Shown here: positions 1 to 64,000 of the stretch, piece after piece
Layout: each line of letters opens with the position of its first letter
How positions within the stretch are numbered: position 1 is the stretch's first letter
NCBI GenBank assembly: GCA_028289135.1
Contig: JAQGGW010000005.1
Coordinates: forward strand, 2,941 to 66,940
Source of the DNA: Candidatus Saccharimonadota bacterium
Lineage (GTDB): Bacteria; Patescibacteriota; Saccharimonadia; Saccharimonadales; JACDBH01
DNA length: 64,000 bases
Reading direction: 5' to 3'
The notes under the pieces: model-generated
What the model saw: only the letters and a program-made list of their open reading frames with translations
Database searches by the model: none
Told to the model about the DNA's origin: nothing
Program-made: the position numbers and the translations under genes

Positions 1-459
1 GGCGCCGTTTTTTCGGCGGAGCTTGAGGCGTTTGCTGCGGAAACAGGCAGAAAAATATCTTTGGAACTAGAACCAGGAACCTGGTTGGTCGCGCACGCAG
101 GTACGCTTGTGGCGCAAGTTGCGGACATTGTAGATACAGGTCCTCATGGCCGTACATTTTTACGCCTTAACACAGGGATGAATGACCTTATCCGGCCAAC
201 CATGTACGGCGCACAGCACCAGATTGAAGTGCTGAACAACAGCGAGGAAACTAAAAGTTACGTAGTAGTTGGACACAACTGCGAATCTGGCGATATATTA
301 ACACCAGCTCCAGGCAACCCAGAAGAAATTGCCGAACGCGTTTTACATAAAGCAACAATTGGTGATGTTGTCGCCATCTACGACACTGGTGCCTACGGCC
401 GCTACTTTGCAGTAGCCGGCTACAACTCATTCCCATCTGCTAAAGAAATCACCGTTTAG
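1..459 (+). CDS. 3' part of a fold-type III PLP-dependent decarboxylase (diaminopimelate decarboxylase LysA-like); 5' end lies outside the window
   Basis: Frame 1 is open from base 1. C-terminal motifs GHNCESGDIL and YDTGAYG..YNSFP are typical of the LysA/ornithine decarboxylase beta-barrel domain. Confidence 0.7.
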   Translation, partial: GAVFSAELEAFAAETGRKISLELEPGTWLVAHAGTLVAQVADIVDTGPHGRTFLRLNTGMNDLIRPTMYGAQHQIEVLNNSEETKSYVVVGHNCESGDILTPAPGNPEEIAERVLHKATIGDVVAIYDTGAYGRYFAVAGYNSFPSAKEITV

Positions 460-460
460 C

Positions 461-1210
461 TTATTCCTGGATAATAACTGTGTCACCAATATCCAAGACA
501 CCTGCCGCAATAAGTGCGTCCTGAAAAGAAGGGTTAGTGCGGGCACAGCCATGACTGTCTTTTCTCCCGAGATGGCTTACGACTCTTGTACCATGCACGG
601 CTACCTTGCCGTTAACATATCTTGGCCTGTAAAGTTGAGGTTCCGCGCCATTCGCTTCCAAGTCTGAGTGCACCCAGCCCGACTCGCTCGTACGGCTGCG
701 CTGCACGACAAAGCTGCCGTCTGCCGTTTCGCGGTCTTGGTAAGAGGTAGATTTACCGGTTGAAGTAAGATCGGCAAGCAACACTTTTCCATATCTGTAG
801 GCAACAATTGTCTGGTCGGACTTATCAATGACGACTGCATTATTTCTTTTATCTTTTGCGCTATTCATTTTGGCTATGCCGGCACCGCTCATAATCGATG
901 AGTATGTAGCTGGGCCAATGTTTCCAAAGCCTGATTGATTTTGGGAAGTTATACCTGCCTCAATCTGAAACGCGCCAACTGCATACGCAATGGTTGGGTC
1001 AACAAAGCCGTCGGCTCGCAAAAGTGCTTGTGCGGCCTTCATGCAGGTAGGTGTAACTTCGCCAAGATTTTTGACACTGGTTGGACAATCCGTGGCAGTT
1101 TCGGTTCCTGGATAGTAATTAGTTGGAGCGGCTTCAGCTAACCCAGGAGCGCCAAATGCCATACTGGTTGAAAGAGCTGCGCCTAAGAGTTGATTACGTA
1201 ATCCCATCAT
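461..1210 (-). CDS. Secreted L,D-transpeptidase (YkuD fold)
   Basis: Hydrophobic N-terminus ending AEA. C-terminal HG..(14 aa)..SHGCARTN matches the His/Cys catalytic motif of YkuD domains. Confidence 0.8.
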   Translation of the reverse strand: MMGLRNQLLGAALSTSMAFGAPGLAEAAPTNYYPGTETATDCPTSVKNLGEVTPTCMKAAQALLRADGFVDPTIAYAVGAFQIEAGITSQNQSGFGNIGPATYSSIMSGAGIAKMNSAKDKRNNAVVIDKSDQTIVAYRYGKVLLADLTSTGKSTSYQDRETADGSFVVQRSRTSESGWVHSDLEANGAEPQLYRPRYVNGKVAVHGTRVVSHLGRKDSHGCARTNPSFQDALIAAGVLDIGDTVIIQE

Positions 1211-1236
1211 TTAATTATATCAAAAAACAAAGCGTC

Positions 1237-3168
1237 TTAGGAGATCTTAACAGCGATCAGCTCGGCGTTAAGACGTGAATCTTCGCCCATACCGTAGTAC
1301 TCGTACGAAGGCGTCGCATTGTTGACCAGAAGGCTGTAGAGAATGGTGCGAAGGCGCAGCAGCAGGTTCGACTGCTTGGCGATAACGCGCTCGCGGGCGA
1401 CACTAATAATCCAGTCTTTCATATTGTCGTTTGGCGTCAGGTCTTGGCGCGAGGCAATGTCTTTAATGACCTGTTCAACATCGGTTTGCTCCAAGAAGCC
1501 AAAGTTGGCTGCAATTGAAAGCAAACTTGTGCCTTTGACGGGGTCATTCTCAAACTGTGTGATGTTATAGCGCTCTTTAGGGTCAACATATGGTGTCCGG
1601 CTGCGCACAATCGTCAGGCTAATAATGTGCTCCGGCAGTGTGTGGTAGCGGTTGATAAAAAGCTCGAGCAGCGGCGGGACTTTGTCGGTGAGCTTGGTGG
1701 CATGGTGGTTGGTTAGGATCAGCAGACTTCGTTCAGACGGATGGCTTTGGTGTTGTTTAAGCTCCAGTGCATCGGCCATCGTAATGGTCGAAAAGTCGTC
1801 CAGCGTGGCGTTCCAGTAGCGTTTGCCCCAGCGCCAAGTGACCATAATAATATAGAGTATCAGGCCGATGCTAAGCGGCACGTAACCGCCATCCAAAAAT
1901 TTTAGGCTGTTGGCAGTTAAGAACATAAAGTCGAGCGCCAGCAGCGGCACAAATAAAATAATGCTTGTGGCCTTGGACCAGTTCCAGAGTTTCTGCGCAA
2001 TCAAAATCATGCTGAGGGTAGTAATGACCATTACGCCCGAGACGGCTAGGCCGTAGGCGCTGGCCAGCTTGGCGCTGCTGCCAAAAGTAATAACCAAAAT
2101 GACGCAACCAATATAAAGTGCCCAGTTAACAAACGAAATGTAAATCTGCCCAGCGTGGTGTTCGTGCGTGTGCTGGATCCTCAGACGCGGCAAAAGACCA
2201 AGGTTGACGCCCTGCGCGGCCAAACTGAACGCGCCAGAAATTAAAGCCTGACTGGCAATGACAGTGGCCATGGCAGCCAGCAGCACAACCGGGACCAAAA
2301 TGGCAGAAGGCACCAGGCTATAAAATAAGTTGCCGCCAACGACAGTTTTGCCCTGGAGCAAAAAAGCGCCTTGTCCAAGGTAGTTAAGCATTAAGCAAGG
2401 CATGACCACCACAAACCAGCTGAGGCGGATTGGCAGCCGGCCAAAGTGTCCCATGTCGGCATACAGTGCTTCGCCCCCGGTAATGACCAGCATGACTGAA
2501 CCCAGTACAATAAGCAGCTTTGAAAAAGAAAAAAGCGTAAAGGCGTGGACGGCATAATATGGGTCAAAGGCTTTTAAAATTCCCGGTGCCGAAACAATCT
2601 GGTGAAGGCCCAAAAGCGCGATGGTTATAAACCAAATAAAAATAACCGGCCCGAATAGCTTGCCGATTTTTGATGTCCCACGAGACTGGATTGCAAACAG
2701 GCCGGTTAGGATTGCGAGCGTAATGGGAATGATAAAGGGCGCAAGACCGGGGCTCACAACCTTAAGTCCTTCAACCGCCGAAAGCACGCTAATGGCCGGT
2801 GTGATAATACCGTCGCCAAAAAGCAGGCCGGCGGCAATAATTAACAGGGAAGAAACGGTCAAAATTACCTTGGTTTTATGAGCCTTTAAGAGTGCAAAAA
2901 GTGCAAAAACACCGCCTTCGCCTTCATTGTCTGCCCTCAGAACCCAAAAAACGTACTTGAAGGCCACGACTAAAATCAATGACCATAAAACTAAAGAGAT
3001 AAGACTTAAAATGTTGCTAGCGGATTGGGCTGGATGGGCGCGCCCGAAGAAGATTTCATTTACCGAGTACAGCGGGCTGGTGCCGATATCGCCAAAAACA
3101 ATGCCTAAGGCACCGAATGAAAGGCCGGCTATGCCAGCTTTTGAACGTTTACTAAGAGCGGACGACAT
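1237..3168 (-). CDS. kup: KUP/HAK/KT potassium uptake transporter
   Basis: 643 aa with the GDIGTSPLY signature near the N-terminus, many hydrophobic segments and a soluble C-terminal domain. Confidence 0.93.
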   Translation of the reverse strand: MSSALSKRSKAGIAGLSFGALGIVFGDIGTSPLYSVNEIFFGRAHPAQSASNILSLISLVLWSLILVVAFKYVFWVLRADNEGEGGVFALFALLKAHKTKVILTVSSLLIIAAGLLFGDGIITPAISVLSAVEGLKVVSPGLAPFIIPITLAILTGLFAIQSRGTSKIGKLFGPVIFIWFITIALLGLHQIVSAPGILKAFDPYYAVHAFTLFSFSKLLIVLGSVMLVITGGEALYADMGHFGRLPIRLSWFVVVMPCLMLNYLGQGAFLLQGKTVVGGNLFYSLVPSAILVPVVLLAAMATVIASQALISGAFSLAAQGVNLGLLPRLRIQHTHEHHAGQIYISFVNWALYIGCVILVITFGSSAKLASAYGLAVSGVMVITTLSMILIAQKLWNWSKATSIILFVPLLALDFMFLTANSLKFLDGGYVPLSIGLILYIIMVTWRWGKRYWNATLDDFSTITMADALELKQHQSHPSERSLLILTNHHATKLTDKVPPLLELFINRYHTLPEHIISLTIVRSRTPYVDPKERYNITQFENDPVKGTSLLSIAANFGFLEQTDVEQVIKDIASRQDLTPNDNMKDWIISVARERVIAKQSNLLLRLRTILYSLLVNNATPSYEYYGMGEDSRLNAELIAVKIS

Positions 3169-3233
3169 GCCTATAGAGTACCTTTAACCCTTATGTTTTT
3201 GCAAAAAAATATGCCATGAAAAGTAAGCATTCA

Positions 3234-3262
3234 TTGTTGATCTTAAGACAAGCAGTTATAAT
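3234..3262 (+). promoter_or_regulatory. Sigma70-like promoter for tRNA-Cys
   Basis: TTGTTG (3234-3239), 17-nt spacer, TATAAT (3257-3262), about 16 nt upstream of the tRNA. Confidence 0.5.
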
Positions 3263-3278
3263 TGTCCCTGTTCTTTAA

Positions 3279-3352
3279 GGCGCCTTGGCCGAGTGGTTAG
3301 GCAGAGCTCTGCAAAAGCTCGTACACCGGTTCGAATCCGGTAGGTGCCTCCA
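3279..3352 (+). tRNA. tRNA-Cys (GCA), CCA encoded
   Basis: Hand-folded cloverleaf: acceptor GGCGCCT/AGGTGCC, anticodon arm GAGCT-CTGCAAA-AGCTC, T arm ACCGG-TTCGAAT-CCGGT, terminal TCCA. Confidence 0.9.
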
Positions 3353-3448
3353 TACCCCACAAAGCAGGCTTTGCGGGGACCCCAGTTGAAACCTTATTTT
3401 ATGCTAATGTATGACACGCGGTTACAGTTGGCTTACGTAGGGATAAAC

Positions 3449-3533
3449 GCGAGAGTGGCGGAATGGTATACGCGACAGACTTAAAATCTGTTTCCCACAA
3501 GGATTGAGGGTTCAAGTCCCTCCTCTCGCACCA
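3449..3533 (+). tRNA. tRNA-Leu (UAA), long variable arm, CCA encoded
   Basis: Acceptor GCGAGAG/CTCTCGC, anticodon arm ACAGA-CTTAAAA-TCTGT, T arm GAGGG-TTCAAGT-CCCTC, ACCA end. Confidence 0.9.
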
Positions 3534-3535
3534 AC

Positions 3536-3570
3536 TAAAAAAGCCATGCCGCAAGGTATGGCTTTTTTAG
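3536..3570. terminator. Bidirectional intrinsic terminator
   Basis: 9-bp stem AGCCATGCC/GGTATGGCT with GCAA loop, flanked by an A-run on the left and a T-run on the right. Confidence 0.75.
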
Positions 3571-3580
3571 TTGGCTGCAG

Positions 3581-3685
3581 GCTGGGACTTGAACGGGAGC
3601 GCCAGTGGCGCTCCCCGACCCGAAGCCCGAGAACTCGTTCGAGGGTCGCTAGTTTACTAGCGAGGCAAGTCCATGAGTCACCAGC
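3581..3685 (-). ncRNA. Unassigned, strongly structured element (closed four-way junction); candidate small RNA; strand uncertain
   Basis: Closing helices GCTG(3581-84)/CAGC(3682-85) and GGACTTG(3585-91)/CAAGTCC(3666-72). Three internal hairpins: GGGAGCGCC/GGCGCTCCC, GACCC/GGGTC, CGCTAG/CTAGCG. It abuts the bidirectional terminator. Both overlapping ORFs are implausible. Confidence 0.3.
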
Positions 3686-3762
3686 TTTATAAAACACGTA
3701 AATTCTCAGCTTTCTCTCAAGTAAAGTGCTATACTATTTATATAAACTAAAGCGGAGTTAAA

Positions 3763-4326
3763 ATGATGATTTTTGTTATTATCGCTATCGTTGTTGTCTT
3801 GGTGGCAGTATTTGCCGGCATGTATAACGGCCTTATTAAGCTAAATGTCCGTGCCGAAGAGGCCTGGAGCGACATTACCGTCCAAATGAAGCGCCGTTTG
3901 GATCTTATCCCAAACCTCGTAAACACCGTTAAAGGTTATGCAACTCACGAAAAGACCGTTTTTGAAGACGTAACCGCTGCCCGCAGCGCCATGGTTAACG
4001 CATCGGGTCCAGCCGACACTGCCAAGGCCGAAAACCAGTTCCAGACAGCCATGAAGAGCATCTTTGCTGTTGCCGAAGCTTACCCAGAGCTTAAAGCCAA
4101 CGAAAACTTCAAAGAACTCCAGGCCGAGCTTGTTGACACCGAAGACAAAATCCAGGCTTCACGCCGCTTTTATAACGGTGTTGTCCGTGACTTTAACACC
4201 AAGCGCAAAGTTTTCCCGACCAGCATTTTTGCCGGCATGCTTGGCTTTAACAAAGACCGTGAATTCTTTGATGTTGCAGAATCAGACCGTGCAGCCGTAG
4301 ACGCACCAGTAGCCGTTAATTTCTAG
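3763..4326 (+). CDS. lemA: LemA family membrane protein
   Basis: 187 aa with an N-terminal TM helix. Residues YNGLIKL..E.AWSDI....KRR.DLIPNLV match the LemA family pattern. Confidence 0.9.
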   Translation: MMIFVIIAIVVVLVAVFAGMYNGLIKLNVRAEEAWSDITVQMKRRLDLIPNLVNTVKGYATHEKTVFEDVTAARSAMVNASGPADTAKAENQFQTAMKSIFAVAEAYPELKANENFKELQAELVDTEDKIQASRRFYNGVVRDFNTKRKVFPTSIFAGMLGFNKDREFFDVAESDRAAVDAPVAVNF

Positions 4327-4352
4327 CACCTACCTAATTCCTGGAGACGTGA

Positions 4353-5231
4353 ATGTATAGCGCCATAGCCGAAAACAAACGACGGACAGTCATTATTATG
4401 GCTTTCTTCATCCTTATTGTTGGTGGCTTGGGCTGGGTGTTTAGCAAGGTTTATGGCGGCGGGCGTCCAAGCATTACCATCGGCGTATTAGTCGGCGCGC
4501 TGATTTATACCGTCATTAGTTACTACACTGGCTCAAAAGTCGCTTTGGCAGTTAACGGCGCCCAGCCCGTTGCCAAGGCCGACAATCCACGGCTTTATCG
4601 GATTGTTGAAAACCTGGCAATTACCGACGGCCTCCCAACACCAGCGATATATATGATGGACGACCCCAGCCCAAACGCCTTTGCCACCGGACGTGACCCG
4701 GAGCATTCGGCCGTTTGTGTCACGAGCGGGCTGATGGATATTATGGACGACGCGGAGCTCCAGGGTGTGATTGCCCACGAAATGGGCCATATTAAAAATT
4801 ACGACATCCGGGTAAACATTATTGCCTTTGCGCTGACGGCCGTCATTGGCCTGCTGGCAGACATAATGCTGCGTATGGCGTGGTTTGGTGATGGTGACGA
4901 CGATAGCAACCAGATCTTTTTTATCCTTGGGATTATTGCCGCTATCTTAGCACCAGTGATTGCGACGCTAATCCAGCTTGCGGTTTCACGTCAACGCGAA
5001 TATCTGGCCGACGCGACCAGCGCAATCACAACCCGTTATCCAGAAGGCCTCGAAAGCGCGCTGGCAAAAATAGGCCAATCTGGTTCGGCTTTAAAAAAGC
5101 AAAACACCTCCACCTCGCATTTGTTTTTTGCTAACCCGCTTAAAAAACACGGCATCACAAACCTGTTTAGTACCCACCCGCCAATCGAAGACCGGATTAA
5201 CCGCTTGCGCGAAATGGGCCGGAAAGCCTAA
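4353..5231 (+). CDS. htpX: M48-family zinc metalloprotease HtpX
   Basis: HEMGHIKNYD zinc motif, four hydrophobic segments, and the usual lemA-htpX pairing. Confidence 0.92.
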   Translation: MYSAIAENKRRTVIIMAFFILIVGGLGWVFSKVYGGGRPSITIGVLVGALIYTVISYYTGSKVALAVNGAQPVAKADNPRLYRIVENLAITDGLPTPAIYMMDDPSPNAFATGRDPEHSAVCVTSGLMDIMDDAELQGVIAHEMGHIKNYDIRVNIIAFALTAVIGLLADIMLRMAWFGDGDDDSNQIFFILGIIAAILAPVIATLIQLAVSRQREYLADATSAITTRYPEGLESALAKIGQSGSALKKQNTSTSHLFFANPLKKHGITNLFSTHPPIEDRINRLREMGRKA

Positions 5232-5237
5232 CAAATT

Positions 5238-6254
5238 ATGCCGGCAAAAAAGGCTCCCAAAAAAGACACGGCTGTTTCTAAAAAAGTTGTAAAAAAACCA
5301 GTTGCAAAACAAGCGCGCATAATAAAGTCTGACAATGGCGCCAGGCTAAAAAAACTCGGTCGTAAGCAAAAACGCAAACAGCGCGCCGCAAAACTTAAAG
5401 CCGCCCAAAAGCTAAAAACTTTGCCAACAGCGTGGGTTGTACTTGGCAGATCAGTCCGCCACCTGTACAGGCATAAAAAACTTTTCTTAGGCATCTTGCT
5501 GGTCTATGCAATTTTATACGTAATATTTATTAAAGGTTTTAGTGCCAACTTTAAGCTTGGAGACCTGCGCGCCAATCTAAACTCTACCTTCAAAGGCAAA
5601 CAGAATAGTTTCAGCTCGGGCGTGGCATTGTTCGGCCTGCTGCTTGGGACGGCCGGCACAACAAGCAGCGAAACTGGCGGTGTCTACCAAATGCTACTTA
5701 TTACCCTAACCAGTCTTGCGCTCATTTGGGCACTACGAAATACTTTCGGGAAATATCCAAAGGCAGGAATTAAGGAGAGTTTTTATAAAAGTACCGGACA
5801 GCTCGTGCCGTTTTTGGGCGTTGCATTGCTTATGATCGTGCAGCTTTTACCGGCGTTAATTGTGGCATCGCTTTACAGCAGCGTGCAGACAAATGGGCTC
5901 TTGGTTGGATATTTTCAAAGAGGCGTAGGCATTGCGATATTGCTGGCTGGACTGGCATGGACACTGTATATGCTCAGCAGCACGATGTTTGCGCTTTATA
6001 TTGTGACCCTGCCAAATGCCAAGCCGTGGGAGTCGCTCCGGGCTGCTAAAGACCTGGTGCGTTTCCGCCGGGTGCTGGTTATGAGAAAAGTTTTGTTTCT
6101 GCCAGTTGCACTGCTAGTTGCGGCAGCGGTGGTTTTGTTGCCGCTGATAATTTATATCCCAATTGCCGCGGAAGTGATATTTTTAGTTTTTACTATTTTA
6201 ATCCTGGGCGTAGTTCATAGTTACCTTTATACTTTGTACAGGAGCCTAATATAA
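5238..6254 (+). CDS. Membrane protein with a Lys-rich N-terminal tail; function unknown
   Basis: 338-aa ORF with a K/A-rich first 60 aa, then at least 5 hydrophobic helices. I recognise no family motif. Confidence 0.7.
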   Translation: MPAKKAPKKDTAVSKKVVKKPVAKQARIIKSDNGARLKKLGRKQKRKQRAAKLKAAQKLKTLPTAWVVLGRSVRHLYRHKKLFLGILLVYAILYVIFIKGFSANFKLGDLRANLNSTFKGKQNSFSSGVALFGLLLGTAGTTSSETGGVYQMLLITLTSLALIWALRNTFGKYPKAGIKESFYKSTGQLVPFLGVALLMIVQLLPALIVASLYSSVQTNGLLVGYFQRGVGIAILLAGLAWTLYMLSSTMFALYIVTLPNAKPWESLRAAKDLVRFRRVLVMRKVLFLPVALLVAAAVVLLPLIIYIPIAAEVIFLVFTILILGVVHSYLYTLYRSLI

Positions 6255-6276
6255 AAGTATTGAGGTATATTAATTA

Positions 6277-8295
6277 ATGACTAAATTAGAAGCTGAAGAG
6301 CGTATAAAAAAGCTCCGTATTTTAATTTCGGACTACCGCTACCATTATCATGTCCTGGATCAATCGACCATGAGCGAAGCAGCGGCAGACAGCCTAAAGC
6401 ACGAGCTTTCACAGCTAGAAGAACAATTCCCGGACCTTATAACGCCCGACTCCCCAACCCAGCGTGTGGCGGGTGTGGCGCTGGATAAGTTTGTAAAAGT
6501 CGAACATCTTTTCCCTATGATTAGCCTAAATGATGTCTTTAGCCGTGAAGAAGTTGAGGCATGGATTGTACGCACCGACAAATTGGCACCCGGCCAAACA
6601 CCAGAGTATTTTGTGGATATTAAAATGGACGGTTTGGCGTGTTCAATTATTTATCAAAATGGAATGCTGTCCCAAGCTGTAACCCGTGGCGATGGGCGGG
6701 TTGGCGAAGACGTAACAATGAATATCCGCACCATCGAAAACGTGCCGCTGATGCTGCGCCCGGCAAAAGGATACGAATATTTACTGCAGGGCCGCACTGA
6801 AGTCCGCGGCGAAATTGTGATGTATAAAACTGATTTTGAAGCGCTTAACAAAAAACGCGCTGATGCAAATTTGCCGCTGTTTATGAACCCGCGTAACCTT
6901 GCCGCTGGCACCATCCGCCAGCTTGACCCAAAGTTAGTTGCCGAACGTCCGCTGCATTTTAGGGCATATGATCTACTTCGCGAAAACCCGTCCGAAGTTC
7001 CTACAAACGCAAATGCATACGAAGCATTGTTGGCCGCTGGCGTCACCGCCAACCGCGAGGCAAAAGTTTTTCATACTGTTGATGATGTTATGAATTTTGT
7101 AAAAGAATGGGACGAAAAACGCAAGACGCTGCAGTTTAACACCGATGGGCTGGTGATTAAACTAAATGACCGCGCGCTTTATGCATCACTTGGCGTAGTC
7201 GGCAAAACTCCGCGCGGAGCAGTAGCTTACAAATACGCTGCCGAAGAAGCCACAACCGTTGTACGCGATATTGCCATTAGCATTGGCCGCACTGGCGCGG
7301 CAACACCAGTGGCAGTTTTTGACCCGGTTGTTGTAGCGGGCACAACAGTACAGCATGCCAGCCTGCACAATGCCGACGAAATTGCCCGCAAAGACATCCG
7401 CGTTGGTGACACTGTAATTATCTTTAAAGCCGGTGATATTATCCCCCAAGTTCAATCGGTTTTAACTGAACTTAGGCCAAAAGACACCTTAGTGTTTGAC
7501 TACAAAGCCGAGCTTGCCAAACAGTTTCCAGACCTTGAATTTGAACGCCCAGCCGGTGAGGCTGTCTACCGCGTAAAAGGCAACGCCGGCACAATTTTGC
7601 TTAAAAAAGAGCTGGAGCATTTTGCGAGCCGGGCAGCGCTGGATATTGACGGTTTGGGCGAAAAAAACGTCATCGCACTCATTGACGCACAGCTGGTGTT
7701 GGATATTGCCGATATCTATACCATCCGCAAACAGGATTTGCTGGAGCTTGATCGTTTTGCCGAAATTTCGGCAAGTAAACTCATTGCCGCCATCGCCGAC
7801 AAAAACCACCCCCAGCTGAGCCGTTTTTTATACGGCCTGGGAATCCGGCACATTGGGTCGCAAACGGCCATCGACCTAGCACGCGCTTTCAAAAGCCTGG
7901 ATAGGATCGGCACAGCTTCATACAAAGAACTTATGAGCATCGAAGGCGTCGGCGAGATCGTGGCAGATTCAATTTTAATGTGGTTTGAAGACGACGAACA
8001 CCAAAAACTTTTGGCCAAATTCCGAGCCATTGACGTCTGGCCAGAAGACGACAAAGGCTTGGTTGGCAAACTTGTCGGCGTAAGTATCGTAATTACCGGC
8101 AGCTTAGAAAGCATGAGCCGCGACGAAGCTGCCGACAAAATCCGGGCGCACGGCGGCACTTTCCAAAGCTCAGTCGCCAAAGGCACGACCTATCTTGTCA
8201 TGGGTGCAAAAGCCGGTGAATCCAAGGCCGACAAAGCTCGCAAACTTGGTACGGAAGTTATTGACGAAGCAAAACTTATTGAGCTAATTTCATGA
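6277..8295 (+). CDS. ligA: NAD-dependent DNA ligase
   Basis: 672 aa with the adenylation motif IKMDG, OB/Zn/HhH region and a C-terminal BRCT-like segment (VITGSL...RDEA...GG). Confidence 0.96.
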   Translation: MTKLEAEERIKKLRILISDYRYHYHVLDQSTMSEAAADSLKHELSQLEEQFPDLITPDSPTQRVAGVALDKFVKVEHLFPMISLNDVFSREEVEAWIVRTDKLAPGQTPEYFVDIKMDGLACSIIYQNGMLSQAVTRGDGRVGEDVTMNIRTIENVPLMLRPAKGYEYLLQGRTEVRGEIVMYKTDFEALNKKRADANLPLFMNPRNLAAGTIRQLDPKLVAERPLHFRAYDLLRENPSEVPTNANAYEALLAAGVTANREAKVFHTVDDVMNFVKEWDEKRKTLQFNTDGLVIKLNDRALYASLGVVGKTPRGAVAYKYAAEEATTVVRDIAISIGRTGAATPVAVFDPVVVAGTTVQHASLHNADEIARKDIRVGDTVIIFKAGDIIPQVQSVLTELRPKDTLVFDYKAELAKQFPDLEFERPAGEAVYRVKGNAGTILLKKELEHFASRAALDIDGLGEKNVIALIDAQLVLDIADIYTIRKQDLLELDRFAEISASKLIAAIADKNHPQLSRFLYGLGIRHIGSQTAIDLARAFKSLDRIGTASYKELMSIEGVGEIVADSILMWFEDDEHQKLLAKFRAIDVWPEDDKGLVGKLVGVSIVITGSLESMSRDEAADKIRAHGGTFQSSVAKGTTYLVMGAKAGESKADKARKLGTEVIDEAKLIELIS

Positions 8296-8840
8296 TCCCT
8301 ATTTTTGTGACTGGCAACAAAGGAAAAGTTGATGCTGTTAAAAAATGGCTTGGCTATGAACTGCCGCATGAGGATATAGACCTTGAGGAGCTACAGGAGC
8401 TTGATGCAAGGGTGGTGGTTGAACATAAAGCGCGCCAAGCTTACGAAATATTGAAAAAGCCGGTGTTGATTGACGATACTTCTCTTATTTTTAATGCACT
8501 CGGTAGGCTACCAGGCACTCTTATCAAATGGTTTTTAAGCGAACTTGACCTGGAAAAGTGCTGCCGTTTATTAGACAGTTTTGATGACAGGACGGCAACC
8601 GCGCGTGTGATGCTCGGATTGTTCGACGGCCATGAAATGCATATTTTTGATGCCGAAGTGCCTGGAAGTATTGCCCAGCATCCAAAAGGGGACGGCGGCT
8701 TTGGTTGGAATAGTATCTTCATCCCAAAAGGCAGCGAAAAAACCTACGCCGAAATGGACGACAAAGATCTTGATATCTATGCAGTAAGAAAAAAGACAGT
8801 GACCCAGCTAAAAACCTACCTTGACAAATTAGAAGCATAA
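8292..8840 (+). CDS. rdgB: Non-canonical purine NTP pyrophosphatase (HAM1/RdgB family)
   Basis: N-terminal FVTGNKGK motif, 182 aa, and a 4-nt overlap with the ligA stop. Confidence 0.8.
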   Translation: MIPIFVTGNKGKVDAVKKWLGYELPHEDIDLEELQELDARVVVEHKARQAYEILKKPVLIDDTSLIFNALGRLPGTLIKWFLSELDLEKCCRLLDSFDDRTATARVMLGLFDGHEMHIFDAEVPGSIAQHPKGDGGFGWNSIFIPKGSEKTYAEMDDKDLDIYAVRKKTVTQLKTYLDKLEA

Positions 8841-8935
8841 GCGTGTAATAGAAGAGTTCCCGTTCGAGCGGAAATCTCTTTAAGATTTTAAAACAAAAAC
8901 AAAAAGAGCATAGGGTGCAACCCGCTTGAAGCCAT

Positions 8936-8966
8936 AAAAAAGACCAAAGCGTATTGGTCTTTTTTA
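8936..8966. terminator. Intrinsic terminator after rdgB
   Basis: Stem AGACCAA/TTGGTCT with a 6-nt loop, an A-run before it and TTTTTT after it. Confidence 0.7.
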
Positions 8967-8973
8967 TAACCTT

Positions 8974-9002
8974 TTGACAGGGGTTAAATGGCTATGTAAA
9001 AT
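8974..9002 (+). promoter_or_regulatory. Consensus-like sigma70 promoter for tRNA-Ala
   Basis: TTGACA (8974-8979), 17-nt spacer, TAAAAT (8997-9002), 14 nt before the tRNA 5' end. Confidence 0.6.
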
Positions 9003-9015
9003 ACAGTGACGTTAA

Positions 9016-9092
9016 GGGGATGTAGCTCAGCTGATTAGAGCGCCGCGCTGGCAGTGCGGAGGCCCAGGGTTTGAATCCCTGTATCTCCACCA
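9016..9092 (+). tRNA. tRNA-Ala (GGC), CCA encoded
   Basis: GGGGATG/TATCTCC acceptor with a G3:U70 pair, anticodon loop CTGGCAG, T arm CAGGG-TTTGAAT-CCCTG. Confidence 0.9.
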
Positions 9093-9095
9093 ATT

Positions 9096-9127
9096 AAAAA
9101 GCCGTATCGTAAGATAGGGCTTTTTAA
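9096..9127. terminator. Bidirectional intrinsic terminator (tRNA-Ala and the convergent small ORF)
   Basis: Stem AGCCGTATC/GATAGGGCT (one mismatch) with GTAA loop, flanked by A-run and T-run. Confidence 0.65.
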
Positions 9128-9146
9128 TTTTAAAAGTGAGCTAAGA

Positions 9147-9413
9147 TTAGAGAGCTAAACGTGCGCGTTCTTCATCGGTGAAAGGGCGGCCAAGTGTACC
9201 GAGTCTCTCCGTAAAATCTTCAGGTAGTGAGCTCATGTGTGGCAAGGGGCCATAGGTATGCATGGTCTTAACAAGTCCAGCGATGTCTTCGGGATCAAGA
9301 CTAATTACATCCCAAGGTTGATCGGAAAAAACCTCGACATAGCCACCCTTAAGCGGTATGCCAGCTAGTGGTTCTAGAATTTTGCCTGACTCCTGGTTAC
9401 TACCTGTGGCCAT
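9147..9413 (-). CDS. Hypothetical small protein (88 aa)
   Basis: Intact ORF between a terminator and an AT-rich upstream region. No motif recognised. Confidence 0.5.
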   Translation of the reverse strand: MATGSNQESGKILEPLAGIPLKGGYVEVFSDQPWDVISLDPEDIAGLVKTMHTYGPLPHMSSLPEDFTERLGTLGRPFTDEERARLAL

Positions 9414-9569
9414 AATGTTATCATCCTAATTAATAAACAAACTGTATCATCTTTGTTATTTTTTGTCAGTCTGTAACATTTTGTTTATATATTCCTCAGG
9501 TTGTTCAGAGTAACCAAAAGCGGTATAGTATGTTCCATAAGATTTTAAGTAAAAAATAGGAACAAATTC

Positions 9570-11183
9570 ATGGAAAACCCACCACAGCCGGGCGGCATTA
9601 TTAGTCCAACGCAGCCTCCGGCAGGTCAGCCTGCCCCTACGCCAAACACTCAGCCTGCACCTGCGCCAAACGTACCTCCTGCCCCAGCGCAGCCTCAAAT
9701 GCAGCCCGCGCCTCAGGCAGCTTTTCAGCAAGCTCCAATGAACCCTGCGGCACCAAGTACGCAGCAGCCAATGGCTCCAGCTCAAGCGGCACCAGCGCAA
9801 CCAATGCCAGCTTTTATGAACGCGCCAAGTGCCGCACCAGTAAGTGCGTCTCAGATGCAGGGACAGAAGAAAAGCATTAAAAAGAAAATGGTTCTGCCGC
9901 TCGTAATAATTGGCGCGCTGCTTATTATCGGCGGTGGTTCGGCCGCAGCCTACTTTGGCTACGTTGTGCCAAATAAGCCAGAAAACAAGCTCCTCAGCGC
10001 AATATCTAATCTTGCCACACACAAGAGTGTGACAATTGACGGTACGGTAGATTATTCTCCAAAAAGCGGAGGAACTGGTGTCGCTGTGGACTATAAGCTA
10101 GCACTAAATAGCGAAACATCTCAAGTCGGCCTGTCTGGGACAGTTGGTGTTGGCGGGGCAAAAGTACCTTACGAAATCCGCTACATCGACAAAGACCTGT
10201 ATTTTAAAGCCAGCGATCTGAACGGTTTGACAAGCCTAATTCCTTCGTCGGGCGCTGACCTGGACTTTAGCTCTATAATTAAGCAAGTTGACGGCCAGTG
10301 GTTTGTTGTCGACCGCAGCTTTACCGATTCGCTCGGGCTTAAAACCTCTTGTGTAACCGACAGCTCGTTTGCTCTGAATGATGCCGACGTCACACTCATT
10401 AAGAAAGCTTACAAACAGCATCCGCTCTTTACCGTTAAGAGCAGCTCAAGCCAAACTGTTGACGGTGAAGCTACGACTAAATACTTAGTTGACCCTGCAA
10501 GCGACTCAGAAGCGTCCGCGTTTGCCAGCAATCTTAAAGGCCTCAGCCTGTATAAAAAGGCGATGGAATGTTCTGGCAGCTCTTCAAACAGTTCAGATTC
10601 AAGCTCACCAAGCACGAGCGCCAAAAACACCACAACTGGCACGGTTTCGATATATGTAACAAAAGACAACCAGCTTAAGAAGATTGAAATAAACGGCAGT
10701 GATGACAGCAGCAGCATGAAAATTGCCGCGACATTCTCATACGCGGAAGTTAAGCTCGACAAGCCAGCTGGCGCCAAGTCTGTGCAGGATCTCTACACCA
10801 GTGTTCTTGGAGGCCTTGGCTTTGGACCAACCGCATTTACGGATATACAATCAAGCGCTAAAGATGTTGAGCGCAAGGCCGACATTAACGCCCTGCATGG
10901 ACAGCTGGAAGCTTACTGGGCCCAAAAAGGTTATTATCCAAGCCTTAAGGACATGAACAGCGCAGCATTCATTTCGGCAAACTTTAAAGGTTTGGACCAA
11001 GAAGCCCTTACTGACCCGGATGGCAGTGGCACAACATTTACCGTAGCGCCGCAAAAAAACGCTTACACCTATACCGTCCAGCCAAGCGGGTGCGATAATG
11101 CCACAAAAACGCAGTGTGTGTCCTATGTTCTCTCAGCAATGAATACCGACGGGACGCTTTACAGCAAACAAAGCCTTAACTAG
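9570..11183 (+). CDS. Membrane-anchored surface protein with a P/Q/A-rich N-terminus and a C-terminal pilin-like motif
   Basis: 537 aa. About 100 aa of PAPxQP-type low complexity, then one TM helix (LPLVIIGALLIIGGGSAAAYFGYVV). The C-terminus ERKADINALHGQLEAYWAQKGYYPS resembles the segment that follows the N-terminal helix in type IV pilin-like proteins. Confidence 0.75.
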   Translation: MENPPQPGGIISPTQPPAGQPAPTPNTQPAPAPNVPPAPAQPQMQPAPQAAFQQAPMNPAAPSTQQPMAPAQAAPAQPMPAFMNAPSAAPVSASQMQGQKKSIKKKMVLPLVIIGALLIIGGGSAAAYFGYVVPNKPENKLLSAISNLATHKSVTIDGTVDYSPKSGGTGVAVDYKLALNSETSQVGLSGTVGVGGAKVPYEIRYIDKDLYFKASDLNGLTSLIPSSGADLDFSSIIKQVDGQWFVVDRSFTDSLGLKTSCVTDSSFALNDADVTLIKKAYKQHPLFTVKSSSSQTVDGEATTKYLVDPASDSEASAFASNLKGLSLYKKAMECSGSSSNSSDSSSPSTSAKNTTTGTVSIYVTKDNQLKKIEINGSDDSSSMKIAATFSYAEVKLDKPAGAKSVQDLYTSVLGGLGFGPTAFTDIQSSAKDVERKADINALHGQLEAYWAQKGYYPSLKDMNSAAFISANFKGLDQEALTDPDGSGTTFTVAPQKNAYTYTVQPSGCDNATKTQCVSYVLSAMNTDGTLYSKQSLN

Positions 11184-11252
11184 TAACGGTTTCTAGACCT
11201 GTAAAAAGCATCTTAAAACGGTTATACTTCGATCAGTGAAAAGAACACACCT

Positions 11253-11987
11253 ATGCAAGTAGTCGTTAACGATACGCTCGTCAATTACACCGACACAGGT
11301 TCGGGTCCGATTTTGCTTTGTGTGCATGGCTGGATGCATGATGTTAGCTCATACGCCCAGCTTACTGAGCAGTTAAAAGCAGATTTTAGGATCATAAGCT
11401 TGGACTTACCAAACTTTGGCGCTAGCCAGATGACTGACAAGGTTGAAACGGTAGAAGAATACGCGCATTTTTTGCAGGCTTTTGTAAACAAGCTTGGCCT
11501 TAAGGACTACAGTCTGGTTGGGCATTCGATGGGCTGCCAGATTGGTATTTATGGGGTTGGAAACGGCATTTTGAGCCCTGATAAACTAGTTTTGATATCT
11601 GCTGCCGGGATTCGATCTCACAGAAAGTCATACAAAAAGGCTCTTAAATACGCCTCGGTTGCGCTGCGCAATTTCGTACCTAAAAAATACAAAAAGAAGT
11701 TTTATAAGATGATTGGTTCCGACTATAATCCAGACTTTTCTAAGGTGCATAAAGCCATTATTAGCAAAGTCCTAAGCGCCGATATCCAAGCTGATGCCAA
11801 AAAAATCAACATCCCGACGCTAATTATCAACGGGAACGCCGACCACGAAACTCCGCTCTGGATGGCCGAAACGCTAAACCGTGAAATTAGCCATTCTACG
11901 CTGGAAATTATCAAAAACGGCGACCACTGGATCCATCAAAAACACGCAGATGTTGTTGCAAATTCAATCCGGATTTTTATTTCATGA
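11253..11987 (+). CDS. Alpha/beta-fold hydrolase
   Basis: Nucleophile elbow GHSMG, an HGW oxyanion region near the N-terminus and a late His (GDHW). Confidence 0.8.
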   Translation: MQVVVNDTLVNYTDTGSGPILLCVHGWMHDVSSYAQLTEQLKADFRIISLDLPNFGASQMTDKVETVEEYAHFLQAFVNKLGLKDYSLVGHSMGCQIGIYGVGNGILSPDKLVLISAAGIRSHRKSYKKALKYASVALRNFVPKKYKKKFYKMIGSDYNPDFSKVHKAIISKVLSADIQADAKKINIPTLIINGNADHETPLWMAETLNREISHSTLEIIKNGDHWIHQKHADVVANSIRIFIS

Positions 11988-13417
11988 GCGCCAAAAAAGC
12001 AGAGCTAAAAAACTACCTTAGTATTTATCTGCCAACGGTACCATATGTGTTTGTTTACATGCTTCAGCAGGTAGAAAATAACGCGGACGAGTTTTTAAAA
12101 TGGGTAAACCGCCTGCCCAACTACCAACGCGTAATCAAGCGCAAAAAACTGGTTTTAACTAAAAAAGCACTGGTTTTACTTGTCTTGGCGTATGGTATGG
12201 CAGCATTAATTCTTGCGGGTGTTGTTTTGCTGTTCGCTAAAGGTCTTTATCCATATGCTGTTGGCCTGTTTGTGGTTCAGCCCGCAGTTGTCATCTTGTT
12301 TTTAGCCTATCTAAACAAACTGGGCGTTAAACTTATTGCCTTTAAGCGCCGTAAGGACTACGCCGTTGCCAGCGCCAAACTGATGGCCCACAAAGCTACT
12401 AAAATCGTAGTCCTGGGAAGCTACGGCAAAACCACCGCCAAAGAACTACTTTCAACCGTACTGGCCGAAGGAAAAATCGTTGCCTCAACGCCTGGGAATA
12501 AAAACGTACCGATCAGCCATGCCCGCTGGATAATAAACAAGCTAACGGGCGAAGAAGAAGTGCTCATCTTTGAACTAGGCGAAGGAGAGCCGGGAGATAT
12601 CAAAAGGTTTTGCGAGCTTTTACACCCAGACATTGCGGTTTTAACAGGCTACGCGCCCAACCATCTTGACGGCTACGGCACAGTTGAAGCGTTGAAGGCC
12701 GACCTTAGTTCGATCCAGGATTTTGTAAAGCCCGAGAATTTATATGTGGCAGAACAAGCCGCAGAAGCATTGGATTTTAAAGATAAAGTCCAGGTTTTTG
12801 GCACCAAAAGCAGCGACGGCTGGGTTATAAAAAATATTGAAGTAGCAATTACGGGCACGTCGTTTGACATGAATAAAGGCTCAGCAAAAGCACATTTACA
12901 CAGCAGTTTAATCGGCGAACATAACGTCGCGCCGTTGGCACTGAGCTTTACGCTCGGGCAAAAACTGGGCCTCAGCCAAAAAGAAGCCGAAGCTGGTATT
13001 GCCAAAACATTGCCGTTTGACCACCGCATGCAGGCCCGCGAAATTAATGGCGCCTGGCTGATTGACGACACATACAACGGCAACCTTGAAGGCATTCGTG
13101 CTGGGCTTGAACTTTTGCATAGTGTTACAGCCACTCGCAAAATGTACGTTACGCCCGGGCTTGTAGAACAGGGAACCGAAACCGAAAAAGTCCACACAGA
13201 AATCGGACATTTGATTGCCAAATCCAACCCTGACGTCGTGGTGTTTATGCATAACAGCGTCAGCCACATTATGAAGGCGGCTTTAGAGGCAAAAGGCTTT
13301 AAAGGCATTATCCGGGTAGAATCCGACCCGCTGGCGTTCTATACTAATATCCAATACGAATTAGCTGGTGGAGATATGGTATTAATGCAAAATGACTGGA
13401 CCGACAACTACGCCTGA
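11984..13417 (+). CDS. murF: Mur ligase, MurF-like (UDP-MurNAc-peptide--D-Ala-D-Ala ligase), with a hydrophobic N-terminal extension
   Basis: P-loop VLGSYGKTT and C-terminal IDDTYNGN, typical of MurF. It lies directly upstream of ddl and alr. The first 130 aa or so contain two predicted TM helices. Confidence 0.8.
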   Translation: MSAKKAELKNYLSIYLPTVPYVFVYMLQQVENNADEFLKWVNRLPNYQRVIKRKKLVLTKKALVLLVLAYGMAALILAGVVLLFAKGLYPYAVGLFVVQPAVVILFLAYLNKLGVKLIAFKRRKDYAVASAKLMAHKATKIVVLGSYGKTTAKELLSTVLAEGKIVASTPGNKNVPISHARWIINKLTGEEEVLIFELGEGEPGDIKRFCELLHPDIAVLTGYAPNHLDGYGTVEALKADLSSIQDFVKPENLYVAEQAAEALDFKDKVQVFGTKSSDGWVIKNIEVAITGTSFDMNKGSAKAHLHSSLIGEHNVAPLALSFTLGQKLGLSQKEAEAGIAKTLPFDHRMQAREINGAWLIDDTYNGNLEGIRAGLELLHSVTATRKMYVTPGLVEQGTETEKVHTEIGHLIAKSNPDVVVFMHNSVSHIMKAALEAKGFKGIIRVESDPLAFYTNIQYELAGGDMVLMQNDWTDNYA

Positions 13418-13943
13418 AAGAGCCCCAACTAGGTCGCTAAGAGTCGAACTTACCAGCCTGGATGGGGTTGATACCTCACTTGTACTTGTACGTGAAGGCT
13501 TTATGGCTGGAGTGGGTGAATATAATCCGGTACAGCTTCATCCGTTTGAATACACACTGCTTAACCATCTCGCTACCTATCCCGATGCTGCTTTCAAGCC
13601 GGCAATGCTCAGGCGCGCGATGCCAGTGTTTGCAGATAAATACGCCCCACAGCCAAGTGAGCTGATGAAAGAGCTAATACGGTTGTTGCCAGTGCTTGAG
13701 CCGCATCTTATTTCGGTCGTAAATGGTCAGACACAATTTTTTGGTTTATTGGATACTGCTGGTGCGCCGGAGTCGTTTCACGAAAACGTAAAGCGACTTA
13801 TCGAAAGAGACACGGAAGCATACGCGAACCCAAGGCGGCGCGCAAAAACTCTCGGAGTTGTTGCTGCGGCGGTGACGGCGTTTACGACTACCGTAGGCGT
13901 AGCAGGATATTTACATCGAAAACATACAAATACTAACGATTAA
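13392..13943 (+). CDS. Hypothetical protein with a C-terminal TM anchor
   Basis: 183-aa ORF overlapping the murF 3' end by 26 nt. An alternative start is M38 at 13503. C-terminal hydrophobic segment LGVVAAAVTAFTTTVGVAGYL. Confidence 0.55.
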   Translation: MTGPTTTPERAPTRSLRVELTSLDGVDTSLVLVREGFMAGVGEYNPVQLHPFEYTLLNHLATYPDAAFKPAMLRRAMPVFADKYAPQPSELMKELIRLLPVLEPHLISVVNGQTQFFGLLDTAGAPESFHENVKRLIERDTEAYANPRRRAKTLGVVAAAVTAFTTTVGVAGYLHRKHTNTND

Positions 13944-13978
13944 TTGTAGCTTGTAATTGTAAATACAAATGGCGTATA

Positions 13979-15148
13979 ATGATGCTTATGAAAACAATAG
14001 CAGTCATTTTTGGTGGGCGTTCAACCGAGCACGATGTTTCAATTATCACCGCACTCAGCAGCATTATTAAGCCGCTAGAAGCCAGCCGGCAGTACCAAGT
14101 GGAAGCTGTTTACATCTCTAAAGACGGTGCCTGGTTTTGGGACAATAAACTTAAAGACATTGCACTGTATCAATCTGGCGAAATAGAAGATTTTATGCGA
14201 AAAGCGCCAAAAGTACAACTCTCTCTAGACGACGGCTTGACCCTTGTTAAATCAAGCCAGTTTGCCGGTCGCAAGGCTTATAAAAAAATCGACATCGTCT
14301 TCCCAGCCATGCACGGTACGCACGGCGAAGACGGTGAATTGATGGGGATTTTTGAAATGGCTAACGTGGCCTATGTTGGCTGTGGTGTTGCAGCAAGCGC
14401 AATATCTATGGACAAAGTTTTGGCCAAGCAAGTTACTACCAGCGCGGACATTCCAACCACGCCATGGGTATGGTTTACCTCTGCTGACTTAGCCCGAGAC
14501 CACGAAGCCGTCATCGCAAAGACTAAAGGCCTGGAGTATCCATTGTTTGTAAAACCAGCCCACCTGGGCTCCAGCATCGGTATTTCCCGCGTTACCAAGC
14601 CCGAAGAACTGGTGAACGCACTTGAAGTTGCCGCGCATTATGATGACAAAATTATCGTAGAACAAGCCGTCCAAAACCTGGCTGAAGTTACGCTCCCGAT
14701 TATGGGAAACGAAGAGCCGCGCCCAGCGATGTTGGAACAGCCAAACGTAAAGCCCGAAGATTTCTTTGACTTTGAAACTAAATATATGCAGGGCGGCAAA
14801 AAAGGCGGCGGCAAAGGCAAGGGCGGCGCGCAGGGCTACAGCACCATCCCGGCCGACCTTCCAAAAGATCTATATGACCAAGCAATGCAAGTGGGCGTAA
14901 ATGTCTATAAAACCGTTGGCTGCGCAGGAATTGCCCGCGTTGATATGCTCATCGACACCAAAGCCAAAACCGTTTTCTTTAACGAAATTAACCCTTTGCC
15001 AGGCGGGCTGTATTCGCACAACTGGAACAAAGCCGGCATTTCGTCCATCGACCTTGTAACCAAGCTTGTAGACTACGCCGAAGAGCGCTGGCACAACCAG
15101 CAAAAAAATACTGTCACCTTCAGTACGAATTACTTAAAACAGTTTTAG
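13979..15148 (+). CDS. ddl: D-alanine--D-alanine ligase
   Basis: GGRSTEHDVS N-terminus, HGTHGEDG motif and ATP-grasp core. An alternative start MKTIAV lies at 13988. Confidence 0.93.
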   Translation: MMLMKTIAVIFGGRSTEHDVSIITALSSIIKPLEASRQYQVEAVYISKDGAWFWDNKLKDIALYQSGEIEDFMRKAPKVQLSLDDGLTLVKSSQFAGRKAYKKIDIVFPAMHGTHGEDGELMGIFEMANVAYVGCGVAASAISMDKVLAKQVTTSADIPTTPWVWFTSADLARDHEAVIAKTKGLEYPLFVKPAHLGSSIGISRVTKPEELVNALEVAAHYDDKIIVEQAVQNLAEVTLPIMGNEEPRPAMLEQPNVKPEDFFDFETKYMQGGKKGGGKGKGGAQGYSTIPADLPKDLYDQAMQVGVNVYKTVGCAGIARVDMLIDTKAKTVFFNEINPLPGGLYSHNWNKAGISSIDLVTKLVDYAEERWHNQQKNTVTFSTNYLKQF

Positions 15149-15155
15149 GATAAAA

Positions 15156-16316
15156 ATGTCGCTCAGATATGCGCTTGGCAGGAGTTTAGGAAAACTCGAA
15201 AAACCGTTTGAAGTTTATAACCACATTACCGTTTCGCGTTCGGCGCTTTTGAGCAACTTTGACATTTTACGCTCACTAACACCTATAAAAACTATCTTTC
15301 CAGTACTTAAAGCCAACGCCTATGGACACGGCCTAACAGAGGTGGCGACCATTCTCAAAGACCGCTCTTTCCCATACATTGCCGTCGATGGATTTTATGA
15401 GAGCATGGCCATACATAACGTTTCAAAACAGCCGGTTTTGGTAATGGGCGCCATAAAACCAAGTAACTTTAAGCAGATGAGTTTTAAGCGTCTGGCTTTT
15501 GTGGTACATGACAATGACACGGTAAAAGCCCTTGGCGCTACAAAACGGCAAGTAAATGTGCATGTTGAAATTGACACCGGAATGACCCGCCACGGTGTTG
15601 CAGCGTCTGATCTGCCAGAGTTTCTAGATTTGCTTAAAAAATATCCCAAGATCAAAGTCGAAGGTGTTATGACGCACTTGGCAGACGCAGAAAATATAAA
15701 AACAGCAAACTTTACTAACTCTCAAGCAGAGCGCTTTGACGCCGCGGTGGAGATTATCTTGAGCAATGGCTTTAAACCAAAGCACTTCCATATCGCCCAG
15801 TCTGCAGGCAGCACAAAGGTTCATTCAAAATATGCCAACGCGCTACGAATTGGTATAGCGCTTTATGGGGTTAGCCCTCTTGATATAAAAGACAAAAACT
15901 ACGCCCTTTTTAAGCCGCTCAAACCCGCATTAGCATTAACATCAACAATTACCAAAGTTGTAAAAGTCCACGCTGGCACAACGGTGAGCTATGATAGGAC
16001 GTTTACAGCAAAAGAAGATACTAAAATTGGCGTTTTGCCGATTGGTTACTACGAAGGCGTCAGCCGCTCACTAAGCAATGTTGGCTTGGTGCAATTTAAG
16101 AGTGAATACCTACCGATCGTAGGAAGAGTCTGCATGAACCACACCATGGTAGATATTGGGAAGTCGAGCGCTAAAGTTGGAGACGAAGTAATAATTATTA
16201 GCAGCGACAGAGACAGCAAGGTTTCGGCAGATTACCTCCGCCAAAACTTTCATCAATTTAACTACGGTTTACTCACCGCCTTAAATCCAAACATACGCCG
16301 CAGGATTGTGGCCTAA
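15156..16316 (+). CDS. alr: Alanine racemase
   Basis: PLP-lysine motif VLKANAYGHG; 386 aa; adjacent to ddl. Confidence 0.92.
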   Translation: MSLRYALGRSLGKLEKPFEVYNHITVSRSALLSNFDILRSLTPIKTIFPVLKANAYGHGLTEVATILKDRSFPYIAVDGFYESMAIHNVSKQPVLVMGAIKPSNFKQMSFKRLAFVVHDNDTVKALGATKRQVNVHVEIDTGMTRHGVAASDLPEFLDLLKKYPKIKVEGVMTHLADAENIKTANFTNSQAERFDAAVEIILSNGFKPKHFHIAQSAGSTKVHSKYANALRIGIALYGVSPLDIKDKNYALFKPLKPALALTSTITKVVKVHAGTTVSYDRTFTAKEDTKIGVLPIGYYEGVSRSLSNVGLVQFKSEYLPIVGRVCMNHTMVDIGKSSAKVGDEVIIISSDRDSKVSADYLRQNFHQFNYGLLTALNPNIRRRIVA

Positions 16317-16514
16317 AAATAAAAATCCAGCTGATAATTCGGCATTTTCTACCGCTTCAGCTGGACCCCTCCACTTATCTAAGCCTAGTGTACATCTATA
16401 ATTCGAAAATTAGTATTAAAAAATAAAGTGATTTTGACTACGGTGCAACACCGTGTTTATGCTTGCATATAGCGTCTAAAAAGTTTACATTACACCACAC
16501 ATGGAGTTTATGTT

Positions 16515-18110
16515 ATGAGTTCAGAGAAAGGGCTTTTTTTACCTGAAGACCCTAATATTACCCGTTTTAGTACTGGTCATAATGTACAACGCCTTACCAT
16601 AAATGAAACATATATTTTAATTGAAGAACCGTGGCTCGGGGACAGGGTTATTAATGATCCGTTTGCTATAGATTTCTTTACAACTCCAAGTTTTTTACGC
16701 TCATTAGGCCTTGCTCAGCTTTTAAAAAGTAAAGAAAGCAGCACACTTCCAAATGTTTGGAGTTTTAACCGCGGCTGGGGGTTAATAGATCAGTACACTA
16801 TGGTTGAACATTTTGGAAAAATGTCAGAACTATCAAAGGACGAAATAAATTCCATACATATATATTGCGAAGGAGATGACCAAGCTCATTATGCTTTTTC
16901 TCACAAGCTGGAGTTTGCGTCTCAAAAATGGGGTGGCCCAGAGAACCAGCATGAGAAAAATTGGCCAATGATTGCACATATTGGCGGGACGACGGCTGTA
17001 CTTGATAAATATGGTGTACATTACGACGAAAAGATTAGGGTAGTAGGTTCAAAAATTCCAGAATGGGCTGCCGCCTCGTCTCAAAACGATCTTGACGTAG
17101 ACAGGTTGCAATATATAGCGACCGAAGCATTGTTATGGTTTGATAATGATGAAGTTGCACCTGAAGTCCGTGAACTTGTAAAACAATCCGTTGATATTAA
17201 TCAGTTTGAGATTACGCCGGATGGCAAAATGGCATGTAAAGATCCAAAACTAGGACTAGTGCTATCAAAGCTCCTTTTATTATTTGCGAGTGAACATTAT
17301 AACGACCCATTGGCCCGTGCCCAACTACATCTTGATGTTCATGGGGTACAGCGTGCGATATCCACGCGACGCATTCCTTATATGCAGGATATTGACCAGG
17401 GGCAGATGCGTGGGGCTACAAATTATTTTTATTTCATTGATCAGGATTTTACGGATGCTTTGCGAACGGGTCCTGGTAACGTTGACCCATTTATCTACCT
17501 AATATCAAACACGCTAAATGCCAGCGGCATGGAAGAACGACGACGATTTATTGATTATCGACTTAGACCTTATTCCGATTTTTTGCTTGATGAGAATGCA
17601 GAAAACTACCCTTCTGAATATCTTGAACCAAAGCGAGTTAATTTTGGACCGCGCTCTTCTACTGTGCATACCGAAGTTGTAGAACTTAGCGATGAACAGC
17701 GTAATGAGCTCGATGAGGTAAAAATCCCGCGGTTAGTAGATGAAGGTTCTGATGCATTGTCATATCTTGCCGGTCCGCTCAAAAACCGCTTTATCAATCC
17801 TCTTGTTAGGCAGGGTGATTCGTATGTTCGATTAAGCGAAATTAAATCGCTACCTTACGCCAAGCTCCTAGCAGAGCATCAGTATTTACAAACCCTTGGA
17901 GTAAAAGTGACGTTTGCCTTTACGCCTGAATACAGCAATGAATTTCGTGAAGGAATGAAGAAAAATGATGAAGCTTTTAATACCATACTTGAGGGTCATA
18001 CAATGACTACTGACCAAAAACGAAAAATGATAGAAGGGGGTGCAAGGCGTGCGGTTGATGCACACGTTAAAGCTGGAACATTGATATTAAAACGTGAACT
18101 GGATGTGTAG
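16515..18110 (+). CDS. Divergent HD-superfamily (dNTP triphosphohydrolase/SAMHD1-like) protein with degenerate metal-binding residues
   Basis: FLRSLGLAQL resembles the F.RL..I.QLG element. GDDQAHYAFSH aligns by eye with HD(I/L)GH.PFSH, but the HD dyad reads DD. The gene is visibly AT-richer than its neighbours. Confidence 0.6.
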   Translation: MSSEKGLFLPEDPNITRFSTGHNVQRLTINETYILIEEPWLGDRVINDPFAIDFFTTPSFLRSLGLAQLLKSKESSTLPNVWSFNRGWGLIDQYTMVEHFGKMSELSKDEINSIHIYCEGDDQAHYAFSHKLEFASQKWGGPENQHEKNWPMIAHIGGTTAVLDKYGVHYDEKIRVVGSKIPEWAAASSQNDLDVDRLQYIATEALLWFDNDEVAPEVRELVKQSVDINQFEITPDGKMACKDPKLGLVLSKLLLLFASEHYNDPLARAQLHLDVHGVQRAISTRRIPYMQDIDQGQMRGATNYFYFIDQDFTDALRTGPGNVDPFIYLISNTLNASGMEERRRFIDYRLRPYSDFLLDENAENYPSEYLEPKRVNFGPRSSTVHTEVVELSDEQRNELDEVKIPRLVDEGSDALSYLAGPLKNRFINPLVRQGDSYVRLSEIKSLPYAKLLAEHQYLQTLGVKVTFAFTPEYSNEFREGMKKNDEAFNTILEGHTMTTDQKRKMIEGGARRAVDAHVKAGTLILKRELDV

Positions 18111-18282
18111 TAGGATCTAAGTATGCAGCGAAGCAAAAATATGGTATTTTGTTCGTTATGAAAACGCTGACTATTTTAAGTCGCACTCTCGCTCTACTCG
18201 CTTAGGCGAGCAACTCTTCTTATTATCTTAAAACTCCTGTAAAATTAATCTGAATTACACCCTGAGCAAGGAATTATTACCC

Positions 18283-20730
18283 GTGAAGCGCTACAGCCCA
18301 AAAGACATTGAATCCAAATGGCAAAAATACTGGGACGACAACCAGACTTATAAAGCCGACTTAAACAGCTCAAAGCCAAAATATATCGGCATGAGCATGT
18401 TCAACTACCCAAGCGGCGCCGGCATCCATATTGGGCACGCCATGAACTACACCATTTCTGATGTTATGGCACGTTTTAAGCGCCAGCAAGGTTTTGAGAG
18501 CTATCATCCAGTGGGCTGGGACGCTTTTGGTTTGCCGGCCGAAAACTACGCTATTAAAGCTGGAGTTTCGCCGCAAGAAAGCATGGCCAAGATTATCCCG
18601 GATTATCATAAGCAATATAAGGCCATGGGCTGGAGCAACGATTGGTCCAAAGAGATTGCCACGCACGAGCCTAAGTACTACAAATGGAGCCAGTGGATTT
18701 TTACTCAAATGCACAAACACGGCTTGGCCTACCAAGACAGCCGTATGCAATGGTGGTGCGAAAAGGACAATACGGTGCTTGCCAACGAACAGGTGATTGA
18801 CGGCAAATGCTGGCGCCACGATGGCCCAGAAGACCCTTTGGTCGAAAAAAAAGAAATTAAACAGTGGTTTTTTAAGATTACCGACTATGCTGATGAACTT
18901 TTGGAAGCAACTGATGCCTTGGACTGGACTCCATCAGTAAAGTTGGCCCAGAAAAACTGGATTGGAAGAAGTGAGGGAGCTGAAGTTACTTACAAAGTGC
19001 AAGATTCAGAGCATTCAATAACTGTGTTTACCACAGCCTATGACACAATGTACGGCACGACATTCTTGGTTGTGGCGCCAGAGCATGAACTTGTACCGTT
19101 TTTGACCGACCCAGAACACTTGGCAGAAGTTGAAGCTTATCAAAAAGCAACATTCTTAAAATCCGAACTTGAACGCCAAGCCGAAAAAGAAAAAACCGGT
19201 GTCTTTACCGGTGCATACGCAATTAATCCTTTGAGCGGAAGACCTGTGCCTGTGTGGATTGCAGATTATGTTCTGGTAGGTTATGGAACGGGTGCTGTTA
19301 TGGGCGTGCCTGGCGAAGACGAGCGCGATTACGAATTTGCTCAGAAATTTGGTTTGGATATTATCTACACCACCAAGCAGCAAGAATTTGTTTCTGACAC
19401 TGATATTAAGGCAAATCCTGAGAAATACATCATTGCTAACTCAGAAGAGTTTGACGGCATGACATTTTTGGAAGGCCGCCCAAAAATTCTCGCAAAATTA
19501 GTGTCTGTAGGTGCTGGAGTTGCAAAAGTAAACTACCGTCTCCGTGACTGGAGTGTTGGCCGCCAGCGCTACTGGGGCGCGCCGATCCCGATAATCAACT
19601 GCGAAAAGTGCGGACAGGTTTTGGTGCCAGAAGAAGATTTGCCGGTGGTTTTGCCAGAGCTAAAAGACTTTCAGCCCAATGGCGACGGCCGAAGCGCTTT
19701 GGCGCGCGCAACCGAGTGGCTAAAAGTACCGTGCCCGCAGTGTGGCGGCGAGGGCGAGCGCGAAACTGACACGCTGGACACCTACATTTGCAGCAGCTGG
19801 TACATGCTCCGCTATCTTGACCCAGACAATGACCAAGCGCCCTTTGGTAGTGAAGTTGCCAACAAGTGGATGCCGGTAGACTTCTATAACGGCGCCGACC
19901 ACGCCACAGCGCATATGATCTACGCCCGTTTTGTAACGCGCTTTTTCCACAAGATTGGTTTGCTAGAAAACCCTGAGCCATTTAAGAAATTTTTGTATAA
20001 CGGCAAAGTAACGGCAGCAAACGGCGAAATGTTTAGTAAAAGCAAAGGCAATGGCGTTGACCCGCTAGAAATCATTGCCCAAGGCTACGGTGCCGACGCG
20101 CTAAGGACCTACCTGATGTTTGCCGCCCCACTAGACCTTTGGGTTAAATGGGACCCGCAGGGTGTCCCCGGAACCTTCCGGTTTATTAACCGTGTTTGGA
20201 ACATTACCCAAGACTTTTTAGAAGCAAAAACCACCGACGAGAATGATGAAAAAGTTTTGCAGGCCATCCACCCCGCCATCAAAAAGGTAACAGAAGACCT
20301 CGAAACCCAAAAATATAACACCGCCATCGCGACGCTCATGAAAGCCACCAATGACCTCTATGAATACAAGGCAAAAACTGGCATAAAGAGCGAAAAAGAC
20401 TGGCGTTTTGCCGCTGAGTCACTGGTTATGATGATGGGGCCGTTCGCGCCGCACGCCGCCGAAGAGTTGTGGCACGACCTTGGACACACAGACACGCTCC
20501 AGCGCGACCACTGGCCAGTTTATGAGGAAAAGTACCTCACGAGTAATACTATGACGATTGCCATCCAGGTAAACGGCAAACTCAGAGGTACCATTTCTGT
20601 AGCATCAGACGCATCCAAAGAAGATATCATTGCCGCCGCAAGCTCAGACGAAAAAGTAAAAACATACCTTGTCAGCGAGCCAAAAAAGACTATCTACGTC
20701 CCTGGCAAGCTCGTTAGCTTCGTTGTCTAA
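18283..20730 (+). CDS. leuS: Leucyl-tRNA synthetase (GTG start)
   Basis: 815 aa with the HIGH motif (GIHIGHAMNY), a KMSKS-like MFSKSKGN, and the CP1 editing domain. Confidence 0.96.
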   Translation: MKRYSPKDIESKWQKYWDDNQTYKADLNSSKPKYIGMSMFNYPSGAGIHIGHAMNYTISDVMARFKRQQGFESYHPVGWDAFGLPAENYAIKAGVSPQESMAKIIPDYHKQYKAMGWSNDWSKEIATHEPKYYKWSQWIFTQMHKHGLAYQDSRMQWWCEKDNTVLANEQVIDGKCWRHDGPEDPLVEKKEIKQWFFKITDYADELLEATDALDWTPSVKLAQKNWIGRSEGAEVTYKVQDSEHSITVFTTAYDTMYGTTFLVVAPEHELVPFLTDPEHLAEVEAYQKATFLKSELERQAEKEKTGVFTGAYAINPLSGRPVPVWIADYVLVGYGTGAVMGVPGEDERDYEFAQKFGLDIIYTTKQQEFVSDTDIKANPEKYIIANSEEFDGMTFLEGRPKILAKLVSVGAGVAKVNYRLRDWSVGRQRYWGAPIPIINCEKCGQVLVPEEDLPVVLPELKDFQPNGDGRSALARATEWLKVPCPQCGGEGERETDTLDTYICSSWYMLRYLDPDNDQAPFGSEVANKWMPVDFYNGADHATAHMIYARFVTRFFHKIGLLENPEPFKKFLYNGKVTAANGEMFSKSKGNGVDPLEIIAQGYGADALRTYLMFAAPLDLWVKWDPQGVPGTFRFINRVWNITQDFLEAKTTDENDEKVLQAIHPAIKKVTEDLETQKYNTAIATLMKATNDLYEYKAKTGIKSEKDWRFAAESLVMMMGPFAPHAAEELWHDLGHTDTLQRDHWPVYEEKYLTSNTMTIAIQVNGKLRGTISVASDASKEDIIAAASSDEKVKTYLVSEPKKTIYVPGKLVSFVV

Positions 20731-21227
20731 CCCCCTAGTATGTATCCTGCAAAACTCGGCCTTACCGTTACAGCGTCTGGAATAATGACATCTGTTGGGC
20801 CGCTCATTTGAACGTCGGGCTGTAGATCTAAAGCTGCGTTATCAGCTTGTATCACGGCCTCAGCTTCGATTAGACATGCGTTGCTGCCGTTCACGATACC
20901 TACAATTTGTCTGGCGGCTTTTTCTACATTCTGGCTGTAATCGATAGTAACTACCTCGGTGTTTGGCGAAAATGTACAATCTTGTAACTCATCATACCGA
21001 AGCTTCTTGACGCCAATATAACCACCCAAAGCTAGAATAGCTGTCATTGTAAGCATAACTACTCCCCGGCCTTCATGGCCACGGACATTCCGACTATCTT
21101 TACCTTTAATAGGCTGCAACTTTACGCCTGGGTCTAAATAATCCTTATTCGTACGAACATACGAATCCGAACTGTTACCTGAGGTATACATAGTAGATAT
21201 TATACACCTTAATGGTATATAAGTCAA
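20727..21227 (-). CDS. Hypothetical single-pass membrane protein
   Basis: 166-aa ORF convergent with leuS (4-nt overlap of stops). One TM helix (VVMLTMTAILALGGYIGV). Start uncertain; M13 is an alternative. Confidence 0.55.
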   Translation of the reverse strand: MTYIPLRCIISTMYTSGNSSDSYVRTNKDYLDPGVKLQPIKGKDSRNVRGHEGRGVVMLTMTAILALGGYIGVKKLRYDELQDCTFSPNTEVVTIDYSQNVEKAARQIVGIVNGSNACLIEAEAVIQADNAALDLQPDVQMSGPTDVIIPDAVTVRPSFAGYILGG

Positions 21228-21349
21228 GCATAAGCTCTAGCACAATACAGCCAATGATGTCCAAAGGGTTGTTTTATAGGAGTAAAACAGATATAATGCA
21301 AAAGAATTTACTACTTAACTAATGGTTAGAGAAGGAGCTTGTTTCAGAT

Positions 21350-21523
21350 ATGGGTAAGCCAAAGAAACGCACATCGCCCCGTCGAACGGGTACACGCCGC
21401 AGCCACCTTGTTATCAAGCTGGCTCGCAGTGTCAACGGCAAATCGCCGGTGAAAGCTTTTACGACACGCAAAGAATACGGCAAGAAAACTGCTGATTCCG
21501 CGTCTACGTCAAAGGCTGAATAG
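21350..21523 (+). CDS. rpmF: 50S ribosomal protein bL32
   Basis: 57-aa ORF below the ORF-track cutoff: MGKPKKRTSPRRTGTRRSH... matches the L32 N-terminal pattern PK.RTS..R...RRSH. GAAGGAG RBS at 21331-21337. Confidence 0.8.
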   Translation: MGKPKKRTSPRRTGTRRSHLVIKLARSVNGKSPVKAFTTRKEYGKKTADSASTSKAE

Positions 21524-21570
21524 GGTATACTGGTAACAATAGGTTACCTTAAGCGGAAATTAACAATTTT

Positions 21571-22038
21571 ATGGCATCGAATCGTCACTTAGGTCGCATT
21601 GTCGCACTGCAAACGCTGTACGAACAGGATTTTCGCTTAGAGGCGGGTGATATCTCGTTTGATCTTTTAGAGGTGTTGGATCGCAACATAGGCCGCTACA
21701 AAGAGACAATCGAAGACACCAAGTTCATCAAGAGCTTGGTAGAGGGTGTCACTAAAGAGGCTAAGAAGCTGGACGCCTTACTGCAGCCTCTGGCGCCAGA
21801 ATGGCCGATTGACCAGATTGCGCGTATGGACAGGGTGACGCTCCAGATGGGAGCCTACGAGCTGCTTCATAGCAAGGAAGTACCGCCAAAAGTGGTCATC
21901 AACGAAGCCGTGGAGCTTGCCAAAGCCTTTGGGGGTGATAACAGCTCCAAGTTCATCAATGGTGTGCTTGGGACGCTTCTCCGACAACAAGACGCCGACA
22001 AGGCCGCCAAGGCAGAGACACCGAAGCCTAAAAAATAA
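21571..22038 (+). CDS. nusB: Transcription antitermination factor NusB
   Basis: 155 aa. RIVALQTLYE start and the NEAVELAK..G......FINGVLG pattern are typical of NusB. Confidence 0.9.
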   Translation: MASNRHLGRIVALQTLYEQDFRLEAGDISFDLLEVLDRNIGRYKETIEDTKFIKSLVEGVTKEAKKLDALLQPLAPEWPIDQIARMDRVTLQMGAYELLHSKEVPPKVVINEAVELAKAFGGDNSSKFINGVLGTLLRQQDADKAAKAETPKPKK

Positions 22039-22099
22039 CCGTTTAACACTAGATAATCGTTCAACAACCAGCCCAAATTAATTCAGGCAGTTAGAAACT

Positions 22100-22597
22100 A
22101 TGAAAAGACCTAAACCAATCAGAGGAATCAAAACATTCGTTACCCGCCGCCGGCCGGCTATTAACGAAGTTGTCCGCGAACCGACTTCTGGCGGTATTGT
22201 ATTCCGCCATACAAAAAGCGGCGGCATTGAATTTTTGCTGATCCAAGACGCCAAAAACCGCTGGACCATCCCTAAAGGCCACATCGAAGAGGGCGAAGAG
22301 TCCAAGCAAACAGCCGCCCGCGAGATTACCGAAGAAACCGGCCTGCAGGAAATGGACGTTTTGAGCTGGCTGGGCAAAATCAGCTTCCGTTACCGCCGCG
22401 TCCAGAGCCTTGTGCTTATGACAACCGACATTTTCTTGGTCCGAGCCAAAGGCGACAGTGACAAACTGGTGCCAGAAGATTGGATGAATGATGTTAAGTG
22501 GCTCGACAGCAAAGATGCTTTGGACAAGATTGAGTACGAAGATATCGGTAAATTAATGCTGGTCGCTCTTAGTAAAATTCGAAAGGAAAAACTATAG
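22100..22597 (+). CDS. NUDIX hydrolase
   Basis: Nudix box GHIEEGEESKQTAAREITEETGL (G.5E.7REU.EE.GU). Confidence 0.88.
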   Translation: MKRPKPIRGIKTFVTRRRPAINEVVREPTSGGIVFRHTKSGGIEFLLIQDAKNRWTIPKGHIEEGEESKQTAAREITEETGLQEMDVLSWLGKISFRYRRVQSLVLMTTDIFLVRAKGDSDKLVPEDWMNDVKWLDSKDALDKIEYEDIGKLMLVALSKIRKEKL

Positions 22598-23296
22598 ATG
22601 GATAGCGCGCAATATATTGCGTTTGCAAAAGATGTTTTGGGGCTTGAATTCAACGATATCCAATACCTTATAACAGCTTTTACTCACCGCTCTTACTTAA
22701 ACGAACACCGTAAAACCGTATCTGAGCACAACGAACGGCTCGAATTTTTGGGTGACGCCGTGCTGGAGCTGGTCGTTACCGAGTATCTTTACAGCAACTA
22801 CGCCGAACCGGAAGGCATTTTGACCAACTGGCGCAGTTCACTCGTACGCACCGAGAGCATTAGTGCGGCGGCGCTTAAACTTGGCTATGAGCCGCTCCTG
22901 CGCCTTTCACGCGGCGAAAAGCGCGGAACCGACCGAGCACGCGCCCAGATTCTGGCCAACTGTTTTGAAGCCGTGATTGGCGCGATTTACCTTGACCTTG
23001 GCTACGACGCTGCCAAAGGCTTGATTGACAGCGCAATCTTAACGACTTTTGCCGAAATATTGTCCAGCGGTTCATGGCTGGATGCAAAGTCGCGGCTGCA
23101 GGAAGTTGCCCAAAGCCAGCTCGGCGCCACCCCTGTTTATAAGGTGGTCGAAGAAGTCGGCCCCGACCACGACAAAATCTTTACTATTGCCGCCGAAGTT
23201 GACGGCAAAATTTACGGCAGCGGCAAAGGCCCGTCCAAACAAGCCGCCCAGCAAGTTGCCGCCGAAGCCGCACTAAAAAAACTCGAAAAGAAATAG
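22598..23296 (+). CDS. rnc: Ribonuclease III
   Basis: ERLEFLGDAVL signature and a C-terminal dsRBD (GSGKGPSKQAAQQVAA). Confidence 0.95.
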   Translation: MDSAQYIAFAKDVLGLEFNDIQYLITAFTHRSYLNEHRKTVSEHNERLEFLGDAVLELVVTEYLYSNYAEPEGILTNWRSSLVRTESISAAALKLGYEPLLRLSRGEKRGTDRARAQILANCFEAVIGAIYLDLGYDAAKGLIDSAILTTFAEILSSGSWLDAKSRLQEVAQSQLGATPVYKVVEEVGPDHDKIFTIAAEVDGKIYGSGKGPSKQAAQQVAAEAALKKLEKK

Positions 23297-23338
23297 CCTA
23301 TTTGCAAAGTATCATAGGAAGAGTATGGTATTGGCAAT

Positions 23339-23650
23339 ATGACAAAAAAGGACATTGCCTTAATAATAAGTATTGGTCTTATCTCAAGTGGATTATATGT
23401 ATTTGAACACAGGGCAGCTAGTCGGACAGTCAATCAACCTACTCATCAAACAACTCCTTCAGTAACCTTGCCAAAAGAAGTGACTACTAATCTATCTGAG
23501 AATCCACATGTATCACCCGAATGTGAGGGATATTCAACAACCGATCCGTACAATATGCCTGCTTTTGACCAATTCAATGCACAATGCGATCTAGAACAAA
23601 AGTTAAATGAAGTAGCCCCATTAGCTACGCAATATCATGGCGTGCAATAA
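23339..23650 (+). CDS. Hypothetical small membrane-anchored protein
   Basis: 103 aa with an N-terminal TM helix (IALIISIGLISSGLYVF). Confidence 0.5.
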   Translation: MTKKDIALIISIGLISSGLYVFEHRAASRTVNQPTHQTTPSVTLPKEVTTNLSENPHVSPECEGYSTTDPYNMPAFDQFNAQCDLEQKLNEVAPLATQYHGVQ

Positions 23651-23787
23651 TGAATGAACGCAATAGAATTATTGGCAGTGTGATCTTCTGCATAATCTTG
23701 GCAATAGCTATCATTTGGTCATCTACCCAGCGAGACGCCCAACCAGATGCAGCACCAACAACCTGCGAACGGGTTGGCAGCTGTTAA
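23650..23787 (+). CDS. Possible 45-aa membrane peptide (below ORF cutoff)
   Basis: ATG overlaps the upstream stop (TAATG). Translation MNERNRIIGSVIFCIILAIAIIW... gives one TM helix. No other support. Confidence 0.3.
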   Translation: MNERNRIIGSVIFCIILAIAIIWSSTQRDAQPDAAPTTCERVGSC

Positions 23788-23871
23788 TATTTGTTAAGTC
23801 TTTGCATAAGTAAAGTTACAGTTACATTGGTACTAACTAACTAGCAGTTTTACACTCGCCTGTGGGGTATG

Positions 23872-23900
23872 TTGACAACAGGGGCGTATATCTGTAAAAT
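23872..23900 (+). promoter_or_regulatory. Sigma70-like promoter of rpsP
   Basis: TTGACA (23872-23877), 17-nt spacer, TAAAAT (23895-23900). Confidence 0.55.
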
Positions 23901-23948
23901 AGGATAAGATTATTTATTAAGTCTAAAGTGTTAGGAAAAGATCTACAT

Positions 23949-24527
23949 ATGCTCGCTATCCGCATGCAACGCACTGGCCGCAAAGGCCACGCCCAATTTC
24001 GTTTAATCGTCCAGGAATCCCGCCGTACTCCTTCAAGCGGTAATGTTGTTGCTGCGCTTGGTAGTTATGATCCGCACACCAAAGCCGTTATTTTGGATAA
24101 AGAAGTGGCTCAAAAATTCCTAGACAACGGCGCACAGCCATCACCTCGTATGGTTATGATCATGCAAAAAGAAGGCATCAAGCTTCCATCTTGGGTAAAA
24201 GTAGACGACAAGCGCACTAAGAGCATCAAACACACCGAAAAACTCCGCCGCAACCAGACTCCAGAACCAGTTGAAGAAGTAGCAGCCGAAGAAGTTGTTG
24301 CAGACGCTCCAGCCGAAGTTGTTGAAACTCCAGAAACCGCTGAAGCTGAAGCGCCACTAGCTGAGACTCCAGTTGAAGAAACTCCAGCAGCCGAAGAAGC
24401 TGCCCCAGAAGAAGCGGTAGAGACAGAAGCCGAAGCTGAAACCGAAGAAGTTACGGCCGAAGCAGAGTCCAGCACTTCTTCAGATAGTGCTGCGGAAACT
24501 ACTGAACCGACCGAAGAAAAAGCCTAA
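23949..24527 (+). CDS. rpsP: 30S ribosomal protein bS16 with a long acidic E/A/T-rich C-terminal extension
   Basis: MLAIRMQRTGRKGHAQFRLIV... is the S16 N-terminus. The track ORF begins 21 nt upstream at a GTG; the ATG at 23949 fits the family start. About 110 aa of low-complexity tail. Confidence 0.9.
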   Translation: MLAIRMQRTGRKGHAQFRLIVQESRRTPSSGNVVAALGSYDPHTKAVILDKEVAQKFLDNGAQPSPRMVMIMQKEGIKLPSWVKVDDKRTKSIKHTEKLRRNQTPEPVEEVAAEEVVADAPAEVVETPETAEAEAPLAETPVEETPAAEEAAPEEAVETEAEAETEEVTAEAESSTSSDSAAETTEPTEEKA

Positions 24528-24614
24528 AAAACGTCATATTTCCGTGTAATAAACCAATAGCGTTTTGTGGGACGGCTCTGTATAATAATTTCCAGAAACC
24601 TGAGGAGGCACTCC

Positions 24615-25172
24615 ATGAGCAGTATCGACCAACAATTCATTGAATATATTGTAAAATCATTAGTCGGCAATCCAGAAGAGGTCAAAATTGACCGCCGGAT
24701 CGACGAAAAGGGCGTTCTTTTGGAGCTTACCGTTGATCCAGAAGACCTTGGACGAGTTATTGGTAAGCGCGGCGCCACCGCCCAAAGCTTAAGAACACTG
24801 CTTCGCGCGCTTGGCACCAAGAACGAAGCCCGTTATAACCTCAAGATTATCGACAACGGCGAACCACGTCCACCGCGCGATGACGCCGGCAACTCAGACG
24901 ACCACAACAGCTCAAGCGATGACCATCAAAGCAATGATTCTACGAGCAGCGACGACAGTGCAGCTGTAGCCTCAAACGATGACTCCAGTGCAGCAACTGA
25001 CGATTCTTCTAGCTCAAGCGACAGCGGTGACTCATGGTCCAGCTCTCCAGCGCCAAAGTCCAAAGCCTCTGATGACCTAGAACTGGACGATGAAGACGAA
25101 ATAAAAAGCAACAGTGACAAGATGAGCAAAACCCGCGAAGAGCTAAACGACCTCGATGACCTAGATATATAA
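24615..25172 (+). CDS. KH-domain RNA-binding protein (KhpA/YlqC-like) with a Ser/Asp-rich C-terminal extension
   Basis: The KH core contains RVIGKRGATAQSLRTLL. GAGGAGG RBS lies 8 nt before the ATG at 24615. The track ORF starts upstream at 24567. Confidence 0.85.
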   Translation: MSSIDQQFIEYIVKSLVGNPEEVKIDRRIDEKGVLLELTVDPEDLGRVIGKRGATAQSLRTLLRALGTKNEARYNLKIIDNGEPRPPRDDAGNSDDHNSSSDDHQSNDSTSSDDSAAVASNDDSSAATDDSSSSSDSGDSWSSSPAPKSKASDDLELDDEDEIKSNSDKMSKTREELNDLDDLDI

Positions 25173-25209
25173 CCTGGCCACACATCTTGGCACATACGCC
25201 CTCTTGAAA

Positions 25210-25746
25210 CTAAGCAAACGCTTCAAAAAAAACCTTTTGATCGCCTTCGTACAGAGGTGCAGCGGAATGTGCTTGGTCGAGCATATTGAATGATGCTAAC
25301 TGCCCACTTTTAGGCTGCGCCCAATCAAACTCAAATGGTAAACCTGGTTGCACAATAAGAGCATCTTCTTGCAACTGAAATACATCCTCTGCTCGGTATT
25401 CTAATAACTCTGGAGGATAATTTGAATAGAATATTGGCGTTACCCGGTCCTTATTAGCAACTATTAATACATATTTAGTTAGCTTGGCGGCTGCCGAGGT
25501 TTTTTCCTCGATTTCATAATGTATATCACTAAATAGAGTTTTGCCATTTCCTGCATATCCTCGGAATCTATCTTGCGCACTACGATCGCATGGACTACCA
25601 CTTGCTTTAGTAACAAGAGTACGAAAAATGTTCTGGGCGTTTAGGTACACAGGATTATCAATAGGGCGTCTAATAATGGCCTCAAAATTACCTAACAATT
25701 CTTGTTGGATGTCGGCAGGCAAGAAAATATCATGAAACCTGTACAT
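25210..25746 (-). CDS. Hypothetical protein (178 aa) on the opposite strand inside the rpsP-trmD cluster
   Basis: Intact ORF, no recognisable motif. It occupies the position where rimM usually sits but does not resemble RimM. Confidence 0.55.
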   Translation of the reverse strand: MYRFHDIFLPADIQQELLGNFEAIIRRPIDNPVYLNAQNIFRTLVTKASGSPCDRSAQDRFRGYAGNGKTLFSDIHYEIEEKTSAAAKLTKYVLIVANKDRVTPIFYSNYPPELLEYRAEDVFQLQEDALIVQPGLPFEFDWAQPKSGQLASFNMLDQAHSAAPLYEGDQKVFFEAFA

Positions 25747-25758
25747 AATTTATGCATA

Positions 25759-25767
25759 TGATATAAT
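25759..25767 (+). promoter_or_regulatory. Extended -10 element (TGATATAAT) 7 nt upstream of the trmD ATG
   Basis: TG-n-TATAAT at 25759-25767; ATG at 25775; no RBS in between. This fits a leaderless transcript. Confidence 0.4.
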
Positions 25768-25774
25768 AAAAACA

Positions 25775-26413
25775 ATGAAAATACAAGTTATAACACTTTT
25801 CCCCGAGATGTTCACAGGTGTATGGGGTGCTAGCATGCTCTGGAAGGCCCAGGACCGCGGTATAGTGCAATATAGCACAATTGACCTCCGCACTTTTGGC
25901 CTCGGCTCTAGGCGCACTGTAGACGACACACCATACGGCGGCGGAGACGGTATGCTGCTCAAGCCAGAGCCTGTTGTGGCCGCAATCGAAGCGGCGAAAA
26001 AGAATGATCCTGATGCCTTAGTACTGCTGCCAACGCCACGCGGAAAGCTTTATAAACAGTCAGACGCCAAGCGCCTAGCTGCCGGCGGCAAAGGGCTAAT
26101 CATCGTTTGCCCGCGCTACGAAGGCTATGACGAACGCATTACTGCCTGGGTTGACGAACAAGTCTGCATTGGCAACTATGTGCTAACTGGCGGTGAACTG
26201 CCAGCCATGACCATTATCGACAGCGTTGTGCGCCTTCTGCCAGGAGTTCTGGGCGGCGAACATTCGGCCGAGATTGAATCTTTCCAGGATGACGACGAAA
26301 CGGTGGAGTACCCGCAGTATACCCGCCCTGTTGAATTCAGAGGCATGAAAGTGCCTGAAGTATTGCAAAACGGACATCACGGCGAAATCGCCAAATGGCG
26401 CAAGGACCAATAA
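25775..26413 (+). CDS. trmD: tRNA (guanine37-N1)-methyltransferase
   Basis: 212 aa. ITLFPEMF start, DDTPYGGG and YVLTGGELPAM motifs of TrmD. Confidence 0.94.
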   Translation: MKIQVITLFPEMFTGVWGASMLWKAQDRGIVQYSTIDLRTFGLGSRRTVDDTPYGGGDGMLLKPEPVVAAIEAAKKNDPDALVLLPTPRGKLYKQSDAKRLAAGGKGLIIVCPRYEGYDERITAWVDEQVCIGNYVLTGGELPAMTIIDSVVRLLPGVLGGEHSAEIESFQDDDETVEYPQYTRPVEFRGMKVPEVLQNGHHGEIAKWRKDQ

Positions 26414-27129
26414 TGAACAAGATTGGTGATCTTGCAAAAAAACGCGCGCAAAAAGATGCTGCACAGATCCAAACCGAAATTCCAACGCCAGTAATTCACG
26501 AAAATATAAAGCGAGCGCCATTCAATACTCTTGACTTAGATTATCTGATAAAAAAAGAAAGTTTTACTGCCCGTGTACAAAAGGTCATGGATGCAACGTT
26601 TTCACGAACACAAATACCCGGTCAACGGGTTGAGGTTACCGAGCCGAATGTAGGTTTGGAGGAAAGTTCAGTAATCGGTGGTTTACTTTATCCTTTATCT
26701 ACGTCTGAAGAAGTTATGACAAGTATGGGTTTTCCAACTTATATCTGGGATGTTTTAGCGATTAAACCAAAAAAGGCTATGGAACTTGCCGCATCATCAA
26801 CCATTGCTTTTGCGAGTATGCATAAATGGTTTAGAACACTAAGAAATGCTCAACACGAAGCAGTTACAAAACAACTCAAAAGAGCAGATATGAGCATAGC
26901 TAAGCCACAGCTTTGGATGCCAGAAGCATTTTCAGATGGTATCTCAGTTCAAACAGAAATGACTGCAATTCATCGTACGGCAGCACGAGTTGCGCTGACT
27001 GTGTGCGGCATGAGCCCGCTGTCTGTGCCGTCAAATGAGGGCTATCCTCCGCTTCATTTAGCAGCTCTTGCTGATCCATTTACAAACAACCAGGCAGTCC
27101 GCCTGCATGACACAATTGTTCTAGCCTAG
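26413..27129 (+). CDS. Hypothetical protein
   Basis: ATG overlaps the trmD stop (TAATG). The track ORF begins 18 nt earlier, inside trmD. No motif recognised. Confidence 0.55.
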   Translation: MNKIGDLAKKRAQKDAAQIQTEIPTPVIHENIKRAPFNTLDLDYLIKKESFTARVQKVMDATFSRTQIPGQRVEVTEPNVGLEESSVIGGLLYPLSTSEEVMTSMGFPTYIWDVLAIKPKKAMELAASSTIAFASMHKWFRTLRNAQHEAVTKQLKRADMSIAKPQLWMPEAFSDGISVQTEMTAIHRTAARVALTVCGMSPLSVPSNEGYPPLHLAALADPFTNNQAVRLHDTIVLA

Positions 27130-27780
27130 AATATTAACGGCGCGGGCGGCAACCAGGGCGATAGTGAGCAGTGAAGTAATTGACTGCAAAGTCATCAGCA
27201 GTTTTGACCGGTGTGTGAGCGGCAAAGTGTCGGTTGGGCTAAAAGCAGTCGCATTAGTAACCGAGACGTATAGATAATCAAAAAAGGTTGGGTTCCAATC
27301 GGCCGATTTGTCCATACTCATCTGCGGAAACAAAAAATCCACAGGTTTTACGGCGGCAGATTGGCCTTGGACGCCGTTGCTGTCAAGTTCCCAATACCAC
27401 AAGCCAAAGATAATTATATTGGTAAGGTAGATGGCCAGGCCAGAAACAATCAACTGGCGTCCCGTCACATCGCTTTTGGTAAATAAACTGTCGATTACTA
27501 AAATAAGAGATGTAATGTTGGACAAAGAAATAATAGCTATCAAGACAACAGCCAGCGTCCGGCGAAGGTGCGAGGAAAGCTGTTTTCTAAAAGGTCCAAA
27601 CACAGCAAGAGCCAGCAAAAGCAAAACCTCCAGCCCAACAATCAGATAGCGCGGGCCAACAACAAGCTTACTGCTCAGAAGCAGCTGCAAAACAATAGCC
27701 ACCAAAACGGCAACTTGCACATGCCAAACAGGCTCTTTTTTATCACGATGCTGCAAGCTAGCAAGTTTCATCACCATCAT
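27121..27780 (-). CDS. DUF1345-like integral membrane protein
   Basis: 219 aa with 5-6 TM helices. LWYWELD ... FLFPQM ... FDYLYVSVTNATAFSPTD ... ARAVNIL matches my memory of the DUF1345 pattern. Confidence 0.7.
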   Translation of the reverse strand: MMVMKLASLQHRDKKEPVWHVQVAVLVAIVLQLLLSSKLVVGPRYLIVGLEVLLLLALAVFGPFRKQLSSHLRRTLAVVLIAIISLSNITSLILVIDSLFTKSDVTGRQLIVSGLAIYLTNIIIFGLWYWELDSNGVQGQSAAVKPVDFLFPQMSMDKSADWNPTFFDYLYVSVTNATAFSPTDTLPLTHRSKLLMTLQSITSLLTIALVAARAVNILG

Positions 27781-27854
27781 AGTAATACAAATTTCTTACA
27801 ATAGACAGAAGATGCACGGTGTAGAATAAAAGTAGCACTAATCAGGAGGAAATT

Positions 27855-28427
27855 ATGACCATCCAAGAGCTATTTATTATGGCGAACCAAGAGCTAGAGA
27901 AGGTAATTTTACAGATAAAAGATGACCAGTGGAGCATGATGATGCCGCCTGGCATGTCACGCAGTCCAGGCAATCTTGAACTGGCTGTACGCTACCATAC
28001 CTATGACGATGCTTGGGTGCCGGATGTATTGGCCGGCAAGACGGCAGAAGAAGTCGGCGATAAATATGACTATGTTAAAACCGAAGGCGATATTTTAAAA
28101 AATTACAAAAAGTATAACTACTTGGCGGTGGACGCGGTTGCGGGTTTTACGGACCTAGATAAGCAAACACATCTTAGTTACGGCGATTATCCTGCTAAGG
28201 ATTATTTGCAGCACATCATAAGTTTTAGGGCGTTCCGCAGTTATGATATTGCCAAGATGATCGGGATTGACTCCACCATGAAGCCCGATTTTGTTGAAGC
28301 TTTGACAGAGGAATACACTCCTGTTATTGGTTTTTACCGACAGATCGGCGTTTTCCCTGAGCCGCTTGAAGTTGCTGAAAATGCCTCCGCGCAGGAAAAG
28401 CTTTTGGCAATGGTCGGCCGCAGTTAA
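27855..28427 (+). CDS. Hypothetical protein, possibly DinB/MDMPI-like
   Basis: 190 aa with an AGGAGG RBS. The family guess rests only on the N-terminal helical pattern and is weak. Confidence 0.6.
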   Translation: MTIQELFIMANQELEKVILQIKDDQWSMMMPPGMSRSPGNLELAVRYHTYDDAWVPDVLAGKTAEEVGDKYDYVKTEGDILKNYKKYNYLAVDAVAGFTDLDKQTHLSYGDYPAKDYLQHIISFRAFRSYDIAKMIGIDSTMKPDFVEALTEEYTPVIGFYRQIGVFPEPLEVAENASAQEKLLAMVGRS

Positions 28428-28450
28428 ATTAATAAATAAAGGAGATAATT

Positions 28451-28936
28451 ATGAATAAAATGGCAGTTTGTTTATGGATGGACGGCACGGCAGAGGAAGC
28501 GGCAGATTTTTATATGTCCGTATTTAAGGATTCAAAAATCTTAAGGACTTCACGTTATCCAGATGCCGGACAGGAGATTACAGGTCAAAAACCGGGAAGC
28601 GTAATGACGGTCGAGTTTGAAGTTAACGGTATGCAAATCTTACTGTTAAATGGCGGGCCGCTTTTTAAATTTAATGAAGCCGCATCAATTGTAGTTTATT
28701 GCGACACACAAGAAGAGATAGATGAATACTGGGACAAGCTTTCGGCCGTTCCCGAAAATGAACAGTGCGGTTGGCTAAAGGACAAATATGGATTTTCGTG
28801 GCAAATCACCCCGCCAATGCTGGACGAGATGATAGCGAATCCAAACAGCACAAAATCCAACGCGGCAATGAACGCTATGCTAAAGATGAAAAAGATTGAT
28901 ATCGCGGAACTGCAAAAAGCCTACGACGAAGCTTAA
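28451..28936 (+). CDS. VOC-superfamily protein of the PhnB / 3-demethylubiquinone-9 3-methyltransferase-domain type
   Basis: Residues [22 protein letters not shown]....Y........[10 protein letters not shown]......NGGP.F.FNEA and [13 protein letters not shown] are typical of this family. Confidence 0.8.
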
Positions 28937-30228
28937 TAGCGGTAGAGCTCGCCCTTGAATGGGCCGTTTTCTGGCAGGTTGAGGTACTCGGCTTGATCGG
29001 CGCTGAGCTTGGTGACGTGGCCGTCAAGTGCGGCAACGTGGATGGCGGCAACTTTTTCGTCGAGAGCTTTTGGCAGGTGGTGAACGCCCAATTCGTATTC
29101 TTTGGTATAGAGTTCAATCTGCGCCAATACTTGGTTTGAGAACGAACACGACATGACAAATGATGAGTGTCCAGTGGCATTGCCAAGGTTAACCAAGCGG
29201 CCTTCTGACAAGACAATTAAGCGGCGGCCGGATGGCATGGTATAGAGGTCAACAAGCGGCTTAACCTCTTCCTTTTTAATACCTGCAAGCTCGTTAAGCT
29301 CGTGGATCTGGATTTCGTGGTCAAAATGGCCGATGTTACAGACAATCGCGGTATCTTTCATGGCTTGCATATGCTGAAGGGTAATAATGTCTTTGCAGCC
29401 TGTTGCGGTTACAAAAATATCGCCCTGCGGAGCCGCTTCTTCCATCGTAACGACTTCGTAGCCTTCCATTAAAGCTTGGAGCGCACAGATCGGGTCAATT
29501 TCGGTAACTAGTACACGGGCGCCAAAAGCACGCAGTGACTGGGCGCTGCCTTTGCCGACGTCGCCGTAGCCAGCGACAACAGCAACTTTGCCGGCAATCA
29601 TTACATCGGTCGCGCGTTTGATGCCGTCCATGAGTGATTCACGGCAGCCGTAGAGGTTGTCAAACTTGGACTTGGTAACAGAGTCATTTACATTGATCGC
29701 TGGGATTTTAAGGCCATTATCTTCAAACAGTTTGTTTAACGCTTTCACGCCGGTTGTGGTTTCTTCGGACACGCCTTTTATTTCGGTTAAAAGTTCAGGA
29801 TGCTTGTCATGCACGAGGGCAGTCAAATCACCGCCATCATCTAGCAGCATGTTTGGCCCCTGGCCATCTTTAAATAGCAGTGTTTGTTCAACGCACCACC
29901 AATATTCTTCTTCGCTCTCGCCCTTCCAGGCAAAGACTGGCGTGCCAACTGCTGCCAATGCGGCTGCGGCCTGGTCTTGGGTCGAGAAAATGTTACATGA
30001 AGACCAGCGGACTTCGGCGCCAAGCGCCTGCAAAGTTTCAACCAACACCGCGGTTTGGATAGTCATGTGGATCGAGCCAGAAATGCGGGCGCCTTTTAGC
30101 GGCTGGGCATGGCCGTATTCTTCGCGCAGTGACATCAGGCCGGGCATTTCGCTTTCGGCCAAATTAATTTCTTTGCGTCCCCATTCGGCCAGGCTAATAT
30201 CTTTTACTTTGTAGTCGTTTTCATCCAT
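28933..30228 (-). CDS. ahcY: Adenosylhomocysteinase
   Basis: 431 aa. [20 protein letters not shown] start and NAD-binding GYGDVGKG. Confidence 0.96.
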
Positions 30229-30230
30229 TT

Positions 30231-31178
30231 TTAAAGCTCAATTTCTTGGTTAAAGGTTTGTTGATAGCGTTGTGTAATTAATTCTTTTGTAAAATTTGCT
30301 TGCGGGCCATGTTGTTCAAGCGCAAACGACGCTGTTACAGCCGCTAGCTGCCCACACTTAACGAGCTCCCATTGTCGCAAATATCCATACAAAAATCCAG
30401 CCCGGTAGGCATCCCCAGCGCCAGTCGGGTCAACAATTTTATCTGGTTTTGCAATGCCCACTTTAACCGGATCGTTATTCATCTGGTCATAAATAATCGA
30501 ACCATTTTCACCGTACGTGATAATTAATTTTGCTTTTGCCTTAAGATCTTCTTCGCTAAGGCCGGTTTTATTGACCAATACGCCAAGCTCATATTCATTC
30601 ACAATTAATATTTCGGCGGCATCGATGCCAACCTTTAAATCTTCGCCAGAAATGTTGCTGACTTGTTGGCCTGGGTCGTAAAAAAGGCGGATGTTGTGTT
30701 CGGCGCACTCCTCGGTTTGGCGTCGCATGGCAATGGGGTCGTGGGCAGAAATGCAGGCAATAACCGGCTGTCCAGCCCAAGGAGTAAAACTTAGTGATGT
30801 GGCGTCGGCCATGGCTCCAGGATAAAATCCGCCTACCTGGTTGCCCACGCTGTCTGTTAGGACGTTAAACGTAGCGGTAGGGGATTGGCTGCTGTGAACA
30901 TGTGATATGTCTACGCCGTCACCTTCAAGTCGCTTTAGATAGCTTTCCGCATCTGCGCCAGCCGAACCCATAAGAACTGGCTGCTCGCCCAAAAGGGCAA
31001 TGTTATGGGCAATATTGGCACCAATACCACCCTGGGCTTCATCAAAAGATTGCACCAGTACACTAATAGACAAAACGTCCAACTGTGCGGGATTAATGAA
31101 GTCTTTATATTGGCCAGAAAAGGTCATTATCCTGTCGATCGCAATTGAACCACACACCACAAGCTTTTGAGTATTCAT
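30231..31178 (-). CDS. PfkB-family carbohydrate/nucleoside kinase (adenosine kinase plausible from context)
   Basis: [13 protein letters not shown] motif. It lies 2 nt downstream of ahcY on the same strand. Confidence 0.85.
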
Positions 31179-31200
31179 AAGGTTTATTATAACCTATCAG

Positions 31201-31833
31201 CTAGCCGCGGTGGGGATTAATAAAATCATCCCAAGACTGCATTTTAGTATCAGCCATACCTCCAGGCTTAAATGTGACCTTGTTATTCTCGTAAACATAT
31301 TTTAGCCGCTGGTAGCCAATGTAGCTTAGGATAATTCCTGTGCTTGTGCCGAGGTTAAGGCTTTCGACAATTCCTCCCATCGGGATCTGGATGCACATAT
31401 CTGCCTGCGCTGTGGCTTCATCCGAAATACCCTTTGACTCATTGCCAAACCATACGGCCAGCCGTTTTTGGGTAAAAGTCTCATCGTACAAACAGACATT
31501 TTCTTTGCCTTTAATGTGAGATGAAGTAACGGCAATCGTGTAGCGCTCTTTGCGCAGGTGGGCGATGCATCCGGCCGTGGTGTCAAACTGTTTAACAAAC
31601 ACCCATTTATTGGACCCAACGCTCAAGTTTGCGAGCCGTTTGTGTGTGCGTGATGTTTCAAAGTCTTTGACAATTGCATTGTTGCCAATTACATACAGTT
31701 TTTCAACGCCAAATGCCGAGATGTTGCGTATCGTCGAGGCAATGTTTACGATATCCATCGGGTTTTCTAACACGCAAATAAAATACTTGTTTTGTAAGTG
31801 TTTAATTTCCCTGATCTTGTCCCGTACTGCCAT
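31201..31833 (-). CDS. SpoU/TrmH-family RNA 2'-O-methyltransferase
   Basis: NIASTIRN..AFG, FGNESKGIS and ESLNLGTSTGI motifs. Confidence 0.85.
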   Translation of the reverse strand: MAVRDKIREIKHLQNKYFICVLENPMDIVNIASTIRNISAFGVEKLYVIGNNAIVKDFETSRTHKRLANLSVGSNKWVFVKQFDTTAGCIAHLRKERYTIAVTSSHIKGKENVCLYDETFTQKRLAVWFGNESKGISDEATAQADMCIQIPMGGIVESLNLGTSTGIILSYIGYQRLKYVYENNKVTFKPGGMADTKMQSWDDFINPHRG

Positions 31834-31876
31834 AATGCCTAAATTATAGCGCAGTTTACTTCTTTAAGATGGGCTA

Positions 31877-32233
31877 TTATTTACTAATTGCTTGCTTAAT
31901 CAAATCCTCAAGCGCCGCCCTGTCTATGTTTTCCCCTTCTTGGAGGTCGATACTTCGTGACTTTTTAGATTCTAGCCCGTTATTAAAAAGGTTCTTGCTA
32001 TCTGTAAGCTGGGCGCCGTTTTGCATAAAATTATATTTGGTATGGGATTTAAAGCACGCCATCGCAAACAGCGCTTTTTTGCCTAAAATAAAAACGGGCA
32101 CGCCCCATTTGATCTCTTCGGTAATATCCGGGCAAATCTCGTGTATCATCTCGCGGTAAAGCGTTAGGTTGCCCCGCTGCCACAGAGGCAAATCCTTTAT
32201 ATATTCATCGGTGTTAGCTGCGTTTCCATTCAT
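31877..32233 (-). CDS. DUF1801 (YdhG-like) domain protein
   Basis: 118 aa with the E.IKWG.PVF pattern. Confidence 0.7.
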   Translation of the reverse strand: MNGNAANTDEYIKDLPLWQRGNLTLYREMIHEICPDITEEIKWGVPVFILGKKALFAMACFKSHTKYNFMQNGAQLTDSKNLFNNGLESKKSRSIDLQEGENIDRAALEDLIKQAISK

Positions 32234-32342
32234 TTTTTAGGCCTCCAGTTTAGCTAAAGTATAGCAAATCTTTAAAACAATCCTCTTTATAAGCATCCGT
32301 TCAGCTTTTTGTTTATGGTTAGCTGTAGTACAGTCTTATTAT

Positions 32343-33839
32343 ATGGAAGAACATCAAGAACCAGTAGAATCATCGTCCTCTGAGCCGGTAGTAATCACTC
32401 AAGAAAATCAAATAAACGAAGTAAAAAAACAAGGACCGAATAAAATTGTAATTGGTGCCTTACTCGTAGTCCTTATCGCTGCGGGCTCTGCAATGTTTAT
32501 GTATATACATAAGAAAAAGCCGGTGACGGTAAGCAACGTTACGCCCGTGATTACCTATTACTACAACGACGGCAAAACTGTGATGTGGCAGGACAAAGAT
32601 CCGGCAAAATCACTCGCTATCTCACAGGCGCCGGTGGCTCCTCACTTTTTGAATGCTGTATATCTGGAGCTTGAGCAAAAATATGGCGGCGGTTTTTATA
32701 AACAAGGTGCGTGGGATGTTGTAACAACGCTGGATAAAAATCTTCAAACCTCGGCCGAGAAATATGTCTTGGCACAGGAACCATCACTTTTAAAACACAC
32801 AGCAAATGCTGCGGGGTTCGTTGGCGAAGACGTTGTAACCGGTAAAATAGTGTCTTTAGTTGGCAATCTACCAAGCCAGTTAACCCAGCCCCATGATTAT
32901 GCCAATTATATGATCGAACCAGGTTCAAGCATCAAGCCGTTTGTCTACGCAACGTTATTTGACCAGACAACAAACTACGGTGCAGGCAGCAATATTGAAG
33001 ACACTCAGGGTCCTCTTGAGGGCTATCCGTGCACAGTGTCCACGCCGCTCAGTGCCAGCAACTGTTTGTATAATTATGACAGGCAGTATTATGGTAATTT
33101 GCCAATCCGGTACTCGCTTGCTTACAGCCGCAATATTCCCGCGGTCAAAGCGGCAAGCATAGTGGGAATTAAAAAAATTGCAGAAACCGTTAAGAAGTTG
33201 GGGGCCACAAAGGGATACAACTGCTACCCAGGTGGTGTTCAAGCAAGTAAGCCAATCGACTGTTTTAGCGCGGCGGCAATTGGAGACGGGGCATATATTA
33301 ATTTTTCAGAGGAAGTAAATGCCTATGCTTCCCTATCGCGTAATGGCGTTTACATCCCGTCTGTCATGACAGACAAAGTAAGTCTTAATGGCAAAGTAAA
33401 AAGTGAATGGTCGGCACCAAAAGGAGAGCAGGTGATTAAAGCTGACGCGGCCTATATTGTCTCTGACATACTTTCCGATCCAAACGCAGGTTTCCTTTCT
33501 AAGGGGTTTAAGCCCAGCTTTATGTCTGGTAACTTCAAAACGAGCATTATGACCGGAGTAACGAACGATCTTAATACATTTTCTTCTTTTGCTTACACCA
33601 CCCAGTATGTTGCCGGATTCTGGTTTGGCAAGCCGGGCAACGCTGGCTATACCTATGAAGCAGATACCATACCAGTTATAAGTGGCTGGCTTTCGGATGC
33701 TGAAGCAGGCAAAACAGCAGTTGAGCGCGTAATGCCCGCTGGCCTTCAAACACTGCCTGCCCAGGTTGCTGATCCGAGCGCTCCGGGTATCCTGCCAAGA
33801 CCAACAACCGATATTTACCCTAGCTACTACAAGCCGTAG
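32343..33839 (+). CDS. Membrane-anchored penicillin-binding protein, transpeptidase domain only
   Basis: N-terminal TM helix, SxxK (GSSIKPF) and SxN (YSRNIPA) motifs. I see no glycosyltransferase (ED..F..H.G) motif. Confidence 0.8.
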   Translation: MEEHQEPVESSSSEPVVITQENQINEVKKQGPNKIVIGALLVVLIAAGSAMFMYIHKKKPVTVSNVTPVITYYYNDGKTVMWQDKDPAKSLAISQAPVAPHFLNAVYLELEQKYGGGFYKQGAWDVVTTLDKNLQTSAEKYVLAQEPSLLKHTANAAGFVGEDVVTGKIVSLVGNLPSQLTQPHDYANYMIEPGSSIKPFVYATLFDQTTNYGAGSNIEDTQGPLEGYPCTVSTPLSASNCLYNYDRQYYGNLPIRYSLAYSRNIPAVKAASIVGIKKIAETVKKLGATKGYNCYPGGVQASKPIDCFSAAAIGDGAYINFSEEVNAYASLSRNGVYIPSVMTDKVSLNGKVKSEWSAPKGEQVIKADAAYIVSDILSDPNAGFLSKGFKPSFMSGNFKTSIMTGVTNDLNTFSSFAYTTQYVAGFWFGKPGNAGYTYEADTIPVISGWLSDAEAGKTAVERVMPAGLQTLPAQVADPSAPGILPRPTTDIYPSYYKP

Positions 33840-33848
33840 AATAAAACT

Positions 33849-34001
33849 ATGAACAAGAAGCTTTTGCCAATTCTGGTATCTCTCATGGCTATTGTTATAT
33901 TTTTTGGTGGTTTTTATTATTTTTACCACAGATCTCACCAATCTTGCGTGTCTTACTACGACAAAGACGGTAAACAACTGCTGTTTAAAGATTGCCGATA
34001 G
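33849..34001 (+). CDS. Possible 50-aa membrane peptide (below ORF cutoff)
   Basis: MNKKLLPILVSLMAIVIFFGGFYYFY... begins 10 nt after the PBP stop. No other support. Confidence 0.3.
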   Translation: MNKKLLPILVSLMAIVIFFGGFYYFYHRSHQSCVSYYDKDGKQLLFKDCR

Positions 34002-34037
34002 AATTTATGTTAAGAGAGTAGAGTTTCTGACAGCTTA

Positions 34038-34065
34038 TAAAACAAAAAACACCTCGGAAGGTGTT
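34038..34065 (-). terminator. Intrinsic terminator for minus-strand transcription from the FAD oxidoreductase gene
   Basis: Stem AACACC/GGTGTT with a 6-nt loop. On the minus strand it is followed by TTTTTTGTTTT. Confidence 0.65.
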
Positions 34066-34275
34066 CGCGGTACTAGCTGGCTCGGCACGATTGTGGGCTT
34101 CTTTAGCAATGAATCCGCTTCTTTCGAAGTCGTCCTGTTATTTGCTAGTACATAAACATTATAAACCATAACCAGGCTGGTGTCAAACACTTTTTTAAAA
34201 ACTGAATGTGCTTCCGGTTTGAATATTTGAATGTTTACTTATATCAACATTATAGCTAAACAGCACAGTTTGACT

Positions 34276-35676
34276 TTAATCGACTATCCTTAATTTAGCG
34301 ATTCCTAAAACAGTTTTTATAACCCCGCGTCTTTTTTGAACTTTATATTTTTCATTGACTCGCGTTCTGTTGAAGATATCCGGTAAAGATGTAGCTTTAT
34401 ATTTTTTGCGGAGCTTGTCATACCAAGTTTTGTCATAGACTTTCCAGAATTCCTCATAAGAATAGTAGTTATGAGAGTAAAACCATTTTTTGCCACCTAG
34501 TTCGTTGGTTTTTGCTTCAATCTGACGGTTAGCAGCAACGAATTTTTCATAGGGCTCCACTCGAAGGCCGTAGACACCAAGATTAAATACTATGTCAGCA
34601 TCAATGCCATTACACTGTAGTGGCGAACGAGGTTCAGGCTTTATTGGGCAACCACCAAGCGGGTACATATTAAACTCTTTATCCATATAATCAAGGAATG
34701 GCACCATGCCACTTTCAGGTAGCATAATATCCTGGCATATGTAGGATTGGCTCGCCGCGCTTTCTTGCAATACCTGATATAGCTTTCTTGTTCGCAGCAA
34801 CGGATCAAATAGAAAGCGCATAATTCGATTGAAGGGAATATTATAATCTTTGAATCCAATTTCTGCTGCCCAAAACGCACCCCGATTAAACCGAAAGAGG
34901 TAGTCTTTAAGGGGAATGCTATCTGTTATTTGCATACCAGTGGCTGCAACTTCTTTAATATATAAAAAGTACCAATTATCTTGAGGGCGGCTAAATCGTA
35001 ATAATCGTCCCTGAATTTTATTTGTCATAGTACCGACAACAACAGCACCTCGGTCTTTGCTAAACATGTACCACTCAACAAAGTCAGTACCTAAATTGGC
35101 ATAATGCTTCATCATTTTTATACCTTCGGCGAAACTAGTGATTTGATAATGAGTAACGCTGACATATTTAGTTGCTGGTATGAGTTGTATTTCTGTAGCT
35201 GTAATTAATCCAAGCGAGCCATATGATCCAGCTGCACCATAAAATAGATCTGCGTGTTCTTGCGGAGAAGCCTTTACTAGTGAACCGTCTCCCAATATGT
35301 ACTCGATCCAGTTAGCTGTTTGGCTTACGCAGCCGTACTTATGGGATGATGTTTCGGCAGCTGCTCCTTGGATAGCGCCACCAATGGTAATACCCGGGAA
35401 CTCAGGCACAACTGGTGGTACGAGCCCGTGTTTGAGAGTAGCTTTTACGAGCTTGTCCATGGGGACGTTGGGCTCTACGATAACGGTTTGCTTCTCAATG
35501 TCTACAGAAATAACATTATTTAAATCGCTTACATCTACCATCTCGCTTCGTTTAAACGTGAGTACGCGTGTAGAGTTAGTCGAACCATGATAAACACGAA
35601 ATGGTGTTTTTTGAGAATAGTACTTTGCTACTTGGTTTTGTAAATTTTTAACCACGATCGCGTGTTTAGAAGTCAT
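34276..35676 (-). CDS. FAD-dependent oxidoreductase of the DHCR24 / DIMINUTO (sterol delta-24 reductase-like) family
   Basis: 466 aa. [50 protein letters not shown] and [20 protein letters not shown] line up with recalled DHCR24 segments. The gene is AT-rich. Confidence 0.85.
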   Translation of the reverse strand: [466 protein letters not shown]

Positions 35677-35690
35677 AACCTAATGATACC

Positions 35691-35719
35691 AAACAAAAAG
35701 ACTTGGTAAGAAGTCTTTT
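35691..35719. terminator. Intrinsic terminator downstream of tRNA-Gln (minus strand)
   Basis: 7-bp stem AAGACTT/AAGTCTT with a 6-nt loop. The minus strand is followed by TTTTTGTTT. Confidence 0.6.
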
Positions 35720-35730
35720 AAACATATGAG

Positions 35731-35754
35731 CTTGGTTGGGTATGAGGGATTCAG
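35731..35754 (-). repeat. Degenerate copy of the tRNA-Gln 3' end
   Basis: On the minus strand, GAATCCCTCATACCCAACCAAG versus the tRNA 3' end GAATCCCTCATCCCCAGCCAAG (20/22 identical). It lies immediately 3' of the intact tRNA. Confidence 0.6.
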
Positions 35755-35765
35755 TGCATTTCTCT

Positions 35766-35839
35766 TGGCTGGGGATGAGGGATTCGAACCCCCGATCTCG
35801 GAACCAGAATCCGATGCCTTACCACTTGGCCAATCCCCA
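35766..35839 (-). tRNA. tRNA-Gln (CUG), CCA encoded
   Basis: Reverse complement folds as acceptor TGGGGAT/ATCCCCA, anticodon arm TCGGA-TTCTGGT-TCCGA, T arm GGGGG-TTCGAAT-CCCTC, GCCA end. Confidence 0.9.
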
Positions 35840-35871
35840 AAGAATTGCCAAGAGAGATGAACTGAATCTAA

Positions 35872-36027
35872 ATTATTAAGAAGGGATTCGACCGACGTTC
35901 CGCCGGCCCGGAGCTTCTGCTTTGGTAACATGTTACCAAGTGAAGACTCCCTTGCAAAATGCCACAGGCATTTTTCACCCCGATCATGGAACCAGAATCC
36001 GATGCCTTACCACTTGGCCAATCCCCA
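35872..36027 (-). pseudogene. Disrupted second tRNA-Gln copy: intact 5' 50 nt, an ~84-nt structured insert at the T-arm, and a non-pairing 3' end
   Basis: 36027-35988 is identical to tRNA-Gln positions 1-40, and GATCGGGG is then shared. The insert carries hairpins at 35910-35950 and 35956-35974. A T-loop remnant GTCGAATCCCT sits at 35892-35882. The 3' sequence TCTTAAT cannot pair with TGGGGAT. Confidence 0.65.
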
Positions 36028-36131
36028 ATAAAAGCGGAAAACTCAAGTGATTGTAACAGATTAGGGGGCATTTTAACAGAGCTAAATGTTTATATACTTG
36101 ACGAACGGCTTTTGTAGTATATAATACAATA

Positions 36132-36416
36132 ATGCACGAATTTCAGCCAGTAACAGAAACAGCAGTTTTTATACGGACTGCCAATATAGCCTGTGCTGTC
36201 GGCCCACTAGCGTCTACAATACTTGCGCCAAGGCCAGGCACCGTAAGCTTTACCGACACATCAAACTGTTGCGAAGATTGCCCGGATATTAATGACAATC
36301 CGCCAAGCCAAAGCGAATGCCCAAATTTTGAGCTGGAAGCGGGCAGGTGGCCTATTTGTAAGCGCGAAGGCAACAGCGATGACATGATCGGCAAGTTTTT
36401 TGGATTTGGGAAGTAA
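36132..36416 (+). CDS. Hypothetical small Cys-rich protein (94 aa)
   Basis: ORF preceded by TTGACG-16 nt-TATAAT (36098-36125), with the ATG 6 nt after the -10 element. An antisense ORF of similar size exists, so coding status is uncertain. Confidence 0.4.
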   Translation: MHEFQPVTETAVFIRTANIACAVGPLASTILAPRPGTVSFTDTSNCCEDCPDINDNPPSQSECPNFELEAGRWPICKREGNSDDMIGKFFGFGK

Positions 36417-36488
36417 CCTACAACTACATTAGGGTAATCTAAATAAATATGGTATAATAAAAAAGATAATTAATCAGGATCTTTTATT

Positions 36489-36740
36489 ATGAGTATGGAC
36501 TTACGTTGTTTCAATGGTCAGCCTTCAGCAGATTCATCGTTTGTGGTAGAGCCTCATCCTAGTATTTACGGAGGGAAAGTGACGCGTGAAAGTATGCGTG
36601 CATTCAGAGTCGCAAACGGGCAACCCGAATCCCTTGGCTCACGCTCAGTAGATCTTGGCGCCATAGGTCAAGTTGCTGGAATGGATGCTGCTCCACAAAT
36701 TATAATCCCAGAAACTCCTCCAGCCCCTGAAATTGGCTAA
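36489..36740 (+). CDS. Hypothetical small protein (83 aa)
   Basis: ORF with an upstream TATAAT at about 36451 and a palindrome TTGGCTAATTTTAGCCAA across its stop. No homology recognised. Confidence 0.4.
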   Translation: MSMDLRCFNGQPSADSSFVVEPHPSIYGGKVTRESMRAFRVANGQPESLGSRSVDLGAIGQVAGMDAAPQIIIPETPPAPEIG

Positions 36741-36755
36741 TTTTAGCCAAGATAT

Positions 36756-36783
36756 TTGACAAGACAAAAATTAGGCGTACATT
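36756..36783 (+). promoter_or_regulatory. Sigma70-like promoter
   Basis: TTGACA (36756-36761), 16-nt spacer, TACATT (36778-36783). Confidence 0.45.
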
Positions 36784-36892
36784 GAAATATGTGAACAACC
36801 TAAACACAACACTAAAGGCGCTCGCGATTATTGTGGCCCCAAAGGGGAGTGTTTCTGGTTTGTAGCAAATAATTAATCAAGACAAACCAATC

Positions 36893-36925
36893 ACTTCCCG
36901 AGAGAAATCCGGGGAGTTTTTATTT
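36893..36925 (+). terminator. Intrinsic terminator or attenuator within the leader of the 36948 ORF
   Basis: 8-bp stem ACTTCCCG/CGGGGAGT (one G-U pair) with a 9-nt loop, followed by TTTTTATTT. The AAGGAG RBS and ATG follow directly. Confidence 0.5.
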
Positions 36926-36947
36926 GTCACAAAAGGAGATAAAAGAA

Positions 36948-37163
36948 ATGACAACAGCAGAAATGGGAACAGTAGGCGGAGTTGAACAAGCAGGTGCACA
37001 AAGAACAAGTGCCGTAAGTGCGGTATTACATTTCGCTGCGCGATTATTAAGCCCGCTTCCCGATGTCGCACCTGCGCCTGGTCAAAGTGAGCATTTTGGT
37101 CATTCTGATAAGAGAAATGATACGAACCCCCAATGGTCAACTCAGAATGGATATGTCGGTTAA
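36948..37163 (+). CDS. Hypothetical small protein (71 aa)
   Basis: AAAGGAG RBS lies 8 nt before the ATG at 36948. The track ORF begins 24 nt upstream. No homology recognised. Confidence 0.45.
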   Translation: MTTAEMGTVGGVEQAGAQRTSAVSAVLHFAARLLSPLPDVAPAPGQSEHFGHSDKRNDTNPQWSTQNGYVG

Positions 37164-37210
37164 GTAAAAGTAATTTACATTACTACTAATCGCTGATATT
37201 TTTTCTTGTA

Positions 37211-37296
37211 AATTGCTACTAGCATTAAGAATGCTATAGCTTATAGTTAATACTGCAAGGGTAGCAAAGCATTGCTAGTATTCTAATGCTAGTAAT
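37211..37296. promoter_or_regulatory. Cluster of TAGCA/TGCTA half-site repeats (candidate operator array) upstream of the VOC gene
   Basis: At least six occurrences of TTGCTA/ATGCTA or their complement TAGCAT/TAGCAA within 86 nt. These include the palindromes TAGCATTAAGAATGCTA and TAGCAAAGCATTGCTA. Confidence 0.4.
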
Positions 37297-37314
37297 GAAT
37301 TAACAGAGGAGAAA

Positions 37315-37704
37315 ATGATTATGCTTCACGATTCACCAACATTCAGCGGGTTTTCAGTAAAAGATCAAAATGAAGCACTTGAGTTCTACAAAGACGTTTT
37401 AGGATTAGAAGTTGAAGATACCGGGATGGGCTTAAAGCTTAAAACTGCCGGCGGCAATGACGTATTTGTCTACGCCAAAGAAAACCACGAACCAGCGACT
37501 TTTACGATTTTAAACTTCCAGGTTGAAGATATTGACGCTGCGGTGGACGGTCTGACAGAAAAAGGCGTTAAGTTTGAAGTTTATGAAGGTATGCACCAGG
37601 ATGAAAAGGGCATTGCCCGCGGTATTGCGGCCAAAATGGGCCCAGATATTGCCTGGTTTAAAGACCCAAGCGGCAACATTTTATCGGTTTTGCACGGCGA
37701 GTAG
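37315..37704 (+). CDS. VOC/glyoxalase-family protein
   Basis: 129 aa with the beta-alpha-beta-beta-beta pattern and [10 protein letters not shown] motif. The ATG at 37321 is better spaced from the GAGGAG RBS. Confidence 0.8.
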
Positions 37705-38271
37705 GTCAAGCTGGGTTTTTGAAACCGCGCCTTCGCGGAGGACGATAATTTTGCCATTATTAAAGTCAACGATTGTAGACGGTTCACGACCAGACAAGTC
37801 TCCGCCGTCTACATAAAAGTCTACCGCTTCACCAAAATAATCATAGGCCATGGCTATGGTTGTGGAGCTTGGATCACCAGTGGTATTGGCGCTAGACGTC
37901 ATTAGCGGGCCAGTTTGCTGGAGTAAGTTTCTAACTTCTTCATTAGCGGTAATCCTTACCGAAAACTCGTTGAGCCCTTGGTGAAGATAGTAAAGCTCTG
38001 TCATGTGCATGACTACGCCTATCGGGTTTGGCCACAAGTAGGCGACTGCTCTTAAATCTTTTTCGGACATGCCAAGCTCAACGAGCTGCTCTATATTAGC
38101 AGCCACCATGGTTCCTGGCTTATTCTCGCGGTGTTTTAGGGCGTACAGCCTTTTTACTGCTGCAGGGTCGCCGGCGCGTGCCACCAAACCATAAAGCGTA
38201 TCGGTCGGCATAACACCAACATTACCATTTTTGAGCATTTCCACTGCGTCAGAGAGCGATGTAAGATTCAT
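37681..38271 (-). CDS. tsaC: L-threonylcarbamoyladenylate synthase (YrdC/TsaC family)
   Basis: 196 aa with [13 protein letters not shown] and SSANTTG motifs. Confidence 0.88.
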
Positions 38272-38327
38272 TGGCCTTTTAGTATAGCGGAGGTGGTAGT
38301 ATATGTGTAGTAATCAAGGAGGGTTCC

Positions 38328-38567
38328 ATGGTGCAGCAACTTGAAGATCAAGCAGTGGCAAAGAAATCTTGGAAGCTAAAAATGAGCTGGCTGGCACCTG
38401 TTTTGCTGATCGTTTCGGTGGCCACAACGTTGGTAGCAATTTTGGCGATAACTTCTTGGGTTGAGCTTTCCGGCTGGCATCACGCCCTTCAGCACGTCAT
38501 GATTTTTGTCTCTGGCACAGTAGCCGGCGGGTCATTGTTAAGTATGCATAAGAAAAAGGAGCAATAA
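38328..38567 (+). CDS. Small two-TM membrane protein with a His cluster
   Basis: 79 aa with a GGAGGG RBS and WHHALQH between the two helices. Its stop lies 1 nt before the sodC ATG. Confidence 0.55.
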   Translation: MVQQLEDQAVAKKSWKLKMSWLAPVLLIVSVATTLVAILAITSWVELSGWHHALQHVMIFVSGTVAGGSLLSMHKKKEQ

Positions 38568-38568
38568 A

Positions 38569-39093
38569 ATGAAGGTAGATTTGAATGCTGAAAATAAAAC
38601 AGTGTCCGCACGGGCAAAAGCAGACGTCGCAGGGCCTGGTAACCTAACTGGAACGGCGACCTTTACGGAATACGACGTTGACGGCTGGAAATATGTGCAT
38701 CTTAACCTAAGCGTAAAAGGCGACCCAAAAACACTAAAGCTGGGCAAACACGCTGTGCACATCCACGAAAAGGGTGACTGTGAATGCGACGGTTTTAAGT
38801 GCGCTGGCGGCCACTTTGACCCAGGACCATCAGGCAACAGCGACCCGGACGTTAACCACGGCTTTCATGCTGGCGACCTGCCAAGCATTACTATCGACGA
38901 AAACGGCGAGGGCGAGCTAGAAACCATCACCACACGCGTAACACTCAGCGATGGCCCAGTTTCGATATTGCAGCCCGAAGAAGGCACATCCATTATGATC
39001 CATGCCAACGTTGACCCATACGCACCTGGCGAGGCGGGGTCTGGAATTAGCGGCGGGCCAAGATTGGGATGTGGCAAGATAGAAAGAGTATAG
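38569..39093 (+). CDS. sodC: Cu/Zn superoxide dismutase family protein without a recognisable signal peptide
   Basis: HAVHIHEKGDC, GGHFDP and HAGDLP motifs. The N-terminus MKVDLNAENKTVSARAKADVAG is hydrophilic. Confidence 0.88.
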   Translation: MKVDLNAENKTVSARAKADVAGPGNLTGTATFTEYDVDGWKYVHLNLSVKGDPKTLKLGKHAVHIHEKGDCECDGFKCAGGHFDPGPSGNSDPDVNHGFHAGDLPSITIDENGEGELETITTRVTLSDGPVSILQPEEGTSIMIHANVDPYAPGEAGSGISGGPRLGCGKIERV

Positions 39094-39242
39094 CCAAGAT
39101 AGTTTTAGCCGCAAAAGTAATCTGTGACAAATATCACACTCTTTTATCACACCCGTAGAAGTTAGCACTAGTATTAAAGCACAAGAAAGCGTATAATCGC
39201 CGAAGTTAGTGTTGTAAATTATGTTCGCTCTTATGAGGTAAT

Positions 39243-40541
39243 ATGTTTTTAAACAGATTCGGTGTACGCGCATCGCAACTGAAAGCCGTGTTTGAAAACG
39301 GAGTTTCGCTTTCTACTTATTTTCCTAGTGGAACCCAGTTTTATTATGGTTACCCAGCGGGCGAGGATTCGGGCTTTTTAAATAAGGTTACTCCATCTGT
39401 TGAGGAGCTTGTGGCGGCGCGTCCAAACTGTTGCGCCGGGCCGGATATTTCGGTAATAAACTTTGCGGCAACAACCTCAGCTTCTATAAACCAAAAAGTA
39501 ATTGACCTGTTCAACATCCCGCAAGTTGCCAAAGATCGTGCAATTGTCCTGCCAAGTGAAATTGATCTCAGCGTCGAAGGTAACCACCGCAACGAAGCCG
39601 TCAAAAGCGCCCTAAAGAAGCTTATTACACCCGGCAGTCTCGTAATGGCCCAGCCATATACCGACGATGACCTGGCGGATTTATACCAAATCCCCGCACA
39701 GACCACCGCTTGGCTCAACGACAAGAGCAATATGGGTAGCTACGTTAACGCCGATATGATGCCAAAAAGCTTCGGGATCTTCGCAAACGGTTCCGAATTT
39801 TTTAAAGCGCACGAATCCATGCCAGTGCCTGTTGTTGTTAAGGCGTCATTGTCCAGCTCGGGTGATGGCGTTTTTTTATGCGATACCGAAGAAGACATTA
39901 AAGAAGCCGCGCACAAGTTCGAACATCTGGAAGGCAAAATTTTGGTTGAGCAGTATATAAAGACGGTGACTAACTACGGCGTTCATTTTGGCGTGCCGAG
40001 TGACAAAAAAATGCCGATCGACATCATTGGTGTTAACGAGCAGCTTACAACTCCAAAAGGTGAGTTTATTGGCGGTATTATCCGCAGCGCAGAAATTCCA
40101 AAAGAGCTTATTAAGGCCGTTACACACCTTAAAAATGACATTTTGCCAAAAGTACGCGACATGGGCTGGTACGGCATTGGTGGTTTTGATGTACTGGTGG
40201 ACGACACTGGCAAGGCCTATTTTATTGACTGCAATTTCCGCATGACAGGCATGTCGGCCTACCATTTTATGATCGCGAACCAAAAGCTAAAGCGCCCTGT
40301 TGCGGGTTTTAGCGGTGAATTTATAGGCAAATCAGAAGACCTTATAAAAAAATTGTCAGAATATGGCGGCAAAGATGCCAATGGTAAGTTCTTGCAGATT
40401 ATTACAATGAGCCGCCATGATGACACTTGGCGTTTTAACGGCACCATATCTTTTAAAAACGATAAAGAATTAAAAGAGTATGCTTCGCTGCTCCTGTTTG
40501 CAGATGTTGAGTCCCAGGCTCTCCGTTTTTTAGCCGACTAA
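39243..40541 (+). CDS. ATP-grasp domain protein; substrate unknown
   Basis: 432 aa with the VVVKASLSSSGDGVF and GIGGFDVLVDD..KAYFIDCNFR patterns of the ATP-grasp fold. Confidence 0.75.
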   Translation: MFLNRFGVRASQLKAVFENGVSLSTYFPSGTQFYYGYPAGEDSGFLNKVTPSVEELVAARPNCCAGPDISVINFAATTSASINQKVIDLFNIPQVAKDRAIVLPSEIDLSVEGNHRNEAVKSALKKLITPGSLVMAQPYTDDDLADLYQIPAQTTAWLNDKSNMGSYVNADMMPKSFGIFANGSEFFKAHESMPVPVVVKASLSSSGDGVFLCDTEEDIKEAAHKFEHLEGKILVEQYIKTVTNYGVHFGVPSDKKMPIDIIGVNEQLTTPKGEFIGGIIRSAEIPKELIKAVTHLKNDILPKVRDMGWYGIGGFDVLVDDTGKAYFIDCNFRMTGMSAYHFMIANQKLKRPVAGFSGEFIGKSEDLIKKLSEYGGKDANGKFLQIITMSRHDDTWRFNGTISFKNDKELKEYASLLLFADVESQALRFLAD

Positions 40542-41167
40542 GTTAGTTTTGGCGGGGTTTTACGAAAGTAGCCGTGCGTGCCGAAAACAATCAGCCACAG
40601 CGTTTGCGGGTAGGCCGTTAGGCGTTCCATTCCGCCCGTGCCAAGCCCGAGGTAATGGTGGGTGGTAAACAAGACTAAGGCTGTCAAAGCCAGCGCGCCG
40701 GAAAGAAATGTATAAACTCTTAGCGGACGCGGGATGTCGAGCGAGTAGCTAAGCAGCACCATGCCCGCGTTACCTACCAAAAACGGCATTGCAGCCCCAA
40801 AAACATGTAGCGCGCTAATGGTGTTTTCGGGAAAAGCCCCAACTAGCACTGTACCAATACCTGCTAAACCAAGAGTTGTGAATCCTAGCCAGTTTAAGCG
40901 CGATGGTTTAAAGATTTTATAGTGGAAAATGGCGCCCAAAAACATGGTGATGCCAAGGATAATGAACGAAATGTTCATGAGCGTATGCAGCGGCGAGCAA
41001 ACTGAACGGCCGTCATAAATACCGCACATGGTGTTGCCAAGGTCGCTGATGGTGTTAAAACGCATGCTATAGCGGGGCATAAACCGAAGCATGACAATTA
41101 CTTGCACCGCAAAATACTGCAAACTAACTATCCAGAGCCATGGGCCGCTTTTTTTGTGCTTAACCAT
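40538..41167 (-). CDS. DUF998-like integral membrane protein
   Basis: 209 aa with 6 hydrophobic helices and the N.ISDLG motif. Confidence 0.7.
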   Translation of the reverse strand: MVKHKKSGPWLWIVSLQYFAVQVIVMLRFMPRYSMRFNTISDLGNTMCGIYDGRSVCSPLHTLMNISFIILGITMFLGAIFHYKIFKPSRLNWLGFTTLGLAGIGTVLVGAFPENTISALHVFGAAMPFLVGNAGMVLLSYSLDIPRPLRVYTFLSGALALTALVLFTTHHYLGLGTGGMERLTAYPQTLWLIVFGTHGYFRKTPPKLT

Positions 41168-41220
41168 TATGCTTATAAGCGTATCACAGCAGGTATATAT
41201 GGTGTATTATGTAAATAACA

Positions 41221-41616
41221 ATGGGAACGACAGCAGATAAGAATAAAGCCGAAAATGAAGTGGTATTCCGCAACTTCAATGAACGTATGAATAAAGGTAT
41301 TCATAGTCTAAAAAAAATCGCTACCGAAGAAGGCCAGTTTACCGATGTGCCTGACCTTAAGAAGTCGCTTTATTACTGCTGTGAATGCGCCGACGAAAAC
41401 TGCAGGGATCGTATAAAGATTAGCTCAAGTACTTATGCAAAGCTGCATGGTAAGAATAACTCTTTTGTAATTATTCCTGGGCATAATGTAAAAGAAATTG
41501 AACGCGTAGTCCTTAGACGGCCAAATTACGAAGTTGTAGAAAAATATATTGAACCGTCAAAGTCTGTTAAAGGGCTTCATATTACTGATTTTGATGTCAA
41601 AAAGCTTAGGTCTTAA
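41221..41616 (+). CDS. Hypothetical protein with a CC.C....C cluster
   Basis: 131-aa ORF with cysteines in YYCCECADENC. No family recognised. Confidence 0.55.
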   Translation: MGTTADKNKAENEVVFRNFNERMNKGIHSLKKIATEEGQFTDVPDLKKSLYYCCECADENCRDRIKISSSTYAKLHGKNNSFVIIPGHNVKEIERVVLRRPNYEVVEKYIEPSKSVKGLHITDFDVKKLRS

Positions 41617-42494
41617 GCACTTATTGGTTTTTTTGCTGTAGTTTTTAACTCGCGACGTTTCCAATAATAGCGCACAGCCGCATAGCCGCCAACTGCGTAC
41701 AGCGCGCCGATGATTTCGTCGATTGCATAATGTTCGCCCATATAGACAGTGCCAAAAAAGATCAGTAACGGATAAATGCTGGCCGCGAGAGCCCATTTTT
41801 TACCGTATAGCTTATAGACAAACAATACCAAAAGCGTGGCATAGGCGGCGTGCAGTGAAGGCATGGCGGCAACCGGGTTGGGCGAAATTTTGTTGTAAAC
41901 ACTCGGGAAATCGTGGATGCCAAGCGCAAACCAAACATTGCTGGAAACACGCGTAATTGGAGCAATCAGTCCATTTTGGGCTGCCAGCCATGGCGGTGCG
42001 GCCGGGAAGAATAAAAAAGTAATAAAGCCGGCAAACGAAACTGTCAGGTAGGTGGTTATAAAGCGCCAATAGTGCTTTTCGCGGGTTTTCCAGATTAATA
42101 ACGCCAGGCCAATCGGCAGCACAAAATGGAGCATATAAGCCAGATAAAACACAAAGTCATACCACTGCACATGGCCGTGCCATAAGACGTTTTGCAGCAT
42201 CGCGGTTGGCAAACGTCCGCCAAACAAAAACTTGTCGGTGTTAATCAGGCTACCGTAATGCACGTGTTTGTTAAGTGTTGGCACAAGCCCGCGGAATGAT
42301 TCGTAGACCAACAATATTGCCACAAAAGGCACAAGTCTTTTTAAAGCCTGCAAACCTTGGCTAAAAGCCATAAAAATTAGTGTTACAAAAACGAGTAGTT
42401 TGTCGGGGGTGGGGAAGCTTGGTTCATGAATAAAAATACCAAGGCAAACAAGCGTGCCAATAATACCTATAATCTGGGATATTTTACGTTGCAT
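41613..42494 (-). CDS. PAP2-superfamily membrane protein (PAP2_3 / inositol-phosphorylceramide-synthase-like type)
   Basis: 293 aa, polytopic, with FPAAPPW and AAMPSLHAAYA motifs. Confidence 0.75.
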   Translation of the reverse strand: MQRKISQIIGIIGTLVCLGIFIHEPSFPTPDKLLVFVTLIFMAFSQGLQALKRLVPFVAILLVYESFRGLVPTLNKHVHYGSLINTDKFLFGGRLPTAMLQNVLWHGHVQWYDFVFYLAYMLHFVLPIGLALLIWKTREKHYWRFITTYLTVSFAGFITFLFFPAAPPWLAAQNGLIAPITRVSSNVWFALGIHDFPSVYNKISPNPVAAMPSLHAAYATLLVLFVYKLYGKKWALAASIYPLLIFFGTVYMGEHYAIDEIIGALYAVGGYAAVRYYWKRRELKTTAKKPISA

Positions 42495-42546
42495 AAATCG
42501 GCTTATATCTTACCACGCGAGGTAAGTATTAATTTAGGATGCTTTT

Positions 42547-43728
42547 TTAAAACAAATGCAGGTCCTTAAGCTCGTCGGGCAAAAAGCCGCCTTCGTGTTT
42601 AAAGTTGGCTTTCCATTCGTAGCCTTTGTTGTAGCCCAGGTCTTTCATAAGCTTGGTTGGCGCGTTTCTTAAATGTAGTGGGACTTTGGCGTCAGGATAT
42701 TGTTTGGCGGCTGCAAGTGCGGCGCTCATGGCATCTGCCACCACCCGGGACTTTTCGCACTTGGCCATAACAGTAGCGCAGTGAAACAGGTTGTACTGGC
42801 ATTCTGGCATACCGATTCGCTCAACTGCTTGAAAGGTTGAAACAGCCAAATTTAGCGCCGCGGGCGCGGCGATCCCAATGTCTTCAGACGCAAAAATCAC
42901 CATCCGCCGCGCGATAAACTTTGGATCTTCGCCTGCGTCAAGCATAAGGGCCATGTAATAAAGCGAGGCGTTTGGATCGCTAACGCGCATGGATTTAATG
43001 AAGGCACTGATGATGTTGTAATGCATTTCGCCGGCCTTGTCGTAGCCCGGCAAATGCCTCTGGGCGGCGCTGGTGATGCTTTCGGAGTTTATAACTTTGC
43101 CACTAGCGAGGCTAATCGCCAGCTCCAGTGTGCCAAGTGCCACACGCGCATCGCCGCCAGAAAGTTCAGCCAGCAGATCCACGCTTTTATCCGGCAAGTT
43201 TTTGGCCTTAACACCTTCTGACTTGGCAGCACGTTTTAAAAGCAAAATAATGTCTTCTTTGCTGAGCGGCTCCAAAACAATTACCCGGCTGCGGGATAAC
43301 AGCGGCGTAATAACCTCAAAGCTTGGGTTTTCAGTTGTGGCACCGATCAAGGTCAAAAGGCCGCTTTCGACATGCGGCAAAAAAGCGTCCTGCTGGGCTT
43401 TGTTAAAACGATGGATTTCGTCGACAAACAGCACGGTGCGCAACTGAAGGCGCTGGTTTTCTTCAGCTTGTTTAACAACCCGGACAACGTCCGCCTTCAT
43501 GGCATTGACGGCACTGATCTCAATAAAATCGGCTTCCATTTCGCTAGCTATAATCCGCGCCAAGGTTGTCTTGCCGCTGCCTGGCGGCCCCCAGAAAATC
43601 ACGCTGAAAGGTTGCCCAGATTTAACCAGCTGCTGCAAGAGTTTACCTTCGCCCAAGACATGCGCCTGCCCAACGACTTCGTCGAGCGTCTTTGGCCGCA
43701 TTTTCTCCGCCAGTGGAACATATGCCAT
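42547..43728 (-). CDS. rarA: Replication-associated recombination protein A (MgsA/RarA AAA+ ATPase)
   Basis: LAEKMRP..LDEVVGQ, Walker A GPPGSGKTT, Walker B FVDEIHRFNK and the MgsA C-terminal domain. Confidence 0.94.
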   Translation of the reverse strand: MAYVPLAEKMRPKTLDEVVGQAHVLGEGKLLQQLVKSGQPFSVIFWGPPGSGKTTLARIIASEMEADFIEISAVNAMKADVVRVVKQAEENQRLQLRTVLFVDEIHRFNKAQQDAFLPHVESGLLTLIGATTENPSFEVITPLLSRSRVIVLEPLSKEDIILLLKRAAKSEGVKAKNLPDKSVDLLAELSGGDARVALGTLELAISLASGKVINSESITSAAQRHLPGYDKAGEMHYNIISAFIKSMRVSDPNASLYYMALMLDAGEDPKFIARRMVIFASEDIGIAAPAALNLAVSTFQAVERIGMPECQYNLFHCATVMAKCEKSRVVADAMSAALAAAKQYPDAKVPLHLRNAPTKLMKDLGYNKGYEWKANFKHEGGFLPDELKDLHLF

Positions 43729-43767
43729 ATACCTATTATACGACTTTTATCCAGGCGGGGAGTTTAG

Positions 43768-44613
43768 TTAGTTAGAGTTGCTGTCATCTGTCGAGTCTGT
43801 AGTAGACGAACCCATTGCTTTCATGGCGTCTTCCATCTGCTTTTGAGCATCGGCTGCGCTTTGGCTAGAGCTTGTGGATGATTTAACGGGTGTAGGCGCG
43901 CTTACGCTAATGTTGCCGTAGGCGATAACCATATCCGAAGTTCCATCGGCCGACTTGGTAGTTGTCCGGCGAAGCAAAAAGTCTTTGGTGTCAAACCATA
44001 CAAACTGTTCGGTAGCGGTGTCGGCGCTGTCAATTATCTGGTATTTGTAGCAGGTAAGGCTCTGGCAAGCTTCTTTGCCGATCTTTTTGTACTGGGTTTT
44101 TGATGCTTCGGCCGTATCTTTAAAGTCAGATACTTTTACTTCACCCTTAACATCGGCATTTACTGGTTTTGTAGTGCTGTCATCTGTAAACTTGGTCCAT
44201 GAGCCGTCTGCTTCGTCTTTGGTATAGAAATCCTTGCCTATATTTACATAAGCCGCAACTTCTTTGCCGTTACTACTAGTTACTACCCTGGACTTGTCGG
44301 CATTTTCTGTCTCTGCGACAATTGTGCTTGTGCCTTCGGCTGAAGTGCTCGTGATAGTGGTTTTATAGTTTTTTAAATCTGACCAGTTGGCGGCAAATTT
44401 ACAAAAGTCTTTATCGTTGAGCTCTTTGTTGCATGCGTCTGCTATTGCTTTATCGCTGGCGGCTTGTTCTTTACTAACACCTTTAGTTGGTGATGAATCT
44501 TTATTTTTTGTGGTTACATAGTAGCCAACACCACCGACAGCGGCCAGTATAACCACTACCATGATAATCATAATGTGGGCCATTCCACTTTGGTTTTTAT
44601 TGATTTTCAACAC
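43768..44613 (-). CDS. Hypothetical membrane-anchored or secreted protein (GTG start)
   Basis: 281 aa. AGGAGA RBS lies 6 nt before the GTG at 44613. N-terminal TM helix; T/S/D-rich ectodomain. Confidence 0.65.
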   Translation of the reverse strand: MLKINKNQSGMAHIMIIMVVVILAAVGGVGYYVTTKNKDSSPTKGVSKEQAASDKAIADACNKELNDKDFCKFAANWSDLKNYKTTITSTSAEGTSTIVAETENADKSRVVTSSNGKEVAAYVNIGKDFYTKDEADGSWTKFTDDSTTKPVNADVKGEVKVSDFKDTAEASKTQYKKIGKEACQSLTCYKYQIIDSADTATEQFVWFDTKDFLLRRTTTKSADGTSDMVIAYGNISVSAPTPVKSSTSSSQSAADAQKQMEDAMKAMGSSTTDSTDDSNSN

Positions 44614-44694
44614 TTATTTTCTCCTAGTTTAATAATGCTTATGCTTTGATTATTATCTTTCTCTCAGGAAAGTCAATAACACTTTAGAAAGCGC

Positions 44695-44723
44695 TTGGTA
44701 ACAGATAGTACTTATGATATAAT
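44695..44723 (+). promoter_or_regulatory. Sigma70-like promoter of typA
   Basis: TTGGTA (44695-44700), 17-nt spacer, TATAAT (44718-44723). Confidence 0.5.
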
Positions 44724-44801
44724 TACAACAAATTCACAATTGTTACGTCACTGATTAGTTCATGGTCGTGCAGCGAAAGTTAAGAAAGGTTCTAGATCAC
44801 T

Positions 44802-46634
44802 ATGCCAAGTCTCATTCAAGATCCGACTAAAATCCGGAATATTGCAATTATTGCCCATGTCGACCATGGCAAAACTACTCTTGTTGACGGCCTTTTAAAA
44901 CAGAGCCAGACTTTCCGCGACAACCAAGCCGAAATGAGCCAGGATCTTATCATGGACAGCGGCGACCAAGAAAAAGAGCGCGGCATTACTATTACCGCCA
45001 AGATTACTGCCGTCCAGCACGGCGACTACCGCATTAACATTATCGACACCCCCGGACACGCCGACTTTTCTGGTGAAGTTGAACGCACGCTAAACATGGC
45101 TGATGGTTGTTTGCTGATTGTGGACGCCCAAGAAGGCCCAATGCCTCAGACGAAGTTTGTTTTAACTAAGGCGCTTGCCAACGGACTTAAGCCAATTGTA
45201 GTCATTAACAAGATCGACAAAGATGGCCGCCGTTTGGGCGAAGTCGAAGATGAACTTGCTGATCTGTTCTTGGAGCTGGCAGTGCACGAAGACCAGCTGC
45301 ATTATCCTGTTTACTATGCCATTGGCCGTGCCGGAAAAGCTTGGAAAGAAGTTCCTGAAGACATGGAAGCCGATGGTTCTTTGGACGTTTTGTTTGACGC
45401 CATCATCAGCGACATTCCCGCACCATCTATTGAAGTTGAAAAGCCCTTCCAGATGCTTATTAACGCCTTGGCATGGGACTCATTCAAGGGCAAGTACGCC
45501 ATTGGCCGCATTACCCGCGGGCAAGTAAAGGCCGGCGACACAGTTACGCTTTGCAAAAAAGACGGCACCTTCACGAAGTCAAAAGTTGATAATGTTTATA
45601 TGAGCCACGGCGTCTCACGCTTCGAAGTCCCTGGCGGTGTAGCGGGCGATATTGTCCAGCTAACCGGCATTTCTGATGTCCAGATTGGCGAAACCATTGC
45701 CGACGCCGACCAGCCAGAAGCTTTGCCGGTGCTCGAAGTTGAAGCACCAACCCTTCGTATTTATATGGGTCCAAACACGAGCCCATTCAAAGGCTTGGAA
45801 GGCGAATTTTCTACCTCCCGCCAGATCAAAGAACGCCTGGACAAAGAGCTTGAAACAAACGTTGGCCTGCGCGTTTCTGAAGACGGCATTGGCTTTACCG
45901 TTTCTGGCCGTGGCGAGCTCCACCTCAGTGTTTTGATCGAAACCATGCGCCGCGAAGGCTTTGAATTTGAAATTGGCCGCCCCCAGGTGGTAACGCACCA
46001 AGAAAACGGCAAGACAATGGAGCCGCTTGAAGAAGTTATTATCGAAGTCCCAGCCGAGCACGTTGGTGCTGTACAGATGGAGCTTGGCACCCGCCGGGCA
46101 GAGCTAAAAGAACAGTTTAGCAGCACCAAAGGTGGCACAAAGTTGGTTTACGAAATGCCGACCCGTACGCTTCTTGGTATGCGCAACATCCTCATGACCA
46201 ACACCAAAGGCACGCTGATTATGAACACCTTGCCGCTTGGCTTCCAAGAAATGGGAACCGCCATGCAGCAACTCCGCGCTGGTGTGTTGATTGCCTTCGA
46301 AACCGGCGTTACAACTCCTTATGCACTCCAAAACGTTGAAGAACGCGGCGTTTGTTTTGTCGGCCCGGCTGTTAAGGTTTATGCCGGGCAGATCATTGGG
46401 CTCAACACCCGCTCTGACGACATGGAAATCAACGTTTGCCGCGCCAAGCAGCTGACCAACATGCGCTCTAAGTCATCCGACGGTACTGTGCAGCTAACTC
46501 CCGCGACTATTTTTAGCCTCGAACAATGCCTGGACTTTATTGAAAACGACGAACTCTTGGAAGTTACACCAAAAGCGCTCCGGATGCGCAAAAAAGAGCT
46601 TAACCCCAATCTCCGCAAACGTTCTAAAAACTAA
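44802..46634 (+). CDS. typA: Translational GTPase TypA/BipA
   Basis: 610 aa. [20 protein letters not shown]1 motif, [13 protein letters not shown]. Confidence 0.96.
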
Positions 46635-46835
46635 CTCCGCGGCGCACTGCGTGATTTTTGCCTTGCGTTGCTCGCGCAGCGTATTTTTGGATACGCTTTG
46701 CTGCGCTACGCGGCAAGAAATCCCACATTGCATCCACGGACTTAGCTTTTAGCCGTCAGCCATAAAACTTAGCTATTAAGTATAAGAAACCCTAAGCATT
46801 AACGCTTGAGTGGGGGAGAGTGCTAAAATTATATT

Positions 46836-47219
46836 ATGTTGAGTATTTCTGACGATGAATTTTCCAAACTCATAGGTGAATGTATGGACGAGCTGCCAGA
46901 ACAATATGTTTTGGGGATGAAAAATGTGCTTGTTACATATGAGGATGATCCTTCGGAAGAACAGCGCCGTAAACAAAAGCTCCAGGCTTACCAAACTCTT
47001 TTTGGGCTGTATGAAGGCGTGCCATTGACCAAGCGTAACGCTGGCTATCAGTTTGTATTACCAGACAGAATTACGATTTTTAAAAACCCGATTTTGCAGC
47101 AGTCGGCGGACATGGTGCAGCTTAAAGCCAAGGTAAAGCACACGCTTTGGCACGAGATTGCTCATTACTACGGCTTGGATCATGACCGGATTCATGAGAT
47201 TGAGCGTAATTGGCAATAG
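46836..47219 (+). CDS. Zincin-like metallopeptidase family protein (DUF1025-type)
   Basis: 127 aa with a C-terminal HEIAHYYG motif. Confidence 0.75.
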   Translation: MLSISDDEFSKLIGECMDELPEQYVLGMKNVLVTYEDDPSEEQRRKQKLQAYQTLFGLYEGVPLTKRNAGYQFVLPDRITIFKNPILQQSADMVQLKAKVKHTLWHEIAHYYGLDHDRIHEIERNWQ

Positions 47220-47237
47220 CCGGCGTACAATAAACAT

Positions 47238-48008
47238 ATGCTCTTAGCTATGTTTTTGGCGGCCGTCGGATTGAATCTTATTTTGTTTGTGCCGGCTTAT
47301 AGGTACAAGACTGATAAACTTACTGATATCTCCTATGCACTGTCTTTTGTTGTGCTCATTACGCTGGCGCTGGGCCAAAGCCGTTTTAAATGGGAAGATT
47401 TTTTGCTGGCGTTGATGATTTTCTGGTGGGTGGTGCGATTGGGCGGATTTTTGCTATTTCGTATCTGGAAAAAGGGCAAAGATAAGCGATTTGACGGCAT
47501 GCGTGAAAACCCCGTGAAATTTTTGCGTTTTTGGTTTTTTCAGGGAGTTACAGTTTTTGTTGTGTTGATCGGCGCGCTGGAATTTATGCATACAAACCGT
47601 CCGGTTTTTAACGTGCTCTCGGCCATTGGATTAGTTATATTTCTAAAAGGCTTAATAATCGAAGCGGTAGCGGATCTCCAAAAGTGGCAATTCTCCCAAG
47701 ACCCTAAAAACAAAGGTAAATGGATTGAAGCTGGGCTGTGGGGCATGTCGCGCCACCCGAACTATTTAGGCGAAATGCTGGTGTGGCTTGGGGTTTATCT
47801 ATATATTCTGCCAAGCCTGCATGGTTTGCAGTGGCTGATCGCGCTCATAAGCCCGGCCTATATTATTATTTTGCTAATGTATGTTAGCGGCATTCCGATC
47901 CTAGAAAAGTCAGCCGACAAAAAATGGGGGAGTAATAAAGATTACAACGCTTACAAAAAACGTGTGCCATTATTAGTGCCATGGACAAATCAACTTCGCA
48001 GCAAATAA
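47238..48008 (+). CDS. DUF1295 membrane protein (steroid 5-alpha-reductase / ICMT-like superfamily)
   Basis: 256 aa, polytopic, with the GLWGMSRHPNYLGE motif. Confidence 0.8.
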   Translation: MLLAMFLAAVGLNLILFVPAYRYKTDKLTDISYALSFVVLITLALGQSRFKWEDFLLALMIFWWVVRLGGFLLFRIWKKGKDKRFDGMRENPVKFLRFWFFQGVTVFVVLIGALEFMHTNRPVFNVLSAIGLVIFLKGLIIEAVADLQKWQFSQDPKNKGKWIEAGLWGMSRHPNYLGEMLVWLGVYLYILPSLHGLQWLIALISPAYIIILLMYVSGIPILEKSADKKWGSNKDYNAYKKRVPLLVPWTNQLRSK

Positions 48009-48271
48009 CATTTATAGACAAAGCTTTTAAGAATAAAGATGGCCATTTTGCCATCTGGCAAATGCCTAACATTCCACTATTCACCTGGCTGATAGCAACT
48101 ATTCTCGCAAAAGTTGTACAGAACGGTAAAACGCATGATTTGGTTACGACTGCCGCATTTGGCGCGCTGTTTGCATGGGCTCTAATGGAAATATTAACTG
48201 GGGTTAATTATTTTAGGCGGATACTTGGTTTAGTAGTACTGGTTATGTTGATTTTAAGTAAGGTAAAATAA
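47981..48271 (+). CDS. Hypothetical small membrane protein
   Basis: 96 aa with three hydrophobic segments. It overlaps the upstream gene by 28 nt. Confidence 0.5.
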   Translation: MDKSTSQQITFIDKAFKNKDGHFAIWQMPNIPLFTWLIATILAKVVQNGKTHDLVTTAAFGALFAWALMEILTGVNYFRRILGLVVLVMLILSKVK

Positions 48272-48330
48272 ACAATACCGCTTGTGTATTGCACCTTTTC
48301 CGGGGTATTATGCTCAGGCACATTAATTAA

Positions 48331-48460
48331 CGAACGTATCAAGAGCGCAGCGAGAGATCTAGCTTTACGACCTGCCGGCAACCACCTATGTATTTCTTTT
48401 ATATAGCGAAGGTGCTCCCTCTAGCCTTGGCGAATGCCGAAGGAAAGATGTAACCGTTTT
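48331..48460 (+). promoter_or_regulatory. SAM-I (S-box) riboswitch aptamer
   Basis: TATCAAGAG...GAGAGA...GGCAACC...GAAGGTGCT...GAAAGATG core elements appear in the canonical order, directly upstream of metK. Confidence 0.85.
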
Positions 48461-48471
48461 AGACATAAAAC

Positions 48472-48524
48472 AAACTCCTTTTCTGACGCAGGCGCTAGGC
48501 CGATACAAAAAGGAGTTTTATTTT
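48472..48524 (+). terminator. Riboswitch expression platform: a hairpin that contains the metK RBS and is followed by a T-run
   Basis: 11-bp stem AAACTCCTTTT (48472-82) / AAAAGGAGTTT (48508-18), then TTATTTT and the ATG at 48525. The AGGAG RBS lies in the 3' arm. Confidence 0.6.
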
Positions 48525-49493
48525 ATGTCAAACTACAAATCAGCCGAGAGTGTTTCACCAAAACACCCAGACAAATTGTGTGATCAAGTTTCGGATGCAA
48601 TCTTGGACGCATACTTGGCAGTAGATCCAAAGTCCCGCGTTGCTGTCGAAACCATGGGCGGGCACGGCAAGGTATGGATTGTCGGCGAAGTTACATCCAC
48701 AGCCGAAATTGACGTGGCGCCAATCGTAAAGCGTATTTGTGGGGATATCGAACTAGAAGTCCGTTTAGTCCACCAAAGCCCAGAAATCTCCCAGGGTGTT
48801 GATACTGGCGGTGCTGGTGACCAAGGAATCATGGTTGGCTATGCATGCAACCAAACCCCACAACTTTTGCCACTAGAAACCGTTCTTTCGCGACTTTTAA
48901 ACCAGCATTTGTATAAACTCTTTCCATTTGACGGCAAAACCCAAGTAACTCTTAAAGACGGCATTATCCAATCTGTTGTGAGCAGTTTCCAAAACGCTCC
49001 AAACAGCGAACTTGAAGCAGCGGTTAAAGATTGGTTGGCAACTGAGCCACTTGCCAAAAGCGAAGCCGACGTTAAGCTGCACATTAACCCAGCGGGGGAA
49101 TGGAACCAAGGCGGTTTTGACGCCGACACCGGCCTAACAGGCCGCAAGCTGGTCGTGGACAACTACGGCCCAAGCATTCCAATTGGCGGCGGCTGCTTTA
49201 GCGGCAAAGATCCAAGCAAAGTTGACCGCTCTGCAGCATATATGGCGCGCCGCATTGCTGTTGACTACCTTAAGAAAAAGAACGCAAAAGAAGTATTTTG
49301 CTACCTTGCATACGCAATTGGTTATGCCGAACCTCTAGAAGCAACCGTTATCATCGACGGTGTGCCAGAAGTGATTGAAGGCTACGACCTAACGCCAAAC
49401 GGCATCATTAAGTTTTTAGACCTGCGCAAACCACAATACGAAGAAACTGCCCAATACGGCCACTTTGGCCACGCCCGCGCTTGGGACAATTAG
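48525..49493 (+). CDS. metK: S-adenosylmethionine synthetase, compact form (322 aa)
   Basis: SESVS.KHPDK, GAGDQG, GLTGRK..VD.YG and GG.FSGKDPSKVDRSAAY motifs. Confidence 0.93.
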   Translation: MSNYKSAESVSPKHPDKLCDQVSDAILDAYLAVDPKSRVAVETMGGHGKVWIVGEVTSTAEIDVAPIVKRICGDIELEVRLVHQSPEISQGVDTGGAGDQGIMVGYACNQTPQLLPLETVLSRLLNQHLYKLFPFDGKTQVTLKDGIIQSVVSSFQNAPNSELEAAVKDWLATEPLAKSEADVKLHINPAGEWNQGGFDADTGLTGRKLVVDNYGPSIPIGGGCFSGKDPSKVDRSAAYMARRIAVDYLKKKNAKEVFCYLAYAIGYAEPLEATVIIDGVPEVIEGYDLTPNGIIKFLDLRKPQYEETAQYGHFGHARAWDN

Positions 49494-49560
49494 TTTTTGC
49501 TGGTTTTTTAAGCACAAATCAAACTCGCTTAAGCTGTAAGTTGACGGTATTATAGGTGCA

Positions 49561-50556
49561 ATGATCAAAACTTTTGTTTTATGTATTTTGGGGGTAGGGA
49601 TTATTTACCTGCTCCAGCAATGGCTGCGGTTAAAGATAAACGGCAAAAGCCAGGTTGATAATAAAGCCGGTCTGTTGTTGGCGTTTTACACCCGCGGCAA
49701 TGCCATTTTTCGGCTTGTTAGCGGCGAACAAAACGGCACCAGCTTTAAGATTTTTGAAACTGCACCCGACCCATATGCTTCCAGCCAGCTGTCAACTCTT
49801 ACACCCGGGGCGGTAATTTATGCAATTGACCTGGACTTTAACACCCAGGCGCACATTATTGGCGTTGGCAAAACCAGCCCAGGAGACAACATTGGAGTCA
49901 AGCAGGCGCTGCATGATTTTGACATGGAAAAAGTGGATCTAGAGGGCGATTTTAGTCAGTATTTTGATGTGTTTTGCGCGCTGGGCCAGCAGGTGCAGAC
50001 CCGCTATGTGCTAAACCCAAAAGGCATGCAGGATTTTATAAAATACATTCAGAACAACTGCTGGGAAATTGTTGGCGACCAAATGTATGTAGTGGGCCAG
50101 CTGCTGGATGCATTAGCAGGCGCTGATATTATCGAAGACAGCAGCGTGTTTATAAAGTCCATCAGCCCAAGCATTAAAAGTTCAATCCCAGGTGGCGACC
50201 CGGTGCACCACGAAAAGGCCTACGGCGAATACGACGGGCCTGTTTTAAACTGTCCAATCTGTAGCAAACCTATGACTTTAACAAACAACATTCACCTGTG
50301 TCCTGAAGGCCACGGTGTGCTAATAAATGGTCGTGAACTTTTGGATATACACGCTGGTAAACTAGATTTTGTGATTAATAATCCAAATCCTCAAGCGCAC
50401 AGTTCTTTAACCTGCCCGTTCTGCAAAAACACCTTGATTGCATCTAACTACTTAGAAGGCAAAACGGTGATTGATTCGTGCCCGCACTGCGCGTTCCGCT
50501 GGCTGGACGCGGATGAAGTCCAGGCCGTCATGCCGCCCACAAAAATAACAAAATAG
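49561..50556 (+). CDS. Membrane-anchored protein with two C-terminal zinc-ribbon modules
   Basis: N-terminal TM helix. CPICSKPM...CPEGHG and CPFCKNTL...CPHCAFRWLDADEV resemble the TFIIB-type zinc ribbon (C..C ... C..C.G.WLD..E). Confidence 0.65.
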   Translation: MIKTFVLCILGVGIIYLLQQWLRLKINGKSQVDNKAGLLLAFYTRGNAIFRLVSGEQNGTSFKIFETAPDPYASSQLSTLTPGAVIYAIDLDFNTQAHIIGVGKTSPGDNIGVKQALHDFDMEKVDLEGDFSQYFDVFCALGQQVQTRYVLNPKGMQDFIKYIQNNCWEIVGDQMYVVGQLLDALAGADIIEDSSVFIKSISPSIKSSIPGGDPVHHEKAYGEYDGPVLNCPICSKPMTLTNNIHLCPEGHGVLINGRELLDIHAGKLDFVINNPNPQAHSSLTCPFCKNTLIASNYLEGKTVIDSCPHCAFRWLDADEVQAVMPPTKITK

Positions 50557-50611
50557 TAAAATATATATTTTTATTGTATAATAAATACAATCTTAAAACT
50601 GGAGTAATAAA

Positions 50612-50908
50612 GTGGATACTACTAATTCATCACCTGCACTGCAGGGCGGCCTGCATTATTGCGATATTTGCCGCCAGCCAGGCAATGTGCGCTATCTGCT
50701 TTTAACGCAAAGAACCGGCATGTTAGTAAGCCGCGAAACCAGAACTTTCCGCGGAAATATGTGCCAAGACTGCGCAGCAAGGCTGCATAAAAAAGTCCAG
50801 ATCCACAACCTGTTTTTGGCATGGTGGGGGACTATTAGTTTTTGCTTGGCGCCATTTACGTTGATTGCTAATACCGCTCGGTACGTTCAGTTTAGACGTT
50901 CTCTATAA
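50612..50908 (+). CDS. Small zinc-ribbon protein with a C-terminal TM helix (GTG start)
   Basis: 98 aa with CDIC...CQDC and a hydrophobic C-terminus. Confidence 0.5.
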   Translation: MDTTNSSPALQGGLHYCDICRQPGNVRYLLLTQRTGMLVSRETRTFRGNMCQDCAARLHKKVQIHNLFLAWWGTISFCLAPFTLIANTARYVQFRRSL

Positions 50909-51689
50909 GTTGATAGTAAGCTTGTTTACGACGATCACCATGTTTAGTTAAGCGATTGCCAATATTAACAAAAAACTGCGCGTATTCAAGGTTGGTAAAA
51001 ATTGGTTCTGTACTGTCGGTTTCTTTTAAGACCATAAGTTCGTATATGGCATCCATATGACTATCGTATGCTTCTGTGGCAGGATAGTTAGCCGCTGTAA
51101 GGGTTTCGTTAATTACCGAATGTCTTAGTGTGTCTATTGGCAAACGAATTGGGCGTGCCCAAAATGTGCCGCCTTCCTTTGTTTGGCTTAATGCACGCTC
51201 CATTGCTGCCAATGGGTCACCAAACCAACGAAGTCCAAGCTGGGAAAACACGATATCAAATCTTTCATCTGGCCTGACTACGCGTTCCCAGAAGTCTGCA
51301 TTACCTACACGTAGGTCAACGCCGCTTGCTCTAATGCGATTAAGCTGGCCAGGTTTTAGCAGCCCAGCCGGATGGCCTGTTATACCCACCACTGCAACAT
51401 CATCTCCAAATTTTTCTTTGAGCTGTATCATTTGAGTGCAGGCACCAGCTCCAATATCAAGCACGGAAACTTGCTGGCCGCCATTAAATTCGAGTGCCTC
51501 ACTCACTAAGGTTACGGAGTTTACATCAGGGTCGCCAATTTGCTCATATAACTCTTCTTCGCCCTTGTGTGTATAGCGTTTATACTGCAGGGAAGATGCT
51601 TCAGCGGCGTAGCCTTTATGTAGCATTGTAATAAGTCCCGGCACATCACCGCGGCGTTGGTCTAAAAATAACTGTACCTGAGCACTCAT
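50892..51689 (-). CDS. Class I SAM-dependent methyltransferase
   Basis: Motif I VLDIGAGAC; 265 aa. Confidence 0.8.
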   Translation of the reverse strand: MSAQVQLFLDQRRGDVPGLITMLHKGYAAEASSLQYKRYTHKGEEELYEQIGDPDVNSVTLVSEALEFNGGQQVSVLDIGAGACTQMIQLKEKFGDDVAVVGITGHPAGLLKPGQLNRIRASGVDLRVGNADFWERVVRPDERFDIVFSQLGLRWFGDPLAAMERALSQTKEGGTFWARPIRLPIDTLRHSVINETLTAANYPATEAYDSHMDAIYELMVLKETDSTEPIFTNLEYAQFFVNIGNRLTKHGDRRKQAYYQLIENV

Positions 51690-52608
51690 TAGTATATATT
51701 ATAACATTAAAATAATTAGACGACAAACACCACGAATACCGGAGTACTCGTGGTTAATGTGTTCTCTTTGTGCGCGTAAAGGTGCAATGTCTCATTAGGA
51801 GGAGAACATATTGTCTCGGGCCATGCCCGCGCACTAGCTATGGTTTCGTATGCATACGGCCGTATGTACGATGTTTTGCATTATTGTTTGATAACAGCTC
51901 TTTATACTCTGTACGTCCCAAGGCTTAATGCGCCTGAATGAGGGATCTTTACACGTTCTTGCTAGGCAAAAAGGAGCGTATCATTTGTTTTCAGCAAACA
52001 GGTGCCGGGTAGGCGGTGGACCGCACCATGCTGCCATTCCATCCAGTGGCCGTTCCAGATTTCTCCAGATTGGCTTAGAAGGTCAAGCGAGCACCATGCG
52101 ACCGGACCGCATCGGCCACCCTCCGCAGTCTTCTTATAGCAAAAGACTTGGGTGGTTTCACATAATCATGATTTTTTGTCACCCGCACACCTGGTTTTGA
52201 TTATTGCCCGATGCGCATACCTCTCTCGAGGCGATCCTGCGGCTTTAGTCCTGCGTAGCGGCTTATTAAGCTACTAACCGGCATCTGCCTGCTGCTAAAA
52301 CATTTGTGATACGGCTATTTTGCGCTTTTGCTCTCCGATGCTCCCTCGATGTATTTCTGTATACACCTTCGGTCCGCTTCTCGAGCAAAAGCACAAACTA
52401 GCTCGTTCAAAATGTTTTAGACATACGTCTGCAAAAGACGTAAAAACGAAAATTTCTTAAATTATTTATATTTAAACTATTGTAGAAGAGAATACGTTTG
52501 TAGCTCCAGTGTAGCACAGATTATTGATTTTGTCAAGAGCAATCTTCTTTATAGTGCTTTTGTTTAGTCAACATTTATGGTTTATAGTGGTCATCCAAAG
52601 AGGTAATT
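51690..52608. other. Unassigned ~0.9-kb interval without a credible ORF; candidate large structured RNA or decayed sequence
   Basis: The only ORF of 60 aa or more (51928-52200) has non-protein-like composition. Many strong local helices, for example 51731-51756 and the 10-bp stem 52324-33/52383-92. Confidence 0.5.
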
Positions 52609-52611
52609 ATG
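52601..52611 (+). repeat. Left copy of an 11-nt direct repeat, AGGTAATTATG
   Basis: Identical 11-mer at 63248-63258. It overlaps the radC RBS and start codon. Confidence 0.3.
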
Positions 52612-53256
52612 AAGATATCAGAACTTGAGTTAATAGATCGCCCGCGCGAAAAACTTGCAGCAAAAGGTGTGAAGAATTTGTCGGACTTTGAGTTGCTCCA
52701 GTTAATTATCGGGAGCGGCGTATTTGGGGCAGATGTAACAGTTATTGCAAAAGAAATTAAAAAACTTCTAGATAAATATGGTTATTTAGTTACCCTAGAT
52801 CAGCTGAAGGATATTAAAGGCGTCAGCCTTGCAAGCGCAAGTAAAATTCTTGCTACTTTTGAACTAAGTCAGCGATATACAGTGCAAGATGGGGTTCAAG
52901 TTAAATCCGTTGAAGATGTTTTGCCGCTCTTAAGCTACATAAGAGATAAAAAGCAGGAATATTTTGTTTGCATAACACTCGATGGTGCAAATAGAGTTAT
53001 TGCAACTCGCACTATTACAATTGGCACACTTACTAATTCGCTAGTCCATCCGCGTGAAGTTTTTGCCGACGCTATAACTGATCGTGCGGCGAGCATAATA
53101 ATTGCCCATAATCATCCAGGTGGAAGCCTGAACCCAAGTGACGCAGATGACGATGTCACCATAAGCATAAAATCTGCAGGAAGCATTCTTGGCATTCAAC
53201 TTTTAGATCATCTTATAATTACGAAGCTTGACTACAAAAGCATTATAAATGGTTAA
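52609..53256 (+). CDS. radC: RadC-like JAB/MPN domain protein
   Basis: 215 aa with the HNHPGG JAMM motif and an N-terminal HhH-like region. Confidence 0.88.
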   Translation: MKISELELIDRPREKLAAKGVKNLSDFELLQLIIGSGVFGADVTVIAKEIKKLLDKYGYLVTLDQLKDIKGVSLASASKILATFELSQRYTVQDGVQVKSVEDVLPLLSYIRDKKQEYFVCITLDGANRVIATRTITIGTLTNSLVHPREVFADAITDRAASIIIAHNHPGGSLNPSDADDDVTISIKSAGSILGIQLLDHLIITKLDYKSIING

Positions 53257-53300
53257 ATCATAAGCTATATTACACTGTCAAAAAGTGTTATAATTAAAGC

Positions 53301-53495
53301 ATGAAAGCGCCATCCAGCACTCGTAGAAAGAAAGCAGTTTCTGCTGCTGTTTGGTCTGTTAAAGCAGAGGGCCTTCGGCCTACAAAGGCAGCCTCAAAGA
53401 GCCTTGGATCTTACGCATCAGGCAAAATCTCTGCCAAACAATTACGTGCGGAAACAGCACGCAACGTAAAGAACCTGCTTCGAACATCCAAATAG
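53301..53495 (+). CDS. VbhA-type antitoxin of the Fic toxin
   Basis: 64 aa containing SVKAEG, which fits the (S/T)xxxE(G/N) inhibitory motif. Its stop lies 1 nt before the fic ATG. Confidence 0.75.
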   Translation: MKAPSSTRRKKAVSAAVWSVKAEGLRPTKAASKSLGSYASGKISAKQLRAETARNVKNLLRTSK

Positions 53496-53496
53496 T

Positions 53497-54117
53497 ATGG
53501 CCTATATAATAAAGAACGATCCGTATATTGATCCGGAGTTTGGGGTGCTGCGCAACAAATTGGGTATTATTAGTCAGAAAACTCTCGATGAGGTGGAATT
53601 TACAATTACTTCAACTGAGATCGCGATTTTAGAAGAGAATATTATTAGGGGTGAATTCGATTTAAATCATTTAAAAGCAGTGCACAAAAAGATATTTGGT
53701 GATCTGTATGAGTGGGCTGGCGAAATACGGACAGTGGATATGGGCAAAGATGATACGCTTTTTGCTCATGCAGAATATATTGTGCCGAGTGCAAATGTAT
53801 TATTTGCAGAACTCAAAAATGAAAATTTTTTAAAGGGTCTTAAAAATCCAGAATTTGTAGAGCGGTTTGCGCACTATTATTCTGAAGTTAACATCCTGCA
53901 TCCTTTTCGGGAGGGCAATGGCCGAGCCCAGCGAGCGTTCTTTACACTTTTGGCAAGATATTCTGGCTGGCACGTAGCATGGGACCAAATGATTCAGGAC
54001 GACAATATAGCCGCTAGTGTTGCGGCATATAATGGCGACGAAGAGCCATTGGTTGAGATTTTACTTCCTTTGTTCGAATGGGTAGATGAGGACTATTGGA
54101 ATCTTGGCTTGGCATAG
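53497..54117 (+). CDS. fic: Fic-domain protein (AMPylase-type toxin)
   Basis: Intact HPFREGNGRAQR active-site motif; 206 aa. Confidence 0.9.
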   Translation: MAYIIKNDPYIDPEFGVLRNKLGIISQKTLDEVEFTITSTEIAILEENIIRGEFDLNHLKAVHKKIFGDLYEWAGEIRTVDMGKDDTLFAHAEYIVPSANVLFAELKNENFLKGLKNPEFVERFAHYYSEVNILHPFREGNGRAQRAFFTLLARYSGWHVAWDQMIQDDNIAASVAAYNGDEEPLVEILLPLFEWVDEDYWNLGLA

Positions 54118-54164
54118 TAATGAGTTCCACTATAGGGGTGAAGAGAGTATAATTCTCAGTAAGT

Positions 54165-56573
54165 ATGACCAAAAAAGAAGCTTATTCCCGGGTGGTGATT
54201 GATCGCAAGCTGCGTGAAGCTGGTTGGGATATTGAAGACGAAGAGCAAGTTGTCTTTGAAGATCATAGCACCGCCGGCAGAGCTGACTATGTATTAAAAG
54301 ATTCAAAGGGCATGCCCATAGCGCTTATTGAGGCAAAAGCACCTGAGATTGACCCATATAATGCTAAAAAACAGGCTCGTGATTACGTTGACCTTCAATA
54401 CAAACAGATTGATTTTATATATTTGGCCAACGATCAAAAAATATATTTTTGGGATCTGGGGCATGGCGATGCAGTGCCGTCAGACAGCGGCTTTTTCTCG
54501 CAAAGCGATTTAGAACGAAGACGCGCATCCGGCCGCGTAAATAATGTTAGCCCATTGCTCCAAGAAGCTATAGATACAGATTATTTTAAAGATATTACCG
54601 ATCAGATAAAACTTCGTGATTACCAACTAGACGCATGGAATGCTATTGCAACCAATTATGACGAAAAGCAAAAACGTGCCTTCTTGCTTGAGATGGCAAC
54701 CGGCACGGGCAAAACCGTTCTGGCAGCCTTAATTATTAGCAGATTCTTGCGTACTAATAATGCAAGCCGAGTACTATTTATTGTTGATAGACAGTCATTG
54801 GCAAACCAAACAAAAGGTACTTTTGAACAGCTTCTTCGTAATATTTCCACAGTTGGGGTTTATTGGGGCGGCAAAAGGCAAAACCTTACAGGCAGCAATG
54901 TAGTTATCGCAACTATTCAGTCCCTCGGGCTACATGGTAAAAAAGACTTTACGCCAGGGGCGTTTGATTTAATTATTCACGACGAAGCTCACAGAAGTAT
55001 TTATACGCCTGAGGCGAGGGCAGCGGTTGATCATTTTGTGGGTGCGACAAAAATCGGTCTTACGGCCACGCCTCGTGATTTCTTAAAAAATATTGATATT
55101 GAACAGCTTAGCAATGACGACCCACGTGCTTTAGAGCGCCGCATTCAACGCGATACATATCGTTACTTTGGCTGTGAAAATGGTGTGCCAACATTTCGAT
55201 ATACAATTCAGGACGGCTCAAAAGCTGGCTATTTAATTGAGCCGGTTTACCGTAAGGCAAACACCTCGCTTACGTACCAAGCCCTGAGTGATCAAGGCAT
55301 AACAAAGTTAGATGATGTAGAGCTAGAAGAAGGCACAAGCCTTAAGATTCGTGACTTAGAGCGAAAAGTATTCTTTCCGAAGCGCAATCGTGCAATGATG
55401 CAAGAGTTTTTAGACTACGCAGATTATGCGCCAAACGGTGAAGTAGGCAAGACTTTGATATTTGCAGTTTCGCAGAATCACGCACTTGCTTTAACAAAAA
55501 TTCTGAACGAATTAACGCCAGAATATAACGGCCGCTTTGCCGAAGTTATTACAAGCCGCGTGCATGGGGCACATGAGATAGCCAAAGATTTTGCAAACCT
55601 TAATAACAAACTGCCACGCGTTGCCGTTACTGTTGATATGCTTGCGACAGGCTTTGACGCGCCAGAAATTCTGAACCTTGTCATGGCACGTGCAATTTAT
55701 GACCCTACAACCTATCAACAAATGAAGGGCCGCGGTACACGGCTATGTCCAGAAGTTAAAAAGGAGCGCTTCGTAATTCATGACTTTGCCGGTGTCATTG
55801 ATTACTTTGCTGAAAAGCATGACTGGGATGTTCCGCTGAATGCTCCAGCTAATAAAGTTTACGGTACGGCTGTAGAATCAGTAGAAGAAACAATGCCTAT
55901 GATTCGTGGATCTGCAATTGGTGAGCCGATACAAGAGTATGTTCGTGCGAGTGATATACCTACAAGCAATATGCAAGATTTTATCGCTACACGTGACGTG
56001 GTGCAGTACGGTCTTGGCGAGGGCGATGTTGTTGACAGGAATATGTACCAGGACGAATGGACCAAAGCGGTTCATAACTATGTAAAAGAAAATCGAGAAA
56101 AAGTCGAGCAAGTTATTGACGATCCAGAGCAACTAGACGAGCTCATGGTAGATATTAACCGCGAACTTTTGGACCGACCAAAATATTACTTTAATGAAGA
56201 GACCTTACAGCAAAGTCACCGAGTTATAGCTGGCGTAAGAGATTTTTTCTTGGCGGCACTCGGTAAGACAAAATTACCAACACGTGATGAACAGCTAGCG
56301 GAGTTTAAGCAAGGCCTCGTGAATAAATTTGCCGACAGCGAAGGTGGCGCATCACAGCGTCGCACGCAAATGGTCAAATATTTGGCGGATCACCTTATGG
56401 GTGACCATAAACTTGTTTTAGCAATACGGCTGGAGGGTAACTTATCATTTTTAGCTAAACCAGAATTTGCACAGGCATATACAACCCGCGACTGGCTTGC
56501 AGAATTTAAAGACAAAGATGAACTTTTGGAATTAATTAGTGATATAGCTGTAAACCCGCTACTAAAGGTTTAA
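54165..56573 (+). CDS. hsdR: Type I restriction enzyme R subunit
   Basis: N-terminal PD-(D/E)xK-like GRADYVL...IALIEAKA, helicase motif I MATGTGKT and motif II HDEAH; 802 aa. Confidence 0.9.
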   Translation: MTKKEAYSRVVIDRKLREAGWDIEDEEQVVFEDHSTAGRADYVLKDSKGMPIALIEAKAPEIDPYNAKKQARDYVDLQYKQIDFIYLANDQKIYFWDLGHGDAVPSDSGFFSQSDLERRRASGRVNNVSPLLQEAIDTDYFKDITDQIKLRDYQLDAWNAIATNYDEKQKRAFLLEMATGTGKTVLAALIISRFLRTNNASRVLFIVDRQSLANQTKGTFEQLLRNISTVGVYWGGKRQNLTGSNVVIATIQSLGLHGKKDFTPGAFDLIIHDEAHRSIYTPEARAAVDHFVGATKIGLTATPRDFLKNIDIEQLSNDDPRALERRIQRDTYRYFGCENGVPTFRYTIQDGSKAGYLIEPVYRKANTSLTYQALSDQGITKLDDVELEEGTSLKIRDLERKVFFPKRNRAMMQEFLDYADYAPNGEVGKTLIFAVSQNHALALTKILNELTPEYNGRFAEVITSRVHGAHEIAKDFANLNNKLPRVAVTVDMLATGFDAPEILNLVMARAIYDPTTYQQMKGRGTRLCPEVKKERFVIHDFAGVIDYFAEKHDWDVPLNAPANKVYGTAVESVEETMPMIRGSAIGEPIQEYVRASDIPTSNMQDFIATRDVVQYGLGEGDVVDRNMYQDEWTKAVHNYVKENREKVEQVIDDPEQLDELMVDINRELLDRPKYYFNEETLQQSHRVIAGVRDFFLAALGKTKLPTRDEQLAEFKQGLVNKFADSEGGASQRRTQMVKYLADHLMGDHKLVLAIRLEGNLSFLAKPEFAQAYTTRDWLAEFKDKDELLELISDIAVNPLLKV

Positions 56574-56577
56574 AACA

Positions 56578-59043
56578 ATGGCAGAATTTAATACCGCAGA
56601 CCTACACAAACAAGTTGACCGTCTTATGGATATTTTCTTTGGGGCGGGTGTTGCAAGCCACCCAACAATTATTGAACAGATTAACTACCTGCTATTTATG
56701 CGCGCACTTTCTTATAAGGATGACGAATATCTTGCACTTGGCATTAATGATGCCGACACGATTGTTTTTGACGGTGAGCTTGAAAAATATCGCTGGGAAA
56801 ACTTACTGAGTCTAAATGCTGAAGCATTGTTTGTAGCGCTTGAAGATTGCTTTCGTAAAATTCCAGAAAGCACAAACAATAAAACGGTTCGTTTAGTTTT
56901 TCGAAATGCGCATATAAAACTGTTTGATAAGCCGAGTCTGCGGGTTGTAGTGCATGAAATTGATGCCTTTGCCAAACTGATGGACGAAGGAGAACATGAA
57001 GGTAAACACGATATTTTCGGTGATACATATGAATACTTGTTGAGTAAGCTTGCGCAAGCCGGTACTTCTGGCCAGTTCAGAACGCCGCGCCACATTATTG
57101 AGTTTCTTGTAGCAGTAGTCGCGCCTAAAAAAGGCGAAACTATTCTCGACCCAGCCGTCGGCACGGCTGGTTTTTTAGTGAAAGCTTTTGAATATTTGCG
57201 AAAAGAATACACATCGCCGGAACAGGCAGCCACGGGTGGTGCATTCGATAAGCTAAGCTCCAAAGAACATACATTTTTGTACGAACATACCTTTACTGGC
57301 TTTGACAGCGACGAAGACATGATTAAATTTGGCATGATGAACCTGTACCTTCACGGCTTGCAGAATGCGCATCTTGTGCGCCAAAACACACTTACCGACA
57401 CTGCTGGTAATCGCGATAAATACGATATTATTCTGGCCAACCCGCCTTTTAGTGGCAAGATTGACCGCGACAGCGTGGCTCAAGAGCTGCAAATGAATAC
57501 AGGAGCAACGGAAGTTCTATTTTTGCGTTATATGCTAGAGCATTTGACCGACAGTGGCCGTATGGGTGTGATAGTGCCAGAGGGCGTGATTTTTAATGGC
57601 TCAAGTGCACATGTTAAAATTCGCAAAATGCTTATTGAAAGTGGGCTTTGGTGTGTAGTGAGCCTCCCAGCGGGGGTCTTTAACCCATATGCGGGTGTTA
57701 AAACATCTATAGTTTTTATAGACAAATCCCTAAACAAAAATACTGAAATATTATTTGCCAAAGCTGAATCTGATGGTCTTAGTTTTGGTGCGCAGCGTCG
57801 CCCTATAATAAGAAACGATATACCGGGTATTTTGAGTGGTATAAAAAACCTTAAAGCGGGTATACCTTCAGAGTCTATCCATGTGCATAGTGTTAACAGA
57901 GATATGATTATAAATAGCAAAGACTATAACCTAAATGGTGATCGCTATAAAACTGTTGGCACTAACATGCTTTCGCAATGGACGCATACCGAGCTTAGTA
58001 ATGTGGCAAGAATTGAAAAGGGGAAATCATCTTCTACTAAAACTGAGCCTGGAGAGTACCCCCTAGTTCTTACAGCAAAAAATAGTAAAACTTCTAAAAA
58101 TTATGATTTTGAGGGCGAAGCAGTTCTTGTGCCACTTATCTCTGCGACAGGCCACGGTAAATCTGATATTAAAACAATTCATTATCAGAAGGGTAAGTTT
58201 GCTGCAGCAAATTTACTAGCAGTAGTTATGCCAGATCCTAATAAATGTGATGCAAAATATCTGCGTTTGTATTTAGATTATAAGAAAGATTACATCGCTA
58301 AAACTAAAATGTCTGGAGCAGCTAACAGGAGTATGAAGTTAGAGGATTTACACGATGTTCCTATCCCTCTACCGACTTTAGACATTCAGCATCAAATTGT
58401 ATCTGAAATTGATGGTTATCAAAAAATTATTGATGCTGCTAAAATAATTGTCAAATTTTATAAACCAGCTGTCAAAATGAATCCAGACTGGGATATCTCT
58501 AGCCTCGAGGATGTCTTTGATATGGTAAATGGCAGAGCTTTTAAAACATCGGAATGGTCGGATGCAGGAATTCCTATAATCCGGATCGCTAACCTAAACG
58601 GGGAATCCGCGAAGTATAACTATTACTCCGGTAATTATGACGACAAAACGCTTGTAGAACCTGGCCAACTGCTATTTTCTTGGTCTGGTACAAAAGGCAC
58701 ATCCTTCGGACCACATCTATGGCAGAGAAAAGCTGGGCTTTTAAATCAGCACATATTCAAGCTTAATCCAAAAGGAATTCCTATTGATTTGACGTTCGCC
58801 TACCACTATTTGAAAGCAATCGTGCCTGAAATAGAAGCAAAAGCACATGGATCAGGCGGCTTAGTACATATTACGAAGGGAGAACTTGGCAAGTTTAAAA
58901 TCCCTACTCCTGAGATTAGTGAACAAAGAAAAATAGTTGCCGCACTCGAAACAGAGCAGCAACTTATAAATGCAAACAAAACACTAATCGAAACATTCCA
59001 GCAAAAAATTAAAGATAAAATCGCAGAAATTTGGGGTGAATAA
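56578..59043 (+). CDS. hsdM: Fused Type I methyltransferase-specificity polypeptide (HsdM domain plus a complete two-TRD HsdS domain)
   Basis: N-terminal HsdM_N-like region, SAM motif ILDPAVGTAGFL and catalytic NPPF. Residues from about 470 to 821 contain two TRD-like blocks, each followed by a helical spacer (LDIQHQIVSEID..., ISEQRKIVAALE...). Confidence 0.85.
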   Translation: MAEFNTADLHKQVDRLMDIFFGAGVASHPTIIEQINYLLFMRALSYKDDEYLALGINDADTIVFDGELEKYRWENLLSLNAEALFVALEDCFRKIPESTNNKTVRLVFRNAHIKLFDKPSLRVVVHEIDAFAKLMDEGEHEGKHDIFGDTYEYLLSKLAQAGTSGQFRTPRHIIEFLVAVVAPKKGETILDPAVGTAGFLVKAFEYLRKEYTSPEQAATGGAFDKLSSKEHTFLYEHTFTGFDSDEDMIKFGMMNLYLHGLQNAHLVRQNTLTDTAGNRDKYDIILANPPFSGKIDRDSVAQELQMNTGATEVLFLRYMLEHLTDSGRMGVIVPEGVIFNGSSAHVKIRKMLIESGLWCVVSLPAGVFNPYAGVKTSIVFIDKSLNKNTEILFAKAESDGLSFGAQRRPIIRNDIPGILSGIKNLKAGIPSESIHVHSVNRDMIINSKDYNLNGDRYKTVGTNMLSQWTHTELSNVARIEKGKSSSTKTEPGEYPLVLTAKNSKTSKNYDFEGEAVLVPLISATGHGKSDIKTIHYQKGKFAAANLLAVVMPDPNKCDAKYLRLYLDYKKDYIAKTKMSGAANRSMKLEDLHDVPIPLPTLDIQHQIVSEIDGYQKIIDAAKIIVKFYKPAVKMNPDWDISSLEDVFDMVNGRAFKTSEWSDAGIPIIRIANLNGESAKYNYYSGNYDDKTLVEPGQLLFSWSGTKGTSFGPHLWQRKAGLLNQHIFKLNPKGIPIDLTFAYHYLKAIVPEIEAKAHGSGGLVHITKGELGKFKIPTPEISEQRKIVAALETEQQLINANKTLIETFQQKIKDKIAEIWGE

Positions 59044-59045
59044 AC

Positions 59046-60710
59046 ATGAGAATAACTAGAATTTGCATCAAAAATTTTCGATCTATAGAGGATGTAACTA
59101 TTGAAACAAATAATTTGAATGTACTCGTAGGTCAAAATAATCATGGCAAAACTAATTTTTTAACTGCGATTAATTGGTTTTTTTATGGCGGAAGTACTGA
59201 ACTTCACAAGAGAAAGGGTACTGGATCAGGTAACCCATATATTGAGATATGTTTCGACGATGTGCAGGGGGCATTGAAGAAGATGAAGAACGAGAAAAAT
59301 AGCAAAACCCTATCTTCAAAATTAGAAAATGTAGAAGAAGTTTCTCTGGTAAGGACTGTAGACGAGGAGGGTAAAACCAATCGAAGAATTGTTAATAGAG
59401 AAACTCGTGAACTTAGTGACCCAGGTACGGGATTTGACAAGGCCCTAAACGATTTCTTGCCTAACCTAGAGTTTGTACAAACTGAAAATAATTTACGAGA
59501 TATTTTAAAATACGGTAAAACTACTCAAATTGGTACCATGCTTTCGGGAGTCTTGAACGAGATACTGGCTAGCGGCGATCCAGCTTACAAAAGATTTGTA
59601 GATGAATTTTATACCTTATTTGGATCAAAAGAATCAAAAATTTACGATGAACTTAGAAAACTTGCTGAGAGCGTGGAGCTATATTTAAAAAAGCAGTTTC
59701 CTGAAACCACAAAAGTTGAGTTTGAGGTCAAGAATCCTGAACTTACAGATCTGTTCAAAAATTTTTCCGCGAAAGTAGATGATGGGGTTGTGACTGAAGC
59801 TTATGAAAAAGGCGATGGAATGCAACGAGCTTTAATGCTTGCGATAATTCAAACCTTTGCAGATTACAGGAGAAAAAATGCAGATATAAAGAACTTTATT
59901 TTTCTAATTGATGAGGGTGAGCTGCATCTTCACCCTGGTGCACAAAGGCATTTAAAGTCTGCACTTGAAGATCTTGCAAAGGATGGAGATCAGATATTTT
60001 TGACTACCCACTCCTCTGTGCTTATATCTGACGATAGCTCAGGTGACAAACAAAGTACTTTCAAAGTTGAAAAGTTCGAGGACGGAGTAACGAATATTGA
60101 TATACAAAATGAATACGCTAAGAAAAACATTATATACGAACTTCTTGGAGGTAGCCCTACCGATTTGCTAATGCCGTCGAATTTTATAATTGTTGAAGGC
60201 TCTTCAGAAGTTGATTTTTTAAGCAAGGTAATCGAACGACATTATCCAGAGAAAAAGTCCCTTAAGATCCTTCCCGCAAGAGGAGACTTTTATCAATCAG
60301 TACAACTCATGAATTCATTAGAGAAATTATTTACACCGCTGTCAGAGAGTATATATAAAGGTCATTTTCAAGTTCTTATTGATAAAAGTAAGCTCACAGA
60401 TGCGCAATTTCAAGAACTCCTTACTAAAGTCCCTAATTTCGATAAGGACTCCCAGTTTCATGAGCTTAGTCTTGGATCCCTTGAAGAATATTATCCTATC
60501 AAAAAAGCTGACCAATGTGCGGACTCATCAAATAGCAGATTATTTATGGAAAAATGGAAACTGTCATCAGCCGAAGTCTCCGCGCTTAGTTCTAAACAGA
60601 AGAGCCGTATGTCAAAAATTATTGGTGATAATATCACTAAAGATCAATTTGAAAACGAAATGCCATTAATGTTAAAGGTTTTAAATATGGCCTACGAGAA
60701 GAAATTATGA
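59046..60710 (+). CDS. ABC-type ATPase with a C-terminal Toprim/DUF4435-like region (OLD-family nuclease or fused PARIS AriA-AriB-like)
   Basis: MRITRICIKNFRSIED..., Walker A GQNNHGKTN, Walker B FLIDEGELHLHP, and a C-terminal IIVEGSSEVDFL motif. Confidence 0.8.
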   Translation: MRITRICIKNFRSIEDVTIETNNLNVLVGQNNHGKTNFLTAINWFFYGGSTELHKRKGTGSGNPYIEICFDDVQGALKKMKNEKNSKTLSSKLENVEEVSLVRTVDEEGKTNRRIVNRETRELSDPGTGFDKALNDFLPNLEFVQTENNLRDILKYGKTTQIGTMLSGVLNEILASGDPAYKRFVDEFYTLFGSKESKIYDELRKLAESVELYLKKQFPETTKVEFEVKNPELTDLFKNFSAKVDDGVVTEAYEKGDGMQRALMLAIIQTFADYRRKNADIKNFIFLIDEGELHLHPGAQRHLKSALEDLAKDGDQIFLTTHSSVLISDDSSGDKQSTFKVEKFEDGVTNIDIQNEYAKKNIIYELLGGSPTDLLMPSNFIIVEGSSEVDFLSKVIERHYPEKKSLKILPARGDFYQSVQLMNSLEKLFTPLSESIYKGHFQVLIDKSKLTDAQFQELLTKVPNFDKDSQFHELSLGSLEEYYPIKKADQCADSSNSRLFMEKWKLSSAEVSALSSKQKSRMSKIIGDNITKDQFENEMPLMLKVLNMAYEKKL

Positions 60711-61900
60711 ATGAAATTATATGTCCACACTGTAAAAAAGCCTTTAAAGTTGATGAGGCAGGCTTTGCTGATATTTTGAAGCAGGTGCGTGACCACAAGT
60801 TTGAGGAAGAGTTGCTTGAGCGCGTGCAAATGCTGGAGAGAGATAAAGAAAATGCCGTTAAGCTGGCGGAGGCTACTACTAAAAACGAACTTCAAGCCGA
60901 AGCGGCAAAAAAAGATGCGGAAGTCGCTGAGCTTAAGGCAAAACTTCAGGCTACAGAAACTGAAAAAAAGCTGGCTGTTACTGAAGCGGTAAATATAGTC
61001 GAAAAACAGCGCGATGAGCTTGTTGGGAAACTTCAAAGTAAAGATACGGAAAAACAGTTGCTTGAAGCTTCGCTGAAAGATAAGTATGAATCCGAACTTA
61101 AGTCTAAAGACGAAATGATTGCCTACTACAAAGACATGAAGGCTAAGCTTTCTACAAAAATGGTAGGCGAGACACTAGAACAGCACTGTGAGATAGAATT
61201 TAACAAACTGCGTGCAACGGCTTTTCAAAACGCATACTTCGAGAAAGACAATGATGCAAGCAGCGGCAGCAAGGGCGATTATATTTACAAAGAAACTGAT
61301 GAAAATGGTACCGAAATTATCTCTATCATGTTTGAGATGAAGAACGAAGGTGATGAAACGGCAACAAAAAAGAAAAATGAAGATTTCCTGCGTGAGCTAG
61401 ACAAAGATCGAAGCGAGAAAAATTGCGAGTTTGCAGTACTTGTATCTCTACTTGAAGCCGATAACGAACTATATAACTCGGGCATTGTTGATGTGTCGCA
61501 TAAACATTCGAAGATGTATGTCATACGGCCCCAATTCTTTATACCAATAATTACTTTACTTCGTAATGCCGCAATGACCTCAATGCAGTACAAATCCGAA
61601 CTTGCCCTAGTTAAATCACAGAATATTGATGTTACGAACTTCGAGGATCAGTTAAATGATTTTCGTGACTCTTTTGGTAAAAGCTACCGTCTGGCATCCG
61701 AGCGTTTTCAAGATGCAGTAGCGAGTATTGATAAGTCGATAGCTCAGCTCCAAAAAACTAAAGAGAACTTGCTGAAGTCAGAAGATCACTATCGAATCGC
61801 AAACAATAAGGCAGATGAGCTATCGGTCAAGAAACTTATACGCGGAAACCCTACTATGTCTGCTAGGTTTGCAAATTTAGATGATAAGAAGACTAGATAA
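60707..61900 (+). CDS. DUF2130 family protein (N-terminal zinc ribbon, coiled coil, conserved C-terminal domain)
   Basis: MNEIICPHCKKAFKVDEAGFADILKQVRD start and a long E/K-rich coiled coil. ATGA overlap with the upstream gene. Confidence 0.75.
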   Translation: MNEIICPHCKKAFKVDEAGFADILKQVRDHKFEEELLERVQMLERDKENAVKLAEATTKNELQAEAAKKDAEVAELKAKLQATETEKKLAVTEAVNIVEKQRDELVGKLQSKDTEKQLLEASLKDKYESELKSKDEMIAYYKDMKAKLSTKMVGETLEQHCEIEFNKLRATAFQNAYFEKDNDASSGSKGDYIYKETDENGTEIISIMFEMKNEGDETATKKKNEDFLRELDKDRSEKNCEFAVLVSLLEADNELYNSGIVDVSHKHSKMYVIRPQFFIPIITLLRNAAMTSMQYKSELALVKSQNIDVTNFEDQLNDFRDSFGKSYRLASERFQDAVASIDKSIAQLQKTKENLLKSEDHYRIANNKADELSVKKLIRGNPTMSARFANLDDKKTR

Positions 61901-61942
61901 GTCAGTTTGACAGTATACGGACTCTCATGATCTACTTAAGGC

Positions 61943-62779
61943 ATGTCACCGAAGTTAATTTCTATATTTTTGCCTGATGGTAACCCAAATGCTTTAAAGA
62001 TTGCAGAAATATCGAACCGTAATATACGGGCACTTTTAATTCCTCGCCCAAAACTTACAGATGCAATAGCAAGAGTTGAGCTAAATCAGCCCGCGCTTTA
62101 TGTGCTTACGGATAGAGATGCAAGTGAAATTTATATCGGTGAATGCGAAAACTTTTTGCACAGAGTAAAATCACATGACCAAAAGAAAGATTTTTGGGAT
62201 GTTGCATTAGTGTTTGTAGCCAAAGACAGTTCGCTTGAAAAAGGGGATGTAAAATATCTAGAATCCTTAGCCGTAGAAATAGCAAAGGACGCTGAACGTA
62301 CTAAAGTTACTAATCTCACTGTACCGGCACGTAATAATTTACATGAATTTAAAGCTCAAACTATATTAGAATTTTTTGACGATCTCAAGCTACTTATTTC
62401 TGCACTCGGTTATCCTGTGTTTGACAAAATAAAAATTGAAGAAAAAAATGAATCTGAATTTTGGTATTGTGATAGACGTCTCACGAAGGCTAAAGCTATT
62501 TATGACGAAAACGGTTTCACGGTGATTAAGGGCTCGATTATAGATGCTACTGTCCAGCCATCATTATTAAAGTATTATCCATATGCTGTCAAAGAGCGAG
62601 AAGAACTTATATCACAAAAGGCATCCCTGAATCACGATAAAGTTTCATATACACTAAAAGAGAATATTACTTTCAGCAGCGCAAATAAGGCAGGCGGCTT
62701 TGTTGTCGGTGCCAATATAAATGCTTGGACAAACTGGAAAAATAAGGCCGGTAAAACAATGGACGAGGTTTTGCGTTAA
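61943..62779 (+). CDS. GIY-YIG-like nuclease family protein with a DUF4357-like C-terminal domain
   Basis: ALYVLTD....EIYIGECENFLHRVKSH...KDFWD...VF pattern. The C-terminus FTVIKGS...S.ANKAGGFV.G resembles DUF4357. Confidence 0.7.
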   Translation: MSPKLISIFLPDGNPNALKIAEISNRNIRALLIPRPKLTDAIARVELNQPALYVLTDRDASEIYIGECENFLHRVKSHDQKKDFWDVALVFVAKDSSLEKGDVKYLESLAVEIAKDAERTKVTNLTVPARNNLHEFKAQTILEFFDDLKLLISALGYPVFDKIKIEEKNESEFWYCDRRLTKAKAIYDENGFTVIKGSIIDATVQPSLLKYYPYAVKEREELISQKASLNHDKVSYTLKENITFSSANKAGGFVVGANINAWTNWKNKAGKTMDEVLR

Positions 62780-62783
62780 AATT

Positions 62784-63200
62784 ATGGAAGAAAATGTAAA
62801 GAAAAACTTCTGGCTCTATACTTTAGCTTTAAGCGATGGAAAATATTATGTGGGTATTACTGCGCAACGAAACCCATACGTACGTATCAATCAACATGGA
62901 AAATTTGCGAGCGCTGCATGGACTCATAAACATAAACCGCTAAAAGAACCACTTATTGAACTTAAAAAACTCGGATATATGACATATGTAGACGCCAAAA
63001 AGTTAGAGTCTGAGACGATGATGGAGTATGTGAAAAAATATGGGCAAAATAATGTACGTGGTGGTAACGTGAACTTTACTGAAGATTCTATAAAAATAGG
63101 TAACAGATTTTGGCTAAAAGATGATTTTAGTACAACAATATTAGTAACAACCCTTTGTTTAATGATTATATTTTTGAGCATAGCTTACCAGCTAAAATGA
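62784..63200 (+). CDS. Small GIY-YIG domain protein with a C-terminal TM helix
   Basis: FWLYTLALSDGKYYVGITAQ...R..QH and VRGG motifs. The C-terminus ILVTTLCLMIIFLSIAY is hydrophobic. The ATG at 62784 lies 4 nt after the upstream stop; the track ORF starts earlier, inside the upstream gene. Confidence 0.65.
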   Translation: MEENVKKNFWLYTLALSDGKYYVGITAQRNPYVRINQHGKFASAAWTHKHKPLKEPLIELKKLGYMTYVDAKKLESETMMEYVKKYGQNNVRGGNVNFTEDSIKIGNRFWLKDDFSTTILVTTLCLMIIFLSIAYQLK

Positions 63201-63247
63201 ACCCCTACCTAGACATAGAAGGCGTAATATGTCGAATGAACTATAAA

Positions 63248-63258
63248 AGGTAATTATG
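63248..63258 (+). repeat. Right copy of the 11-nt direct repeat AGGTAATTATG
   Basis: Identical to 52601-52611. It lies in the intergenic region after the last island gene. Confidence 0.3.
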
Positions 63259-63310
63259 GCAAAAGGTATGTAATTTCTATTCCTCTCTCAGTTCAGATAA
63301 ACTTATAGCT

Positions 63311-63982
63311 ATGGTCCGACATCACATCCAAAATGAAATTTTGTACCGGCTGAGTTTTGATGAGTCTTTGCGGTTTAGCGAGCTGAAGCCGACGGAGCTT
63401 GAAAACAAGCTTTTTGATTACCATTTGAAGCAGCTTATTAAAGACGGTTTGGTGCAAAAAAGTGAGGATGGAGCTTACACACTAACACCAGATGGCAAGA
63501 GAATGGGCGTGACTGTTTTTGATGACCAGCTGAGCAAGGCCAAAATGCCACGGTCGGTTTTGTTTTTGGTCATACGGCGCAAAAGCGACAATGCTTGGCT
63601 TTTGTACAAACGCTCCACTCATCCGCTAAAAGACTTGGCAGGATTTATGCACCTAACGGCCGAAGCAGACAAAACGTTGAATGACGGCGCGCACGAGCAA
63701 GTAAAAGAACGCACCGGTCTGGACTGCAGCTTTACGCCGCTTGGCGGAGGATTCTTTAAAACCTTTAGAGGCGACAAGCTCGAAAGCTTTACTAACTTTA
63801 CGCTTCTGGTTTGTGAAGATGCAAAAGGGGAATTAGTTCCCAACGACGACAGGGCAGAGTATTTTTGGGCTACCGACCCTGACTTCGCCGCGCCGGATAT
63901 GCTGCCAAACATGGTGACGTTGGTGGACCATTATCAAGCAGGCAAGCCGTTTTTTATTGAGGAAGTTTTTAATATTTCTTAG
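63311..63982 (+). CDS. Winged-helix DNA-binding domain fused to a NUDIX-like domain
   Basis: N-terminal wHTH pattern (LRFSEL...FDYHLKQLIKDGLV) and a C-terminal Nudix-fold-like region with a degenerate box. Confidence 0.65.
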   Translation: MVRHHIQNEILYRLSFDESLRFSELKPTELENKLFDYHLKQLIKDGLVQKSEDGAYTLTPDGKRMGVTVFDDQLSKAKMPRSVLFLVIRRKSDNAWLLYKRSTHPLKDLAGFMHLTAEADKTLNDGAHEQVKERTGLDCSFTPLGGGFFKTFRGDKLESFTNFTLLVCEDAKGELVPNDDRAEYFWATDPDFAAPDMLPNMVTLVDHYQAGKPFFIEEVFNIS

Positions 63983-64000
63983 GCCTCAACCGGTGGTTGA

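What the first reader, a model, noticed from the sequence alone, without database searches (positions are those of the whole stretch)
59046..60710. Single-chain ABC-ATPase plus Toprim-like protein directly coupled to the R-M genes: an OLD class 1 nuclease or a fused PARIS (AriA-AriB)
Seen: N-terminus MRITRICIKNFRSIED, Walker A GQNNHGKTN, a long helical insertion and Walker B FLIDEGELHLHP. About 100 aa later there is FIIVEGSSEVDFL, the acidic VEG..E/D motif that opens Toprim/DUF4435 domains. I could not identify a clear DxD motif further on; the nearest candidate is VLIDKSK. The start codon lies 2 nt after the hsdMS stop. Established: OLD nucleases and PARIS both combine this ATPase with a Toprim nuclease, and fused AriA-AriB genes have been reported. 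Inference: a sensor-effector that monitors the R-M system or phage anti-restriction factors. The incomplete Toprim signature leaves nuclease competence open.
Basis: partly seen in the sequence, partly recalled or inferred. Interest (0 to 1): 0.6.

Follow-up and report, generated by a model that had tools for sequence, protein, structure and literature searches.

The report
Divergent OLD nuclease inside restriction-modification operon
The gene encodes a divergent member of the known OLD family of anti-phage proteins (an ATPase fused to a Toprim nuclease domain); its relatives all lack one canonical catalytic aspartate and sit inside restriction-modification operons of several types far more often than chance allows.

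Summary
ORF 59046-60710 (+, 554 aa) starts 2 nt after the hsdM-S stop, and its stop overlaps the start of a DUF2130 gene (ATGA).

It is a single-chain OLD-family protein, not a fused PARIS. The PADLOC 'Old' profile scores 214 bits against 74 for AriAB. Phage P2 Old is the best phage hit. The full AF2 model matches GajA, Thermus OLD and retron-Eco8 OLD.

The C-terminal domain has a Toprim fold. Its best PDB match is the Xanthomonas OLD C-terminal region (TM 0.52). It is divergent: Pfam OLD-like_TOPRIM gives 18 bits, below threshold, against 67 bits for P2 Old.

By motif order, five of six canonical metal ligands are present (E384, E388, D446, S478, E480). The second Asp of DxD is missing. In 78 relatives this position is never Asp, and the motif reads D-x-P. 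K519 is invariant.

All ATPase catalytic residues are invariant.

Relatives occur in many phyla. In 16 of 71 species loci, a same-strand R-M gene of type I, II, IIG or III abuts the gene. R-M gene density is about 10-fold higher in the first kb than beyond 3 kb. About two thirds of the loci have no detected R-M gene.

Best reading: an autonomous ATPase-sensor/Toprim-effector module repeatedly recruited as a second-line defence in R-M operons. Its trigger, substrate and nuclease competence are untested.

The parts
59046..60710 (+). OLD-family gene (554 aa): N-terminal ABC ATPase, C-terminal divergent Toprim and a helical tail
   Evidence: ORF. PADLOC Old 1.2e-63. P2 Old is the best phage hit at 1e-25. 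The AF2 full model matches GajA, 6p74 and retron-Eco8 OLD over more than 600 columns.
59130..59153 (+). Walker A / P-loop GQNNHGKT (K35)
   Evidence: Sequence. K35 is 78/78 conserved. It corresponds to P2 Old K37, which is essential in vivo (PMC7049728).
59526..59696 (+). Three-helix insertion in the ATPase (residues about 161-217), the position of the OLD dimerisation domain
   Evidence: AF2 helices 161-177, 179-192 and 198-217. The family profile aligns residues 180-359 to Ts OLD 171-346. Equivalence to the dimerisation domain is inferred.
59808..59831 (+). KGDGMQRA, a degenerate ABC signature-like motif that is a family hallmark
   Evidence: Invariant in A1. The tool picked it as a search pattern. 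It compares with P2 Old FGHGTQRS.
59895..59936 (+). Walker B and D-loop FIFLIDEGELHLHP (D289, E290, H296)
   Evidence: All three residues are 78/78 conserved. They correspond to P2 Old D299 and H306.
60009..60011 (+). H-loop histidine H322
   Evidence: 78/78 conserved. It corresponds to P2 Old H332.
60180..60497 (+). Divergent Toprim core (residues 379-484): beta1-E384/E388, beta2-G413-D414, beta3-D446-K-S (family D-x-P in place of DxD), beta4-S478-x-E480-x-x-Y-P
   Evidence: AF2 strands 379-383, 406-410, 442-445 and 471-473. The top Foldseek PDB hit of the domain model is 6njv, the Xcc OLD C-terminal region (prob 1.0, TM 0.52). Pfam OLD-like_TOPRIM gives 18.1 bits, below the 23.2 cut-off, and covers only profile positions 6-57.
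60555..60698 (+). C-terminal helical tail (W504, invariant K519, F535-E536)
   Evidence: AF2 helices 508-551 at pLDDT about 90. K519 is 78/78 conserved. Its role as the catalytic basic residue is inferred only.
54165..56573 (+). hsdR (802 aa, EcoAI-like type I restriction subunit), first gene of the operon
   Evidence: Pfam ResIII, HSDR_N and Helicase_C. PADLOC REase_I 3e-64. NCBIfam EcoAI family 5e-72, below its cut-off.
56578..59043 (+). Fused hsdM-hsdS (821 aa: N6_Mtase plus two Methylase_S domains). Its stop lies 2 nt before the OLD-like start.
   Evidence: Pfam N6_Mtase 3e-55 and Methylase_S 4e-39 (two stretches). PADLOC MTase_I 2e-107. Junction sequence.
60707..61900 (+). DUF2130 gene (397 aa: zinc ribbon, coiled coil, PD-(D/E)XK-type domain with GDYIY...FEMK). 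Its start overlaps the OLD-like stop.
   Evidence: Pfam DUF2130 8e-87. ATGA overlap. DUF2130 is listed in the PD-(D/E)XK superfamily survey PMC3424549. It is adjacent to the OLD-like gene in L001, L068 and L082 as well, but is mostly independent of it.

Best explanation
The gene encodes a single-chain OLD-family protein: an OLD-type ABC ATPase with a helical insertion, fused to a Toprim domain and a short helical tail. It belongs to a large, horizontally mobile subfamily. The subfamily's ATPase is fully canonical. Its Toprim keeps E384, E/D388, D446, D/S478, E480 and an invariant K519, but has D-x-P where other OLD nucleases have DxD.

Proposed mechanism, by analogy with P2 Old, GajA, Vc OLD and PARIS (inferred, not shown): the ATPase/oligomer acts as the sensor of an infection cue. 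Activation exposes the Toprim site, which cuts nucleic acid (nicking DNA or cleaving tRNA). This arrests the infected cell or degrades phage DNA.

The module works on its own. It is repeatedly placed in the same transcription unit as R-M genes, usually right after the methyltransferase. There it would act as a second line of defence when restriction is evaded. In this window it is co-translated with hsdR, hsdM-S and a DUF2130 nuclease-like gene.

Confidence is about 0.9 that it is an OLD-family ATPase-Toprim protein. It is about 0.6 that the Toprim is an active nuclease. It is about 0.35-0.4 that it serves specifically as a back-up to R-M.
For: Identity:
- PADLOC Old scores 1.2e-63 (214 bits), against AriA 126, retron OLD 85, GajA 75 and AriAB 74 bits.
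- P2 Old is the best hit in 50,697 phage records (1e-25, residues 1-425).
- PDB profile hits are Ts OLD at 8e-15 and GajA at 5e-14.
- The top Foldseek hits of the full model are GajA, 6p74 and retron-Eco8 OLD over more than 600 columns. SMC/Rad50 heads align over only about 400.

Toprim:
- AF2 gives a four-strand beta-alpha topology, with each conserved acidic residue at a strand C-terminus.
- The domain-only Foldseek top hit is 6njv (OLD C-terminal region). It is followed by the retron-Eco2 Toprim, AriB and 6p74.
- The motif order matches P2 Old: VEGKTE / DGKG / DCD / DIE. It also matches the catalytic sets defined in PMC7049728.

Selection on the site: E384, E480 and K519 are 78/78 conserved. 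Position 388 is always acidic. D446 is 76/78.

ATPase: K35, D289, E290, H296 and H322 are 78/78. They equal the residues essential in P2 Old.

R-M linkage:
- 16 of 71 species loci have a same-strand R-M gene within 200 nt, often overlapping by 1-4 nt.
- 26 of 71 have an R-M gene within 5 kb.
- R-M gene density is 19.5 per 100 kb in the first kb and about 1-2 beyond 3 kb.
- The gene is inserted between the M and R genes of type I (L001, L025), type II (L070) and type III (L063, L088) systems.

Autonomy:
- Close relatives have different R-M partners or none.

Precedent: OLD-ABC/Toprim modules are described as back-up effectors in BREX-type loci (PMC12839542). PrrC and PARIS are described as R-M guardians (PMC12707154).
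Against: - The second Asp of DxD is a metal A ligand. P2 D455A abolishes killing in vivo. This residue is absent family-wide.
- Pfam OLD-like_TOPRIM is below threshold and stops before the DxD. P2 Old gives 67 bits over the full profile.
- The C-terminal profile finds no PDB relative by sequence. hhalign to the P2 Old C-terminal domain aligns only beta1-alpha1-beta2 (prob 29%).
- The domain fold match is modest (E 4.5e-3, TM 0.52).
- Residue equivalences rest on motif order and AF2 secondary structure, not on a 3-D superposition.
[quoted passage not shown] A Toprim does not therefore guarantee an effector role.
- About two thirds of loci show no R-M gene with my seed set.
- I did not run a control on canonical DxD-type class 1 OLDs, so R-M embedding may not be specific to this subfamily.
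- No trigger, substrate or phenotype is known.
Confidence: 0.6

Rival explanations
1. It is a fused PARIS (AriA-AriB in one chain). It would sense anti-restriction proteins such as Ocr and cleave tRNA through an AriB/DUF4435-type Toprim.
For: PADLOC AriA scores 7e-37 and AriAB 3e-21. AriB chains 8ux9_A and 8v46_D appear among the domain's fold hits. The type I R-M context fits an anti-restriction sensor. Fused forms exist as a PADLOC/DefenseFinder category.
Against: The Old profile scores three times higher (214 against 74 bits). No Pfam DUF4435 hit appears even at E<=10 on the C-terminal domain. AriB matches are weak (E 0.07-0.16, TM 0.30, about 120-130 columns), against TM 0.52 over 211 columns for the OLD C-terminal region. 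The best phage relative is P2 Old. Many relatives sit with type II, C5 or type III R-M systems. From my own knowledge, DNA mimics of the Ocr type are not known to target these systems.
Confidence: 0.07
2. The Toprim is catalytically impaired, and the protein works through its ATPase alone or by controlling another nuclease. In this window that nuclease would be the translationally coupled DUF2130 PD-(D/E)XK protein. In other loci it would be the neighbouring restriction endonuclease.
For: DxD is replaced by D-x-P family-wide. P2 D455A is dead in vivo. The YbjD Toprim is dispensable. There is an ATGA overlap with DUF2130, and the adjacency recurs in L001, L068, L082 and in 3 of 61 DUF2130 loci. 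OLD-ABC paired with alternative nucleases has been described (PMC12839542).
Against: Five acidic or polar ligands plus K519 are invariant or nearly so across phyla. That is not expected for a dead site. DUF2130 accompanies only about 5% of family members (4 of 78). Two thirds of loci have no nuclease partner that I could recognise. Ts OLD metal-A triple mutants still nick DNA. Losing one ligand need not abolish catalysis.
Confidence: 0.2
3. It is an ordinary stand-alone class 1 OLD whose position next to R-M genes only reflects clustering of mobile defence genes in islands, with no functional coupling.
For: 45 of 71 loci lack a detected R-M gene within 5 kb. L006 and L009 stand alone, and L008 is prophage-like. 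Integrases lie nearby in 8 loci. The window region has low GC (0.37-0.42 against about 0.46), typical of an acquired island. The window holds further defence-like genes: Fic/VbhA, PDC-S14 and GIY-YIG.
Against: Island clustering should decay over tens of kb. Here R-M density drops about 10-fold within 3 kb. Many junctions are overlapping stop/start codons on the same strand. The gene lies between the M and R genes of otherwise compact systems (L025, L063, L070, L088). This implies co-transcription and selection for the arrangement.
Confidence: 0.25
4. It is a PrrC/RloC-like anticodon nuclease: an ABC-type NTPase embedded in a type I R-M locus and held latent by the R-M complex.
For: It has an ABC-type ATPase inside a type I R-M operon, as prrC has (PMC12707154). 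P2 Old itself is now reported to cleave tRNA (bioRxiv 10.64898/2026.07.10.737580).
Against: No PrrC/RloC-type family appears in the Pfam or NCBIfam hits. The C-terminal domain is a Toprim fold, not the PrrC anticodon-nuclease domain. The partners are too diverse for a specific masking complex.
Confidence: 0.03

Closest known systems
Phage P2 Old and Thermus scotoductus OLD (class 1 OLD nucleases; PDB 6P74)
   Same: Both are single chains of about 530-590 aa. Both have an OLD-type ABC ATPase with the same essential residues (K, D/E, D-loop H, H-loop H) and a helical insertion. Both have a C-terminal Toprim with E...E, first Asp and S/D-x-E motifs in the same order. Neither has a helicase, reverse transcriptase or separate Toprim partner. 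The metal B triad is of the Ts type (acidic, Ser, Glu).
   Different: The second Asp of DxD is missing (family D-x-P). Pfam OLD-like_TOPRIM is below threshold (18 against 67 bits for P2 Old). The spacing differs: 32 aa between D446 and S478, against 86 in P2. The helical tail is longer, with an invariant Lys. The gene is frequently embedded in R-M operons, whereas class 1 is described as isolated genes (PMC10568477).
Class 2 OLD / Gabija GajA (PDB 6NJV, 6NK8, 8SM3)
   Same: The best fold match of the C-terminal domain is the Xcc class 2 C-terminal region (Toprim plus helices, 211 columns). Full-length models align over more than 600 columns.
   Different: There is no adjacent UvrD-like GajB. 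The protein is shorter. GajA profiles score only about 75 bits. The DxD is incomplete.
PARIS (AriA + AriB, and fused AriAB)
   Same: Both combine an OLD-type ABC ATPase with a Toprim effector. Both have a conceptual link to anti-restriction and R-M.
   Different: The AriB/DUF4435 signature is absent. Profile and fold scores are much weaker than for OLD. The architecture is a native fusion of the Old type.
PrrC in the EcoprrI type I R-M locus (R-M guardian)
   Same: Both are NTPase-effector genes sitting inside an R-M operon and transcribed with it. A role as a back-up when restriction is blocked is plausible for both.
   Different: The effector domains are unrelated (Toprim against the PrrC anticodon nuclease domain). 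The family studied here associates with many unrelated R-M types and often with none.
OLD-ABC/Toprim 'backup suicidal effectors' embedded in BREX and BREX-related loci (PMC12839542)
   Same: The same domain pair is embedded between core genes of a methylation-based defence system. That paper proposes semi-autonomous second-layer immunity.
   Different: That paper deals with BREX and BR systems. In this study the hosts are classical type I, II, IIG and III R-M operons. This subfamily also has the D-x-P Toprim variant, which I did not find described.

Membership tests
OLD family (ABC ATPase + Toprim) | N-terminal OLD-type ABC ATPase with Walker A Lys, Walker B Asp/Glu, D-loop His and H-loop His | tested here: met
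   K35, D289/E290, H296 and H322 are present and 78/78 conserved. They align with P2 Old K37, D299, H306 and H332. Pfam AAA_15 gives 2e-31.
OLD family (ABC ATPase + Toprim) | Helical (dimerisation) domain inserted in the ATPase | tested here: inconclusive
   AF2 places three helices (161-217) at the expected position at pLDDT about 65-77. The profile aligns this stretch to Ts OLD 171-346. The oligomeric state was not testable.
OLD family (ABC ATPase + Toprim) | C-terminal Toprim fold | tested here: met
   AF2 gives a beta-alpha x4 topology. The top Foldseek PDB hit of the isolated domain is 6njv, the OLD C-terminal region (prob 1.0, TM 0.52). Retron-Eco2 Toprim, AriB and 6p74 follow.
OLD family (ABC ATPase + Toprim) | Sequence match to Pfam OLD-like_TOPRIM (PF20469) at the gathering score | tested here: not met
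   The score is 18.1 bits against a cut-off of 23.2, E 0.004, over profile positions 6-57 of 67. The P2 Old control gives 66.8 bits over positions 1-67.
OLD family (ABC ATPase + Toprim) | Metal A triad: Glu of beta1 plus both Asp of DxD (Ts E377/D431/D433; P2 E398/D453/D455) | tested here: not met
   E384 and D446 are present. The third ligand is S448 here and Pro in 65 of 78 relatives, never Asp.
OLD family (ABC ATPase + Toprim) | Metal B triad (Ts D381/S478/E480; P2 E402/D541/E543) | tested here: met
   E388 is always E or D. S478 is D or S in 66 of 78. E480 is 78/78. The mapping rests on motif order and AF2 strand ends, not on superposition.
OLD family (ABC ATPase + Toprim) | Catalytic basic residue facing the site (Bp K562, Ts R487, P2 K550) | tested here: inconclusive
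   The position 7 residues after E480 (K487) is not conserved. K519, in helix 516-529, is 78/78 conserved and is a candidate. I had no model coordinates to check its position.
OLD family (ABC ATPase + Toprim) | Metal-dependent nuclease activity | not testable with these tools
   This needs biochemistry.
Class 1 OLD (context definition) | No adjacent UvrD-like helicase (class 2), retron RT/ncRNA (class 3) or separate AriB (class 4) | tested here: met
   The neighbours are hsdR, hsdM-S, DUF2130 and PDC-S14. None of the class-defining partners is present.
Class 1 OLD (context definition) | Isolated single gene, not proximal to other defence genes (PMC10568477) | tested here: not met
   The gene is translationally coupled to a type I R-M system and to DUF2130. 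16 of 71 relatives abut R-M genes.
PARIS, fused AriA-AriB | AriB-type Toprim (DUF4435) and best match to AriA/AriAB profiles | tested here: not met
   There is no DUF4435 hit. AriAB scores 74 bits against 214 for Old. AriB fold hits reach TM 0.30.
PARIS, fused AriA-AriB | Activation by Ocr-type anti-restriction proteins | not testable with these tools
   This needs co-expression assays.
Gabija GajA | Adjacent GajB (UvrD/PcrA/Rep-like helicase) | tested here: not met
   No such gene lies in 52-64 kb. None was recovered as a recurrent neighbour in the clustering of genes flanking the family in the 80 species loci.
PrrC/RloC anticodon nucleases | C-terminal PrrC-type anticodon nuclease domain | tested here: not met
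   The C-terminus is a Toprim fold. No PrrC/RloC family appears in the Pfam or NCBIfam hits.
MADS (methylation-associated defence system) | MAD2, MAD3 and MAD5 equivalogs at curated cut-offs | tested here: not met
   MAD3 scores 35.8 against a cut-off of 420. MAD2 scores 104 against 720. MAD5 scores 24.7 against 400. These are generic family resemblances only.

The most novel reading that the evidence does not exclude
This is a distinct, so far unnamed lineage of OLD proteins, in effect a fifth context class. It is defined by a D-x-P Toprim and by recurrent insertion into type I, II, IIG and III R-M operons, usually translationally coupled to the methyltransferase. Because the partner enzymes are unrelated, its cue would be something all R-M systems share. 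One candidate is the DNA ends or stalled DNA left by restriction, since P2 Old is reported to respond to aberrant DNA and probably to dsDNA ends. The other is failure of restriction. The protein would then either finish off restricted DNA or abort the cell. It would be a general 'R-M companion' nuclease, particularly common in genome-reduced Patescibacteria.
Probability: 0.25. Interest if true: 0.7.

Novelty: new variant of a known kind. Interest (0 to 1): 0.45.

Why it matters
OLD-type ATPase-Toprim proteins are among the most widespread building blocks of anti-phage immunity. The single-gene (class 1) forms are the least understood.

- A large subfamily keeps the whole active site except one canonical metal ligand. 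This offers a natural experiment on how many ligands a Toprim nuclease needs, and on whether ligand loss shifts activity (for example to nicking).
- The operon-level embedding in R-M systems of unrelated types extends the 'guardian/back-up' idea beyond PrrC, PARIS and BREX. It gives a concrete set of loci in which layered defence can be tested.
- It also matters for annotation. Pfam misses the Toprim domain in every member seen here, so these proteins are annotated as plain AAA or ABC ATPases.

Tried and rejected
Searches that returned nothing usable:
- The BFVD viral fold search of the domain gave nothing significant.
- The sequence profile of the C-terminal domain against the PDB gave only chance hits such as FADD and L18. 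As a control, the P2 Old C-terminal domain also finds no PDB OLD by phmmer. This null result is therefore uninformative.
- hhalign of the C-terminal profile against the P2 Old C-terminal domain aligned only beta1-alpha1-beta2.
- PADLOC on the C-terminal domain alone gave only PDC-M38B at E 0.009, too weak to use.
- The promoter and terminator scan was at background level and showed nothing between hsdM-S and the gene.

Identities rejected:
- MADS: scores lie far below the curated cut-offs.
- PrrC-like: the effector domain is the wrong one.

DUF2130 as an obligate partner: rejected. Only 3-4 of 61 DUF2130 loci and 4 of 78 OLD-like loci show the pair.

A dedicated R-M-linked sub-clade: only mild clustering was found (8 against 3.5 expected nearest-neighbour pairs, P about 0.03).

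Literature:
- The ABC-ATPase classification paper of Krishnan et al. 2020 (PMC7544218) is not held in the library.
- Makarova et al. 2012 does not mention OLD.
- Two further searches found no paper describing OLD genes inside classical R-M operons.
Full report
**Observation.** It spans 59046-60710 on the + strand, starts with ATG and encodes 554 aa. All quoted motifs are present. The upstream 821-aa ORF (56578-59043) ends with TAA. Two bases later comes the ATG, preceded by an SD-like GGGGTGA. The ORF's TGA overlaps the ATG of the next gene (ATGA at 60707-60710). The same protein is on record from a Candidatus Saccharibacteria metagenome-assembled genome (P0001). GC falls from about 0.46 to 0.37-0.42 beyond 52 kb, which suggests an acquired island.

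**Neighbours.** Upstream lie a RadC-like gene, a VbhA/Fic pair, an EcoAI-like hsdR (802 aa) and a fused hsdM-hsdS (N6_Mtase plus two Methylase_S domains). Downstream lie a DUF2130 gene, a PDC-S14 candidate defence gene (GIY-YIG plus DUF4357), a second GIY-YIG ORF and a winged-helix protein. Four genes, hsdR, hsdM-S, the gene under study and DUF2130, are separated by 4, 2 and -4 nt, so they probably form one operon. A promoter and terminator scan added nothing.

**ATPase.** Pfam AAA_15 (2e-31), AAA_21 and AAA_23 cover residues 1-329. In an alignment of the window protein with 77 relatives from different species, five residues are invariant: K35 (Walker A), D289 and E290 (Walker B), H296 (D-loop) and H322 (H-loop). 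They line up with P2 Old K37, D299, H306 and H332, each of which is needed for killing in vivo (PMC7049728; P2 Old sequence). AF2 places three helices (161-217) where Thermus OLD has its dimerisation domain.

**Which family.**
- Among defence-system profiles, 'Old' is by far the best at 1.2e-63 (214 bits, residues 1-413). AriA follows with 126 bits, the retron type I-B OLD with 85, GajA with about 75 and fused AriAB with 74.
- In 50,697 phage records the best hit is P2 Old itself (1e-25, residues 1-425).
- A family profile finds Thermus OLD (8e-15) and GajA (5e-14) in the PDB.
- The full AF2 model (pLDDT 79, pTM 0.73) matches GajA, 6p74 and retron-Eco8 OLD over more than 600 columns. SMC and Rad50 heads align over about 400.

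The protein is therefore a member of the OLD family. The fused-PARIS alternative is not supported.

**The C-terminal domain.** This was the open point.

At the sequence level the signal is weak:
- There is no Pfam Toprim hit on the full protein.
- The isolated C-terminus gives OLD-like_TOPRIM at 18.1 bits, under the 23.2 cut-off, and covers only profile positions 6-57 of 67.
- As a calibration, the P2 Old C-terminus gives 66.8 bits over the whole profile.
- A C-terminal family profile finds nothing real in the PDB by sequence. The P2 Old C-terminus does not either, so this null result means little.
- hhalign to P2 Old aligns only beta1-alpha1-beta2.

At the structure level the answer is clearer:
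- Both AF2 models give strand 379-383, helix, strand 406-410, helix, strand 442-445, helix, strand 471-473, helix, then a confident helical tail.
- The best PDB match of the domain-only model is the C-terminal region of Xanthomonas OLD (6njv; probability 1.0, TM 0.52, 211 columns). The retron-Eco2 Toprim, PARIS AriB and Thermus OLD follow.
- The E-value is modest (4.5e-3).

The domain is a Toprim of the OLD type, but a divergent one.

**Active-site inventory.** The published catalytic sets are as follows (PMC7049728).

| Site | Thermus OLD | P2 Old | This protein | Conservation in 78 sequences |
|---|---|---|---|---|
| Metal A | E377 | E398 | E384 | 78/78 |
| Metal A | D431 | D453 | D446 | 76 D, 2 E |
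| Metal A | D433 | D455 | S448 | Pro in 65, never Asp |
| Metal B | D381 | E402 | E388 | 65 E, 13 D |
| Metal B | S478 | D541 | S478 | 38 D, 28 S |
| Metal B | E480 | E543 | E480 | 78/78 |
| Basic residue | R487 | K550 | not identified | see below |

The mapping uses motif order and the AF2 strand ends. The family motif is thus D-x-P rather than DxD. The window's D-K-S is a rare variant of it. The lysine expected a few residues after E480 is not conserved. K519, in the helical tail, is 78/78 conserved and is a candidate for that role. G413-D414 after strand 2 is also nearly invariant.

I read this as a site under strong purifying selection, and therefore probably functional, with an altered metal A site. 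Three published results bear on the consequences:
- Thermus metal A triple mutants still nick DNA.
- A changed ligand in Vibrio OLD has been discussed as a reason for nicking-only activity (PMC12392090).
- P2 D455A is dead in vivo, and the YbjD Toprim is dispensable (PMC13261556).

Nuclease competence therefore stays unproven. These equivalences are inferences, because I could not superpose coordinates.

**Distribution.** The first search found 1,601 protein clusters with E<=1e-5. The best 120 hits, all but one near full length, run down to 43% identity. A pattern scan of one genome per species found 225 relatives. They occur in Patescibacteria, Bacteroidota, Pseudomonadota, Planctomycetota, Acidobacteriota, Verrucomicrobiota and others. 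This spread fits horizontal mobility. Integrases lie within 5 kb in 8 loci, and one homolog sits in a prophage-like region.

**Linkage to R-M genes.** Six look-ups of homologs with precomputed Pfam neighbours gave three R-M contexts and three non-R-M contexts.
- L001: inside a type I system, with DUF2130 again adjacent.
- L002: between a Dam-like and an N4/N6 methyltransferase.
- L003-L005: after a C5 methyltransferase, a McrB-like ATPase and a LlaJI-type nuclease.
- The other three stand alone or lie in a prophage.

I then analysed 80 species-level loci with iterative HMM searches seeded from these genes. I also clustered the neighbours without seeds and checked the cluster representatives against Pfam.
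- Of 71 usable loci, 16 have a same-strand R-M gene within 200 nt, often overlapping by 1-4 nt.
- 26 of the 71 have an R-M gene within 5 kb.
- R-M gene density is 19.5 per 100 kb in the first kb, 4.6 in the second, and about 1-2 beyond 3 kb.

The partner systems are of several types:

| R-M type | Loci |
|---|---|
| Type I | L025, L082 |
| Type IIG Eco57I/MmeI-like | L013 |
| Type II with TdeIII | L016, L030, L041, L070 |
| C5 methyltransferase systems | L021, L022, L023 |
| Type III Mod/Res | L063, L088, L074, L034, L035 |

In L025, L063, L070 and L088 the gene lies between the modification and restriction genes. Because my seed set is incomplete, these numbers are lower bounds.

Members that abut R-M genes are scattered through the family. 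A nearest-neighbour test gave 8 pairs against 3.5 expected (P about 0.03). Nearest neighbours carry different R-M types. The 69%-identical L013 follows a type IIG enzyme and precedes a GmrSD. The 68%-identical L012 has no R-M gene within 10 kb.

I did not run the same census on canonical DxD-type OLDs. I therefore cannot say that the embedding is peculiar to this subfamily.

**DUF2130.** The downstream gene carries a PD-(D/E)XK-type motif (GDYIY...FEMK). DUF2130 is listed in the survey of that superfamily (PMC3424549). It is adjacent to the OLD-like gene in the window, L001, L068 and L082. Among 61 metagenomic DUF2130 loci, however, only 3 have an adjacent OLD-like gene and 3 an adjacent hsdR. 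It is an occasional companion, not an obligate partner.

**Mechanism.** Three things are shown: the domain composition, an intact ATPase motif set, and a conserved but non-canonical Toprim site. The operon-level coupling to R-M genes is also shown to be far above background.

The mechanism itself is inferred from characterised relatives: an ATPase/oligomer sensor that licenses the Toprim effector.
- P2 Old is reported to be a tetramer that opens on activation. It responds to aberrant DNA structures and cleaves tRNA (bioRxiv 10.64898/2026.07.10.737580).
- Vibrio OLD nicks DNA.
[quoted passage not shown] 2023, as cited in PMC13261556).
- PARIS senses Ocr.

The R-M partners are unrelated enzymes. 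A specific masking complex of the PrrC kind is therefore unlikely. A shared cue is more plausible, for example DNA ends or failure of restriction. Simple co-expression as a second layer is also possible.

The idea of OLD-ABC/Toprim back-up effectors inside methylation-based systems has been published for BREX-type loci (PMC12839542). PrrC and PARIS are treated as R-M guardians (PMC12707154). I found no description of OLD genes inside classical R-M operons, nor of the D-x-P variant, in the searchable library. The key classification paper is not held, so prior description cannot be excluded.

**Verdict.** This is a real and correctly spotted gene: a divergent OLD-family ATPase-Toprim protein. 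It is class 1 only by exclusion, and it is not PARIS. It is a new variant of a known kind for two reasons. The catalytic motif is altered across the whole family. The gene is also repeatedly built into R-M operons of several types. Interest is moderate (0.45). The biology is plausible and testable, but the general concept is already established and nothing about activity is known.

Noticed in passing
window 53301-54117: A VbhA-like antitoxin (64 aa) is followed 1 nt later by a Fic/DOC protein (206 aa). The Fic protein matches the PADLOC candidate defence family PDC-S04 at 8e-74. The pair sits immediately upstream of hsdR, as a toxin-antitoxin or defence pair at the head of the island.
   Followed up: no
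window 56578-59043: hsdM and hsdS are fused into one 821-aa polypeptide: N6_Mtase with NPPF, then two target-recognition domains. hsdR is a short 802-aa EcoAI-like protein. This is an unusual subunit arrangement for a type I system.
   Followed up: no
window 60707-61900; L001 6465-7988; L068; L082: A DUF2130 gene (zinc ribbon, coiled coil and a PD-(D/E)XK-type motif GDYIY...FEMK) overlaps the OLD-like stop codon. It recurs next to OLD-like genes in at least three other loci. Most DUF2130 genes (about 95% of 61 loci) have neither an OLD-like nor a type I R-M neighbour.
   Followed up: partly
window 61943-63200: A PDC-S14 candidate defence protein (GIY-YIG plus DUF4357; 2e-81 in PADLOC) is followed by an overlapping second GIY-YIG ORF (62721-63200) with a C-terminal hydrophobic tail.
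   Followed up: no
window 52000-64000: GC content drops from about 0.46-0.49 to 0.37-0.42 over the last 12 kb. This stretch holds RadC, Fic/VbhA, the R-M genes, OLD, DUF2130 and PDC-S14. It is probably a horizontally acquired defence island. No tRNA or integrase was seen at its left edge; the nearest tRNA is at 35766.
   Followed up: partly
proteins P0055 and P0057 (alignment A1): These two homologs carry Trp at positions where Gly is otherwise invariant: KWDWMQRA for KGDGMQRA, LLWWSP for LLGGSP, VEW for VEG, NNHWKS for NNHGKT. The contigs probably use UGA=Gly (genetic code 25, Gracilibacteria/Absconditabacteria) but were translated with UGA=Trp.
   Followed up: no
L063, L088 (type III), L070 (type II), L025 (type I): In these loci the OLD-like gene is inserted between the methyltransferase and the restriction gene, with 1-4 nt overlaps or gaps. 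The position is analogous to that of prrC in EcoprrI.
   Followed up: partly
L034 and L035, +1 to +2 of the OLD-like gene: A type III-like Res gene, the OLD-like gene, a 1,075-aa SNF2 helicase and a DUF4391 gene form a recurrent four-gene block in two unrelated Bacteroidota-type genomes. DUF4391 also lies next to the gene in L045.
   Followed up: no
L003/L005 12776-16086: In the Bacteroides-type locus, a second and unrelated AAA_15/AAA_21 ATPase (771 aa) with a 332-aa partner lies 3 kb downstream of the OLD-like gene. It follows SLFN/AlbA_2 and Vsr genes, so there are two ABC-ATPase modules in one island.
   Followed up: no

Follow-up and report, generated by a model that had tools for sequence, protein, structure and literature searches.

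The three nuclease-like genes that end a type I restriction-modification (R-M) operon in a Candidatus Saccharibacteria genome are found apart elsewhere and are therefore regarded as add-ons, not as one three-part machine. The region is probably the tail of a low-GC defence island, in which an OLD-type ATPase paired with a DUF2130 protein is carried within the type I R-M operon and is followed by two independent GIY-YIG nucleases, as separate additions that do not form one complex. The pairing which recurs is that of the upstream OLD-type ATPase with DUF2130, not the trio.

Organization of the island

The window is the whole stretch of 64,000 nucleotides that was analyzed. It contains a low-GC island of ~10.6 kb in the order RadC, VbhA/Fic, type I R-M, OLD ATPase and three nucleases, with the features presented below.

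52609-54117, + strand: island start, RadC-like JAB protein, then VbhA antitoxin and Fic toxin (PADLOC PDC-S04)
54165-59043, + strand: type I R-M genes at the operon head (Pfam, PADLOC, NCBIfam)
54165-56573, + strand: EcoAI-like HsdR (Pfam, PADLOC, NCBIfam)
56578-59043, + strand: HsdM-HsdS fusion (Pfam, PADLOC, NCBIfam)
59046-60710, + strand: OLD-family ABC ATPase, 554 aa (Pfam AAA_15 2e-31, AAA_21 2e-16)
60707-61900, + strand: DUF2130 protein, 397 aa (PF09903, E 7.6e-87)
60707-60796, + strand: beta-hairpin at the N-terminus of DUF2130, with one CPHC knuckle (alignment; Zn_ribbon_4 half-match, E 0.0046; modelled strands 2-5 and 12-15)
60797-61156, + strand: E/K-rich coiled coil, ~120 aa (single helix 31-150, pLDDT 80-88)
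61169-61456, + strand: predicted PD-(D/E)XK nuclease core of DUF2130 (invariant motif, order of model elements)
61943-62779, + strand: GIY-YIG/DUF4357 nuclease, 278 aa, PADLOC candidate PDC-S14 (E 2.3e-81, full length)
62084-62332, + strand: GIY-YIG catalytic domain of PDC-S14 (Y53, Y64, R74, H78, E107, N124)
62450-62776, + strand: C-terminal domain of PDC-S14 with DUF4357 (fragment score 39.7 bits, above the cut-off of 38.4)
62784-63200, + strand: small GIY-YIG protein, 138 aa, with C-terminal tail anchor (Pfam GIY-YIG E 6.5e-6, 26.8 bits, cut-off 22.6)
63138-63194, + strand: predicted TM helix of the small GIY-YIG protein, aa 119-137, ILVTTLCLMIIFLSIAYQL (Kyte-Doolittle 19-residue mean 2.27)

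The features described in the original prediction were confirmed, namely all three ORFs with their junctions, the assigned domains, the residues of the catalytic sites and the TM helix at the C-terminus. The ATG of the DUF2130 gene and the stop codon of the ATPase gene share the ATGA at 60707-60710, and the two genes are translationally coupled through this overlap. With respect to base composition, island genes have a GC content of 0.34-0.43, the short VbhA gene (0.48) being the exception, compared with 0.46 over positions 1-51000 and 0.47 in the gene that lies beyond 63311. The description of this stretch as the most AT-rich part of the island applies to the ATPase (0.36), PDC-S14 (0.37) and small GIY-YIG (0.34, the lowest in the island) genes but not to DUF2130 (0.40).

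Co-occurrence of the three genes

It had been proposed that DUF2130, the GIY-YIG/DUF4357 protein and the TM-anchored GIY-YIG protein form one three-protein effector module at the operon end. In the window the genes are tightly packed on the same strand, with gaps of 42 nt (DUF2130 to the 278-aa ORF) and 4 nt (278-aa to the 138-aa ORF), and two of the three are similarly low in GC, as such a module might suggest. Co-occurrence was assessed using family HMMs on 83 loci of PDC-S14 relatives and 83 DUF2130 loci; genes in the loci were called by a crude longest-ORF method. Neither DUF2130 nor the small GIY-YIG was found in any of the PDC-S14 loci (0/83), and in two of these, L014 and L015, the gene immediately before PDC-S14 is HsdM-S or an ATPase and DUF2130 is missing. 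Among the DUF2130 loci, PDC-S14 was present only in L101, as a decayed remnant 1.1 kb after DUF2130, and the small GIY-YIG adjoined DUF2130 only in L097 and L102; these are weak pairwise links between members of the trio which would favour a module, but 80+ DUF2130 contexts contained neither partner, the nearest homologue of the small GIY-YIG comes after a C5 methyltransferase, and no second locus in either set held all three genes. The single-module reading is thus largely refuted by the co-occurrence data and we consider it very improbable. Other parts of the original prediction have held up: all three families are found by R-M or defence genes elsewhere, the TM anchor is conserved, and the catalytic residues of PDC-S14, the small GIY-YIG and DUF2130 are invariant in the family alignments. 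As judged from these residues, two GIY-YIG proteins and one PD-(D/E)XK protein are credible active nucleases.

DUF2130 protein

The DUF2130 protein gave no PADLOC, NCBIfam or meaningful PHROG match, and DUF2130 has no PADLOC model. In its CPHC knuckle, C6, H8 and C9 are invariant in the family alignment. The zinc ribbon that had been predicted is present as a single CxxC knuckle but is not a complete four-ligand ribbon, because only half of the Zn_ribbon_4 profile is matched. The E/K-rich coiled coil was likewise found, with 21 E, 21 K and no Pro within 121 aa, at the ~120 aa of helix 31-150 rather than the 150 aa expected; its length differs among homologues, which carry repeat-like insertions in the alignment.

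The assignment of the central domain to the PD-(D/E)XK nucleases follows the published listing of the family (PMC3424549). D191 (61277-61279) and E210-M-K212 (61334-61342) provide the putative motif, with D191, E210 and K212 invariant in 25 sequences, and the model shows an alpha-beta-beta-beta-alpha-beta order of elements. The structure model is of poor quality (pLDDT 62), and the fold is accordingly assigned from the motif, the secondary structure and published work; with this low-confidence model the top Foldseek match, to the restriction enzyme BstEII, was weak (prob 0.66). The protein has no TM helix (hydropathy maximum 1.11, Kyte-Doolittle, 19-residue). DUF2130 may be pictured as a dimer-type coiled-coil PD-(D/E)XK nuclease. 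Homologues share 55-84% identity in hundreds of clusters, in Saccharibacteria as well as on plasmids of Proteobacteria, Firmicutes and Actinobacteria, with 55-65% identity between phyla, and DUF2130 was absent from 50,697 phage records. Conservation this high is unusual among defence genes and counts against a defence reading.

DUF2130 and the upstream ATPase

The window ATPase matched the PADLOC models for Old (1.2e-63), AriA (7e-37) and many GajA models. Its ATPase domain is clear, while the C-terminal Toprim is weakly detectable (OLD-like_TOPRIM E 0.005 with the C-terminal fragment as query) and appears degenerate at best. DUF2130 often directly adjoins ABC/OLD-type ATPases within R-M operons, and an adjacent ABC-type ATPase was seen in only ~12% of DUF2130 loci. 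In L124 an OLD ATPase with 45% identity to that of the window precedes DUF2130 by 50 nt; on a Citrobacter plasmid and the E. coli H5/H6 chromosome, a type III R-M operon contains an "ATP-dependent nuclease" gene with DUF2130 2 nt behind it, and the window ATPase is 25% identical (E 2e-20) to the "ATP-dependent endonuclease" that precedes DUF2130 in Citrobacter. AAA_13 ATPases lie 2 nt (L160), 4 nt (L122) and 32 nt (L156) upstream of DUF2130, and in L102 an AAA_21/SMC_N ATPase overlaps it by 4 nt. The order is reversed in L126 and L169, where DUF2130 comes first with an OLD-like ATPase directly downstream, and in Lactococcus pNP40, where a TrlF-like ATPase follows. All tightly linked genes examined upstream of DUF2130 were of defence type (10/10). 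This recurrent association with the upstream ATPase class had been missed by the original prediction.

These observations were weighed against the reading that DUF2130, and perhaps the small GIY-YIG, is, like RmuC, a conserved nuclease with a housekeeping role in recombination or repair, which flanks an insertion hotspot and is not a defence component; R-M and OLD upstream, and PDC-S14 downstream, would then be inserting defence cassettes. The conservation of DUF2130 across several phyla is in keeping with this, as are housekeeping-like contexts in Mitsuaria (alanine racemase, FBPase), in L004 (glycoside hydrolases, CorA) and in L005-L008, where L005 has DUF2130 with DUF348 and NUDIX near EF-Tu. 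The GC/GC3 of DUF2130 (0.40/0.39) falls between those of the cargo genes (0.34-0.37/0.29-0.31) and the native downstream gene (0.47/0.53), and an identical pair of small GIY-YIG and DUF2164 genes lies behind differing upstream cargo in different contigs, as a hotspot flank predicts. However, no synteny is conserved on either flank of DUF2130 (the most widespread neighbour cluster was seen in 5/82 loci) and therefore no second hotspot flank is recognisable. DUF2130 is moreover carried by conjugative and mobilizable plasmids, and in E. coli it was present in only 2/5426 genomes, as part of an integrative island at tRNA-Thr. Overlaps of 4 nt, or gaps <=5 nt, to upstream defence ATPases or REases occur in unrelated lineages, and such tight junctions argue for co-expression over accidental adjacency. 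The housekeeping reading is on balance doubtful.

On the preferred reading, the functional partner of DUF2130 would most likely be the overlapping OLD-type ABC ATPase, which may serve as sensor or motor with DUF2130 as DNA-cutting effector. The placement of the pair within R-M operons makes a role in backing up restriction, or in extending it, plausible. The OLD-DUF2130 pair is uncatalogued and is the most worthwhile lead to come from this region.

GIY-YIG/DUF4357 protein

The 278-aa protein is catalogued by PADLOC as candidate PDC-S14, which the original prediction had missed. Pfam returned DUF4357 (E 2.7e-9) and a weak GIY-YIG match (E 8e-4) below the Pfam cut-off, and the protein also matches phrog_12629 (E 8e-43). 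The AF2 model is confident (pLDDT 92), with a UvrC-like N-terminal half; Foldseek matched the UvrC GIY-YIG domain 1yd6 (prob 0.82, TM 0.58, rmsd 2.8), and viral GIY-YIG structures also match this domain. Y53, Y64, R74, H78, E107 and N124 are invariant or nearly so in 30 sequences. The C-terminal domain, with R219, W262, W265, T272 and R278 invariant, had no structural match in PDB or BFVD and is presumed to function in nucleic-acid recognition. Fusions of DUF4357 to GmrSD, T5orf172 and McrB homologues have also been described (PMC4619093, PMC11090510).

In different phyla PDC-S14 is habitually carried along in type I R-M operons, as in L013, L014 and L015, and L014 has HsdR, HsdM-S and PDC-S14 in the gene order of the window. 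A Pfam census of neighbours gave N6_Mtase 13, ResIII 9 and Methylase_S 8. Further homologues in such operons include one in an Acinetobacter HsdS-GIY-HsdR arrangement and others on Salinibacter and Bacteroides plasmids. PDC-S14 is probably a self-contained nuclease whose GIY-YIG domain would cut DNA and whose DUF4357 domain would give target recognition; it could be modification-dependent, in the manner of type IV enzymes, or provide a second line of defence linked to R-M.

Tail-anchored GIY-YIG protein

A longer in-frame start for the 138-aa protein exists at 62721; homologues begin at the equivalent of 62784. Y12, Y22, G24, R34, H38, W46, E75, R92 and G93 are invariant in the family alignment. 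The TM helix expected at its end was borne out by a 19-residue Kyte-Doolittle value of 2.27, where the rest of the trio does not exceed 1.11, and by a hydrophobic C-terminus in every family member inspected. The design had been thought unusual; it is no one-off, with 4395 relatives at E<=1e-3 and 429 cluster representatives at E<=1e-10, and the protein, by its sequence, belongs to a sizeable, widespread and uncharacterised tail-anchored GIY-YIG family. Gene contexts differ among its members, which are also met after DUF4268 and beside DUF2130.

The small GIY-YIG could also be an orphan or mobile endonuclease, either a selfish gene of the homing type or one that supplies the nuclease to a small R-M pair, that arrived by chance and brings the host no benefit. 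Its closest homologue (69% identity) is encoded 13 nt behind a C5 DNA methyltransferase gene and another member follows an N6_N4 methylase and DUF6996/7; GIY-domain relatives are frequent in giant-virus MAGs, and its GC is the lowest of the island. All these would suit a mobile gene. On the other hand, the protein has a conserved membrane anchor in place of the DNA-binding extension typical of homing GIY-YIG enzymes, no adjacent methyltransferase of its own in the window and no PHROG match, and all catalytic positions (Y12, Y22, R34, H38, E75) are kept in 28 aligned members. We judge a chance arrival of this kind unlikely, and favour a tail-anchored GIY-YIG nuclease that would sit at the membrane with its catalytic domain towards the cytoplasm.

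Comparison with known systems

[quoted passage not shown] ShdA is a membrane-bound coiled-coil RmuC nuclease which defends alone and has been noted within type I R-M loci (PMC10270631, PMC11090510); the likeness extends to defence islands, type I R-M loci (PMC11090510) and optional accessory partners. DUF2130 nevertheless belongs to a different Pfam family, with no match to RmuC PF02646 even at E<=10 and none in PADLOC. Unlike ShdA it has no TM helix, but carries the CPHC knuckle at its N-terminus and a second helical region towards its C-terminus, and it occurs in many phyla whereas Shield is reported from Pseudomonas only.

As in Gabija (GajA/GajB), PARIS (AriA/AriB), Septu (PtuA/PtuB) and P2 Old, the gene of an OLD/AriA/GajA-like ABC ATPase here stands in tight coupling with that of a putative nuclease, and the ATPase-DUF2130 pair may work on the principle known from Gabija, PARIS, Septu and Lamassu. 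The partner here is a putative coiled-coil PD-(D/E)XK protein, not the UvrD-type helicase of Gabija, the DUF4435 Toprim of PARIS or the HNH of Septu, and the window ATPase differs from these ATPases in that its own Toprim is barely detectable. The occurrence of the pair in R-M loci is consistent with the R-M guardian idea, PrrC and PARIS being such guardians (PMC12707154).

The 278-aa protein is a full-length member of PDC-S14, a family that is a computational candidate only; in its two-domain layout, its conserved residues and its structure it does not depart from that family. Its homologues lie between or after hsdM/hsdS/hsdR in several phyla, comparable to prrC in EcoprrI, but PDC-S14 is a predicted GIY-YIG DNA nuclease whereas PrrC/RloC is an ABC-ATPase-regulated anticodon nuclease. 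Finally, the catalytic domain of the small GIY-YIG places it near the UPF0213/YhbQ-Slx1 branch, its nearest solved relative being UPF0213 protein EF2693 (1ywl, E 1.2e-4) with a weak match to SLX1; it is set apart from that branch by its conserved C-terminal tail anchor and its W..T and NVRGG signature.

Genetic context of the DUF2130 and GIY-YIG genes

The DUF2130, GIY-YIG/DUF4357 and small GIY-YIG genes were found at the positions and with the junctions originally predicted, namely an ATGA overlap with the upstream ATPase gene (60707-60710), a 42-nt gap and a 4-nt gap. The window belongs to a Candidatus Saccharibacteria MAG, and entries JWO47_584, _585 and _586 match the three proteins exactly. 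The predicted domains were likewise recovered (DUF2130, E 7.6e-87; DUF4357 in the 278-aa protein, E 2.7e-9; GIY-YIG in the 138-aa protein, above the Pfam cut-off). From RadC (52609) through the small GIY-YIG (63200) all genes are encoded on the + strand and either overlap or are separated by short gaps, in the following order:

From 52609, + strand: RadC
53301-54117, + strand: VbhA antitoxin and Fic toxin pair, directly upstream of the type I R-M genes (PADLOC PDC-S04, E 8e-74)
After the Fic gene, + strand: EcoAI-like HsdR
56578-59043, + strand: HsdM-HsdS fusion, one 821-aa protein
59046-60710, + strand: OLD/AriA/GajA-like ABC ATPase, 554 aa
60707-61900, + strand: DUF2130 protein, 397 aa
61943-62779, + strand: GIY-YIG/DUF4357 protein, 278 aa
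62784-63200, + strand: small GIY-YIG protein, 138 aa

The GC content of the island genes is 0.34-0.43, with 0.48 for the short VbhA gene, compared to 0.46 for the first 51 kb of the window and 0.47 (GC3 0.53) for the gene after 63311. As the GC of the island is below that of its flanks, the stretch carrying the three genes forms the 3' end of a defence island of foreign composition. This stretch had been described as the most AT-rich part of the island, a description which fails for the DUF2130 gene, whose AT content is below that of its neighbours. Positions 51690-52608, where the low-GC island has its left edge, comprise approximately 900 bp without a convincing ORF and with a GC-richer core at about 51.9-52.4 kb; in this gap left of RadC no tRNA or tmRNA was detected by ARAGORN, and Rfam gave no match even at E<=1. 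The sole border repeat found was a 14-nt near-repeat, AA(G/A)AGGTAATTATG, located at 52598-52611 (RadC start) and at 63245-63258 in the spacer after the small GIY-YIG gene, the copies being 10,647 bp apart and approximately at both island borders. This may be a chance occurrence, since 19 comparable repeat families lie within 13 kb.

Co-occurrence of the three genes

The original prediction held that the three genes could form one effector module. Co-occurrence was probed from each gene, by a genome scan for PDC-S14 (a PADLOC candidate, used here as the name of the 278-aa GIY-YIG/DUF4357 protein and its relatives), a metagenome scan for DUF2130 and contig look-ups of small GIY-YIG relatives. 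No second locus with the full trio was seen among 83 PDC-S14, 83 DUF2130 and 10 distinct small GIY-YIG-family loci, three of the last belonging to the DUF2130 set. Using family HMMs, neither DUF2130 nor a small GIY-YIG was found near PDC-S14 in any of 83 loci (80 genome loci of relatives and three close-relative contigs). With co-occurrence failing from the side of all three genes, the trio was rejected as a recurrent unit and the three-gene module is not supported. In one locus (L101) DUF2130 is followed, 1.1 kb downstream, by a PDC-S14 remnant with an internal deletion, and in two others (L097 and L102) a small GIY-YIG, 36-39% identical, lies beside DUF2130. These pairings are weak pairwise links, as expected among defence-island genes, and not a module. 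This region is best read as independent nuclease add-ons stacked on a type I R-M operon. A dedicated trio, had it held, would have been a new multi-nuclease effector; as it is not a dedicated module, this claim can be dropped.

The DUF2130 protein

The DUF2130 protein matched PF09903 with 291 bits against a cut-off of 26.7, over profile positions 3-253 of 255. D191 and E210-M-K212 were invariant across 25 DUF2130 sequences, and in a structure model D191/E210-x-K212 were placed on the strand order expected of PD-(D/E)XK (alpha-beta-beta-beta-alpha-beta). Assignment of the family to the PD-(D/E)XK clan has been published (PMC3424549) and, with motif, secondary-structure order and published assignment in agreement, the protein is a member of this superfamily. 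The fold search, in which BstEII was matched (prob 0.66), is only suggestive because the model has a pLDDT of 62. A profile search against PDB sequences returned coiled-coil noise only.

The protein consists of a knuckle, a long coiled coil, the PD-(D/E)XK domain and a helical tail. The CPHC zinc ribbon of the original prediction corresponds to a single N-terminal CPHC knuckle (C6, H8, C9; Zn_ribbon_4 half-profile match below cut-off, E 0.0046), a zinc ribbon having two CxxC/H knuckles with four metal ligands. H160, C161 and C240 are also invariant and are distant in sequence from the knuckle. The coiled coil is present, although at about 120 aa rather than the predicted 150 aa. In the DUF2130 alignment (A5) its length varies via repeat-like insertions with the unit AELKAKLQA..TEKKLAVTEAV (P0189, P0204, P0232 and other homologues), and the window version is among the shortest.

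More than 8000 homologues were found, the best 120 being 63-84% identical, and the window protein is 55-65% identical to plasmid proteins of Bradyrhizobium, Ralstonia, Paraburkholderia, Citrobacter, Enterobacter, Arthrobacter and Lactococcus. No match was obtained among 50,697 phage records. PADLOC 2.0 contains no DUF2130 family, and a literature search returned no paper linking DUF2130 or COG4487 to defence.

Pairing of DUF2130 with ATPases

No conserved DUF2130 neighbour was observed in 80 metagenome loci and four other contexts, the biggest neighbour cluster being present in 5 of 82 loci. By manual count approximately 40% of same-strand upstream neighbours (n=51) were of defence type, and when the tightly linked upstream genes were inspected one by one, 10 of 10 were of defence type. 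These were AAA_13 ATPases (PADLOC PDC-S06, three times), an AAA_21/SMC_N ATPase, a STAND-like AAA_16 protein, a type IIG enzyme, GmrSD_N, DUF2779, type I HsdR and Schlafen/AlbA_2. A KAP NTPase lies upstream of DUF2130 in L001, and OLD-type ATPases flank it upstream in L124 and downstream in L126 and L169. A Citrobacter plasmid and an integrative E. coli H5/H6 island at tRNA-Thr carry, in this order, a regulator, an Snf2 helicase, DUF4391, an OLD 'ATP-dependent nuclease', DUF2130, a type III methyltransferase and a type III endonuclease, with a gap of 2 nt between OLD and DUF2130. Between the window and Citrobacter the OLD proteins are 25% identical and the DUF2130 proteins 61%. On the classic Lactococcus lactis phage-resistance plasmid pNP40 (L230, 11074-14944 of NC_010901.1) DUF2130 precedes a TrlF-family AAA-like ATPase, and the pair is located near LlaJI R-M and Abi genes; it was not among the systems tested in a lactococcal plasmidome screen (PMC11381338). 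The unit that recurs in these defence-ATPase contexts is thus 'ABC/OLD-type ATPase + DUF2130', often embedded in R-M operons, with the two proteins as putative partners. The OLD-ATPase + DUF2130 pairing is undescribed as far as the searched libraries and literature show.

In the main rival explanation, DUF2130 would be a housekeeping recombination nuclease at the flank of an insertion hotspot, a view favoured by its extreme conservation and by some housekeeping-like contexts. It is opposed by the carriage of DUF2130 on plasmids and islands, by the lack of a conserved flank, and by repeated 4-nt overlaps or gaps of <=5 nt with defence genes in unrelated lineages. When all neighbours were clustered no conserved flank emerged, and the idea of DUF2130 as a syntenic core gene with a single hotspot flank was rejected. 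No homology links the wHTH gene downstream in the window with the NUDIX gene that comes after DUF2130 in L005.

The window ATPase matched the PADLOC Old (1.2e-63), AriA (7e-37) and GajA (to 1e-21) models. In its C-terminal third (60048-60710) OLD-like_TOPRIM was matched below threshold (E 0.005), and the conserved Glu motif IIVEGSSE was seen with no clear DxD after it; the ATPase's own nuclease may be degenerate. On the Citrobacter plasmid (L224) and in the E. coli H5 island at tRNA-Thr (L229), the genes that extend the type III R-M operon encode a WYL/HTH regulator, an HKD+Snf2 helicase (PADLOC C3a139), DUF4391, OLD and DUF2130. Among 5426 complete E. coli genomes, only 2 carry the full OLD-DUF2130 pair. 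In L101 the DUF2130 gene overlaps the HsdR gene by 4 nt.

For the ATPase-DUF2130 pair, the window ATPase would sense or track foreign DNA or an anti-restriction factor and DUF2130 would cleave DNA as its partner, a scheme that mirrors Gabija, PARIS and Septu together with the R-M guardian concept (PMC12707154). Tentatively, and with more doubt than confidence, we propose that ABC/OLD ATPase and DUF2130 constitute a two-gene immune module that is missing from the catalogues, is conserved to an exceptional degree and has spread horizontally. The module would plug into R-M operons (type I in Saccharibacteria; type III in E. coli and Citrobacter) and serve there as a second-line or guardian nuclease, DUF2130 being the universal effector recruited by various ATPase sensors (OLD, AAA_13/PDC-S06, SMC-like, TrlF-like, KAP and STAND). 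DUF2130 is a predicted nuclease family approximately 60% identical from CPR bacteria to enterobacterial plasmids and repeatedly located beside defence ATPases in R-M operons; if the proposal is true, the ATPase+nuclease defence systems could gain a widespread effector class. Its contexts include pNP40 and a tractable E. coli island, and the OLD-DUF2130 pairing is directly testable in E. coli.

The GIY-YIG proteins

The alignment check suggested with the original prediction was run, and DUF2130 and both GIY-YIG families keep their catalytic residues, invariant or nearly so. The 278-aa protein matched the PDC-S14 HMMs over its full length (E 2.3e-81, residues 1-276 on profile positions 13-294 of 301) and is already catalogued as PADLOC candidate system PDC-S14, for which the literature search returned no functional paper. 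Across 30 family sequences Y53, Y64, H78, E107 and N124 were invariant and R74 nearly so; in the C-terminal domain R219, W262, W265, T272 and R278 were invariant too. While the Pfam GIY-YIG match alone was below cut-off (20.1 versus 22.6, E 8e-4), the fold is supported by alignment and structure, with the N-terminal half of the AF2 model (pLDDT 92) superposing on the UvrC GIY-YIG domain 1yd6 (prob 0.82, rmsd 2.8). On catalytic residues and modelled fold the protein is a GIY-YIG superfamily member. The DUF4357 (PF14267) match was marginal, at 39.7 bits on a C-terminal fragment against a cut-off of 38.4, and 37.3 bits on the whole protein.

The commonest PDC-S14 neighbours were R-M parts (N6_Mtase 13, HsdM_N 9, ResIII 9, Methylase_S 8, AAA_21 4, Fic 4). 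In L014 a 63%-identical homologue comes directly after the HsdR and HsdM-HsdS fusion pair known from the window, neither an ATPase nor DUF2130 intervening, and in L015 a 60% homologue directly follows type III R-M plus an AAA_15/21 ATPase. Plasmid sites were between hsdS and hsdR (Acinetobacter), after hsdM (Salinibacter) and beside hsdR/hsdM (Bacteroides), and relatives are present in viral contigs. PDC-S14 rides as a passenger in R-M operons across phyla, a finding relevant to what R-M-linked accessory genes do. It would act as a stand-alone nuclease, with recognition given by the DUF4357 domain. DUF4357 also occurs in fusions to GmrSD, T5orf172 and McrB homologues (PMC4619093, PMC11090510). 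Fic genes also adjoin PDC-S14 homologues in several other loci (L032, L066, L093). The remnant in L101 (11421-11763) retains only aa 1-55 and 242-278, with Fic remnants further on.

The 138-aa protein scored 26.8 bits against the Pfam GIY-YIG cut-off of 22.6, with Y12, Y22, R34, H38 and E75 invariant in 28 sequences, and on score and catalytic residues is a GIY-YIG superfamily member. A hydrophobic C-terminal segment was present in every family member of the 28-sequence set, and the protein may act at the inner face of the membrane. A word-based search found only 2 relatives and a profile search 4395 (E<=1e-3) or 429 (E<=1e-10), so that tail-anchored GIY-YIG proteins are a real and sizeable family, studied by nobody. 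A C5 DNA methyltransferase precedes a 69%-identical homologue at a distance of 13 nt. In contigs L235-L238 one and the same small GIY-YIG protein (P0244) and a DUF2164 gene were found with differing cargo ahead, N6_N4 methylase and DUF6996/6997 in some contigs and DUF4268 in another, an arrangement that looks like cassette exchange at a hotspot. No conserved small partner was found downstream of DUF2130 or of the small GIY-YIG, DUF2164 occurring only with P0244 and at 0 DUF2130 loci. Relatives of the catalytic domain only (residues ~10-95) were frequent in giant-virus MAGs (viral contigs L176-L207).

Comparison with known systems

With its coiled coil and nuclease domain, DUF2130 is closest in architecture to RmuC-type proteins. 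ShdA (Shield) is a coiled-coil nuclease which defends alone, degrades DNA in vitro and has been noted inside type I R-M loci (PMC10270631, PMC11090510). In contrast to RmuC/ShdA, DUF2130 has no RmuC domain (PF02646; Pfam scan of the C-terminal 276 aa, E<=10), no ShdA or other PADLOC match, and no N-terminal TM helix (top 19-residue hydropathy 1.11, no N-terminal hydrophobic segment), and these absences rule out membership of the RmuC/ShdA family. Type IV (modification-dependent) restriction enzymes carry a reader domain for modified bases (SRA/EVE/YTH/wH etc.) on the nuclease. For such a role of the C-terminal domain of PDC-S14, which matches no structure in PDB or BFVD, the support is indirect and comes from the DUF4357 fusions to GmrSD/McrB (PMC4619093, PMC11090510). 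As in Gabija and PARIS, the window ATPase is by its PADLOC matches an OLD/AriA-type ABC ATPase, but the cognate partner is missing, with no homologue of the GajB UvrD-like helicase or the AriB DUF4435 Toprim nuclease in the operon. The gene adjacent to the ATPase gene instead encodes DUF2130, which has no PADLOC match.
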